The position numbers were made by a program, and so were the translations under genes. This document shows positions 1 through 31,533 of a DNA stretch of 31,533 nt, one piece after another. Source of the DNA: Bacteroidota bacterium (GTDB lineage: Bacteria > Bacteroidota > Bacteroidia > Chitinophagales > UBA2359). The notes beneath the pieces are model-generated. The model did no database searches. It saw nothing but the letters and a program-made list of their open reading frames with translations, and had not been told where the DNA came from. The stretch is from NCBI GenBank assembly GCA_020631675.1, contig JAHDGT010000002.1, positions 1 through 31,533 of the forward strand, written 5' to 3'. The first letter of the stretch is position 1. Each line of letters begins with the position of its first letter.

Positions 1-2
1 TG

Positions 3-1877
3 ATACCGATCGATCAATATGCTGATTATGCGACTTACCGCTTCAACATTCAGATTCCGGAAAGCGGACCGAATGCGTTCTTGACCGTAGACCCAACTTT
101 AGCCAGCACGCAACAGTGTGGCTTGCACCCTGCCATGACCGGTTTTAAAAACCTGTATGACAACGGAAAACTCAATATCATTCAGGCAGTAGGTTACCCC
201 GACCACAATCGCTCTCATTTTAAAGGTACAGACATCATTTTAAGTGGCGTGGACGGTACGGTAGCGGGCGGTATCAATACCGGTTGGATCGGTAGGTATT
301 TAGACTACTCCTACCCTATGATCGCAGGAAATCCGAATTTGGACATGCCTGACCCTTTGGGCATCGAAATCGGAGGTAGTACTTCTTCGGCAGGTTTCTT
401 CTCTGACAATGCCGATAGCATTTCGGTAAATATAGGCGGACAAGATGCGGAAGGCTTCTACAGTCAAGTATCATCTATTGGAACATTGCCTTTGAGTCCG
501 TTCCCCGCTTCAGAATATGGCGAGCAATTACAGTATATCTACAATATGCAAAACAGCTTAGAGGTATATGCGGAACGTATTTCCACAGTCTTTACAGCAG
601 GTGCGAACGCAGTAACTTATCCTGATACCGATTTAGCCAATCAGCTAAAAACGGTAGCTCGTTTATTGAGTGGCGGTTCTAAAACCAAGGTCTTCCTTTG
701 CGAAATAGGCGGTTTTGATACCCATAGCGGGCAAGCGGATACCCTAGACCCTACAATTGGTGAACATGCGGAACTCTTAGCTGAACTCTCTAATGCGATC
801 GAAGCTTTTCAGTATGATCTTACTGGCTTAGGACTGGCCGATAAAGTAGTAGGCTGTACCTTCTCTGAGTTTGGCAGAAAAGTGATTTCCAATGGTAGTT
901 ATGGTACGGATCACGGTACTTTCGCACCGAGCTTCTTATTCGGTGATCCTGTGGCAGCTGGGGTGATTGGGAATAATCCGACGCTGAGCAATCAAGACGA
1001 TAATGGGGCTTTTAACGCCAGTGAATTACAATACGATTACCGTCAGATATTCACTACACTATTACAAGATTGGCTCGGAGCCAGTGATGATGCGGTTACC
1101 GCTACTTTATTTGGTGGTTTCTTGGGCAGCAAACTCGATTTGATCGACCCAAGTATGGTCGTGGATCCAAGTTGCCATATTGATACTTTTACCGGCTTAA
1201 CCGCTCCTATAGGTGTTTCTATTTCAGTGCTTTTAGAGGGAGCGTATCAAGAAGGTACCGGCGATATGCATACCAAGCTAATGGATGGTGGATTAGTGCC
1301 GAGTGCACAGCCTTTCAATACCGCCCCTTGGAATTATACCGGACCAGAATCATTTGACCCTACTGCTATTTTCACAGCAGAGATCGTTGATTGGGTCATG
1401 ATCGAATTACGAGATGCGGCCGACAATTACAGTGTGTTAGAAACCCATGCGGCATTGCTTTTGGATGATGGCGCAGTAGTAAATACAAATGGTACGACGC
1501 TACAATTCACCAATGTGGGAGCAGGAGATTATTATGTAGCACTGCGCTCACGTAACCACATTGATGTAATCAGTGCCAATGCGATCAGCTTACCTAATAC
1601 GACTGCACTCAATATGTCTGACCCTGCTAATATACTTGGTGGTGCAGGGCAGCTAAAAGAGGTAAGTGCGGGTATTTATGCCCTATCTGCAGGCGACTAC
1701 AATCATGAAGGTATTGTAACTGTTGATGACCAAAACGTATTCAACACCCATATGTCAGAAATCAACGTTTACCAAGATAGCGATGGTAATATGGATGGCA
1801 ATATCACTGTGGCCGACTTTAATAAATTCAAGCCTAATGCGAGTAAGATCGGAGTGGATCAGATACGGTATGATTAA
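3..1877 (+). CDS. DUF1501-family protein with C-terminal dockerin-like Ca-binding domain (paralog 1, 5'-truncated by the window edge)
   Basis: The frame is open from base 3 (IPIDQYADYATYRFNIQIPESGPNAF), matching paralog 2, so the TTG at 81 is not the real start. DUF1501 motifs: NRSHF, GGFDTH, FSEFGR, GTDHG. C-terminal LEGA..VDWVMIELR..RNH..GDYNHEG..DGNMDG region. Confidence 0.88.
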   Translation: MPIDQYADYATYRFNIQIPESGPNAFLTVDPTLASTQQCGLHPAMTGFKNLYDNGKLNIIQAVGYPDHNRSHFKGTDIILSGVDGTVAGGINTGWIGRYLDYSYPMIAGNPNLDMPDPLGIEIGGSTSSAGFFSDNADSISVNIGGQDAEGFYSQVSSIGTLPLSPFPASEYGEQLQYIYNMQNSLEVYAERISTVFTAGANAVTYPDTDLANQLKTVARLLSGGSKTKVFLCEIGGFDTHSGQADTLDPTIGEHAELLAELSNAIEAFQYDLTGLGLADKVVGCTFSEFGRKVISNGSYGTDHGTFAPSFLFGDPVAAGVIGNNPTLSNQDDNGAFNASELQYDYRQIFTTLLQDWLGASDDAVTATLFGGFLGSKLDLIDPSMVVDPSCHIDTFTGLTAPIGVSISVLLEGAYQEGTGDMHTKLMDGGLVPSAQPFNTAPWNYTGPESFDPTAIFTAEIVDWVMIELRDAADNYSVLETHAALLLDDGAVVNTNGTTLQFTNVGAGDYYVALRSRNHIDVISANAISLPNTTALNMSDPANILGGAGQLKEVSAGIYALSAGDYNHEGIVTVDDQNVFNTHMSEINVYQDSDGNMDGNITVADFNKFKPNASKIGVDQIRYD

Positions 1878-1912
1878 TCTCTTCTTTTGAGATTGAGGTA
1901 GAGAGGTAGTTA

Positions 1913-1948
1913 AAAAAATGCCGCACCAAATATGGTGCGGCATTTTTT
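1913..1948 (+). terminator. Intrinsic terminator, possibly bidirectional
   Basis: AAAAAATGCCGCACCA-aata-TGGTGCGGCATTTTTT, a perfect inverted repeat 35 nt after the stop at 1877. Confidence 0.9.
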
Positions 1949-2033
1949 ATTGAGGCGGAATTGTACCCAATACTTCATAGACCAGCAAAAAGATTAATTA
2001 ACATAGGTCAATATTTCCCACCATCAAAAAAAG

Positions 2034-2041
2034 TATTTTTG
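2034..2041 (+). promoter_or_regulatory. Bacteroidota housekeeping-sigma -7 box upstream of DUF1800
   Basis: TATTTTTG matches TAnnTTTG, 45 nt upstream of ATG 2087 and downstream of a terminator. Confidence 0.55.
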
Positions 2042-2086
2042 ACGTAAGGGCTCATGCATTGTCCAAATTCACTCAACACAATAATT

Positions 2087-3727
2087 ATGGCATCTCTCGC
2101 ACCCAAGACAGATGTTCTTGGAAGGCGTTTGGCCGCTCACTTACTGCGCCGAACGACCTATAATGTTTCAAAAGAACGTATTGACGAGTTCGCTCTCTTA
2201 ACACCAGATGCAGCAGTTGATCAATTGATCGACACGCCTGCCAGCACGATCTATCCAGAACCTATCCATGCCCCTACTGGTGAGTATTTCATTAATTGTG
2301 GCACTATGCCTCCTTCTTGCACACCTTCTGAGGATGTAGATAATGAAGGAGAATACATCCTAGCTTGGTGGCTGTATAATGCGCTACAAGACAATAGTAG
2401 TCACTATAAGTTTCAGTTCTTTTTGCATACTTGTTTTACAGTAGATGCTAGTTCTGCTAATGATGCTGGTGCTGGTTTTGATCATTTATATCGATTGGCT
2501 TATTACTCCGCAGGCAGCTATAAAGATTTTGCTTTGCGCATGAGCATAGATCGACTCATGCTCACTTTCCTGAACGGTAACGAAAATACCGTAGCTAGTC
2601 CGAATGAGAATTATGCAAGAGAATTCTTTGAGTTATTCACCATTGGCAAAGGTCCACAAGATGGACCCGATAGTTACACCAACTATACCGAATCTGATAT
2701 AGTAGAAGCAGCTAAAGTATTCAGTGGCTGGGTAGCGGGACCGAGAGGGGCATTAATTGACCCCGACCTAAATGTTCCAGTTGGTACTCCTCAATATGCT
2801 CAACATGACACCACCACCAAAACCTTTAGCGACAAATTTGGGTCCGCATCCATTACGGGGGCTGTAGATGCCTATGATATGGTGAGAGAGCTACAAGATT
2901 TAGTAAATATGGTCTTTGATCAAGATGAAACCGCTCGTTTCATTTGTCGTAAGATCTATCGCTACTTCGTTAGTGACCGGATAACTACAGAAATAGAAAC
3001 AGACATTATAGAACCACTGGCAGCTACTTTAAGAGACAATGACTATGATCTGTCGTTTGCCTTTAAAGAGCTATTCAAAAGTGTTCACTTTTATGATGAG
3101 GACGATAGCGATAGCAGCGATGAGATCATCGGCTCAAAATTGAGAGATCCTATATCACATGTACTGCAAACGCTGAGTATGCTTGGCCTACCTACATATG
3201 ATCCGTTTACAGAAGCCAATCAGCTTTACAATCAATTTTTGAGAATCAACATTATAGGTTTCTTATTAGGGCAGATGGGCATGATCCCTTTCGTACCCCC
3301 TTCTGTTGCCGGCTATCCATCCGATTATCAAGAACCCAACTATAGTCGCTTATGGTTCGATGGCAGCACGGCCATCTCCCGCTATAAGTTCGGAGAGATG
3401 CTACTGCTCAACCAAAAAGTGATCGCACCGGGTAATTTCGGTGGTGTTCAATTCAACCCGATCAGTTTTATACAATCGTTCTGTTCTGACCCTTATGACG
3501 CCAGTACCATTGTACAGGAAGTGACTGACTATTTCTTGCCAGAATCACCCGGTACGAACAGATTCGACTACTTATTAAATACCATTTTCTTAGACGGACT
3601 ACCCGCCTATGATTGGACCTATGAATGGAATAATTACATCACCAGTGGGGATCCTGACGAGGTCTATCTCATGTTGTTCCGCTTCTTCAAATCGGTACTC
3701 TATACTGGTGAGTATCAAATGATGTAG
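2087..3727 (+). CDS. DUF1800-family protein
   Basis: AHLLRR..Y, NENYAREFFELFTIG, YTESDI.EAAKVFSGW, FICRKIYRYFVSD and PPSVAGYP motifs, next to DUF1501. ATG 2087 (MASLAP) is preferred over 2054. Confidence 0.9.
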   Translation: MASLAPKTDVLGRRLAAHLLRRTTYNVSKERIDEFALLTPDAAVDQLIDTPASTIYPEPIHAPTGEYFINCGTMPPSCTPSEDVDNEGEYILAWWLYNALQDNSSHYKFQFFLHTCFTVDASSANDAGAGFDHLYRLAYYSAGSYKDFALRMSIDRLMLTFLNGNENTVASPNENYAREFFELFTIGKGPQDGPDSYTNYTESDIVEAAKVFSGWVAGPRGALIDPDLNVPVGTPQYAQHDTTTKTFSDKFGSASITGAVDAYDMVRELQDLVNMVFDQDETARFICRKIYRYFVSDRITTEIETDIIEPLAATLRDNDYDLSFAFKELFKSVHFYDEDDSDSSDEIIGSKLRDPISHVLQTLSMLGLPTYDPFTEANQLYNQFLRINIIGFLLGQMGMIPFVPPSVAGYPSDYQEPNYSRLWFDGSTAISRYKFGEMLLLNQKVIAPGNFGGVQFNPISFIQSFCSDPYDASTIVQEVTDYFLPESPGTNRFDYLLNTIFLDGLPAYDWTYEWNNYITSGDPDEVYLMLFRFFKSVLYTGEYQMM

Positions 3728-3775
3728 CCTTCATGGCACGTTTCCTTTTATTTCATTCTAAAAAATCAACACACC

Positions 3776-5830
3776 ATGAATAGGCGAAATTTCTTAAAAC
3801 TAGGCGGTAAATTAAGTGCCGCACCACTTCTTTTGAACGGTACCATGCTGCGTACCTTCGCAACACCAGCTATGCTGACCACATGTGATGGCATTACTGA
3901 CAGAGTACTTGTTATCATTCGACTAAATGGCGGTAACGATGGTATCAATACTCTTATTCCCATTAATCAATATGCGGATTATGCGACTTACCGCTTCAAT
4001 ATGCAAATTCCAGAGAGTGGACCTAATGCATACTTGGAGGTAGATAGCAGTTTAGCAAGCGCACAGCAATGTGGCTTTCATCCTGTCATGACAGGTTTTA
4101 AAGACCTGTATGATGACGGGCAGTTAAACATCATCCAAGCAGTGGGCTACCCCAGCCAGAACCGTTCGCATTTCAAAAGCACCGACATTATGTTAAGTGG
4201 TGCCGATGGAACAAGCTCTGCTGGATTGACCACAGGTTGGATGGGTAGATATTTAGATTATTCCTTCCCAATGGCTGCGGGTAACCCGAACCTCGAAATG
4301 CCCGACCCGCTTGGTATTGAGCTGGGCGGAAGTTCTTCTTCCGCTGGTTTCTTCTCTGATAATGACAATAGTATTTCTGTCAACTTAGGCGGGCAAGATG
4401 CCTCTGGTTTCTATAATCAGGTATCTTCTATCGGTACCGCCCCACTAAGTCCGTTCCCAGCTACTGAATATGGTGAGCAATTGGAGTATATCTACAATAT
4501 GCAGAACACCTTAGAGGTCTACGCAGAGCGAATTTCTGAGGTATTCGATTTAGGCACAAATGTGGCCACCTATCCGGATAACAGATTAGCCAATCAGTTG
4601 AGAACCGTTGCCCGTCTTATTAGTGGCGGCTCTCAAACCAAAGTATTTTTATGTGAGTACGGTGGTTTTGATACCCATAGCGGACAGGTCAATATTTCTG
4701 ACCCCACTACGGGTAATCATGCTGAACTGCTTACTACATTATCTGATGCGATCAAGACCTTCCAAGATGATCTAGCAGCACTAGGCATAGCAGATAGAGT
4801 ACTGGGCTGCACTTTCTCCGAATTCGGACGTAAGGTCATCTCTAACGGCAGCTATGGTACCGATCATGGTACTTACGCCCCTTGCTTTGTTTTTGGTAGT
4901 GCCGCCGCCGCTGGTGTTGTTGGTAATAATCCGACTTTGAATAATATAGACGGTATTGGCGCTTTGGCCGAAAGCGAGTTGCAGCATGATTATAGACAAG
5001 TTTTCACCACCTTACTACAAGACTGGCTGGGTGCGAGTAATGGAGCTGTTACAGCAACTTACTTTGGCTCATTCCTAAGCAGCAAACTCGGTATTGTAGA
5101 CCCGAGCATGGTCGTAGATCCAAGCTGCTATATTGATACCTTCACCGGACTTACGCCTCCTGTTGGGGTATCCATTTCAGCCATGCTGGAAGGGGCACTC
5201 ATCACTGGCACAAGCGTCATGCACACCAAATTGATGGATGCGGGACTTGTTCCCAATGCGCAGCCATTCAATAAAGTTCCTTGGAATTATACCGGTCCCG
5301 AATCTTTTGACCCTGCAAATAGCTTTGCTGCGGGTATAGTAGATTGGGTGTTGGTTGAACTAAGAGATGCTACGGACAATTATTCTATTCTGGAAACACA
5401 TGCCGCTCTTTTATTGGAAGATGGCGTGATCGTGAATACAGACGGAGCAACATTACAATTCACCAATGTAGGACCAGGTGATTATTACATCGCGCTACGT
5501 GCCCGCAACCACTTGGATGTGATTTCCAATGCAGCCATTAGCCTGCCGAATACGGATATGTTCAGCATGTCTGAGCCTGCGAACATACTCGGAGGTGCCG
5601 GACAATTGAAAGAAATCAACCCGGGTGTTTATGCACTGTCCGCTGGAGATTATTCACACGAGGGTGTGATTACTGTTGATGATCAGAATGTATTCAATAC
5701 GCACATGTCAGAGATCAACGTCTACCAAGATAGTGATGGCAATATGGACGGAAATATTACGGTAGCTGATTTCAATAAGTACAGACCCAATGCCAGTAAG
5801 ATCGGTATGGATCAGATACGCTACGACTAG
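3776..5830 (+). CDS. Tat-exported DUF1501-family protein with C-terminal dockerin-like domain (paralog 2)
   Basis: N-terminal NRRNFLK twin-arginine motif. LNGGNDG, NRSHF, GGFDTH, SEFGR and GTDHG motifs. Same C-terminal domain as paralog 1. Confidence 0.9.
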   Translation: MNRRNFLKLGGKLSAAPLLLNGTMLRTFATPAMLTTCDGITDRVLVIIRLNGGNDGINTLIPINQYADYATYRFNMQIPESGPNAYLEVDSSLASAQQCGFHPVMTGFKDLYDDGQLNIIQAVGYPSQNRSHFKSTDIMLSGADGTSSAGLTTGWMGRYLDYSFPMAAGNPNLEMPDPLGIELGGSSSSAGFFSDNDNSISVNLGGQDASGFYNQVSSIGTAPLSPFPATEYGEQLEYIYNMQNTLEVYAERISEVFDLGTNVATYPDNRLANQLRTVARLISGGSQTKVFLCEYGGFDTHSGQVNISDPTTGNHAELLTTLSDAIKTFQDDLAALGIADRVLGCTFSEFGRKVISNGSYGTDHGTYAPCFVFGSAAAAGVVGNNPTLNNIDGIGALAESELQHDYRQVFTTLLQDWLGASNGAVTATYFGSFLSSKLGIVDPSMVVDPSCYIDTFTGLTPPVGVSISAMLEGALITGTSVMHTKLMDAGLVPNAQPFNKVPWNYTGPESFDPANSFAAGIVDWVLVELRDATDNYSILETHAALLLEDGVIVNTDGATLQFTNVGPGDYYIALRARNHLDVISNAAISLPNTDMFSMSEPANILGGAGQLKEINPGVYALSAGDYSHEGVITVDDQNVFNTHMSEINVYQDSDGNMDGNITVADFNKYRPNASKIGMDQIRYD

Positions 5831-5866
5831 ACGATATATTAAGTACCGTAAAACTGGTAAGAGTGA

Positions 5867-5905
5867 AAGGCGATGTCGCTATATGTGATATCGCCTTATT
5901 TTTTT
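5867..5905 (+). terminator. Intrinsic terminator of the DUF1800-DUF1501 unit
   Basis: AAGGCGATGTCGC-tatat-GTGATATCGCCTT (two G-U pairs) followed by A and T7. The tetR stop codon on the other strand overlaps it. Confidence 0.8.
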
Positions 5906-6573
5906 ATAAGCCTGAACGCAAAGAAAACCATCATACACTCAACCTGATTGTAATCCCCCTCCTTTACCTGAACATCCGTCAAATGAGGTAAATGCTCCGC
6001 GAAAAAAATGTGGTTGTTGTGCATCTCGAATAAATTGCTGGCCAAAGCATGTGGGTAGGGAAACTCGCTATTGATCTCACTGATCACATCCGCTACTTTA
6101 TCGCACAACTGCTTATAATTCAAAAACAAGCCTTCCGTATTCTCTCTATCCACCGCCTTCGTATGATAGGCTTTAGCCCCTTCAGAAATAACGATTCGGT
6201 GTAAAATCTGCTCGTTCACATATCCAATAGCCGGGTTTTCTCGCTTTGCATGAACGATCGTCTTAATAATGATCTTCAAACGTTCCTCCCCTGAAGCGAT
6301 ATTGGCCGTATTCAGGTCGATTAAAAAACTGACCCACTCCCAATACCACGCTACCAAATAGATCAATAGTCGGTGTTTATTCTCAAAGTACCGATAAACA
6401 GAGGCTTCCGTAGAAGACATCGCCTTCGCTAATTTTTTAAAGGTAAAAGTCTCAAAACCCAGTTCATCGATCATTAAAATACTGTGCTTAATGATCTTCT
6501 GCCCCAATGCCGTTTCCTGTGGATCTCTAATATATAGGCGATCGTTCAAGATCATTTTGATGCCTACTGCCAT
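5896..6573 (-). CDS. TetR/AcrR-family transcriptional regulator
   Basis: N-terminal HTH: GFETFTFKKLAKAMSSTEASVYRYFENKHRLL. Confidence 0.92.
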   Translation of the reverse strand: MAVGIKMILNDRLYIRDPQETALGQKIIKHSILMIDELGFETFTFKKLAKAMSSTEASVYRYFENKHRLLIYLVAWYWEWVSFLIDLNTANIASGEERLKIIIKTIVHAKRENPAIGYVNEQILHRIVISEGAKAYHTKAVDRENTEGLFLNYKQLCDKVADVISEINSEFPYPHALASNLFEMHNNHIFFAEHLPHLTDVQVKEGDYNQVECMMVFFAFRLIKK

Positions 6574-6592
6574 AGTAAAACTAAATTTTTGT

Positions 6593-6600
6593 CAAAAATA
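6593..6600 (-). promoter_or_regulatory. -7 box of the tetR promoter
   Basis: Reads TATTTTTG (TAnnTTTG) on the minus strand, 19 nt upstream of the tetR ATG. Confidence 0.55.
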
Positions 6601-6644
6601 ATGAATAGCGCGAACAAGTTCACCAATCATGCGTTAAAGGTTCG

Positions 6645-6652
6645 TATATTTG
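6645..6652 (+). promoter_or_regulatory. -7 box of the sulP promoter
   Basis: TATATTTG (TAnnTTTG), 64 nt upstream of ATG 6717. Confidence 0.65.
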
Positions 6653-6675
6653 CATAATAGCAATGCTATCATGCA
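6651..6675. promoter_or_regulatory. Palindromic operator, probable TetR site
   Basis: TGCAT-A-ATAGCA-A-TGCTAT-C-ATGCA: a 25-bp dyad with one mismatched pair, covering the expected sulP transcription start. Confidence 0.7.
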
Positions 6676-6716
6676 TTCTCCTTCTACTACAAAGTAATCC
6701 ACAAACACTTTCAATC

Positions 6717-8333
6717 ATGACAGAAAAGCAAAACGTTAATCTGTTCGGTCACTTAAAAAGTGACATCCCGGCTTCCATAGTCGTGTTCCTCGTAGCGGTT
6801 CCCCTATGTTTAGGTATCGCACTGGCATCAGGAGCACCTTTATTTTCTGGTATCATCGCAGGTATCGTAGGTGGTATCATCGTGGGTGCCTTGAGTGGCT
6901 CCCAATTAGGGGTAAGTGGGCCAGCCGCTGGTCTTGCTGTGATCGTTTTAACCGCCATCACTGAATTAGGAGCCTTCGATGTTTTCTTATTAGCCGTGGT
7001 TATCGGTGGTGTCATTCAATTGCTGCTGGGCTTTGCCAAAGCAGGTATCATCGGTTATTATTTCCCCTCCTCCGTGATAAAAGGAATGTTATCGGGTATC
7101 GGTATAATCATCATTTTAAAGCAGATACCTCATGCCTTTGGCTATGATAAAGACTATGAGGGCAGTCTCGCATTCAACCAACCTGATGGTCACAACACCC
7201 TGTCTGAACTCTATTATATGTTCGAGGCGATCAGCCCTGGAGCTACCATAATCGCAATGATCTCTATCGCTATTTTGATTCTATGGGAACAGTCGTTCAT
7301 GAAAAAAATCAAAATCTTCAAGATCATACAAGGTCCTCTAGTAGCAGTGACCGCGGGTATCGTACTGAACTTAGTATTCCAAAACATGCCGAATTTGGCT
7401 TTGACCGCATCACAAGTCGTAAACATTCCTGTTGCAGGTAGCTTCGATGGTTTCTTGAACCTGTTCACCTTGCCAGATTTCAGTCAGATCGGTAATCCAC
7501 AGGTATGGATCGTAGGTGCCACTATAGCAATTGTAGCAAGTTTAGAAACACTATTATGTTTGGACGCGACCGATAAATTAGATCCTCAAAAAAGAGTAAC
7601 GCCTGCTAATCAGGAGTTGAAAGCACAAGGTGTGGGTAACATCATCTCAGGTTTGATCGGTGGTTTGCCCATCACTCAGGTAATTGTACGTAGTTCCACG
7701 AACATCCAATCAGGTGGTCAGACCAAAATTTCGGCCATCTTGCACGGCTTTATCTTATTGGCTTGCGCTACCTTGATTCCTTTCGTTCTCAACATGATTC
7801 CATTAGCAAGTTTGGCAGCTATCCTATTCTTAGTGGGTTACAAATTGGCAAAACCAGCCTTATTCAAGCAAATGTACAAGTTGGGGCAAGGTCACTTCGT
7901 GCCTTTCATGGTCACTATTTTAGGTATCGTATTCACGGATCTGTTGATGGGTATCGGAATGGGTATGGCAGTTGCCATCTTCTATGTCCTCTATAACAGC
8001 TACAAAATGCCTTTCTTGGTACAATCTAAAGACGAGTTAAAAGACGGTCTGATTCACTTAGCATTAGCGGAAGAGGTAACCTTCATCAATAAAGCAAGCA
8101 TCCAGCGTACATTAACTCAGATCCCTGATGGTTCTAAAGTCATCATCGACGGTTCTAAATCTGTTTATATTGACCAAGATGTGATTGAGCTGATCGATGA
8201 ATTCGAAACCAACGCCAGGTACCGTGATATCGATTTGCAGATCATCCCAAGAACGCATACCAAGTTAGATGATCAGGTTAAGCTGGTGGAGAAAGCCATC
8301 AATGACCGTAAACCTCAAGCCGTCTTGGTATAA
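6717..8333 (+). CDS. SulP/SLC26-family anion (sulfate/bicarbonate) permease with short STAS-like C-terminus
   Basis: VAVPLCLGIALASG, GSQLGVSGPAAGL, NQELKAQGVGN and PITQVIVRSS motifs, with many TM helices. ATG 6717 is preferred over 6663 because it lies downstream of the promoter/operator. Confidence 0.93.
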   Translation: MTEKQNVNLFGHLKSDIPASIVVFLVAVPLCLGIALASGAPLFSGIIAGIVGGIIVGALSGSQLGVSGPAAGLAVIVLTAITELGAFDVFLLAVVIGGVIQLLLGFAKAGIIGYYFPSSVIKGMLSGIGIIIILKQIPHAFGYDKDYEGSLAFNQPDGHNTLSELYYMFEAISPGATIIAMISIAILILWEQSFMKKIKIFKIIQGPLVAVTAGIVLNLVFQNMPNLALTASQVVNIPVAGSFDGFLNLFTLPDFSQIGNPQVWIVGATIAIVASLETLLCLDATDKLDPQKRVTPANQELKAQGVGNIISGLIGGLPITQVIVRSSTNIQSGGQTKISAILHGFILLACATLIPFVLNMIPLASLAAILFLVGYKLAKPALFKQMYKLGQGHFVPFMVTILGIVFTDLLMGIGMGMAVAIFYVLYNSYKMPFLVQSKDELKDGLIHLALAEEVTFINKASIQRTLTQIPDGSKVIIDGSKSVYIDQDVIELIDEFETNARYRDIDLQIIPRTHTKLDDQVKLVEKAINDRKPQAVLV

Positions 8334-8396
8334 ATTCTTCGTGATTTCTTATTGTTTAACTATACAAGTGTAGACCACTTTGTATTTTAGGAGGAT

Positions 8397-8430
8397 GGGA
8401 CTGTCTTATGTATTAGACAGTCCCTTTTTT
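8397..8430 (+). terminator. Intrinsic terminator after sulP
   Basis: GGGACTGTCT-tatgtatt-AGACAGTCCC followed by T6. Confidence 0.88.
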
Positions 8431-8455
8431 ATTTTTATACTACTTTTAATCATGC

Positions 8456-8614
8456 TGCGCCCCTCCGCAAGCTCCGGGTACGGGCTATCCGCTAAATCAA
8501 GCGCCTTGCCTGGCGGTTCGTTGCTGCCCGTTGCGGTGGCTACCTCTGGGCCGCCCCCGCAACGGGCGCACTCACTCGCCATTCAAGCCACTTAATACCG
8601 CTCCTATCCCTCGC
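8456..8614 (+). repeat. Dispersed nested-hairpin intergenic repeat (REP/MITE-like), copy A
   Basis: Conserved 5' CGGGCTATCCG (8481-8491) and 3' TACCGCTCCTATCCCTCGC (8596-8614). Internal stem GCCCGTTGCGG (8526-8536) / CCGCAACGGGC (8557-8567). Confidence 0.8.
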
Positions 8615-8658
8615 AGAAGTAATCCGTAATTAGTACCTTGCCGTAACAAATCGATGCT

Positions 8659-9633
8659 TTGAACACGCAAGAACAAATCAATACCCTCTTAGCTAAACTA
8701 GCTGACTTACGCCAAGAAATTCACAAAGTGATCTTCGGACAAGAAGAAGTCGTTTCCCAATTGCTCATCAGTCTACTGGCAGGAGGGCATGCTTTAATAG
8801 AAGGCGTACCCGGTTTAGCAAAAACTCTATTAGTAAGTACATTGGCAGAGGCGGTCGACTTATCCTTCAAACGCATACAGTTTACGCCTGACCTTATGCC
8901 GAGTGATATTCTGGGTACAGAAGTCATTCAGCAACACGCCAGCGGACAAACCGATTTTCGTTTTGTTAAAGGACCCATCTTCGCCCATATCGTTCTAGCC
9001 GATGAGGTGAATCGTACTCCGCCTAAAACCCAGGCAGCACTCCTAGAATGCATGCAAGAAAGACATGTCACCTATGCCGGACAGACCTACCCCCTGCCCC
9101 GGCCTTTTTTCATTCTAGCTACCCAAAACCCCATAGAACAAGCAGGTACCTACCCACTACCCGAAGCCCAATTAGACCGCTTCCTGTTGTACATTAAAAT
9201 GCCTTATCCCAGCGAAGAGGACGAACTTAAAGTTTTGAACGCCACCACAGGTGTAAAAAAAGTAAAAGTCAATGCTGTCATTCAAGCAGAAAACATACTC
9301 GAATTACAAGACTACACCCGCCAAGTGAGCATTAGTCCGGATCTGGTCAAGTGGGTCAACCATATGGTAAGATCCACCCGTCCGCATGATAGCCCCTACC
9401 TCTTCATTAAAGAACAAGTAACATGGGGGGCAGGACCCAGAGCAGGACAAGCCCTAATACTTTGCGCCAAAGCCAATGCCTTACTCAATGGTCGTTTCTC
9501 CGTACTAAAAACAGACATTGAAACAATGACAAAACCCGTCCTTCGTCACCGCATTAGATTGAATTACAGTGCCAGTTTAGTACCTAATGCCTTAGAAAAA
9601 CTCATAGAATCGTTAATAGATGCTAGCAAATAA
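8659..9633 (+). CDS. MoxR-family AAA+ ATPase
   Basis: Walker A GVPGLAKT, RIQFTPDLMPSDI, Walker B LADEVNR, ATQNPIEQ.GTYPLPEAQLDRF. TTG start. Confidence 0.93.
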   Translation: MNTQEQINTLLAKLADLRQEIHKVIFGQEEVVSQLLISLLAGGHALIEGVPGLAKTLLVSTLAEAVDLSFKRIQFTPDLMPSDILGTEVIQQHASGQTDFRFVKGPIFAHIVLADEVNRTPPKTQAALLECMQERHVTYAGQTYPLPRPFFILATQNPIEQAGTYPLPEAQLDRFLLYIKMPYPSEEDELKVLNATTGVKKVKVNAVIQAENILELQDYTRQVSISPDLVKWVNHMVRSTRPHDSPYLFIKEQVTWGAGPRAGQALILCAKANALLNGRFSVLKTDIETMTKPVLRHRIRLNYSASLVPNALEKLIESLIDASK

Positions 9634-9699
9634 GGGCAAAACATGCTACTATACTTTCAATAGCTATCTTTACGATCAAATAAACCACTTCACCACCTT

Positions 9700-11547
9700 A
9701 TGGCATTTATTGTATCGGCAAGGAAATACCGCCCTACTCGTTTTGACGAAGTAGTAGGCCAACGTACGGTAAGCACTACCTTGAAAAATGCGATCAAGAA
9801 TGGTAAAGTCGCCCAGAGCTTTTTATTCTGTGGACCAAGAGGGGTCGGTAAAACCACTTGTGCTCGTATTCTCGCCAAGGCACTGAATTGCAGCAGCATG
9901 CAAGCTGCATTAGAAAGCGGCAATGCTGTTACAGACGATCAGGTAGAACCTTGCGGCACTTGCAACTCCTGTAAAACTTTCCAAGAACAAGCCTCCCTTA
10001 ATATCTTCGAGCTGGATGCGGCTTCTAATAATTCTGTAGAAGACATTCGCAAACTCATAGAGCAAGTTCGGTTCGCACCGCAAAGCGGGCGCTATAAGAT
10101 ATACATCATTGATGAGGTACACATGCTCTCTCAAGCAGCCTTCAATGCCTTCCTAAAAACCTTAGAAGAACCTCCGCACTACGCCATCTTCATTTTGGCT
10201 ACCACTGAGAAGCACAAGATCATACCTACCATTCTCTCCCGCTGCCAGATATTCGATTTCGGAAGAGTAGCTGTAGCTGATATTGTGGAGCATTTAAAAT
10301 ACATCAGTGAGGATCAAGGCATAACAGCCGAAGAAGACGGACTGCATGTGATCGCTCAAAAAGCAGATGGTGGCTTACGCGATTCATTGTCCATCTTTGA
10401 CCGTATTGCCAGCTTTAGTGGTGGTACTATCAGCTATCAGCATGTTTTAGACAGCCTGCATGTACTGGATTACGACCATTATTTTAAACTGACAGACGCA
10501 TTGCTTGCTCAAGATAGTAGTAGTGTCTTGTTGGCCCTGGATCAAATTCTGAAAGATGGTTTTGAAGGCGATCATTTTTTAATGGGGCTTTGCGGGCATT
10601 TCCGCGACCTATTGGTCTGTAAAAACCCGCGCACCTTGGCTTTATTAGAAGTGAGTCCAAAGCTAAGAGCACGCTATGGTGAGCAGTGTAAAATCACTCC
10701 TACCAGCTTTCTGCTAAGTGCCTTGCAATTGGCTAATGAATGCATGCAAGGCTACAGAGAAAGCCAGAATAAGCGTTTACAAATCGAATTGGTGTTGCTG
10801 AAAATGTGCCACATCACCAATGTAGTGGATCTGGCAAAAGCCGGTGTGCCGACCATGATCGCCGCCCCTACGACCGCATCCGCACCTTCCGTTGAAAAAA
10901 AAAGTGAAGTCGTAAGCAGTACCCCTCCTAAAGCAACTACTCCACCTTCAGTAGAACCATCCACTGATCCTGCGGTACAGCCCGGCAACGATTTGGGCAA
11001 GCAGGTAGATGTCCCTGAAGCACCAGCAAAAGCTAAGAGCCTACTACGTAAAAAGCCGAAGTCGAAAGATGGGCTTGCGATCACTTCTCTAGGTAAGCTG
11101 CATGAAAACCAACGCAAAGAGCAGGAAGAAGCGGAAAAAAATAAATCTTCCCAGCCGAAAGAAGTAATAGAACTCACTGATGAGCTACTAACTTCTAAAT
11201 GGGCAGCATTTACTGCTCCTTTTGACAAAGGCAGTACAGGCGGTGCCATACTCAAGCGAGTAGTGCCTAAGTTAGATCAAGCAAAGCATCAGATCCGTAT
11301 TGAGTTAGCGAGTACATTTGAGATCGAACGGATTAAAATGGAGGCGCACGACTTTCTACAGCAGCTAAAGACGGAGCTGAACAATCCGAACTACCGTTTG
11401 GAGATGCTTATTGACCCAAGCATAAAAGCCGCTAGAGAAAAAGAACGCAAAGCCTACACCCCCAAAGAAAAATACGAGGAAATGTACAAGGCTAATCCGA
11501 AGATCAAAGATTTAGTGGTCAAATTCGGGCTGGAGTTGGATCATTGA
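9700..11547 (+). CDS. dnaX: DNA polymerase III subunits gamma/tau
   Basis: ARKYRP, GPRGVGKTT, Zn-module PCGTCNSC, ELDAASN, DEVHML, KTLEEPP and SRC motifs; Pro/Ala linker; Bacteroidota-type C-terminal domain. Confidence 0.97.
   Translation: MAFIVSARKYRPTRFDEVVGQRTVSTTLKNAIKNGKVAQSFLFCGPRGVGKTTCARILAKALNCSSMQAALESGNAVTDDQVEPCGTCNSCKTFQEQASLNIFELDAASNNSVEDIRKLIEQVRFAPQSGRYKIYIIDEVHMLSQAAFNAFLKTLEEPPHYAIFILATTEKHKIIPTILSRCQIFDFGRVAVADIVEHLKYISEDQGITAEEDGLHVIAQKADGGLRDSLSIFDRIASFSGGTISYQHVLDSLHVLDYDHYFKLTDALLAQDSSSVLLALDQILKDGFEGDHFLMGLCGHFRDLLVCKNPRTLALLEVSPKLRARYGEQCKITPTSFLLSALQLANECMQGYRESQNKRLQIELVLLKMCHITNVVDLAKAGVPTMIAAPTTASAPSVEKKSEVVSSTPPKATTPPSVEPSTDPAVQPGNDLGKQVDVPEAPAKAKSLLRKKPKSKDGLAITSLGKLHENQRKEQEEAEKNKSSQPKEVIELTDELLTSKWAAFTAPFDKGSTGGAILKRVVPKLDQAKHQIRIELASTFEIERIKMEAHDFLQQLKTELNNPNYRLEMLIDPSIKAAREKERKAYTPKEKYEEMYKANPKIKDLVVKFGLELDH
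10895..10915 (+). other. Putative recoding (slippage/frameshift) site in dnaX
   Basis: A9 run (10895-10903) followed by TGA in the -1 frame (10905-10907) and TAA in the +1 frame (10913-10915). Confidence 0.65.
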
Positions 11548-11553
11548 TCGTAT

Positions 11554-11631
11554 CAATTTGAAAATTTGATAATTAGCTAATTTGAAAATAATTGAATTTT
11601 CAAATTCTGAAATTGACTAATTTTCAAATTG
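11554..11631. repeat. AT-rich composite palindrome of four 11-bp units
   Basis: AATTTGAAAAT at 11555 and 11579; ATTTTCAAATT at 11596 and 11620. Confidence 0.8.
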
Positions 11632-11636
11632 TTTCC

Positions 11637-11788
11637 GCGTGAGGGATAGTAGTGGTTATGAAGCCGCTGAATGCGCCCTGTTTGGCGGCGTAGCGGGGCT
11701 GATCAGAGGAAGACACCGCTACGCCTGCCAAACAGCAGCAGGCAGCGGCTGAATTTGAACGGATAGCCCGACCCGCAGGGGCACGCCC
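11637..11788 (-). repeat. Dispersed nested-hairpin intergenic repeat, copy B
   Basis: The minus strand reads GGGCGTGCCCCTGCGGGTCGGGCTATCCG...AACCACTACTATCCCTCACGC. Internal stem 11678-11696 / 11716-11735. Confidence 0.8.
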
Positions 11789-11832
11789 AAATAAAAAAAC
11801 AATTAACACAAACATAAACTCCTATTCTTACT

Positions 11833-14751
11833 ATGAACTGGACAATATTAAAACAAGGAGGCAGTAGTTCAATGCTACTAAGTTGCTTTCTACTTATCCT
11901 CATTAGCATGCAAGTTCAAGCTCAGACCGCTTTTGATAGCGTAGCGGGCGATCCGCTTAAGGTGCAAATGTATACGCTTGACAATGGCTTGAAGGTCTAC
12001 TTAAGCGTAAATAAAGATGAGCCTCGAATTCAAACCGCGATTCCAGTGCGTGTGGGCTGTAAACAAGACCCTCGCGAAACGACCGGTCTTGCTCACTATT
12101 TAGAGCATATGCTTTTCAAGGGTACCGACCAAGTGGGTACTTCTAATTGGGAAGAAGAGAAAGTTTTATTAGATCAGATCCGCGACTTGTATGAAGCACA
12201 TATGAAGGAAGATGAACCCGAAAAGAAAAAAGCCATCTACGCTCAAATCGATAGTGTAAGCTTTGAGGCCTCCAAACTGGCCGTGCCTAACGAGTATGAT
12301 AAGATGGTGTCCTCTTTGGGAGCGAAATATACCAATGCTTACACCAGCACGGATCAAACGGTATACATCAATAACATACCTGCGAACGAATTGGAGAAGT
12401 GGTTAAAGCTGGAAAGCGAGCGTTTTAGAATGTTGGTTTTGCGTCTATTCCACACAGAATTAGAAGCGGTGTATGAAGAATTCAATATGAGTCAGGATCG
12501 CGATGGCAGCAAGGTTTATCAAGCCATGTTGAAGCGTTTATTCCCGAATCACCCTTATAGCATTCCTACGATCGGTACAGGTGAGCATTTAAAAAACCCT
12601 TCTTTGGTCGAGATCCAGAAGTTCTTTGACACTTACTATGTGGCCAACAATATGGCGATCGTGCTGGCTGGTGATTTTGAGCCGGAATCCACCATCAAAA
12701 TGATCAAAAAGTACTTTGGTGATATGCGTTCCGGCGAAGTACCGGAATGGTCTTTCAAACCAGAACCACCCATGACCGAAAACATCACTACTGAGGTGTT
12801 CGGTCAAGAAGCAGGCTATGTGAATTTATACTATCGCTTTAAGGGTGCTGGCTCTAAAGAAGCGAAAATCTTAAAGCTGATGGATGCCATTTTGGCGAAT
12901 GGCCAAGCGGGTTTGATGGACTTGAACCTGATCCAAAAGCAAAAGATCTTAGATGGCGGCTGCTATCAGTATTCTATGGTGGATTACTCCATTCATGTAC
13001 TGAATGGTAAAGCGCGTGAAGGTCAGAGCCTAGAAGAAGTAAGAGATTTGCTACTTGAACAAATTGAACTACTGAAGGCGGGCAAATTCGACGATTGGTT
13101 GATCGATGCGGTGATCAAAGATTTTAAATTATCAGAGATCAAAGGCTATGAAAGCAATTGGCTACGTAACAGAAAGATGGTATCCGCATTCATTGAGAAT
13201 AGACCTTGGTCGGATTATGTGAACGAGATGGACGAGCTGAGCAAGATCACGAAACAGGACATTGTTGAGTTCGTGAATAAGCATTACGACCATTATGTAG
13301 CGGTATTCAAACGCCAAGGAGATGATGATTCTGCCTATAAAGTAGAAAAGCCACCTATTACTCCTATTGAAATGGAACGGGCAAATGGCTCTGATTTTTA
13401 CAATGAATTCAATGCCATGGGTACAGACCGATTGAAGCCTGTATTCTTGGACTATGCGGCAGACATCAAGAAAGAAACACTCAAAACAGGTGTAGATATG
13501 AACTACATCAAAAATGAGACGAATGCGACTTTCAACTTGTACTACATCTTGGATATGGGTACGAGAAATGATAAGATGCTGGGCTTGGCGATCAAATACT
13601 TGCCTTATTTGGGTACCAGCAAATACAGTGCGGAGCAGCTGCAACAAGAGTTCTACAAGTTGGGTTTGAGCTTTGATGTATTCTCTTCGGGCGAGCGTGC
13701 TTATGTGAACTTAACGGGCTTAGACGAATCTTTAGAAGAGGGCGTTGCGCTATTTGAGCATGTACTGGCAAATGTTGTGGCTGATGAAACCGCATTGCAA
13801 AATATGATCGCAGGTGTTTTGAAAGAGCGTGAGGATGCGAAAAGTAACCCCCGTTCTATTTCAAGTGCTTTGTTCAATTATGGAGTCTATGGTAAAAACT
13901 CACCTTTCACACATAAACTGAGCAATGAAGAATTGAAGCAGGTTAAAGCCAGCGAGCTGATCGACCGTATCAAGTCTTTAACCAGCTACGAGCATTATGC
14001 TTTCTACTACGGTAGTAAGGAGATGAAAGATGTTTGTAAGTTGTTAAGCAGCGCACATCAAGTGCCTAAAACACTGAAACCATATCCAGCAGCAGCAACC
14101 TTCGAGCAAAAGGAAACTTTAGAAGACGAGGTGATCTTTGTTGATTATGACATGGTGCAAGCACGAATCATGATGTTGAGCAAAGACGAGCAGTTCACAC
14201 CTAAGCACATACCTTATACTCGTGTATTCGGGGAGTATTTCGGCTCTGGTCTGTCTTCGATCGTTTTCCAAGAGATTCGCGAGAAGCGGGCATTGGCTTA
14301 TAGTGCTTATTCTTTCTTTACCGTACCTCGTAAAAAAGATGAAGCCCACTACTTACGTGCTGGCATGAGTGTACAAGCGGATAAAATGCAGGATGCCATT
14401 ACAGCTATGCGTGGTCTGCTGAATGACATGCCTAAGATCGACCAGCAATTTGAAGGTGCGCGTACTTCCATTTTAAAGCAGATGGAGACAGAGCGGATCA
14501 CTAAAACCAACAAGTATTTCAATTACTTAACAGCTAAAGATCGTGGCTTAGACTATGATGTGCGTAAAGATGTGTATGAGAGCATTGAGAACATGAACAT
14601 TCGTGATATGGAGCGTTTCTTTAACCAGCATGTGAAAGCGAAGCCTTTCTCCTTCTTAGTTACGGGTAAGAAAGATGAACTGGACATGGAATACCTGAAA
14701 TCTTTGGGCAGCTATAAAGAGGCGAGCTTGGATGAGTTGTTCGGGTATTGA
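11833..14751 (+). CDS. M16 (insulinase/PqqL-like) zinc peptidase, single chain, with signal peptide
   Basis: Inverted zinc motif GLAHYLEH, NAYTSTDQTVY and downstream VYEE; second half with IREKRALAYS; hydrophobic N-terminus ending VQA. Confidence 0.93.
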   Translation: MNWTILKQGGSSSMLLSCFLLILISMQVQAQTAFDSVAGDPLKVQMYTLDNGLKVYLSVNKDEPRIQTAIPVRVGCKQDPRETTGLAHYLEHMLFKGTDQVGTSNWEEEKVLLDQIRDLYEAHMKEDEPEKKKAIYAQIDSVSFEASKLAVPNEYDKMVSSLGAKYTNAYTSTDQTVYINNIPANELEKWLKLESERFRMLVLRLFHTELEAVYEEFNMSQDRDGSKVYQAMLKRLFPNHPYSIPTIGTGEHLKNPSLVEIQKFFDTYYVANNMAIVLAGDFEPESTIKMIKKYFGDMRSGEVPEWSFKPEPPMTENITTEVFGQEAGYVNLYYRFKGAGSKEAKILKLMDAILANGQAGLMDLNLIQKQKILDGGCYQYSMVDYSIHVLNGKAREGQSLEEVRDLLLEQIELLKAGKFDDWLIDAVIKDFKLSEIKGYESNWLRNRKMVSAFIENRPWSDYVNEMDELSKITKQDIVEFVNKHYDHYVAVFKRQGDDDSAYKVEKPPITPIEMERANGSDFYNEFNAMGTDRLKPVFLDYAADIKKETLKTGVDMNYIKNETNATFNLYYILDMGTRNDKMLGLAIKYLPYLGTSKYSAEQLQQEFYKLGLSFDVFSSGERAYVNLTGLDESLEEGVALFEHVLANVVADETALQNMIAGVLKEREDAKSNPRSISSALFNYGVYGKNSPFTHKLSNEELKQVKASELIDRIKSLTSYEHYAFYYGSKEMKDVCKLLSSAHQVPKTLKPYPAAATFEQKETLEDEVIFVDYDMVQARIMMLSKDEQFTPKHIPYTRVFGEYFGSGLSSIVFQEIREKRALAYSAYSFFTVPRKKDEAHYLRAGMSVQADKMQDAITAMRGLLNDMPKIDQQFEGARTSILKQMETERITKTNKYFNYLTAKDRGLDYDVRKDVYESIENMNIRDMERFFNQHVKAKPFSFLVTGKKDELDMEYLKSLGSYKEASLDELFGY

Positions 14752-14757
14752 TTTATG

Positions 14758-14792
14758 AAGACATAAGATTTAAGACGTAAGACATAAGACTT
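14758..14792 (+). repeat. Heptamer tandem array (AAGAnnT)x5
   Basis: AAGACAT AAGATTT AAGACGT AAGACAT AAGACTT, 6 nt after the M16 stop. Confidence 0.85.
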
Positions 14793-14817
14793 CGTGCTAA
14801 CGTCTTAGTGGTTTAAT

Positions 14818-14851
14818 AAAAAAAGCGTTGCTGTTTAGCAACGCTTTTTTT
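14818..14851. terminator. Bidirectional intrinsic terminator between convergent genes
   Basis: AAAAAAAGCGTTGCT-gttt-AGCAACGCTTTTTTT, a perfect 15-bp inverted repeat. Confidence 0.92.
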
Positions 14852-14861
14852 ACTTTTTGTA

Positions 14862-16355
14862 TCATTCATCCCCTAAAAGTCCGTCCAGATCTACCATGCT
14901 GCTCAGTAGATCTTTAAAGGTAAAACCAGAGCGCACCATTCCTTTGCTGATTTGCGAAAACTCTGCCAAGCCGTGTAATAAGAACTCCATTAAGTAGAGT
15001 TTATCAGCAGCAGAAGCATCGGGATGTAGATTTTCTACTGTTTCATTCAAGCCCGGAATAGAATGCAGTATTTTGCCATAATCAGCATTACTGCTATCTA
15101 CCATTAGGTCAATATTATGCCCTTCAGAGAACCAGTTGATGATGCGTTGATAAGGGTTTTTCTTTGTTTCCCCTCCTCTATTGCGTTTGCGAGTATCTGG
15201 CGTAGGGAAATAATCAGAAAACTGATTGCGAATGGCTTGCCCTACTAAGTTCTGCGCTACAATGAACGCTCCTTCTTGTTCCCCTTCGTAAACCAACTCT
15301 ACCTTACCTGTGATGGCGGGGATGATGCCCCACATATCTCCTACTCTGATGTGCGTGCTGGCTTCATCATTGATCAAAGCTCTCCGTTCTGCCGCACTGA
15401 CCAAGTTCTCCATTGCCGTAATTGTTAAACGAGCGGAGACACCGCTTTTCTCGTCGATCAACTCGCTATTTCTGGCTTCAAAGGCGACTTGTTCCACTAG
15501 GTCTTTCGCCAGATCGTTTACCGTAACTCGTTTTACTTGATCGGCACCCAATTTCGCTTCCTGATCCGTAATGGCCCGAGCCGTAGGCAGATCAACCGGA
15601 TAGTGGGTCAGGATCTGACTTTCAATACGATCTTTCAATGGTGTAACAATGCTACCTCGATTCGTATAGTCTTCTGGATTAGCCGTGAAAACGAATTGAA
15701 TGTCTAAAGGCAAACGCAGCTTAAAGCCTCTGATCTGAATATCGCCTTCTTGCAAAATATTGAAGAGTGATACTTGTATACGCGCCTGTAGATCGGGCAA
15801 CTCATTGATCACGAATACCGAACGATGGGAACGAGGAACGATACCAAAATGAATCACTCTTTCATCTGAATAATCCAAGCCTTTATTGGCAGCTTTGATT
15901 GGATCCACATCACCGATCAGATCCGCCACGCTCACATCAGGTGTGGCCAGTTTCTCTGCATAGCGATCATCTCTATGCCACCAACTAATTGGGGTGTCAT
16001 CTCCTTTTTCAGCGATCAGGTCGATGGCGTATTTAGAAATGGGGTTGAGCGGATCATCATTCAGATCCGAGCCGCTGACCACAGGTACATACTCATCCAA
16101 TAGATCGGTCATTTTGCGGGCGATCCTCGTCTTTGCCTGTCCGCGTAAACCAAGTAAAAGAATATTGTGACCAGAGAGCATGGCACGCTCCATATCGGGA
16201 ATAACGGTATCCTCATAACCGATCACTCCGGGGAAGCTGTTTTCTCTCTTGCGTAGTCTTTGAATCAAGTTTTTTCGTAGCTCCTCCTTTACACTCAAGG
16301 GCTGATAGCCGCTTTTTTTCAATTCGCCAAGGGTGGAGATATTGGGTTGTGGCAT
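14862..16355 (-). CDS. Magnesium-chelatase-like AAA+ ATPase (partner of the adjacent VWA protein)
   Basis: Walker A variant GLRGQAKT, EKLATPD, Walker B variant FVINELPDL, ANPEDYTNRG and SGVSAR. ATG 16355 (MPQPNISTLGELK) is preferred because the 16394 ATG lies inside a heptamer repeat. Confidence 0.85.
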   Translation of the reverse strand: MPQPNISTLGELKKSGYQPLSVKEELRKNLIQRLRKRENSFPGVIGYEDTVIPDMERAMLSGHNILLLGLRGQAKTRIARKMTDLLDEYVPVVSGSDLNDDPLNPISKYAIDLIAEKGDDTPISWWHRDDRYAEKLATPDVSVADLIGDVDPIKAANKGLDYSDERVIHFGIVPRSHRSVFVINELPDLQARIQVSLFNILQEGDIQIRGFKLRLPLDIQFVFTANPEDYTNRGSIVTPLKDRIESQILTHYPVDLPTARAITDQEAKLGADQVKRVTVNDLAKDLVEQVAFEARNSELIDEKSGVSARLTITAMENLVSAAERRALINDEASTHIRVGDMWGIIPAITGKVELVYEGEQEGAFIVAQNLVGQAIRNQFSDYFPTPDTRKRNRGGETKKNPYQRIINWFSEGHNIDLMVDSSNADYGKILHSIPGLNETVENLHPDASAADKLYLMEFLLHGLAEFSQISKGMVRSGFTFKDLLSSMVDLDGLLGDE

Positions 16356-16366
16356 TCTTTTATTTT

Positions 16367-16401
16367 TAGACCCGAGACGTGAGACTCGAGACATGAGACT
16401 T
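16367..16401. repeat. Heptamer tandem array (GAGACnn)x5
   Basis: TAGACCC GAGACGT GAGACTC GAGACAT GAGACTT. Confidence 0.85.
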
Positions 16402-16516
16402 TTAAATGATCATCGAGCTGGTTTCAAGCTTCTTCGATCTGCTGCAAAATCGTTCTTTCAAAATCTATGAAAGCACTTTCCAATAACAGCTTTATTTCAT
16501 TATGGTTCGTTCAGCC

Positions 16517-17608
16517 TTAGCGGGTGCGTCTTCTTCTATTGCTTTCGTAGTCTTCGAAGATGAACTCGCCCAGGTTTTGCAAGCCTGAGTAAAAGGCTTT
16601 GCCTTGGTTGGTTTCCGTGAATTCACGTACAAATTGCTGCAAATAAGGATCCTGTGCGATCATGAAGGTCGTAACAGGTATGCGCAGCTTTCTGCACTGT
16701 GCTGCCAAGTTCAAGCACTTGTTCACGATCTTGGGATCCAAGCCCCAACTGTTTTTATAGTACTGATTGCCTTCTTTCAAGCAGCTTGGCTTACCATCCG
16801 TGATCATGAAGATCTGCTTGTTGGGCGTCTTTTTTCTGCGCAGAATATCCATTGCCAATTCCAAGCCAGCCACCGTATTGGTGTGGTAAGGACCTACTTT
16901 CAAATAGGGCAGATCTTTGATCTTTACTTGCCAAGCGTCATTCCCGAAAACGATGATGTCTAAAGTGTCTTTGGGGTATTTGGTGGTGATCAATTCCGCT
17001 AGGGCCATGGCCACTTTTTTGGCGGGCGTGATCCGATCTTCACCATACAAGATCATGGAATGCGAAATATCGATCATCAGCACAGTGGAGGTATGCGTTT
17101 TGAAGTGATTTTCTTGTACTTCCAGATCGTCTTTGGTCAGTTTGAAATCACTCGCCCCATGCCTGATGTGCGCATTGCGTATAGAATCCGTCATGGCGAT
17201 CCGATCGATGGGGTCACCGAACTCGTATTGTTTTCGATCAGAAGTCGCCTCCTCCCCTGCTCCGCTAAAGGGGGTATGGTGATTACCTCGCCCTCCTCTT
17301 TTCAGCTTGCCGAAGATCTGATCCAGTGCGCGCTTTCTGATCGCCCGTTCCGTCTTTGACGTGATGCTCAAACCGCCTCCATCTTGCTGCACGAAATTTT
17401 TATTGAACAGCTCCTCAAAGAAATCATCCAAAGTGTACTCCTCATCGGTCAGGCCGTGGGCTTCGTCGATCTGGCGCATCCAATCCATCGCTTCATCCAC
17501 ATCTCCGGAGGTGTGGGTGAGCAGCTCCATGAACAGCTCTAATAAGCGTTCAAAGGGGGTGCGGTCGTCTTTTTGTGGTATGAATTGGGAGAAACGGTAG
17601 GCGAGCAT
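16517..17608 (-). CDS. von Willebrand factor A (VWA) domain protein
   Basis: MIDAS motif [10 protein letters not shown], then HTNT and MITDGKP; upstream of the AAA+ gene on the same strand. Confidence 0.9.
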
Positions 17609-17621
17609 AATAGATAGAATA

Positions 17622-17649
17622 GAGATGTGAGACTCGAGACATGAGATTT
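17622..17649. repeat. Heptamer tandem array (GAGAnnn)x4
   Basis: GAGATGT GAGACTC GAGACAT GAGATTT; shares 19 identical nt with the 16367 array. Confidence 0.85.
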
Positions 17650-17754
17650 CGTTCAGGCGTCTTTAAACTACTTCTATGCTCAAGATAATACAAGCTATAA
17701 ACAACGACTTTATCTTTTTTGTTTTGGGTGCATGCCCGCAATGAAAAGGGGAAT

Positions 17755-18183
17755 TTATTTCAAAAAATAAAAAAGAAGAACAGACCGAAATGTCCATAGC
17801 ACCGTTCTGACCCAGTTCGTGGATACTAGTTTTTCATAGGCCGATTGCTCAAAGCCATTAGTCAGTGCGTTATGTGCGGGTATTTGCAGTAGAAAAGTGG
17901 ATAGCCATATCAATACTAATGCACCTACTGCGAGCCACCAAAGAAAGGAGGCTGTTTGAAGAATTGCGGGCATTTCATAAGAAAGATAGAAAGCCGTGGC
18001 TAACTCCAACAACATCACCGGCATGACGATGTAGGTGATCAATCGGGTGTGCGCGGCGTGGTATTGACCGAACTGCGCTGCCCCTATGGTATCAAAAAGC
18101 GGATAGTGTACTATTTGCACCATCCAGATCAGTCCGGTCATGAAGGCGGTCACTAAAAAATGTAGGAGTAAAATCGTTTTCAT
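17755..18183 (-). CDS. Uncharacterised four-helix membrane protein with several His residues
   Basis: About 4 hydrophobic segments; LIWMVQIVHYPLF, YHAAH, QIPAHN and NWVRT motifs. Confidence 0.75.
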   Translation of the reverse strand: MKTILLLHFLVTAFMTGLIWMVQIVHYPLFDTIGAAQFGQYHAAHTRLITYIVMPVMLLELATAFYLSYEMPAILQTASFLWWLAVGALVLIWLSTFLLQIPAHNALTNGFEQSAYEKLVSTNWVRTVLWTFRSVLLFYFLK

Positions 18184-18200
18184 TAGGATGATGAACTTGC

Positions 18201-18236
18201 CGTAAGCTCCGCAAAGGATAGGAGCGGTAATGAGGT
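18201..18236 (-). repeat. 3'-end fragment of the dispersed hairpin repeat (copy D)
   Basis: The minus strand reads ACCTCATTACCGCTCCTATCCTTTGCGGAGCTTACG. TACCGCTCCTATCC is identical to copy A; ACCTCAT matches copy C. Confidence 0.65.
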
Positions 18237-18375
18237 GGTATTGCAGCTATGCGGCATAAAAAACAATAGTGTCAAAACATTGGAACTTAACAAATGTTCT
18301 ATGTATGCATTGCTTTTAAAAGCTTATCTTTATTGTTCTATTAAAATTGATACATCTTATTCCAATTCAGATATT

Positions 18376-20424
18376 ATGATTTTACGTTCACTATTTACAT
18401 TTTGCTGTTTGCTGTTGCTTCAAGCACAGCTGAATGCGGCTACTTTTGATGACATTTACGAAGTGCTACAAGAGAAGTGCACGGACGCTTTATTGGCGGA
18501 TGATGCGACAGGCAATTTAGACCTTAACGGCACGGCTCAAGAGGTTTATGATGCATTGGTAGGCGTTACTCCTGATAATGAATCTGCCCAAGAGAAGAAA
18601 TGGCAGTGGGTGAAGCCCGGTGCGCCCTATAAGAGTTTGTTGTTGTTCAAATTAGACAATGGCATCATTGAGGATGAAGATGGTGTGTTAGACGCTACGA
18701 TGGGTGAAGCGATCACAACTTTGACCAATATAGAGTTGGAAACGATTCGTCAGTGGATCTTTTTCGGTTGCCCTGGTCCGGGTCAGACGGACGCTGCTTT
18801 ATTGAATGCGGTGAACTGGGCGGAAGAATATTATTTAGATGGTGGTTTAGCGGGTATACCTCGTCCGCCGGCACCAGATCCAGGTGAGGGTTACCAAATT
18901 CATTTGGGTCCTATTTTCATGGACGCGAACGAAGAGCGCGAATATGTTTTACGCCAAAAAGCGGATTTTGATGGTGAGACCGAGGTCAATAGAATGGATG
19001 TGATCATGAACCAGCAGAGTCACCACTTCATTTTAAATGAGGTGACGGGCAGTGGTGGCAATCAGCCTGAGGATGGTTTGATCGGTGTGAATTTCTTTAA
19101 TGTAACAGATGTGTTGTTCGAGAAGTCTTTGGGGGTATGGCAGTATAGCGATGATATTCGTTTACCTGCGGGTACGGCTTATACTTGGGATGAGAATACG
19201 ATGTTGCAATTGGATTACCATATTAAGAACTACAGCTTAACAGGTGTTTTACCTGCTGATGTTTACTTGAACATTTATACACAACCGAATGGCACTGCGG
19301 CTAAAGAGATGAAGTCGGAGTTATTGGTTTACCTTGATTTAGACTGGGAAGTACCTGCGGATGGGGTTCCACATACGTACACGGATTTCATCAACAACTC
19401 TAATCAGTGGAATATTTGGATGTTGAGTTCGCATACGCATAAGCTCGGTACGGATTTCGATATTTTCAGACAGACTTCTGGCGGCGGTATCGGTGAGCAG
19501 ATCTACGAGGGTTTTTACAATTATGAAGAGGGCTATGATGTTGGTTATTACGATTGGGAGCACCCTGCGAACCGATATTTTGAGCCGTATATGATATTAG
19601 AGCCGGGTGATGGTTTGGTGCAACAAGCCACTTATTTGAATTCGGGAGATGAGCCTGTAGGATTTGGTTTGACTACGGATGATGAGATGTTCATATCCAT
19701 CATGCAATACTATTCAGGCGAGGAGATTCCTTATGTTGAAGTGGGTAATTTACAAGACAACTACTGTATTCAGACCGGAAGTGTGGAGTTAGCACTTACG
19801 CCAGAAGGTGGTGTTTTAGAAGGTCCGGGTATTAGTGGCAATACATTCAACCCAGCGGAAGCAGGTTTAGGGGATCATGTGGTTACTTATACTTACGAAG
19901 ATGTAGTGGGTTATTACTATGTGGATGTAGTGGAAACGCCTGAGGTGCCTGTGATCAATAATGAAGGTGGTTTTTTGAGTGTTTCTGATGACTACAATTA
20001 TTACCAGTGGTACTTAGATGGCACTGCGCTTTATGGGGCGAACAACTATTACGTTTCTGCACCTACGAGTGGTTTGTACGAGGTTGTTGTAGCTAGAGAT
20101 GCGGGCTGTGATGTTACTTCTGAATGGACTTATGTTGTTTTGGAAGGTGTTGAAGATGTGACAGATAATACCAGTGGTTTCCACTTGGCGCCTAACCCAT
20201 TCACTGCTGAAACACAGATCACTTATGCTTTGAACAATTCTTCTACAGTAAGCTTGAGCGTTGTTGACCTTACTGGTAGAACTATTGCGACCTTGGCTAA
20301 TCAAGAGGTTCAGAATGGTATGATGAACTACCAAATTGGCGAGGATTTAGCTGCTGGCATCTATATGGTTCACTTGACTGTTGATGGTGAAACGCAGGTG
20401 CGTAAATTGATCAAACAGCAGTAA
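18376..20424 (+). CDS. T9SS-secreted protein: degenerate cytochrome-c-like domain + copper type II (PHM/DBH-like) monooxygenase domains + T9SS type A CTD
   Basis: Signal peptide MILRSLFTFCCLLLLQAQLNA (ATG 18376). SHHF, DYH, SHTH and DEMF motifs. CTD LAPNPF...DLTGR...AGIYMV...RKLIKQQ. Confidence 0.82.
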   Translation: MILRSLFTFCCLLLLQAQLNAATFDDIYEVLQEKCTDALLADDATGNLDLNGTAQEVYDALVGVTPDNESAQEKKWQWVKPGAPYKSLLLFKLDNGIIEDEDGVLDATMGEAITTLTNIELETIRQWIFFGCPGPGQTDAALLNAVNWAEEYYLDGGLAGIPRPPAPDPGEGYQIHLGPIFMDANEEREYVLRQKADFDGETEVNRMDVIMNQQSHHFILNEVTGSGGNQPEDGLIGVNFFNVTDVLFEKSLGVWQYSDDIRLPAGTAYTWDENTMLQLDYHIKNYSLTGVLPADVYLNIYTQPNGTAAKEMKSELLVYLDLDWEVPADGVPHTYTDFINNSNQWNIWMLSSHTHKLGTDFDIFRQTSGGGIGEQIYEGFYNYEEGYDVGYYDWEHPANRYFEPYMILEPGDGLVQQATYLNSGDEPVGFGLTTDDEMFISIMQYYSGEEIPYVEVGNLQDNYCIQTGSVELALTPEGGVLEGPGISGNTFNPAEAGLGDHVVTYTYEDVVGYYYVDVVETPEVPVINNEGGFLSVSDDYNYYQWYLDGTALYGANNYYVSAPTSGLYEVVVARDAGCDVTSEWTYVVLEGVEDVTDNTSGFHLAPNPFTAETQITYALNNSSTVSLSVVDLTGRTIATLANQEVQNGMMNYQIGEDLAAGIYMVHLTVDGETQVRKLIKQQ

Positions 20425-20453
20425 TTAGAAATTTAGCAAGTTTTTTGATGTAT

Positions 20454-20487
20454 AAAAGGTACGTTGAGCTTATCAACGTACCTTTTT
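20454..20487 (+). terminator. Intrinsic terminator, possibly bidirectional
   Basis: AAAAGGTACGTTGA-gctta-TCAACGTACCTTTTT. Confidence 0.88.
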
Positions 20488-20510
20488 GTGTGTTCATACG
20501 TATCAATATT

Positions 20511-20870
20511 ATGAAAAAGAAAGTTTTTGTCAATTTAGACTACTTAGAAGAGCTGGCAGGTAGTGACGCACCTGAAAAAATACAGGAATGGTTATTAATG
20601 GGCGCACAGTTACTGCCCCAACGTTGGGAAGACATGGCTCTTTCTTTTGAGCAGGATGATGTGCAGGCACTTCAAATGGCGACGCATAAGTATCGTTCTA
20701 CGGCTCAGTTCTTGGGCTTGAGTATCGCACCCGTTTTAAAGCGTATAGAGAGTGAATTGAGGGCGGGAACGCCAATGGAAAAACTCAAGGCTACACTTAC
20801 CGCAGCTGAATGGATGACTAAAGAAAGTATAGCCCGTTTACAACAGTTGACACAGGCTCAAGCAGCATGA
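20511..20870 (+). CDS. Stand-alone Hpt (histidine phosphotransfer) protein
   Basis: VNLDYLEELAG N-terminus and ATHKYRSTAQFLG, a variant of AHKLKGSAxxxG. The 20445 start overlaps a terminator, so ATG 20511 is preferred. Confidence 0.75.
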   Translation: MKKKVFVNLDYLEELAGSDAPEKIQEWLLMGAQLLPQRWEDMALSFEQDDVQALQMATHKYRSTAQFLGLSIAPVLKRIESELRAGTPMEKLKATLTAAEWMTKESIARLQQLTQAQAA

Positions 20871-20925
20871 ACCAATGAACCAAACCCAACAAATACAAAC
20901 CTTATCATCTAATACCCTCCCCAAT

Positions 20926-21294
20926 ATGAATCGACCGAAAATATTGCTGGTCGAAGATGAACCTTTGATTTTAGATGCATTGGCATTTAGAATGAAAAAA
21001 GCAGGTTATGATACCCTGTCCGCTCCAGATGGAAAGCAAGCCATAGAACTGGTTCAAGAGCAAAGCTTCGACCTGATCATCACTGACCTCATGCTTCCTT
21101 TCGCAAATGGTTTTGAACTGATCTCTTATGTTCGGGAGACTTTAAAAAGCGATGTGCCGATCATTGTGCTATCTGTAGCAGGTGTAGAAAACATGATCGT
21201 TGAAGCCTTAGACCTAGGAGCTAATGATTTTGTGAATAAGCCATTTAGTCCACATGAATTGAATAGTAGGGTAAAGCGGTTATTACGTCGGTGA
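20926..21294 (+). CDS. Single-domain response regulator (receiver)
   Basis: KILLVEDE, DLIITDLMLP, VLSV and DFVNKPFS motifs; no output domain. Alternative start at 20875. Confidence 0.92.
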   Translation: MNRPKILLVEDEPLILDALAFRMKKAGYDTLSAPDGKQAIELVQEQSFDLIITDLMLPFANGFELISYVRETLKSDVPIIVLSVAGVENMIVEALDLGANDFVNKPFSPHELNSRVKRLLRR

Positions 21295-21308
21295 TGATAG
21301 GGTTTCTA

Positions 21309-22646
21309 TTAGAAAGTCATTCTCGCTCCTAAAGACGCATTGACCCGCCATACTTTCACCTCTGTGCTGAAAGTCACATCACTTCTTCTCAAGCCCGCAC
21401 TACCGAATACGGCATAGCGTGCTCCTATTTTTTTATTCACACTGCTATTGATTCTCCAAGAATTGATCGTCTCCGCATCTTCTTGTACTAAGATAACGGA
21501 CGAACTTACCTCTTCTGCTTGTCTGGGCGCGATTCCATAGCCCACAGTAATATCCCACCAGTCTTTACCTGATTTAGAAAATTTACGCAGTAAGAATTGC
21601 GCGGAGCCAGAAACACCGGTTTGCTTCGGGCTGATATAGCCTCGTGCTGATAGTAAAAGGTTTTTGTGGTATTTGGAATAGGAACCGGTATAGAAGCTTT
21701 TTACTTTATTCGTTGCTGTGCTATCAATAGGGTCTTTCTTATTATAGATCCAATGTCCACCTAGAGATACTTCTTGACCATTACCGATCGACCTAAAGAC
21801 TTCTACAGCAGCATGATGATCCACAAAAACTTTATCAGGTGAGTACGAATAACTCAAATAAGCGTACAGCCCCTTCCCCAAACTCGGGTAAGCTTCACAT
21901 AAAAGTTGCCAACCTATGGTATCAAATCTTTCTGCTAGAGAATATTGTAGACTCAAACTTCCATATTTCGTTTTTCTTCCATAGCGTACTCTAAAAGATT
22001 GTTCTAAGCGTTCAAGAGTATCTTCACCACCAATAACCATCCCATAAGATCCCGCTAAGCTATTTTTCCAAGAAGCGACTTTGATATTTTTAAGCAGTCG
22101 AGCAGCCTTTTCATGTTCCTCTTCAGCAAGGATTTCTTTAAGCAGGGGTATAGCGAGTTTGGGGTTTTCTAATTTGTTATGGGTAGCGGCTAATTTGTAG
22201 CGCCAATCCGAAATCTCGGGATAGTACATTACTGCGGTATCCGCAACACCTAGTGCAACTGTTGTGTTCCCTGACCAACTTTCTACATCAAATAAGGCAG
22301 ATAAAGCATCTTTGTGTTTTGGTTTTTGGCTCAGTACTTTCCTAAGTCCTGTCCTAGACCCTTCATATTGCTTTTCCCACGCCAGCACTCTTGATTTGAA
22401 GATTCGGATATCGTGATAATTAGGCGAACGCTCCAGTGCCACTTCACACATCTGTAAAGCAGCGCCTCTATGCCCTGCGAAAGCAGTATCTCTTGCCGCC
22501 TTGAAGAGCGCATCAATTCCTAAGTCCCGCCAAGCATCATCTGATGGTTGCTGTGCCAGTAAGGCATAGCTCCCCTCTCCTACTGTCATTAGTATAAAGA
22601 GTGACAGTAAGCATAGCTTGATATAGGTCTTTGTAGAATTTACCAT
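21309..22646 (-). CDS. YaiO-family outer-membrane beta-barrel with N-terminal TPR module
   Basis: Signal peptide, TPR-like helices, EAYPSLGKGLYAYLSYSYS, alternating beta-strand pattern and a C-terminal aromatic residue (LGARMTF). Confidence 0.82.
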   Translation of the reverse strand: MVNSTKTYIKLCLLSLFILMTVGEGSYALLAQQPSDDAWRDLGIDALFKAARDTAFAGHRGAALQMCEVALERSPNYHDIRIFKSRVLAWEKQYEGSRTGLRKVLSQKPKHKDALSALFDVESWSGNTTVALGVADTAVMYYPEISDWRYKLAATHNKLENPKLAIPLLKEILAEEEHEKAARLLKNIKVASWKNSLAGSYGMVIGGEDTLERLEQSFRVRYGRKTKYGSLSLQYSLAERFDTIGWQLLCEAYPSLGKGLYAYLSYSYSPDKVFVDHHAAVEVFRSIGNGQEVSLGGHWIYNKKDPIDSTATNKVKSFYTGSYSKYHKNLLLSARGYISPKQTGVSGSAQFLLRKFSKSGKDWWDITVGYGIAPRQAEEVSSSVILVQEDAETINSWRINSSVNKKIGARYAVFGSAGLRRSDVTFSTEVKVWRVNASLGARMTF

Positions 22647-22678
22647 GATAAAATGGGGAATTAAGGAGAAAATTCGGC

Positions 22679-25180
22679 TTACATTACTTTGGTCTTAGCC
22701 AACAAATTATTGTACTGAGGATGTTCTGGATTGACTGCTTGTAGTTTGTCCAAGAATATACATGCAGGCTCTTTTTCGTTTTTAATGATGTACATTCGAG
22801 CAACTCTGTACAAGAGTTCTTCGCTATTAGGCGATTTTTCCAGCCCTTTCAAGCCTAATGTAATCGCCTTGTCCACATTACCTGTCCAAAACTCCACATC
22901 CATTAAAGCGGCGAAAGCATCAGGGTACTCAGGAGAACGATTGATGATGTAGTTGAATTTTTCTCTCGCCTCGTCATATTCTCCATTCCATGCGTAAGTT
23001 CTTCCATATAGGGTACGCACATCGTGATAATCAGGGCTGACCTTTAGCAATCCTTCACAAATGACTCTTGCATCCTCGAATTTGCGGGCGAAAGCATATT
23101 CTCTGGCCAATAAAAAACGATCTTCTGTGTTCAGCACCTTTTTAATGTCGGCGCGCGTCCCTCCTGTCGTTAGTACATGCTCTCTAACAGGCTTCACCAC
23201 ATCAGGAATCACTAAGCGGTTATTGTAGCAAGCATATTGATTGTCGATTTTGAATTGCTTGAATTTCTCAGCGATCAAGTGCTTCACTTCTTCATTATCT
23301 ACCCTTTTCATACCCAACTGAGGCGTCATTTCATAAAGTTCCTCATCCGCATAGTAGTACTTATCGTGGATGTAATCCAGCATTTGGTTCTTATTGCGCA
23401 TTAGAGGTAGTGAGTGCGTGTTTCTGAATGTTTCCTCTGTATCTATCCCATCTCCTAACCAGTAAGCCTGTTCTGGGAAGCGCATGTCGTAGTTCTTTTC
23501 AAAGAAGCCCAACAAGCTAGGCAGCACATCCATATGTGTAGATACCGAGTTGAAAGTTTTAGCCTCCTTTATCATAGGTGAATGAATGATAAAGGGCACT
23601 CTGAAACGGTCGAGCTTCGTACTTAGGGGAATCACATCCATTCTATGATCGCCAGTGATGATGAAAATGGTGTTCTTGTACTCAGGACGTTTTTTATACG
23701 CCTCAATAAAATCACGTATCGCATCATCCGCATATTTCACCGAAGCGAATTGCTTCATGTATTTCTCATTGTATGCTTTTTTAGATGCGGGAATATCCAG
23801 CGCTTGATTCCAAGCTTTCGCTTTTTCAATATAGGCAGGACGTTCAGCAAATTGGAAAGGGTCATGCATACTCAAGGTCAAGTAGATATCTAATTTAGGA
23901 TTGCCTTTATGCTCACTATCCATCAATTCGAATGAACGGCTATAAAGCGACTTATCATCATAGCCCCATGAAAAGCCCTTATCATTACCATCCATTATTT
24001 TATAGTCTCCTCCAAAATCACGTACATCTTGTATGAAGCTCACATCATTGATACCAAAGAAATATCGTTTCTTATCAAAATTAGACGGACCACCATAATA
24101 GAAGTGAGACTCATAGCCGTACTGGCGTAATAGTGTCATCAAACTTAAATGGTCAGGCATTTTTTCACCCATTTCCAAAAAGCCGTGATCGGCATATGGT
24201 AGCGAGCCAAAGAGGGAGGGATACACTCCATAGGTTCTGCCAGTACAGCTTAAAAAGTTATTCCAGCTCAAACTCTCGCTCGCCAATTCGTCCAAAAATG
24301 GGGTAAAACTTCCCAAATAGGGACTTTCTCCACTGAAGGCACGACTCAAACTTTCTACGATTACAAAAACAACATTAGGCGGTTCACTATCATTCAATTC
24401 AAAATATTCACCCAATACATCTTCATATTTCACCTCTTTCATGAAAGGGTAATCCGTTCTACCGTCTATACTTGCTGCAGCTTTTATCTCACTCTTATTA
24501 TCATAATGAGTGAGTACATCTTTTACGAAAAACCCTACTTTATTCGTACTAATATGGTGTTGGGTTTCTTCGGTATAATCTTTTGGATCAGGCAGGCTCT
24601 TCCAACCTAATAAGCAACTGGCGAAACATAGAACAACAAAAGCGTAACTAGGTGCGGGAGTTGGCATCCATCGGTCTGCTATACGAGGGCTGAACCAAGC
24701 AAAAATGAGTGCGACCAAGCCACCGACCAAAGCCAGCCAGTTCGTATCACCACCACTCGCATTTGCTTTAAAAGTGGTAGACATCTCACTTATATCATAA
24801 CCTAACATATTAGCCCCCAGTGGAGTAAGCGTTATAATAAAATACTGTACAGCAGCAAAAAGAATGATCGTAATCACCATAGTAATGATTCTATAGAACC
24901 ACTTTCCACCCTTTTCGGTAAAATGACTGATCAGTACAAAAGGGAAAAACAACAATGCTGAAATTTGCAAGCAGAATAGTATATCATAGCCAAAACCCCA
25001 TAAAAAGTTCGACCAGCTATTCTCTGGTAGAATATGTTTAGCATTGATGCCTTGAAACTCTATCAACCTTAAAGTGAAAAAGATCAATAAAAGCACTACA
25101 CTTAAAGAGAAAAACCGTCTAATGATATGACTGGTCTTTTTAGATGCTGCCAACACTTTGATGTTATCAAACCATTTCAT
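22679..25180 (-). CDS. LTA-synthase/sulfatase-like membrane phosphotransferase with C-terminal TPR module
   Basis: About 5 N-terminal TM helices; PNVVFVIVES, SCTGRT (candidate catalytic Thr), SMHDPF and ITGDH motifs; TPR repeats at the C-terminus. Confidence 0.88.
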   Translation of the reverse strand: MKWFDNIKVLAASKKTSHIIRRFFSLSVVLLLIFFTLRLIEFQGINAKHILPENSWSNFLWGFGYDILFCLQISALLFFPFVLISHFTEKGGKWFYRIITMVITIILFAAVQYFIITLTPLGANMLGYDISEMSTTFKANASGGDTNWLALVGGLVALIFAWFSPRIADRWMPTPAPSYAFVVLCFASCLLGWKSLPDPKDYTEETQHHISTNKVGFFVKDVLTHYDNKSEIKAAASIDGRTDYPFMKEVKYEDVLGEYFELNDSEPPNVVFVIVESLSRAFSGESPYLGSFTPFLDELASESLSWNNFLSCTGRTYGVYPSLFGSLPYADHGFLEMGEKMPDHLSLMTLLRQYGYESHFYYGGPSNFDKKRYFFGINDVSFIQDVRDFGGDYKIMDGNDKGFSWGYDDKSLYSRSFELMDSEHKGNPKLDIYLTLSMHDPFQFAERPAYIEKAKAWNQALDIPASKKAYNEKYMKQFASVKYADDAIRDFIEAYKKRPEYKNTIFIITGDHRMDVIPLSTKLDRFRVPFIIHSPMIKEAKTFNSVSTHMDVLPSLLGFFEKNYDMRFPEQAYWLGDGIDTEETFRNTHSLPLMRNKNQMLDYIHDKYYYADEELYEMTPQLGMKRVDNEEVKHLIAEKFKQFKIDNQYACYNNRLVIPDVVKPVREHVLTTGGTRADIKKVLNTEDRFLLAREYAFARKFEDARVICEGLLKVSPDYHDVRTLYGRTYAWNGEYDEAREKFNYIINRSPEYPDAFAALMDVEFWTGNVDKAITLGLKGLEKSPNSEELLYRVARMYIIKNEKEPACIFLDKLQAVNPEHPQYNNLLAKTKVM

Positions 25181-25323
25181 AAGCCTAAATATTTATTTCT
25201 TGCTGTTATACTTTTTAAGCCGCCTAAAATTTCGTAATTGAGATAATTAAACGAATAGGCTTACTTATTGAATGGAATATTCATGCCATTCATTTGGTAT
25301 CGTCCTGTTCAAATTCTCCATTA

Positions 25324-26424
25324 ATGGATATCCATATACTATATATCGTCAGCATCTGCTTCATCATAGGTACAGCTTTAATGCTGGCGTTTATGATAAT
25401 GGGACGATTAATCAGAGATTGGAACAAACAAAAAAATGCCCAATTCGAAGAACAGTGGAGTCAACTACTTATTGAATACGCATTAGAAGACGAAGAAGAT
25501 TCAAAGCCGCTAGCAGAAATTCGGTCCTTTTTAAAAGAGAGTGGCAAAAGTTGGATACATGCGAAACGCTCAAAGCGAGTTTTACAGGGCATTCTTTTGA
25601 ACTTACATGAAAATTTAAAAGGAACAGCTGCTGAAAAACTTCGTGAACTGTATTTTAAAATTCAGTTAAACTTATGGACAAGCAAGCAATTGCGATCGAG
25701 GTCTACGGTAGGTAAGATCAAGGCTATAAGAGCACTTACCAAGATGGGTGCAAAAGAACAATTCGCTCTAATTGAACGTATAGACCATAGAGGAAATCAA
25801 TCACTCCAAACCGAGTTACTCATTGCTAAGCTTGTTTTATCCGAACAGCCTTTTGGTTTTTTATCAGATGCTAAAACAAGCATTTCCAAATGGACGCAAA
25901 TGCGACTACATGCCGAGCTGGTGAAACTTGACGCTTTAGCATTACCCCTTTTCAGTCAATGGCTGGATAATGATGAAAGTAGTGTTCTTCGTTTTTGCTT
26001 AGACATGTGTGCTGCTTTTGATCAGCAGTTCAGAGATGATAATGCTATTCGTAAGGCAAAACAGTTGATCAGACATGAAAATGTCGGTGTTCAAATAGCA
26101 GCTATTGGTGTACTCAGTAAATGGGGTGAAGAATCTACTGCTGATTTATTACTGGCACGATATAAGGAAGTAAATGAAGAACGCTTACAAATCGCTTTAT
26201 TGCGAGGTTTGGGCAATGCGATACACGAAGGTGTACTTGAAGTCTGTATCAGTTTACTTTTAAACATTCCACAAGAAGCGCATTTAGTACGTGTAGCTGC
26301 TGTGAAATCCTTAGCTCAACTATATCCTCAAGGTATTGAACGCCTTAGCGAACTAAATGAAGAACATAAAGAGGATGATCCTATGCTTGAACAGATCATC
26401 ACTCAAGTCTTAAACGCAACATAA
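25324..26424 (+). CDS. Membrane-anchored HEAT-repeat protein
   Basis: One N-terminal TM helix followed by helical repeats (VGVQIAAIGVLSKWG, LVRVAAVKSLAQL). ATG 25324 is preferred over TTG 25294. Confidence 0.8.
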   Translation: MDIHILYIVSICFIIGTALMLAFMIMGRLIRDWNKQKNAQFEEQWSQLLIEYALEDEEDSKPLAEIRSFLKESGKSWIHAKRSKRVLQGILLNLHENLKGTAAEKLRELYFKIQLNLWTSKQLRSRSTVGKIKAIRALTKMGAKEQFALIERIDHRGNQSLQTELLIAKLVLSEQPFGFLSDAKTSISKWTQMRLHAELVKLDALALPLFSQWLDNDESSVLRFCLDMCAAFDQQFRDDNAIRKAKQLIRHENVGVQIAAIGVLSKWGEESTADLLLARYKEVNEERLQIALLRGLGNAIHEGVLEVCISLLLNIPQEAHLVRVAAVKSLAQLYPQGIERLSELNEEHKEDDPMLEQIITQVLNAT

Positions 26425-26437
26425 ATAATCACATAAT

Positions 26438-27868
26438 TTGGATATAGCCAGTCATATCTCCTATTTCTTTCAGTATACGATCTTCTTTTACTGTATGTCT
26501 ATCATCGCATCTTATGTGATCATGGCGATTGTATCTGGAGTGAGCGTATACCGTTATTATAAGCGGAGTAGAAATGAAGATTACAGACAGCTTTTATCGT
26601 CCCCCTACGCCCCTTCTATCTCAATCATTGCCCCTGCTTACAACGAATCGGCAACTATTGTAGATAATATCCGCTCGCTGATGAATTTACACTATGGTAA
26701 ACTCACTGTGATCGTTGTGAATGACGGCAGTAAAGACGATACGAGAGATAGGGCTATTGAAGCTTATGACTTAGAGAAAGTACCTTTTGCCTATAATATG
26801 GGCGTGAAGACTAAAGAAGTCAGAGGTGTATACAAAAGTAAAAACCCTGCCTTTAGCAAACTGATCTTCGTTGATAAGCACAATGGGGGTAAGGCGGACG
26901 CTATTAATGTAGGCATTAACGTTTCACAGACCGACTTATTTGCTTGTATTGATGTGGATTGCATCATTGAGTCTGATGCGTTTCTCAAGATGGCGCATCC
27001 TTATATGGTCAATGATAAAGAGCGTATCATAGCTGTGGGCGGAATAGTATGGCTGACCAATGATGCAGAGATCAAAGAAGGACAGCTCATTCGCTTACGT
27101 TCTCCAGAGACTTTTCCGCCAAGAATGCAGGTCGTTGAATATTTCAGAGCCTTCCTACTCGGACGAACCGCATGGAGTACCTTCAATGGCTTATTACTCA
27201 TTTCAGGCGCATTCGGGCTGTTTGATAGAGAGATCGCCGTGGCCGCGGGTGGTTACAACCACAATACCGTAGGAGAAGACATGGAGCTGGTCATGCGCAT
27301 GCATGCCTATATGAGAGAGCGTAAGCTTCCTTATAGAGTAGAATACATACCTGATCCACTCTGTTGGACAGAAGCACCAGGAAATTTCAATATTCTCGGT
27401 AGGCAAAGAAACAGATGGACTAGAGGCACCATTGAATGTTTAATGATCCACAAAAAAATGTTCTTTAACCCACGTTATGGCGCATTGGGTTTATTGAGTT
27501 ACCCCTACTGGTTTTTCGCGGAATGGTTGGCTCCTTTTGTTGAGGCTGGTGGTATCTTATTCGTCATATTAGCTGCGATCTTCGGCTGGTTGAACATACC
27601 TTTTTTCATGTGGCTCACCATCTGCTTATTCGCTTTTTCGTTTTGCTTATCAACTTTTTCTATATGGCTTCAAATGGTCACCTATGACTGTTATAAAGGT
27701 AAAAGAGATTTACTCAGTTTAACCTTAACCGCATTCATAGAACCATTCTGGTATCATCCCAGAGTAGTTTATTGGGCACTCAAAGGCAATTACGATTTCT
27801 TCAGCAAGAAAAATGTAGGCTGGGGAGAAATGACCCGACAAGGTTTCGCCAATAAAAAGAAAAAATAA
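26438..27868 (+). CDS. Processive GT2 glycosyltransferase (PgaC/IcaA/cellulose-synthase-like)
   Basis: APAYNE, VNDGSKD, NGGKADA, DVD, VGEDME and QRNRW (QxxRW) motifs; N- and C-terminal TM helices; TTG start. Confidence 0.93.
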   Translation: MDIASHISYFFQYTIFFYCMSIIASYVIMAIVSGVSVYRYYKRSRNEDYRQLLSSPYAPSISIIAPAYNESATIVDNIRSLMNLHYGKLTVIVVNDGSKDDTRDRAIEAYDLEKVPFAYNMGVKTKEVRGVYKSKNPAFSKLIFVDKHNGGKADAINVGINVSQTDLFACIDVDCIIESDAFLKMAHPYMVNDKERIIAVGGIVWLTNDAEIKEGQLIRLRSPETFPPRMQVVEYFRAFLLGRTAWSTFNGLLLISGAFGLFDREIAVAAGGYNHNTVGEDMELVMRMHAYMRERKLPYRVEYIPDPLCWTEAPGNFNILGRQRNRWTRGTIECLMIHKKMFFNPRYGALGLLSYPYWFFAEWLAPFVEAGGILFVILAAIFGWLNIPFFMWLTICLFAFSFCLSTFSIWLQMVTYDCYKGKRDLLSLTLTAFIEPFWYHPRVVYWALKGNYDFFSKKNVGWGEMTRQGFANKKKK

Positions 27869-27871
27869 AAT

Positions 27872-28258
27872 ATGTCACTCAAAATACTAATTGTAGAAGA
27901 TGATGAACTATCCAGAGCACTAATGTGTTTTCAACTGAAATCGTGGAACTACGACACCTTCCAAGCAAAAAATGGTAAGGAAGCATTGCAGCTACTGACC
28001 ACACAAGCTTTTGACCTACTCTTACTAGACTATTCCTTGGGCGATATGACTGGCTTGAATATTGTTAATCATATATCAACAGACACGCCCACAACTTCCA
28101 AGTTCTACAAACCCCAGACCATCATCGCCATTAGTGCGAATTTCGACGACCCAACTGCTGTTCAAGAATGGCGTGAAGTAGGTGTTTTTCATGTACTTCC
28201 AAAACCATTCTCGAAAGTACAATTCGAACAAGCTATCAATGACCTCCCAAATAGCTAG
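27872..28258 (+). CDS. Single-domain response regulator (receiver)
   Basis: KILIVEDD, DLLLLDYSLG, IIAISA and LPKPF motifs; starts 3 nt after the GT2 stop. Confidence 0.9.
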   Translation: MSLKILIVEDDELSRALMCFQLKSWNYDTFQAKNGKEALQLLTTQAFDLLLLDYSLGDMTGLNIVNHISTDTPTTSKFYKPQTIIAISANFDDPTAVQEWREVGVFHVLPKPFSKVQFEQAINDLPNS

Positions 28259-28312
28259 TCAAGAAACGTACACTTCTAAGTGATTCATTAGTCTATAAGT
28301 AGTAACTAGTCC

Positions 28313-28948
28313 ATGGCTTTAGGAAAGTTCGGTATGTCTAAAAATCCTCTCCTACTCAAAAAAGGTAAGTTGAACCCTGTAAATGCGGGGCAATGTGCCA
28401 TAAGTGTACTCACACAACAATTAGAGAAAGAAAGGTATTACCACTGTGTGGAGCATACATTAAATGTAGTTGAATCGGTCACCAGAATCGGAAAAGCAGA
28501 AGGTATATCTAATGAAGAAATGCTGCTACTTAGAATAGCCGCATACTATCATGACTTGGGCTACATTGGTAATGGAGAAAACCATGAAAAAGTTAGCTGC
28601 ACCTATACTCAGCCTACTTTGCGACTCTTCGATTTATCTGACAATCAAATTGAAAAAATTTGCGACTTGATCATGTCCACCCACATGATGCAAGCTCCGC
28701 GAAATATACTAGAGTGTATTTTAAGTGATGCGGATACCGACTATTTAGGTAGAAAAGATTTTGTGGTCTGGAGCCGGCGGTTAATGAATGAATGGATGGC
28801 TTATAGTACGATTTCCAGAAAAGAAGAATTTTACATCAAACAAGTACAGTTCCTTCAAAAGCATAAATATTACACTCGCACGGCCATTCAAACCAGAGAA
28901 TTAGTCAAGCAACAAAACTTGAATTACGCCAAAACGCTACTTCCATAA
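28313..28948 (+). CDS. HD-domain metal-dependent phosphohydrolase
   Basis: YYHCVEHT, AAYYHDLG, MSTH and SDADTDYLG motifs. Alternative start at ATG 28334. Confidence 0.88.
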   Translation: MALGKFGMSKNPLLLKKGKLNPVNAGQCAISVLTQQLEKERYYHCVEHTLNVVESVTRIGKAEGISNEEMLLLRIAAYYHDLGYIGNGENHEKVSCTYTQPTLRLFDLSDNQIEKICDLIMSTHMMQAPRNILECILSDADTDYLGRKDFVVWSRRLMNEWMAYSTISRKEEFYIKQVQFLQKHKYYTRTAIQTRELVKQQNLNYAKTLLP

Positions 28949-28980
28949 TTCATTCACTTCCCCCTACATTATAAGGTAGT

Positions 28981-29841
28981 TCACCTTCCCGTCTCTGGGG
29001 AAACCATTGGGCGATCTCTTACTTCTACTTCTTTATCAGTAGCTTTTTGCTTTGAAGACTTTGCTTTCGTAGATTTTTCACTCGACATCCTTGAATTAGG
29101 AGCACCAAAAACTGGCCCCGCATTGGTAATCGTAGGTTGGTTTTGCTTAGGGTTGGAACTCGTCGGTTTACCACCACTATTCTCATCCGTTGCCGATTCT
29201 TTTATGTAAGAATCGGTTGGAGCAACATCTCCTTCCTCATTTGTTTTGTAAACCACTTCCCAACCTTCTAAACGAGCGATTTGAAAAACCATTTTCATCA
29301 TCTCGTCACTCCGCTTTTTCGCCCTATCCATCAGGCCGCTTCTTTTGGCGTCAGCAGCAATAGAATCCTTCGCCGCTCTATTGATCTTAGTAAGGTCTTC
29401 CGCACTGAAAGTATTGAATATCCCCTCTTTTAAATCATAATAGCTGATATCGGTGTCTATGCTCATGATCTCAGGTTCGGGCATATGCTCTACATAGATC
29501 TGTTTTTTAACACTGTCCGTACGCAATTCGATCTTTTCCCAATCGAAACCGATAGATACCTTACCCAATACCTTAACCAAGGCTGATTTACTTGTATAGG
29601 GCAGTGTAAAGCCCATATACTGCTTGCTCTCCTTCTTATCTATGATGTCCGCGAACTCCGCTTCCACCACTACCATTTTATACACCTGTCTCACCTGTTC
29701 CAAAACAGAAGTATGAGAAGAAGTCTCCACAACTACAGGCGGGTCTGGCAAGAGTTGAAACTTCCCCATCCCCCAATAAGCTCCTACACCGCATAAAAGT
29801 CCGAAAAAGAGCGTGATCAATATAAAACTCAATCTTGACAT
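28981..29841 (-). CDS. DUF4230-family protein with N-terminal membrane anchor and low-complexity tail
   Basis: N-terminal TM; KSALVKVLGKVSIGFD, MPEPEIMSID and YYDLKEGIFNTF motifs; Ser/Lys/Pro-rich C-terminus. Confidence 0.82.
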   Translation of the reverse strand: MSRLSFILITLFFGLLCGVGAYWGMGKFQLLPDPPVVVETSSHTSVLEQVRQVYKMVVVEAEFADIIDKKESKQYMGFTLPYTSKSALVKVLGKVSIGFDWEKIELRTDSVKKQIYVEHMPEPEIMSIDTDISYYDLKEGIFNTFSAEDLTKINRAAKDSIAADAKRSGLMDRAKKRSDEMMKMVFQIARLEGWEVVYKTNEEGDVAPTDSYIKESATDENSGGKPTSSNPKQNQPTITNAGPVFGAPNSRMSSEKSTKAKSSKQKATDKEVEVRDRPMVSPETGR

Positions 29842-29876
29842 AGTATGCCGAAGATACAGAAGTAGAACGTGCAGAC

Positions 29877-29910
29877 AAAAAAGGCGCTCCGGTAAAATTA
29901 CCGAGCGCCT
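29877..29910 (-). terminator. Intrinsic terminator on the minus strand
   Basis: The minus strand reads AGGCGCTC-GGTA-attt-TACC-G-GAGCGCC followed by T6. Confidence 0.75.
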
Positions 29911-30041
29911 ATTAAAGGGGGACTTAGAATTAATGTCTCGCCACTTAAAGAAGTTTTAAGCGACTGTTGCAAGCTGAATAATGTAAAATGCAGACGGCTT
30001 ACTCAGCTTAAATAATTTCTTAAGAGAAAGGTCATAGAGAG

Positions 30042-30154
30042 CAGGTTCATAGGGAGGTGACAAATTACTTGCGTAGGTGGTGCGCACCTCCCTTATCAAA
30101 CCTGAGAACTGTATCTCAGCAAAATAGTAGTAAAACGGGAAATAGATACAGTTC
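30042..30154 (-). ncRNA. Candidate structured non-coding RNA or long 3' UTR (two adjacent hairpins)
   Basis: Stems CAGGTT/AACCTG plus AGGGAGGTG/CACCTCCCT, and GAACTGTATCT/AGATACAGTTC, inside a 370-nt gap that ends in a terminator. The strand is inferred from the terminator only. Confidence 0.35.
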
Positions 30155-30283
30155 CGCTCACTTCAGCAACCGAACAAGAGATTGTAAAACCATGCTATGA
30201 TTGGGGAAAGGGTCAAGTTCTAAAAAGAAAGTTGACAGCAGGGTAAAACAAGGCTTGTCGAGTACTAAATCCTTTTGTTATTA

Positions 30284-30796
30284 TTATCTCTTCACATCGA
30301 GGTTCAAGACCTCATCTTTGGCATCAATGATGTCAGAAGTCGTATAGTTTCTTACCGGACTACCTTCTTTTACATAATAGCTGGCAGAAAGAAAATCCAC
30401 GCAACCATCATCCGCATTGTAAACCGTAACCGCTAAATAGAAAATATCCTCTTCTTGGTATTCGTACTGAAAAGCATCAACCCCTCTAACAATACCACCA
30501 TCTCCCATTATCCATTCTACATCCGTGTACTCGCTTTCTGTTGTATTCACTAAGAACACATTCAATCCATCTATTCGAATAGAAATATCTAAATCAGTAT
30601 CACAAATCTCTTTGTCAAGTACCGGTCCGCCCTCAGCGAAAGTCATCACGCTGGCGGTAGCCAAACTTTTATTGTAAACGGCAAGCGGCTTGTTCGCCTC
30701 TGGAGAATCATCCATTAAATTAGCTAATGGATTAAAGGTAAATGCGCTCAGCATAAACCATGAACAAACTGAAAGTACTGTGTAACGTACAAACAT
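30284..30796 (-). CDS. Hypothetical exported protein with degenerate PKD-like domain
   Basis: Hydrophobic N-terminus; EWIMGDG..FQYEYQEEDIFYLAVTVYN resembles the PKD pattern WDFGDG..HTY...Y.V.LTV. ATG 30796 is preferred over TTG 30826. Confidence 0.6.
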   Translation of the reverse strand: MFVRYTVLSVCSWFMLSAFTFNPLANLMDDSPEANKPLAVYNKSLATASVMTFAEGGPVLDKEICDTDLDISIRIDGLNVFLVNTTESEYTDVEWIMGDGGIVRGVDAFQYEYQEEDIFYLAVTVYNADDGCVDFLSASYYVKEGSPVRNYTTSDIIDAKDEVLNLDVKR

Positions 30797-30880
30797 AAGC
30801 TGGTGGGAATTTTGGGGATTAGACAATCATATTGATGTCAGCGCCTCACAACATTAGATTGTCAGACACATAAAAAACAA

Positions 30881-30897
30881 GCCAAACACCGTGCCAG
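30881..30897 (-). promoter_or_regulatory. Sigma-54-type -24/-12 promoter candidate
   Basis: The minus strand reads CTGGCACGGTGTTTGGC versus consensus YTGGCACGRNNNTTGCW; the -12 GCW is replaced by GGC. Confidence 0.6.
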
Positions 30898-31295
30898 TTT
30901 TTAAAAATAAACGACTTATAAAATCATAATTCAACACTACACACATAAACAAAACAACATTACAAGTTAGCCTTAAACACTAATAATGAACAATTTAAAG
31001 TAATAATTTAATCCAAATGCATCTATCTTAAATAAATTTAACAATTTTAAGTTTGACTATATTATAGTCTAGCTTTCACTTCAAGTGTAACCTAAATCAT
31101 ACATTCTTATTCATACAAGTAAATCATCCGATCGTCACTAGTGATCTATTCTGCCTCTTTGATAATTGTGGCGCATCCACGCAATAAAAAGGGGGGATGT
31201 TTTTCAAAACACAAATCATTTGTATCGGCAAATTTGTTTTTTTGTGGCAAAAAGACGTTATGCTATAACGTCTCTACGCGAAAACCCTTTTTACT

Positions 31296-31436
31296 GCGTG
31301 GTCGGGCTATCCGTTAAATTCGGCAGCCCGCAACGCTTTTCGCTGGCAGGGCTGGCGGTGGCTACCTCTGGGCCGCCCCGCCAGCCCGCCGCTCAATAGC
31401 GTTGCGGGCTACCTCATACCACTCCTATCCCTTGCG
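31296..31436 (+). repeat. Dispersed nested-hairpin intergenic repeat, copy C
   Basis: CGGGCTATCCG (31303-31313); 13-bp stem 31325-31337 / 31398-31410; 25 nt identical to copy A; 3' CTCCTATCCCTTGCG. Confidence 0.82.
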
Positions 31437-31533
31437 TAGGTGCATTCCTCGCTAATGAATAAAAGTTAATGCAATATCAATTCAATCACTTGTTTTCCCT
31501 CTTGTCAAGAATAGCCTGAACTTTTTCGATGGG

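Follow-up and report, generated by a model that had tools for sequence, protein, structure and literature searches.

Several bacteria obtain two forms of DnaX, tau and gamma, by different routes. In Thermus thermophilus, transcriptional slippage on a run of nine A's in dnaX allows both tau and gamma to be made, the two other frames being closed by stops (Larsen et al. 2000, via PMC1088944, PMC5009743). The dnaX gene of E. coli uses a -1 ribosomal frameshift on A_AAA_AAG, with an SD-like element upstream and a stem-loop 3' of the site as stimulators (PMC1088944, PMC3711429, PMC5009743). In Caulobacter crescentus, gamma is produced by ClpXP proteolysis of tau (PMC5009743; bioRxiv 10.1101/2022.11.10.516041).

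The idea of poly-A slippage in this gene is not new, since a prediction to that effect for Bacteroidetes dnaX dates from 2013 (PMC3711429). Antonov et al. 2013 (PMC3711429, Suppl. Fig. S3) reported two-ORF dnaX genes with an A10 run, for which transcriptional realignment was predicted, in Flavobacterium johnsoniae, F. psychrophilum, Cytophaga hutchinsonii, Capnocytophaga ochracea, several Chlorobi, and Coraliomargarita (PMC3711429). A literature search found no paper on a single-ORF form in Bacteroidota, nor an experimental test in the phylum. Here we analyzed a single-ORF dnaX of a Bacteroidota bacterium that most likely encodes both tau and gamma via an A9 slip site, as judged from its sequence. 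This site is a direct extension of the published work, and no new principle emerges from it.

Gene identity and layout

The window, i.e. the whole 31.5-kb stretch of DNA that was analyzed, comes from a 4.54-Mb MAG of 633 contigs that is 98% complete. It carries a dnaX gene of the Bacteroidota type, whose relatives belong to the Bacteroidota, order Chitinophagales. The gene and the part of it that is common to both predicted products are as follows.

9700–11547, + strand: dnaX ORF, a single ORF of 615 codons plus stop whose templated product is tau (from the ORF list and its translation)
9700–10830, + strand: clamp-loader core (AAA+ module, lid and domain III), residues 1 to ~377, common to tau and predicted gamma

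The identity of the gene was clear from profile matches. The NCBIfam equivalog NF011531, 'DNA polymerase III subunit gamma/tau', matched residues 3–614 over 614 model positions with a score of 718 bits, compared to a cut-off of 685. Within the 615-aa product, Pfam identified PF13177 (DNA_pol3_delta2) at residues 21–188, PF22608 (lid) at 195–237, and PF12169 (gamma3) at 248–377, and TIGR02397 (dnaX_nterm, NCBIfam) matched residues 5–370. An antisense ORF of 167 codons at 10752–11255 was dismissed as a by-product of the dnaX frame.

The A9 run and the stops in the shifted frames

The first-pass annotation had pointed out nine consecutive A's downstream of the clamp-loader core. Both the codons that it quoted and the 615-aa tau in the unshifted frame are correct by the sequence and the ORF translation: the frame at 10891–10917 reads GTT GAA AAA AAA AGT GAA GTC GTA AGC, with exactly nine A's. 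The run and the two stops that follow it are listed below.

10895–10903, + strand: slippery A9 run (G AAA AAA AAA G) in codons 399–402, starting at codon position 2
10905–10907, + strand: TGA stop in the -1 frame; predicted gamma of 402 aa, ending VEKKK
10913–10915, + strand: TAA stop in the +1 frame; predicted gamma of 404 or 405 aa, ending VKS

The run lies 29 codons past the core motif ELVLLKMC (residues 363–370), in good agreement with the 'about 30 codons' of the first-pass annotation, and 22 codons after the end of domain III, which Pfam places at about residue 377. The TGA at 10905–10907 is reached through one extra A, two lost A's, or a -1 ribosomal shift, the reading being AAG then TGA, and the loss of one A or the gain of two leads through GTG AAG TCG to the TAA at 10913–10915. 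The lengths claimed earlier for the -1 product (402 aa) and for the +1 products (404–405 aa) follow from these two stops. Beyond the A9 run, the -1 frame closes after one codon and the +1 frame after three codons, and the zero frame stays open for 214 codons. Stops as near as one and three codons in both shifted frames are found at only ~2.5% of the positions in this dnaX gene.

The A9 run in dnaX is beyond chance. No other A or T run of at least eight occurs in the window, where dinucleotide-preserving shuffles averaged 5.1 such runs. The 4.54-Mb genome contains a total of 37 A/T runs of at least nine, which are rarer than base composition predicts (32 vs 49 for length 9, and 4 vs 13.7 for length 10), and its A/T runs of 5–8 are in excess, at 1.6–2.2 times the base-composition expectation. 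Depletion of runs of nine or more has been interpreted as a sign that transcriptional slippage is selected against, the threshold lying at ~9 nt in many bacteria (Baranov et al., PMC1088944).

Like Thermus thermophilus, the window has a single-ORF dnaX with tau in the zero frame, exactly nine A's past the clamp-loader core, and near stops in both other frames. In both genes, a change in the number of A's that is not a multiple of three would lead to gamma, and ribosomal stimulators would not be needed. The two cases differ in that they belong to different phyla, the Bacteroidota run is usually A10, and slippage has been proven experimentally in Thermus, whereas here it is predicted. The A9 run at 10895–10903 is probably a programmed recoding site of the Thermus type.

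The tau-only region

Downstream of the run, the gene encodes two regions that are found in tau only.

10904–11151, + strand: low-complexity linker rich in Pro, Ala and Lys, residues ~403–484
11152–11544, + strand: C-terminal folded domain, residues ~485–615, KH type II-like and tau domain V-like by prediction

The linker could not be aligned among relatives, and its pLDDT was low (53–64) over model residues 1–40. The AlphaFold model of the tau C-terminus, which was built from a 25-sequence alignment, had a mean pLDDT of 84, with values above 90 across most of model residues 50–170. By sequence, the tau C-terminus had no Pfam match at E up to 1, and a search of PDB sequences with the 25-sequence profile returned no meaningful hit. 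At the level of fold, the C-terminal domain best matched the N-terminal domain of DciA and domain I of DnaA in the PDB, with E-values that were weak (5e-3 to 3e-2) and matches that were mutually consistent. DciA and DnaA domain I have a type II KH fold in common with DnaX domain V (Marsin et al., PMC8216460). This weak but consistent signal from the model suggests that the tau C-terminus is KH type II-like and hence tau domain V-like. As in E. coli and Thermus, the predicted gamma would retain the clamp-loader core but be devoid of the C-terminal domain specific to tau. By analogy, we assume that the C-terminal domain binds the polymerase here.

Conservation across Bacteroidota dnaX genes

To compare the site across the phylum, we collected dnaX loci from 29 relatives within the window's GTDB family and order, along with loci from 80 named Bacteroidota genomes, the latter fetched by peptide patterns of which the run was not a part. 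The sample comprised 108 informative genes including that of the window, after one duplicate locus and L014, in which the critical stretch is N, were left out. The orders covered were Chitinophagales, Sphingobacteriales, Cytophagales, Flavobacteriales, and Bacteroidales.

The check proposed in the first-pass annotation, namely conservation of the A run and its nearby stops in orthologous dnaX genes, had a positive outcome. A run of 9–12 A's was found in 86 of the 108 genes, at codons ~345–399 and directly past domain III. Most of these runs were A10 (74 loci), and the others were A9 (nine loci), A11 (two), and A12 (one). The runs occupied all three codon phases, in 11, 47 and 28 loci, so that the encoded residues varied and the nucleotides stayed constant. 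None of the 86 runs was interrupted by AAG, a codon that accounts for 34% of the Lys codons elsewhere in the same genes. The use of all three phases and the lack of AAG interruptions indicate selection on the nucleotides.

The majority of the run-bearing genes (71 of 86) had tau in the zero frame, which is the layout of the window. In these 71 genes, stops in the -1 frame occurred within three codons in 77% of cases, compared to a background of 30%. Within seven codons, 96% had a stop in the -1 frame and 89% in the +1 frame, compared to 51% and 38%, respectively, at other positions of the same genes; binomial p-values for this enrichment are inflated because the orthologs are related, but the effect is still large. 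Early stops in both shifted frames accompany the run well beyond the window, and the window's run is very probably a conserved recoding site.

The remaining 15 run-bearing genes (15/108 of the informative set; e.g., L024, L028, L079, L092 and L100) had a flipped layout, in which the zero frame stops just past the run and the conserved tau C-terminus lies in the -1 frame (12 genes) or the +1 frame (three genes). Each flipped state was common to whole clades, which argues against random assembly errors. Since tau itself would need slippage in this layout, slippage should be frequent enough there to supply an essential protein.

The Bacteroidetes genes of Antonov 2013 resemble the window's gene in phylum, poly-A motif, position at the gamma/tau border, and predicted mechanism, and their two-ORF layout is the one found in the 15 flipped loci. 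However, in those genes the zero frame encodes gamma and tau is reached by slippage, whereas in the window the arrangement is reversed, with tau templated and gamma predicted to arise by slippage. The window's layout is invisible to a frameshift finder such as GeneTack. The remark of the first-pass annotation that ORF callers miss the recoding site is a fair one.

Proposed transcriptional slippage and the ribosomal alternative

In the mechanism that we propose, RNA polymerase would encounter the nine A's, and the nascent RNA would sometimes realign on the template, giving transcripts with 8, 10, 11 or other numbers of A's besides those with nine. Transcripts with 9 or 12 A's would be translated into full-length tau of 615 or 616 aa. 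One extra A would bring the TGA at 10905–10907 into frame and yield 402 aa, and one A fewer or two more would bring in the TAA at 10913–10915 and yield 404 or 405 aa. These short products would be gamma, consisting of clamp-loader domains I–III and ~25 linker residues and devoid of the tau-only C-terminus. We infer that this site does slip, chiefly during transcription, and that the cell produces and uses gamma.

The first-pass annotation had noted no strong downstream stem or SD stimulator, and our searches agreed. The upstream 45 nt of the window's run folded at -1.1 kcal/mol (z +1.6), the downstream 60 nt had a z of 0.0, and a 141-nt fold around the site had a z of -0.53. Across the 86 run-bearing loci, the mean z of the flank folds was -0.5 upstream and -0.4 downstream. 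No SD-like element was present in the 22 nt upstream of the window's run, and an SD-like pentamer was found in seven of the 86 loci. In Bacteroidota, mRNAs and ribosomes rely little on SD pairing. An Rfam scan at E up to 10 did not pick up the DnaX frameshift element and gave only three weak, unrelated hits, all with E above 2. The heptamer A_AAA_AAG was absent from the zero frame, where the codons GAA AAA AAA AGT offer A_AAA_AAA only.

These results bear on the possibility that gamma is made by programmed -1 ribosomal frameshifting in the style of E. coli. In that case transcription would be faithful, two tRNA-Lys would slip on A_AAA_AAA (10896–10902), and AAG and then TGA would be read, giving the 402-aa product. 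The heptamer does lie in the correct frame with a -1 stop one codon on, and among the orthologs the -1 stop is the tighter one, with a median distance of two codons compared to four for the +1 stop. A single tRNA-Lys with anticodon UUU was found, among only 19 tRNAs assembled, so that a CUU species could be missing from the assembly. The -1 ribosomal route is also the one used by E. coli dnaX (PMC5009743), with which the window's gene has in common the gene itself, the border, and the outcome, namely a gamma that ends one codon past the shift at UGA. In contrast to E. coli, however, the A-site codon here is AAA rather than AAG, the +1 stop is conserved as well, and there is no SD-like element, stem-loop, or Rfam match. 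The SD-like element and the downstream stem-loop are not consistent features of the 86 orthologs either. In addition, seven A's would suffice for the ribosome, yet 9–12 are conserved, and in three relatives tau can be made only through a +1 frame change. We therefore regard a gamma made solely by ribosomal frameshifting as unlikely.

Transcriptional slippage is favored because 9–12 A's are conserved where seven serve the ribosome, both shifted frames are constrained, tau can lie in either shifted frame, and stimulators are absent. The constraint on the +1 frame counts here because a purely -1 ribosomal mechanism would leave that frame unconstrained. The two directions of flipping are compatible with an RNA polymerase that both inserts and deletes A's, a criterion that was also applied in PMC3711429. 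The variation in codon phase is less informative, since a run of 9–10 A's holds A_AAA_AAA in every phase and phase variation alone does not discriminate against -1 ribosomal frameshifting. The preference of the first-pass annotation for transcriptional slippage gains indirect support from the absent stimulators, a run of 9–10 rather than seven, and the relatives with tau in the -1 or +1 frame. The site is likely to work mainly by transcriptional slippage, and -1 ribosomal slippage on A_AAA_AAA may make a minor contribution with an identical 402-aa product.

The site among close relatives

In a tree of the N-terminal 345 residues of 109 genes, we counted at least five changes to tau in the -1 frame, three changes to tau in the +1 frame, and at least seven losses of the run. 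The window's family grouped with Saprospiraceae loci within Chitinophagales. The nearest protein in a collection of 5.8 billion proteins was ~52% identical to the window's protein, and no gamma-length variant of the latter was found in that search.

The window's run is of a minority length (A9). In the linker alignment, its 'VEKKS' stood against the 'EKK' A10 runs of the nearest run-bearing relatives (L005, L006, L009 and L012), which have the same phase and the same preceding G as the window. This suggests inheritance of the run, with one A-to-G change shortening A10 to A9. The five nearest relatives of the window's gene (L002, L003, L004, L007 and L008) have no run, which indicates that some members of this sub-clade dispense with the site or have something in its place, and that it could be disappearing in the window.

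The same observations raise the possibility that the run is a relic of an ancestral A10 site, or a neutral Lys-Lys-Lys stretch derived from it, that this lineage does not need, with slippage as tolerated noise. The five run-less neighbors, the losses on the tree, and the A9 rather than the usual A10 are all compatible with a relic. Gamma is dispensable in some bacteria, and tau-only Caulobacter is mildly defective (bioRxiv 10.1101/2022.11.10.516041). The Caulobacter route also yields both DnaX forms and could be a substitute in the run-less relatives; unlike the site described here, it is post-translational and leaves no nucleotide signal, and nothing in the window suggests a ClpXP route. However, the window's run is unbroken, and its shifted-frame stops are still one and three codons away, an arrangement that is rare within the gene. 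A run that served no purpose and cut short an essential protein would be expected to vanish quickly, like the A/T runs of nine or more elsewhere in the genome, and nine A's suffice for ~50% gamma in Thermus (PMC1088944). A run without function in this lineage is improbable.

The least probable reading is an assembly or sequencing artefact, in which the true number of A's differs (e.g., A10 in a two-ORF gene) or the DNA itself is variable at the run through replication slippage resembling phase variation. In favor of this reading, homopolymers are error-prone, the source is a MAG in 633 contigs, L014 has N at the corresponding stretch, and, in the three Logan DNA contig sets from one algae-metagenome sample (the same as the window's), two contigs of run X2 end inside the A run. 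Against it, an independent contig of run X1 spans the run without an indel and with tau in frame (at a low depth of 3.8), and the zero frame with A9 stays open for 214 codons and ends in the conserved tau C-terminus, where the NF011531 match reaches position 614. A slip-prone run would in any case lie at the gamma/tau border, leaving the biology scarcely altered.

Within the preferred reading of a slippage site, one evolutionary scenario can be put forward tentatively. The poly-A site may be ancestral to Bacteroidota, and probably to the wider Bacteroidota–Chlorobi group, with a roughly even efficiency that leaves the DNA frame nearly free to flip, and the window's Saprospiraceae-like sub-clade may be abandoning it, going from A10 to A9 in the window and to no run in its five neighbors. 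We consider this scenario possible but doubtful. If it is true, gamma in this sub-clade would be dispensable or would come from another, undescribed route.

Implications

The site matters for the annotation of dnaX in this phylum. Gene callers give only the 615-aa tau here, and in flipped relatives they give a truncated 'gamma/tau' and an orphan ORF. Once the site is known, both products can be annotated. Poly-A slippage, not the textbook frameshift of E. coli, appears to be the usual route to two DnaX forms in this large phylum, and the repeated flips and losses of the site constitute a natural experiment on the need for gamma.

Genomic context and sampling of the window dnaX

The window DnaX (9700–11547) was a singleton in a collection of 5.8 billion proteins, forming a one-member cluster found on one contig, and its closest match there was only ~52% identical. 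The lineage is poorly sampled. The gene is flanked on the same strand by two neighbors, and neither ybaB nor recR was found downstream of it in the window:

8659–9633, + strand, MoxR-type AAA_3 ATPase, 324 aa
11833–14751, + strand, two-module M16 peptidase, 972 aa

In the genome of the window, homopolymer runs of at least nine lying deep within long open reading frames were very few. Among them was a further sense-strand A9 on contig C424 (positions 2547–2555), at about codon 232 of a 907-codon open frame, where the surrounding sequence was repetitive and rich in Lys and Gly.

Presence and loss of the A run among relatives

The poly-A run was entirely lost in the nearest relatives of the window dnaX, five loci from the same family (L002, L003, L004, L007, and L008), in which tau was encoded by a single-ORF gene of 583–635 codons. 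At another locus, L014 (G016:C250), codons ~372–415 of dnaX consisted of N's at the place where the sister genome L006 carries an A10 run. The N's stand for withheld bases or for a gap in the assembly at this homopolymer, and L014 was left out of the run counts. An A10 run was present in the dnaX of L098 (CAZYBT010000031.1), a contig titled 'uncultured Rhizobium sp.' whose dnaX nevertheless fell within the Bacteroidota tree, and this contig was probably mis-binned or mislabelled.

Other dnaX arrangements in Bacteroidales

Three dnaX loci from Bacteroidales metagenome-assembled genomes carried a stop codon and no A run:

L080:2600–2650, zero-frame TAA at codon 381, Bacteroidales MAG CAMVOL010000002.1
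L069:2590–2640, in-frame TAG, uncultured Bacteroidales MAG CAMZFW010000113.1
L109:2590–2640, in-frame TAG, uncultured Bacteroidales MAG ONQD01000012.1

In L080, tau was carried on in the +1 frame for 249 codons beyond the zero-frame TAA, and the A run was absent from this gene. The sequence CT-AGG-CAA-TCA was located five codons upstream of the TAA.

In L069 and L109, an in-frame TAG at codon 364 took the place of the poly-A run; it was positioned precisely at the gamma/tau border and was followed on its 3' side by a conserved stretch of ~30 nt. Past the TAG, the same frame stayed open for 201 or 254 codons and reached the conserved C-terminus of tau. Both loci are candidates for programmed readthrough of the UAG codon.

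Follow-up and report, generated by a model that had tools for sequence, protein, structure and literature searches.

A predicted T9SS-secreted two-copper oxygenase of the PHM/DBH fold that has lost the haem motif of its bacterial family

PHM, DBH and TBH are textbook animal enzymes, known from peptide-hormone amidation and noradrenaline synthesis. In structures of PHM with its substrate, such as 1OPM, residues R240, N316 and Y318 hold the C-terminal carboxylate and the backbone of the peptide. DBH, TBH and MOXD1/2 (4ZEL; P09172, Q9XTQ6, Q6UVY6) have an additional N-terminal domain, DOMON, for which a redox or binding role is thought likely; these eukaryotic enzymes take ascorbate as reductant and phenylethylamines as substrates. 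Secreted copper oxygenases also include the LPMOs, which receive electrons from a haem domain, such as the cytochrome domain of CDH, or from small reductants. The PHM family has been listed as widespread in eukaryotes and contrasted with bacterial PNGase F (PMC8812541). A literature search turned up no publication on PHM-like proteins from bacteria with a fused cytochrome and no biochemical description of them. The kind of enzyme is thus already known and its bacterial relatives are automatically annotated in databases; what is particular to the gene described here is that its haem site appears to be lost while both putative copper sites are retained, in a genome that also encodes paralogues with the haem motif.

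The stretch of DNA that was analysed, referred to here as the window, has a length of 31,533 nucleotides. The PHM-like gene occupies positions 18376..20424 of its forward strand and encodes 682 amino acids followed by a stop codon. The genome is 98% complete in 633 contigs, and its lineage is poorly sampled and Chitinophagales-like, with a DnaX protein that shares about 51% identity with that of its closest named relatives. Alternative start codons are the GTG at 18235 used in the list of open reading frames and the ATG at 18301 used in the database gene call. The true start is likely the ATG at 18376, where the hydrophobic signal peptide begins and to which the N termini and signal peptides of homologues align. 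All residues are numbered from this methionine, which corresponds to the numbering from GTG 18235 minus 47. Beginning 30 nucleotides past the stop codon, a hairpin of 14 base pairs followed by a T-rich tail (20454..20486, forward strand) is probably an intrinsic terminator. Because of this hairpin and the functionally unrelated neighbours, the gene looks like its own transcription unit. The flanking genes encode an M16 peptidase, a MoxR/VWA pair, a small membrane protein, an Hpt-like protein with a response regulator and a polysaccharide module, and no gene for a thioredoxin-fold or PAL-like partner adjoins the PHM-like gene in the neighbourhood inspected within the window.

The original prediction had named six candidate copper ligands from the letters of the DNA, and direct translation placed all of them at the codons given: HH at 19021-19026, H at 19219-19221, HTH at 19432-19440 and EM at 19684-19689, with the methionine codon at 19687. 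The residue numbers 263/264, 329, 400/402 and 485, counted from GTG 18235, and the spacings of 65, 71 and 83 were likewise correct; counted from ATG 18376, the ligands become H216/H217, H282, H353/H355 and M438. These six residues and the adjacent E437 do not vary in any of three alignments, which hold 28, 53 and 113 homologues. Mean column identity in these alignments is 31-48%, and invariance at this divergence makes the six-residue match more than chance. In the first beta-sandwich, His216-His217 (19021..19026, forward strand) and His282 (19219..19221, forward strand) are the only invariant histidines and would form the CuH-type site. In the second, His353-Thr-His355 (19432..19440, forward strand) and Glu437-Met438 (19684..19689, forward strand) would provide the CuM-type site.

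The sequence link to PHM is weak, and the assignment leans mainly on predicted structure. Searches with the two Pfam families of these enzymes, proposed as a check in the original prediction, gave a divided outcome. PF03712 matches the protein marginally, over residues 347-471, at 19.8 bits and an E-value of 5.9e-4 against a cut-off of 23 bits; the score is 21.9 bits in a six-frame reading and 23.8 when neighbouring in-frame matches are included. A paralogue on contig C421 scores 33.6 bits with the same family, above the cut-off, and 11 of 28 homologues reach PF03712 at E <= 0.01. A search of the whole genome with PF01082 was empty even at E <= 10. Searches of the PDB by sequence were similarly reticent: a profile of the first domain alone found no PHM, single-sequence phmmer searches with the protein and with the paralogue C551 found nothing relevant, and with full-length family profiles the matches to the T9SS tail dominate and PHM appears at an E-value of about 0.6. 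Since PF03712 is borderline and PF01082 is without a match, the protein is placed in the PHM/DBH structural superfamily as a member of a distinct bacterial family and not as a canonical Pfam member.

Structural prediction was performed with AlphaFold2 on the core (residues 150-460) using the alignment of 113 sequences, and the resulting model has a mean pLDDT of 93.3 and a pTM of 0.89. A Foldseek search of the PDB with this model returned human DBH (4ZEL) or rat PHM (30 entries) in all of its top 31 rows, at E-values from 1e-12 to 9e-9 over about 300 columns, and the next row is a PNGase with an E-value of 2.8e-5 and a TM score of 0.36. VIA aligned 245-270 residues of the model to PHM and DBH at 3.0-4.4 A across both domains with Z-scores of 17.6-22.5, examples being 6ALA_C (Z 22.5, 259 residues, 3.0 A), 4ZEL_A (Z 21.2) and 1PHM (Z 20.5). 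The next fold, which comprises PNGase F-like proteins and other double jelly rolls, has a Z-score of 8.3. Among the predicted structures of AFDB-SwissProt, the core matches MOXD1/2, TBH, DBH and PAM, with E-values down to 6e-14 and TM scores up to 0.72. Many bacterial AFDB clusters also have this fold, under automatic names such as 'Copper type II ascorbate-dependent monooxygenase C-terminal domain-containing protein', 'Cytochrome c domain-containing protein' and 'Peroxiredoxin'. The superposition on rat PHM and human DBH, which the original prediction had called for as a check, therefore covers both domains, and the model supports the two-sandwich PHM/DBH fold for the core: a first beta-sandwich at residues ~165-310 (18868..19305, forward strand) with H216, H217 and H282, and a second at residues ~311-460 (19306..19755, forward strand) with H353, H355 and M438. 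These two assignments rest on the model and the fold searches, together with ligand invariance for the first sandwich and the PF03712 match and profile alignment for the second.

The correspondence of the individual ligands was followed in two ways. When a family profile restricted to the core is searched against the PDB, PHM chains rank 1-10 and DBH ranks 12th, at E-values of 0.07-1.2 that are not significant alone. In this alignment, where the PHM residue number is the chain index plus 44, the S-H-T-H of the family aligns with V-H242-T-H244 of PHM and (D)E-M with D-E313-M314. The second domain thus presents a His-x-His pair and a methionine as at CuM, with H353/H355 on H242/H244 and M438 on M314. 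For the first domain, the presence of an HH pair and a third histidine as at CuH was judged by invariance and collinear alignment ranges. In collinear structural alignments, H67/H68 and H133 of the model fall within 1-3 residues of PHM H107/H108 and H172, a placement based on the alignment to rat PAM (model 9-307 to PAM 47-330) and on the alignment ranges with PHM. The equivalence of the CuH-type histidines with H107/H108/H172 is supported by these ranges at the level of a model. The titles of PDB entries reflect the roles of the PHM residues H107, H108, H172 and M314, for example 'H107A ... no CuH bound', 'H172A (CuH absent, CuM present)' and 'M314I'.

Compared with PHM, the catalytic core of PAM (1PHM, 1OPM, 1SDW, 6ALA), the bacterial protein shares the two beta-sandwiches (VIA Z 20-22.5 over 259-269 residues), the nearly equal spacing of the HH...H and HxH...M sets and the HTH and (D)EM motifs. 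It differs in an identity of 15-16%, in its undetectable PF01082 and in an insertion of ~13 residues between HTH and the methionine. It also differs in its predicted T9SS secretion, its cytochrome-like N-terminal domain, its probable Ig/PKD-like modules and its sorting domain. With DBH, TBH and MOXD1/2 it has in common the core fold (4ZEL_A Z 21.2; TM 0.70-0.72 for MOXD1/2) and an extra N-terminal domain, which in those enzymes is DOMON. The likeness to LPMOs lies only in the working logic of a secreted copper oxygenase with an electron supply, and no homology was found to LPMOs, which have an unrelated fold and a single histidine-brace copper.

The signals for export are read from both ends of the protein. 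A Sec signal peptide of about residues 1-21 (18376..18438, forward strand), ending in ...QLNA, was recognized by reading the sequence and lies at the same place as the hydrophobic leaders of homologues. The C-terminal T9SS type A sorting domain (residues 606-679; 20191..20421, forward strand) matches PF18962 (Por_Secre_tail) at an E-value of 1.4e-8 and 35.3 bits (cut-off 27) and TIGR04183 at 8.6e-12 and 44.9 bits (cut-off 23). The genome also encodes the T9SS machinery, with SprA at an E-value of 2.6e-135 and nine PorP/SprF matches, eight of them above the family cut-off. With signal peptide, sorting domain and genomic T9SS genes all present, the protein has the features of T9SS type A cargo, and the proposal of export by Sec and T9SS is borne out at this level. 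Between the core and the sorting domain lies a spacer of about 135 residues (19768..20175, forward strand), which is found in homologues of ~690 residues, the long-form clade only, and is absent from those of ~550. It probably consists of two Ig/PKD-like modules; Atlas features match PKD_6/Ig_7 clusters at 0.82-0.88, which is a lead only.

Taken together, the predicted PHM/DBH fold, the CuM alignment and the invariant CuH histidines sustain the original reading of a two-copper monooxygenase as a prediction, and the protein is quite probably a two-copper oxygenase with the PHM/DBH fold that is exported, is reduced from outside and acts on a substrate other than peptidylglycine. The fold, the conservation of the ligands, the export signals and the loss of the haem motif have direct support. 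Once Sec has delivered the protein to the periplasm and it has folded there, its type A C-terminal domain would direct it through T9SS to the cell surface or the medium. The CuH-type copper, held by H216, H217 and H282 in one beta-sandwich, would serve in electron transfer and be the point at which electrons enter. In the other beta-sandwich, the CuM-type copper at H353, H355 and M438 would activate O2 beside the substrate bound there. The protein would be a non-coupled two-copper oxygenase and, on the model of PHM and DBH, would hydroxylate a C-H bond of the CuM-bound substrate. Copper binding, monooxygenase chemistry, the route of the electrons and the class of substrate are inferred.

The family to which the gene belongs is large. 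More than 400 relatives came up in a word-indexed search; where the organism is named, most belong to MAGs of Chitinophagales and Sphingobacteriales. The closest is a protein (P0003) that is 51% identical. When representatives at 50% identity were searched exhaustively, 550 clusters matched at E <= 1e-3, of which 198 reach E <= 1e-30, and 17 of 301 genomes of the phylum, a sample that includes the genome studied, have a match at E <= 1e-10. Family members with a fused haem c domain (e.g. AFDB cluster A0A2E8HME7) are 35-52% identical to the protein over the N-terminal domain and core and have the same architecture and T9SS tail, so that the gene studied is itself a member. Unlike them, however, it is without the C-X(2-5)-CH motif and the axial Met-Pro. 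Neither its place in a cytochrome-fused family nor this loss, which bears on its reduction, was part of the original prediction.

The missing haem motif concerns the N-terminal domain (residues 22-150; 18439..18825, forward strand), which alignments, domain matches of homologues and the model indicate to be cytochrome-c-like with a degenerate haem site. Nearly all relatives have C-X(2-4)-C-H ~15 residues past the signal peptide and a conserved (E)G-x-x-M-P further on. In some homologues the domain matches PSCyt1 and Cytochrome_CBB3, and JGI labels some relatives 'mono/diheme cytochrome c family protein'. Here, where relatives have C-X(2-5)-C-H, the sequence reads C-T-D-A-L and the axial Met-Pro is absent, so the domain lacks both marks of a c-type cytochrome. 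A Foldseek search of the PDB with the helical model of this domain gave nothing significant, the best match being a hydrazine synthase haem domain (E 0.49). By VIA the domain comes closest to two c-type cytochromes, FoxE (Z 5.7) and PccH (Z 4.4), at weak scores.

The haem motif is otherwise nearly universal in the family. Of 251 fetched proteins, the gene's own two entries among them, 234 carry C-X(2-4)-CH, and about 98% of full-length members keep C-X(2-5)-CH. The full-length members without any motif are P0001, which is the protein studied, P0003, P0122 and the pair P0175/P0236; P0158 has CX5CH and the remaining motif-free entries are N-terminal fragments. In a quick maximum-likelihood search, P0001 and P0003 are sisters (SH-aLRT 98) within a clade of 22 rows (99) in which all but P0001, P0003 and P0122 bear the haem motif, and P0175/P0236 are placed far away. 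Because of this distance between the two groups, the haem site was by this tree lost at least twice in the family (two or three losses) with the copper ligands kept. A single origin of the loss for P0001, P0003 and P0122 was not adopted, given that the best tree separates P0122 from the other two, though one clade of three is not rejected (AU p 0.34). At 0.8, the terminal branch of the protein studied is somewhat longer than the median of 0.59, and the loss of the haem site could also mean that this copy is losing function.

In nearly all relatives, the fused c-type cytochrome presumably feeds CuH; it would receive its haem in the periplasm, ahead of export by T9SS. For the protein studied, the loss of the haem-attachment motif and axial methionine implies that reduction would come from outside, either from a small molecule, as ascorbate serves for PHM and DBH, or from a separate redox protein. 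A more specific version, in which a haem-bearing paralogue or another secreted cytochrome reduces the protein in trans and the N-terminal domain is kept as a docking or scaffold module, is rather unlikely but has some foundation in the genome. The family profile finds five copies there (four in one genome of the same family), and a PF03712 scan finds six places, including the distant paralogue C551 and a fragment on C463, so that there are at least five further family members, of which the four read at full length (C421, C289, C264 and C551) keep the C-X(2-4)-CH motif and the T9SS tail. The N-terminal domain has also been retained and folds confidently (pLDDT 89.7) despite the loss of its haem site. 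Against such a partnership, no paralogue adjoins the gene, which appears monocistronic, and canonical PHM and DBH need ascorbate only.

The substrate of the predicted oxygenase is approached mainly through its pocket. The original prediction had noted a serine in place of PHM R240, and the core-profile alignment confirms it as S351, two residues before the first histidine of the HTH motif (the SSHTH codons are 19426-19440), and adds that N316 and Y318 are replaced by I440 and I442. All three positions vary across the bacterial family. A glycine-extended peptide is therefore an unlikely substrate, as the anchors that PHM uses for the carboxylate and backbone are missing, in keeping with the earlier suggestion that the protein acts on something other than peptidyl-glycine. 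The amine, phenolic compound or polymer offered there as examples are guesses. The neighbourhoods of seven homologues and of the gene in the window contain no conserved partner gene, and an operon-based guess at the substrate was dropped for this reason. Near the homologues there are now and then tandem paralogues, and once each a FadL-type porin and a flavin reductase-like gene. As the pocket differs from that of PHM and the homologue neighbourhoods share nothing, the substrate cannot be derived from either. The DNA comes from an algae metagenome, which together with the lineage is the sole ecological hint to the substrate.

The same lack of a substrate-related neighbour in the seven neighbourhoods would fit a copper-dependent oxidase or redox protein that does not hydroxylate, and either reduces O2 to H2O2 or water at the surface or handles copper, with no organic substrate. 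Uncoupled reduction of O2 is a known side reaction of the PHM/DBH class. This explanation is nevertheless improbable, in view of a His3 and His2Met set with adjacent glutamate that is conserved exactly as in the hydroxylases, and of the 5-7 diverged copies per genome, which suggest varied substrate specificity over one generic redox role and fit diversified extracellular substrates. It is more improbable still that the protein is a non-catalytic remnant, that is, a double-jelly-roll binding or structural protein of PNGase F or carbohydrate-binding-like type without use of copper: the haem motif is already lost and the next structural neighbours are PNGase F-like and GH172/DUF2961 double jelly rolls (Z about 8), but the protein studied and its sister P0003, likewise haem-less, retain the six ligands and E437, and the gene has an open reading frame with intact export signals.

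The wider family is a large bacterial one with a putative animal-type two-copper core, whose members are predicted to leave the cell by T9SS and usually have a haem domain of their own. It is conceivable, though doubtful, that the cytochrome-fused PHM-like proteins of Bacteroidota form a new class of extracellular self-reducing copper monooxygenases that attack environmental substrates, in this case algal polymers or exudates, so that a PHM fold fills an LPMO-like role. If so, the haem-less offshoot would show that external reductants suffice for the copper core to function by itself, and it would be the simplest member to express and assay. The gene amounts to a natural experiment in which both predicted copper sites were kept and the haem was dropped, and it offers a simple construct for which no cytochrome c maturation is needed; it also opens the question of what the fused cytochrome contributes in its relatives. 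Members of the family, if active, would give Bacteroidota an extracellular oxidative enzyme of a new type, and their substrates may bear on the turnover of algal or plant matter.

The N-terminal cytochrome-c-like domain of the PHM-like T9SS protein (the copper enzyme) retains Cys35 (window 18478-18480), the surviving first cysteine of the former haem motif. A second cysteine, Cys131 (window 18766-18768), lies at the end of this domain within a conserved G-A-P motif that here reads G-C-P. Judged from the sequence, Cys35 and Cys131 may form a putative disulfide that would occupy the empty haem pocket of the enzyme. The equivalent of Cys131 is absent from P0003, the sister protein, which is also haem-less.

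The GC skew across the copper-enzyme gene (window 18001-20000) is +0.22, the maximum of the window, and probably reflects a coding strand rich in Gly, Asp and Glu. A divergent gene on the reverse strand, located 190 nt upstream (window 17755-18183), encodes a 142-aa membrane protein with four helices and no Pfam match. Directly downstream, past a terminator-like hairpin, are an Hpt-like protein (window 20445-20870) and a single-domain response regulator (window 20875-21294), neither of which has any visible functional link to the copper enzyme. The Hpt-like protein contains an H-K-Y-R-S-T-A motif, has no Pfam match and likely starts at ATG 20511. Further along, one YaiO-type beta-barrel/TPR, one sulfatase-fold TPR and one HEAT-repeat protein are grouped with a family 2 glycosyltransferase (window 21309-27868) in what looks like a module for exopolysaccharide synthesis and export. 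The window also carries a DUF1501/DUF1800/DUF1501 gene trio (window 81-5830).

The same genome holds at least five cytochrome-c/PHM-like T9SS genes besides that of the copper enzyme, on contigs C421, C289, C264, C550, C551 and C463. The C551 paralogue, with the motifs CAGCH, VHH, HMH and DEM, is clearly of a different subfamily, and HAH replaces HTH at the CuM site of the C264 paralogue.

In the complete genome of a relative (GCA_016700115.1), two long-form family members, P0019 and P0010, are encoded in tandem (locus L008, 5671-11820) and are followed by an outer-membrane channel of the FadL/Toluene_X type. This arrangement was seen only once, and the neighbouring channel is a possible hint that the substrate is hydrophobic.

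Follow-up and report, generated by a model that had tools for sequence, protein, structure and literature searches.

How does a bacterium control a polysaccharide synthase of the kind that c-di-GMP usually switches if its genome holds no recognizable c-di-GMP genes? Synthase-dependent exopolysaccharide systems such as those for cellulose, PNAG, Pel, alginate, and Nfr are the best-understood machines of the biofilm matrix, and the ones that have been studied are mostly switched by c-di-GMP. The question is raised by a compact locus in a window of 31,533 nucleotides from a Bacteroidota bacterium of the Chitinophagales (contig JAHDGT010000002.1), for which a sequence-only reading had proposed a complete make-decorate-export machine under phosphorelay control. 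We assign a probability of around 0.6 to the reading that this locus specifies a synthase-dependent system for polysaccharide secretion, from a family widespread in Bacteroidota, that works by the mechanism proposed below; its most likely output is a sugar polymer that receives a phosphate group derived from lipid and is exported.

The gene set and its distribution in Bacteroidota

Open reading frames and domain scan agree with the sequence-only reading for all eight genes of the locus, both in the domains claimed and in their coordinates (Table 1). The absences that it had listed hold as well: in the scanned ORFs of positions 1 to 29,841, the search returned no domain of the flippase, Wzy/Wzz, CE4 deacetylase, GGDEF/EAL, or PilZ type. 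Both promoters of the divergent units are presumed to lie in the intergenic region between them, where a sigma-70 scan gave uninformative output. We note that REC1 lies 4 kb from HEAT-GT2, beyond the minus-strand unit, as opposed to the usual REC-HEAT-GT2 operon of its relatives.

Table 1. Features of the locus, with positions counted from the first nucleotide of the window.
Feature	Position	Strand	Remarks
Terminator-like hairpin, 14-bp stem	20454..20486	+	Parts the upstream T9SS-sorted gene from the Hpt-REC1 unit; left edge of the locus
Hpt, stand-alone histidine phosphotransfer protein, ~119 aa	20511..20870	+	Phosphorylatable His in ATHKYRSTAQFLG
REC1, single-domain receiver	20875..21294	+	Response_reg 3e-29; E27/D28, D71, S100, K122
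TPR-YaiO outer-membrane barrel, putative export pore	21309..22646	-	PF19413 and TIGR04390 above cut-off
LtaS/OpgB-type transferase-TPR (alkaline-phosphatase superfamily)	22679..25180	-	PF00884 4e-39, plus TPR
Divergent intergenic region, 143 nt	25181..25323	.	Between the LtaS-YaiO unit and the HEAT-GT2-REC2 unit
TM-HEAT protein, 366 aa	25324..26424	+	HEAT_2 1e-11; single N-terminal TM segment
GT2, PgaC-like, membrane-integrated, 476 aa	26438..27868	+	NDGSKDD, DVD, GED, and QRNRW motifs
REC2, second single-domain receiver	27872..28258	+	Begins 3 nt past the GT2 stop
Small HD-domain phosphohydrolase	28313..28948	+	Adjoins the locus

Linkage was counted in 48 related loci with full flanks. The HEAT gene adjoins GT2 in 47 of them, a receiver gene is present in 46, and a YaiO gene with N-terminal TPR accompanies the synthase in 41; a hybrid kinase flanks 25, and an LtaS-type transferase is encoded no more than 10 kb from the synthase in 18. 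A profile search (E<1e-25) recovered the HEAT family at full length in about 50 of 400 sampled Bacteroidota species, which suggests that about one in eight sampled species carry the machine, and the carriers include cultivable Flavobacterium, Chryseobacterium, Pedobacter, Sphingobacterium, Chitinophaga, and Polaribacter. The sequence-only reading had made co-occurrence of these genes in other genomes a test of its proposal, and the neighborhood survey bears it out across Bacteroidota. The locus is a real, widely conserved Bacteroidota gene set whose grouping goes beyond chance, and we found no published description of the REC/TM-HEAT/PgaC-like GT2/TPR-YaiO set in the literature. Conservation does not back two of the genes that had been counted as parts of the system: REC2 has no recurrent counterpart downstream of GT2 in the examined loci, and homologs of the HD gene commonly stand alone with neither REC nor GT2 alongside.

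From the synthase to the putative pore

The GT2 motifs NDGSKDD, DVD (residues 172-174), GED (279-281), and QRNRW (323-327) are invariant in 24 relatives, and its catalytic motifs align with those of BcsA; NodC-type relatives that bear the same motifs make short oligomers. An AF2 model (pLDDT 85, pTM 0.85) with one N-terminal and five C-terminal helices has its best folds among hyaluronan synthases (Cv-HAS and Xl-HAS1; TM 0.53-0.65), BcsA, chitin synthases (Chs), and CesA, and recovers the fold of membrane-integrated processive synthases in line with the processive GT2 that had been proposed. The TM helices are predicted to pack on the GT domain as in channel-forming synthases, where they may form a translocation channel. 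GT2 scores far below all curated equivalog cut-offs (132 bits against 422 for PgaC, TIGR03937; 46 against 699 for CelA), and these scores point to no particular sugar. The domain scan found no extra domain on GT2, neither PilZ nor MshEN. In the HEAT protein, one N-terminal TM helix is joined to a cytoplasmic alpha-solenoid, and its place beside GT2 in 47 of 48 loci marks it as the obligate partner of the synthase.

In the LtaS-type protein, PF00884 spans residues 268-559. The membrane domain at the N-terminus shows 4 clear TM segments in a hydropathy scan (residues 23-164) and a fifth by eye, and the catalytic domain is periplasmic, C-terminal to the multi-TM domain as in the LtaS/OpgB (MdoB) layout. 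Its catalytic set of E276, T316 (in GRT), H439, and D511-H512 is conserved at 90-100% in 30 family members and corresponds to E255, T300, H416, D475, and H476 of S. aureus LtaS. The protein is homologous to 3lxq, LtaP, and LtaS and reaches 16 bits against a cut-off of 404 for CptA (OpgB and LtaS scores are given below); the BcsG family model found no match, and a Pfam scan at E 0.01 returned only Sulfatase, Metalloenzyme, and TPR families. At its C-terminus, the transferase carries the very TPR module found at the N-terminus of the YaiO protein (32% identity over 155 aa, E 2e-22), and TPR-bearing LtaS genes elsewhere (L038, L060, L061, and L069) lie directly 5' of YaiO each time, with the same LtaS-YaiO order in L081. 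GT2 and LtaS also occur as single ORFs of ~1140-1150 aa (verified in L053 and L071), a fusion seen in >110 of the best 120 clusters at 90% identity and frequent in both Chryseobacterium and Sphingobacterium. At least three independent fusion events at the synthase C-terminus are needed to explain the GT2 tree, and this repeated gene fusion upholds the view that the LtaS-type enzyme is functionally tied to the synthase. It is a recurrent part of the locus, but accessory and not core because 30 of 48 loci have no LtaS gene close to the synthase, among them every member of the Bacteroidales clade and of the Flavobacterium-rich clade of the GT2 tree.

The YaiO protein combines a signal peptide, ~5 TPRs (residues 38-191), and a 14-stranded beta-barrel (residues 195-444) in its AF2 model (pLDDT 90.7) and exceeds the cut-offs of its family models (107 bits against 23.9 for PF19413; 77.9 against 32 for TIGR04390). 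Foldseek ranks BcsC, PelBC, and the 14-strand sugar channel CymA at the top, though TM-scores to the BcsC/PgaA/PelB exporters are low (0.36-0.48) and these have 16 strands instead of 14. With TPR and beta-barrel confirmed and BcsC and PelB as best structural matches, the predicted TPR-bearing outer-membrane pore is borne out in its architecture, and its role as a pore is putative; a literature search found only diagnostic-PCR and incidental mentions of YaiO, and no demonstrated export role.

From these parts, we infer the following course. The inner-membrane GT2, with the single-pass HEAT protein as its fixed cytoplasmic partner, would polymerize a nucleotide sugar and thread the chain, probably beta-linked as GT2 chemistry suggests, through its own membrane channel. 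Beside it in the membrane, the LtaS/OpgB-type enzyme would move a phosphorylated phospholipid head group onto the emerging periplasmic chain, and its TPR, a copy of that of the pore, may hold it at the TPR-YaiO barrel, through which the chain would exit the cell. The product could then be a phospho-substituted beta-glycan and might serve in biofilms or as a phage receptor.

Among known systems, E. coli PgaABCD and staphylococcal IcaADBC for poly-beta-1,6-GlcNAc resemble the locus in that GT2 finds its closest curated counterpart in the PgaC/IcaA model (TIGR03937, E 2e-38), in a small few-TM synthase that needs a membrane partner, and in a TPR and beta-barrel outer-membrane exporter. Apart from the low TIGR03937 score, the locus differs from them by a 366-aa TM-HEAT protein where PgaD would be, by the absence of a PgaB/IcaB-type CE4 de-N-acetylase among the window ORFs (the only CE4 match of the genome is on another contig), and by a YaiO-type pore of 14 strands that is not PgaA (TIGR03939, 14 bits against a cut-off of ~366-367); unlike for Pga, no GGDEF or PilZ gene was found in the genome. 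The BcsA-BcsG3 complex of synthase and phosphoethanolamine transferase in the E. coli Bcs cellulose system (PDB 9fmz, 9b8v) likewise couples a processive GT2 to a membrane-anchored alkaline-phosphatase-fold enzyme, BcsG, which adds a phospho head group taken from lipid to the growing chain, the role that we propose for the LtaS-type enzyme. Bcs also has a TPR-barrel exporter, and BcsA and BcsC rank with the best structural hits here. However, the transferase of the window is of the LtaS/OpgB type (PF00884) with no BcsG Pfam match, its coupling would run via gene fusion or the common TPR instead of a BcsG trimer, the CelA score of GT2 is low, and the window lacks a PilZ domain, BcsB, BcsZ, and BcsE/F. 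E. coli NfrB-NfrA-YbcH, whose product is a secreted polysaccharide and also a phage receptor, shares the GT2 synthase with a TPR-containing outer-membrane partner (PMC8669469), whereas the 476-aa GT2 of the window has no extra domain and its genome no GGDEF match. The E. coli yaiS-yaiP-yaiX-yaiO cluster links a YaiO-family barrel to a GT2 (YaiP, with 26% identity to GT2 of the window, E 4e-12) and to genes for polysaccharide modification, an acyltransferase (IS2-interrupted in K-12) and a deacetylase, but has no HEAT, REC, or LtaS gene, and its YaiO lacks TPRs and is related to the window barrel at the profile level only.

Candidate control by a phosphorelay

Neither PF00990 (GGDEF) nor PF07238 (PilZ) has a match in the 98%-complete genome, while control genomes do match, in keeping with the replacement of c-di-GMP activation that the sequence-only reading had suggested. 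A receptor together with a c-di-GMP source, the hallmark of the c-di-GMP-activated systems Bcs, Pga, Nfr, Pel, and Alg, was not found here.

The residues of a His-Asp phosphorelay are present, with the conserved His in Hpt and the acidic pair, phospho-Asp, Ser/Thr, and Lys in both REC1 and REC2. Hpt matches its Pfam model weakly and below threshold (E 0.007), has the HK..S......G motif, and is homologous to the Hpt domains of locus-linked hybrid kinases (hhalign 99.5%, E 3e-22); small ORFs similar to it lie directly 5' of REC in L065 and L021, and flanking kinases elsewhere have a GAF/PAS-HisKA-HATPase-REC-Hpt architecture. REC1 is orthologous to the receiver found ahead of HEAT-GT2 in almost every related locus. 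The divergent REC2 (28% identity to REC1) keeps Asp, Ser, and Lys and may be a phosphorelay intermediate. The claim of a complete machine is unproven, given that the window contains no kinase, and so no cognate histidine kinase for the relay, as well as no glycan hydrolase or lyase; ~60 kinase/receiver-domain matches are found elsewhere in the genome, including two PAS-HisKA-HATPase-REC-Hpt hybrids, none of them assignable to this locus.

A three-chain model, made with our own alignments and an unphosphorylated receiver so that its result is a model score, docks REC1 between GT2 and HEAT at an ipSAE of 0.67 (best control, 0.19) and supports the suggested placing of a receiver at GT2-HEAT; 58 of 80 solved complexes reach that mark, as do 2 of 110 mismatched pairs. 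Predicted contacts involve REC1 residues 73-84, 101-114, and 122-128 around D71 and K122, and the modeled interface takes in the invariant HEAT residue G100. Control would then be post-translational, with phosphate passing from a hybrid kinase, possibly via REC2, to Hpt and on to REC1, which would bind the GT2-HEAT junction via the surface around its phospho-Asp and take the place held by c-di-GMP receptors in Pga, Bcs, and Nfr. In EpsW-EpsZ of Myxococcus xanthus, a phosphorylated single-domain response regulator similarly binds a membrane glycosyl(-phosphate) transferase and activates synthesis post-translationally (PMC12802240), though EpsZ, a phosphoglycosyl transferase, starts off a Wzx/Wzy pathway and is not a processive GT2, and no HEAT partner is involved. 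Only tentatively, and at less than even odds, do we extend this to Bacteroidota without c-di-GMP gene matches in general, where a phosphorylated receiver would wedge between synthase and HEAT to switch polymerization on and the LtaS-type enzyme of many lineages, either fused or tethered by its TPR, would yield a phospholipid-head-group-substituted (teichoic-acid-like) surface polymer.

Alternative readings and significance

The phosphorelay might instead have an indirect effect, whether as a phosphate sink or via an unlinked transcription factor, with receivers that never contact the synthase and HEAT as a merely structural subunit. Single-domain receivers often are sinks or shuttles, REC1 stands outside the HEAT-GT2 operon in the window, and the docking is a model of unphosphorylated protein from self-made alignments. 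We nevertheless find this rather unlikely: direct activation by a phosphorylated receiver has an experimental precedent in EpsW~P and the glycosyl-phosphate transferase EpsZ (PMC12802240), the docking score of 0.67 falls to 0.19 with GT2 replaced and to 0.00 with REC replaced, and the interface draws on the loops around D71 and takes in the invariant HEAT G100. In most loci, moreover, REC lies directly 5' of HEAT-GT2 or of a YaiO gene preceding HEAT-GT2.

Other alternatives concern the product. In osmoregulated periplasmic glucans, the backbone comes from the membrane GT2 OpgH and the phosphoglycerol from OpgB, and a similar glycan retained in the periplasm or envelope, with a YaiO barrel that is no export pore, would suit OpgB as the best curated match of the LtaS-like protein (phosphoglycerol transferase I, NF009027, E 1e-15), the 14 strands of the barrel, the possible plug formed by its modeled loop helix (residues 374-381), and the lack of any YaiO protein with demonstrated export role. 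That match, however, has 57 bits against a cut-off of 572, GT2 resembles PgaC/HAS-type synthases and not OpgH, TPR-YaiO stands beside the synthase in 41 of 48 loci, and over its full length it is built most like the exopolysaccharide exporters BcsC and PelBC, which makes retention distinctly improbable. Still more doubtful is a role of the LtaS-like enzyme as a polymerase that would extend a glycan or glycolipid primer from GT2 with a polyglycerol-phosphate (teichoic-acid-like) chain, much as LtaS of Firmicutes builds polyglycerol-phosphate on a glycolipid anchor. While homology to LtaS and LtaP with the full catalytic set, the same layout of multi-TM and extracytoplasmic domain, and a GT2 fusion suited to primer hand-over are in keeping with such a polymerase, the protein attains 46 bits of the 970-bit LtaS equivalog cut-off, most lineages run the system without LtaS, and the GT2 fold is that of processive channel-forming synthases. 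To the idea that the eight genes are chance neighbors and no system, we give next to no weight; it fits the HD gene and REC2, which are not conserved with the others, but is already contradicted for the six core genes by conservation of the set in hundreds of species, repeated gene fusions, and the common TPR module.

The secretion system that we favor would be the same kind of machine as the exopolysaccharide systems that c-di-GMP switches, but in a genome that matched neither GGDEF nor PilZ, and it would have a phosphorelay receiver and a HEAT protein at the place of the c-di-GMP receptor. To our knowledge, neither receiver-gated synthase control nor a phospholipid-head-group-substituted polymer has been described for Bacteroidota, and the cultivable carriers make matrix control in bacteria without c-di-GMP directly testable. 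The recurrent fusion of synthase and LtaS-type enzyme predicts a phospho-decorated polymer, and in these abundant bacteria of soil, water, and gut its chemistry could bear on biofilms, surface charge, phage adsorption, and interactions with hosts or algae.

Gene content and conservation of the locus

The locus is a new, widespread and unstudied family-level variant of synthase-dependent secretion systems, of which a search of the full-text literature returned no description. We confirmed what the sequence-only reading had observed there and found its interpretation largely right: the eight ORFs with the domains that it listed are present between 20.4 and 29.0 kb of the window (see table). The minus-strand unit of an LtaS/OpgB-type alkaline-phosphatase-superfamily protein (LtaS) and a TPR-YaiO barrel protein (YaiO), the putative export pore, is convergent on Hpt-REC1 and separated by a 143-nt divergent spacer from the side of the TM-HEAT protein (HEAT) and the PgaC-like glycosyltransferase (GT2), the putative polysaccharide synthase. 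A hairpin upstream of Hpt closes the T9SS-sorted gene before it, and by the T9SS domain the organism belongs to Bacteroidota. The remaining genes of the window are unrelated (DUF1501/DUF1800, SulP, MoxR, dnaX, an M16 peptidase, AAA/VWA genes and the T9SS-sorted protein), and a sigma-70 promoter scan, which does not cover Bacteroidota promoters, gave 19 sites where 23.5 were expected.

Features of the synthase locus in the window
Feature	Position	Strand	Remarks
Hairpin	20454-20486		Strongest terminator-like element in the region; 14-bp perfect stem; between T9SS-sorted copper-monooxygenase-like gene and Hpt
Hpt	20511-20870		REC1 starts 4 nt later
REC1	20875-21294		Receiver
YaiO	22646-21309	minus	TPR-YaiO barrel protein, 445 aa; 33 nt downstream of LtaS gene
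LtaS	25180-22679	minus	LtaS/sulfatase-family membrane protein, 833 aa, TPRs at C-terminal end; first of two-gene unit
HEAT	25324-26424		TM-HEAT protein
GT2	26438-27868		Glycosyltransferase
REC2	27872-28258	plus	Receiver; starts 3 nt past GT2 stop
HD	28313-28948	plus	HD protein; 55 nt beyond REC2

A pattern scan for GT2 relatives with one genome per prokaryotic species yielded at least 597 stretches, the best 80 of which are all from Bacteroidota; among the matches listed, the closest synthase relatives belong to Flavipsychrobacter (Chitinophagaceae) and Saprospiraceae MAGs. We clustered all ORFs of these loci and, across the 48 loci with full flanks, counted a TM-HEAT protein in 47, a receiver in 46, a TPR-YaiO barrel in 41, a hybrid histidine kinase in 25, an LtaS-type gene in 18 and a family of ca. 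395 aa (F8) in 13. The usual gene order is kinase, REC, (YaiO), HEAT, GT2, (LtaS), (YaiO), and, of 400 Bacteroidota species sampled, about 50 have a full-length match (E<1e-25) to a profile of the HEAT family. A lack of co-occurrence in other genomes, which the sequence-only reading had named as a refutation of its view, does not apply to six of the eight genes.

The HD gene had been read as part of the system, and we treat it as a neighbor rather than a member, judging by its family of common small phosphohydrolases that stand alone elsewhere. Of 52 good genomes of the order, 23 carry a homologue, which is usually a stand-alone gene of ca. 200 aa, none of the five homologue loci inspected has an adjoining REC or GT2, and a protein-atlas look-up returned generic HD families only. 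The description of the locus as a complete machine is likewise not supported, as the window holds neither a kinase nor a periplasmic hydrolase or lyase for glycans, and F8 is an extra part in other lineages. F8, present at L016:13500-14678 (minus strand) and at 14 other loci (e.g., L009, L013, L020 and L048), adjoins the YaiO gene in 13 of the 48 loci, has no Pfam match, was not found in the window's own genome and appears in the protein atlas only as clusters of "hypothetical protein". It may act in the periplasm as an additional part of the system.

The HEAT partner varies among relatives. In Bacteroidales, it is ca. 580 to 790 aa long, and the one at L010:7629-9989 carries an N-terminal SPOR (peptidoglycan-binding) domain, suggesting a different topology or anchoring. 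Some Bacteroidota genomes (G315, G307, G022 and G047) have two full-length copies and thus may run two parallel systems.

The putative decorating enzyme and the putative export pore

The decorating module is what this analysis newly adds, and it is well supported. LtaS has a basic N-terminus and four clear N-terminal transmembrane segments, to which inspection by eye adds a fifth; from this segment count and the basic N-terminus, its catalytic domain is predicted to face the periplasm. This sulfatase-fold domain is homologous to Vibrio VP1736 (3lxq) and to Listeria LtaP and LtaS; the top curated match of the protein, phosphoglycerol transferase I (OpgB), lies far under the cut-off. E276, T316 (of the GRT motif), H439 and D511-H512, which we take to map onto the active site of S. 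aureus LtaS, are 90% to 100% conserved when 30 locus-linked members are aligned.

Fused genes provide the strongest evidence that LtaS works with the synthase. A single ORF of ca. 1150 aa carries the Pfam domains of both GT2 and LtaS in L053 (Empedobacter) and L071 (Chryseobacterium). When the LtaS half of such a fusion was searched against a database, more than 110 of the best 120 clusters were fusions of ca. 1140 aa. These clusters belong to Chryseobacterium, Sphingobacterium, Empedobacter, Kaistella, Myroides and Pseudopedobacter and carry "sulfatase-like hydrolase/transferase" as their only annotation. On the GT2 tree, the fused state requires at least three independent origins. In the Bacteroidales clade of this tree and in the Flavobacterium-rich one, the synthase has no LtaS nearby, so the module is optional. 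The solved BcsA-BcsG3 complexes (9fmz and 9b8v), which are among the structural neighbors of GT2, set an experimental precedent for coupling between a synthase and a phosphotransferase of lipid head groups. The substituent that LtaS would add may be phosphoglycerol or phosphoethanolamine, and the polymer may act in biofilms or as a phage receptor.

LtaS also shares a module with the barrel protein. Its last 155 residues match the first TPRs of YaiO with 32% identity (E 2e-22) and, used as a query, match the N-terminus of 52 out of 58 YaiO proteins. The same module stands at the C-terminal end of LtaS in four related loci (L038, L060, L061 and L069), where the LtaS-TPR gene immediately precedes YaiO as it does in the window; L081 likewise has the order LtaS-YaiO. 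By analogy to PgaB and PelA, which are held by PgaA and PelB, respectively, the TPRs of LtaS would tether the modifying enzyme to the periplasmic scaffold of the putative pore.

In the AlphaFold model of YaiO (pLDDT 90.7), residues 38-191 form ten TPR helices and residues 195-444 a 14-stranded barrel. Among its top Foldseek matches, E. coli BcsC takes ranks 1-2 and PelBC rank 5, and CymA, a sugar channel of 14 strands, is also included. TM-scores to the exporters are low (0.36 to 0.48) because their barrels are 16-stranded. The window's barrel protein gave no significant BLASTP alignment with E. coli YaiO, and the two are related at the level of profiles only. E. coli yaiO adjoins yaiP, which encodes a GT2 26% identical to that of the window, as well as an acyltransferase and a deacetylase gene, and the link between YaiO and GT2 is therefore old. 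The K-12 cluster (L092; NC_000913, 380069-384616) comprises the deacetylase gene yaiS, yaiP, the acyltransferase gene yaiX, which IS2 splits, and the barrel gene yaiO, and looks like a decayed, uncharacterized synthase-type polysaccharide operon.

The predicted synthase and its proposed control by phosphorelay

The GT2 motifs NDG..D, DVD, GED and QRNRW are invariant in 24 relatives and align to those of BcsA, and the top curated match, PgaC/IcaA, reaches 132 bits where the cut-off is 422. In the AlphaFold model (pLDDT 85, pTM 0.85), a GT-A domain stands between a long helix at the N-terminus and five helices at the C-terminus. Hyaluronan synthases are the best matches of this model (TM 0.53-0.65); BcsA, chitin synthases and plant CesA come next. 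Because of these motifs, the sub-cut-off score and the modeled fold, GT2 is a predicted member of the membrane-integrated processive synthases outside every characterized family. Its product is probably beta-linked since the mechanism of family GT2 is inverting. In the related locus L083, a PhdYeFM/YoeB toxin-antitoxin pair (11598-12103) and then glmS, encoding glucosamine-6-phosphate synthase (12573-14414), follow GT2, which could be a hint at an amino-sugar polymer or coincidence.

The sequence-only reading had proposed that HEAT and the receivers might replace activation by c-di-GMP, and its finding of no GGDEF or PilZ is borne out across the window's 98%-complete genome, where searches for both gave no match while control genomes did; c-di-GMP signaling therefore appears to be missing from this genome altogether. 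A multimer prediction, run as one three-chain job of GT2, HEAT and unphosphorylated REC1 with a separate self-made alignment per chain, supports binding of REC1 to GT2 and HEAT with an ipSAE of 0.67 in all three runs, compared to 0.00, 0.00 and 0.19 for controls. Among solved complexes, 58 of 80 attain this ipSAE mark, as do 2 of 110 mismatched pairs, which is only a rough guide here because of our own alignments and the three-chain job. In the model, REC1 touches both partners with alpha-1 and with the loops that surround D71, S100 and K122 (73-84, 101-114 and 122-128), HEAT contributes residues 46-56 and 90-103, including the family-invariant G100, and GT2 contributes 50-56, 79-87, 136-140 and 213-216. 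Myxococcus EpsZ, which is activated by EpsW~P, provides an experimental precedent for such control by a receiver (PMC12802240).

Beside the decorating module, a putative split phosphorelay is the second addition made by the window. Kinases that adjoin the locus elsewhere have a GAF/PAS-HisKA-HATPase-REC-Hpt architecture, and the window's Hpt, which gives a weak Pfam match, is shown by hhalign to be homologous to the Hpt domain of these kinases (99.5%, E 3e-22); comparable stand-alone Hpt ORFs lie immediately upstream of REC in L065 and L021. In the two closest relatives (L100 and L081), the gene right after GT2 encodes a HisKA-HATPase-REC kinase without Hpt, whereas the window carries the bare receiver REC2 and no kinase at this position. 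REC2 is 27% to 30% identical to the receivers of these two kinases, of which it may be a relic, and 28% to REC1; it may also serve as the first receiver in a split His-Asp-His-Asp relay. No kinase for the locus was found in the window, and of ca. 60 matches to kinase or receiver domains at other places in the genome none is assignable to it.

In one of the two closest relatives, an H-NOX gene precedes the kinase after GT2, and a further relative has H-NOX and a PAS kinase upstream of the locus. These H-NOX (PF07700) and histidine kinase genes adjoin the locus at L081:11499-13377 and L083:3630-6686, next to GT2 proteins 68% to 70% identical to that of the window, and suggest a nitric oxide or oxygen input in those genomes; a search of the window's genome for PF07700 gave no match.
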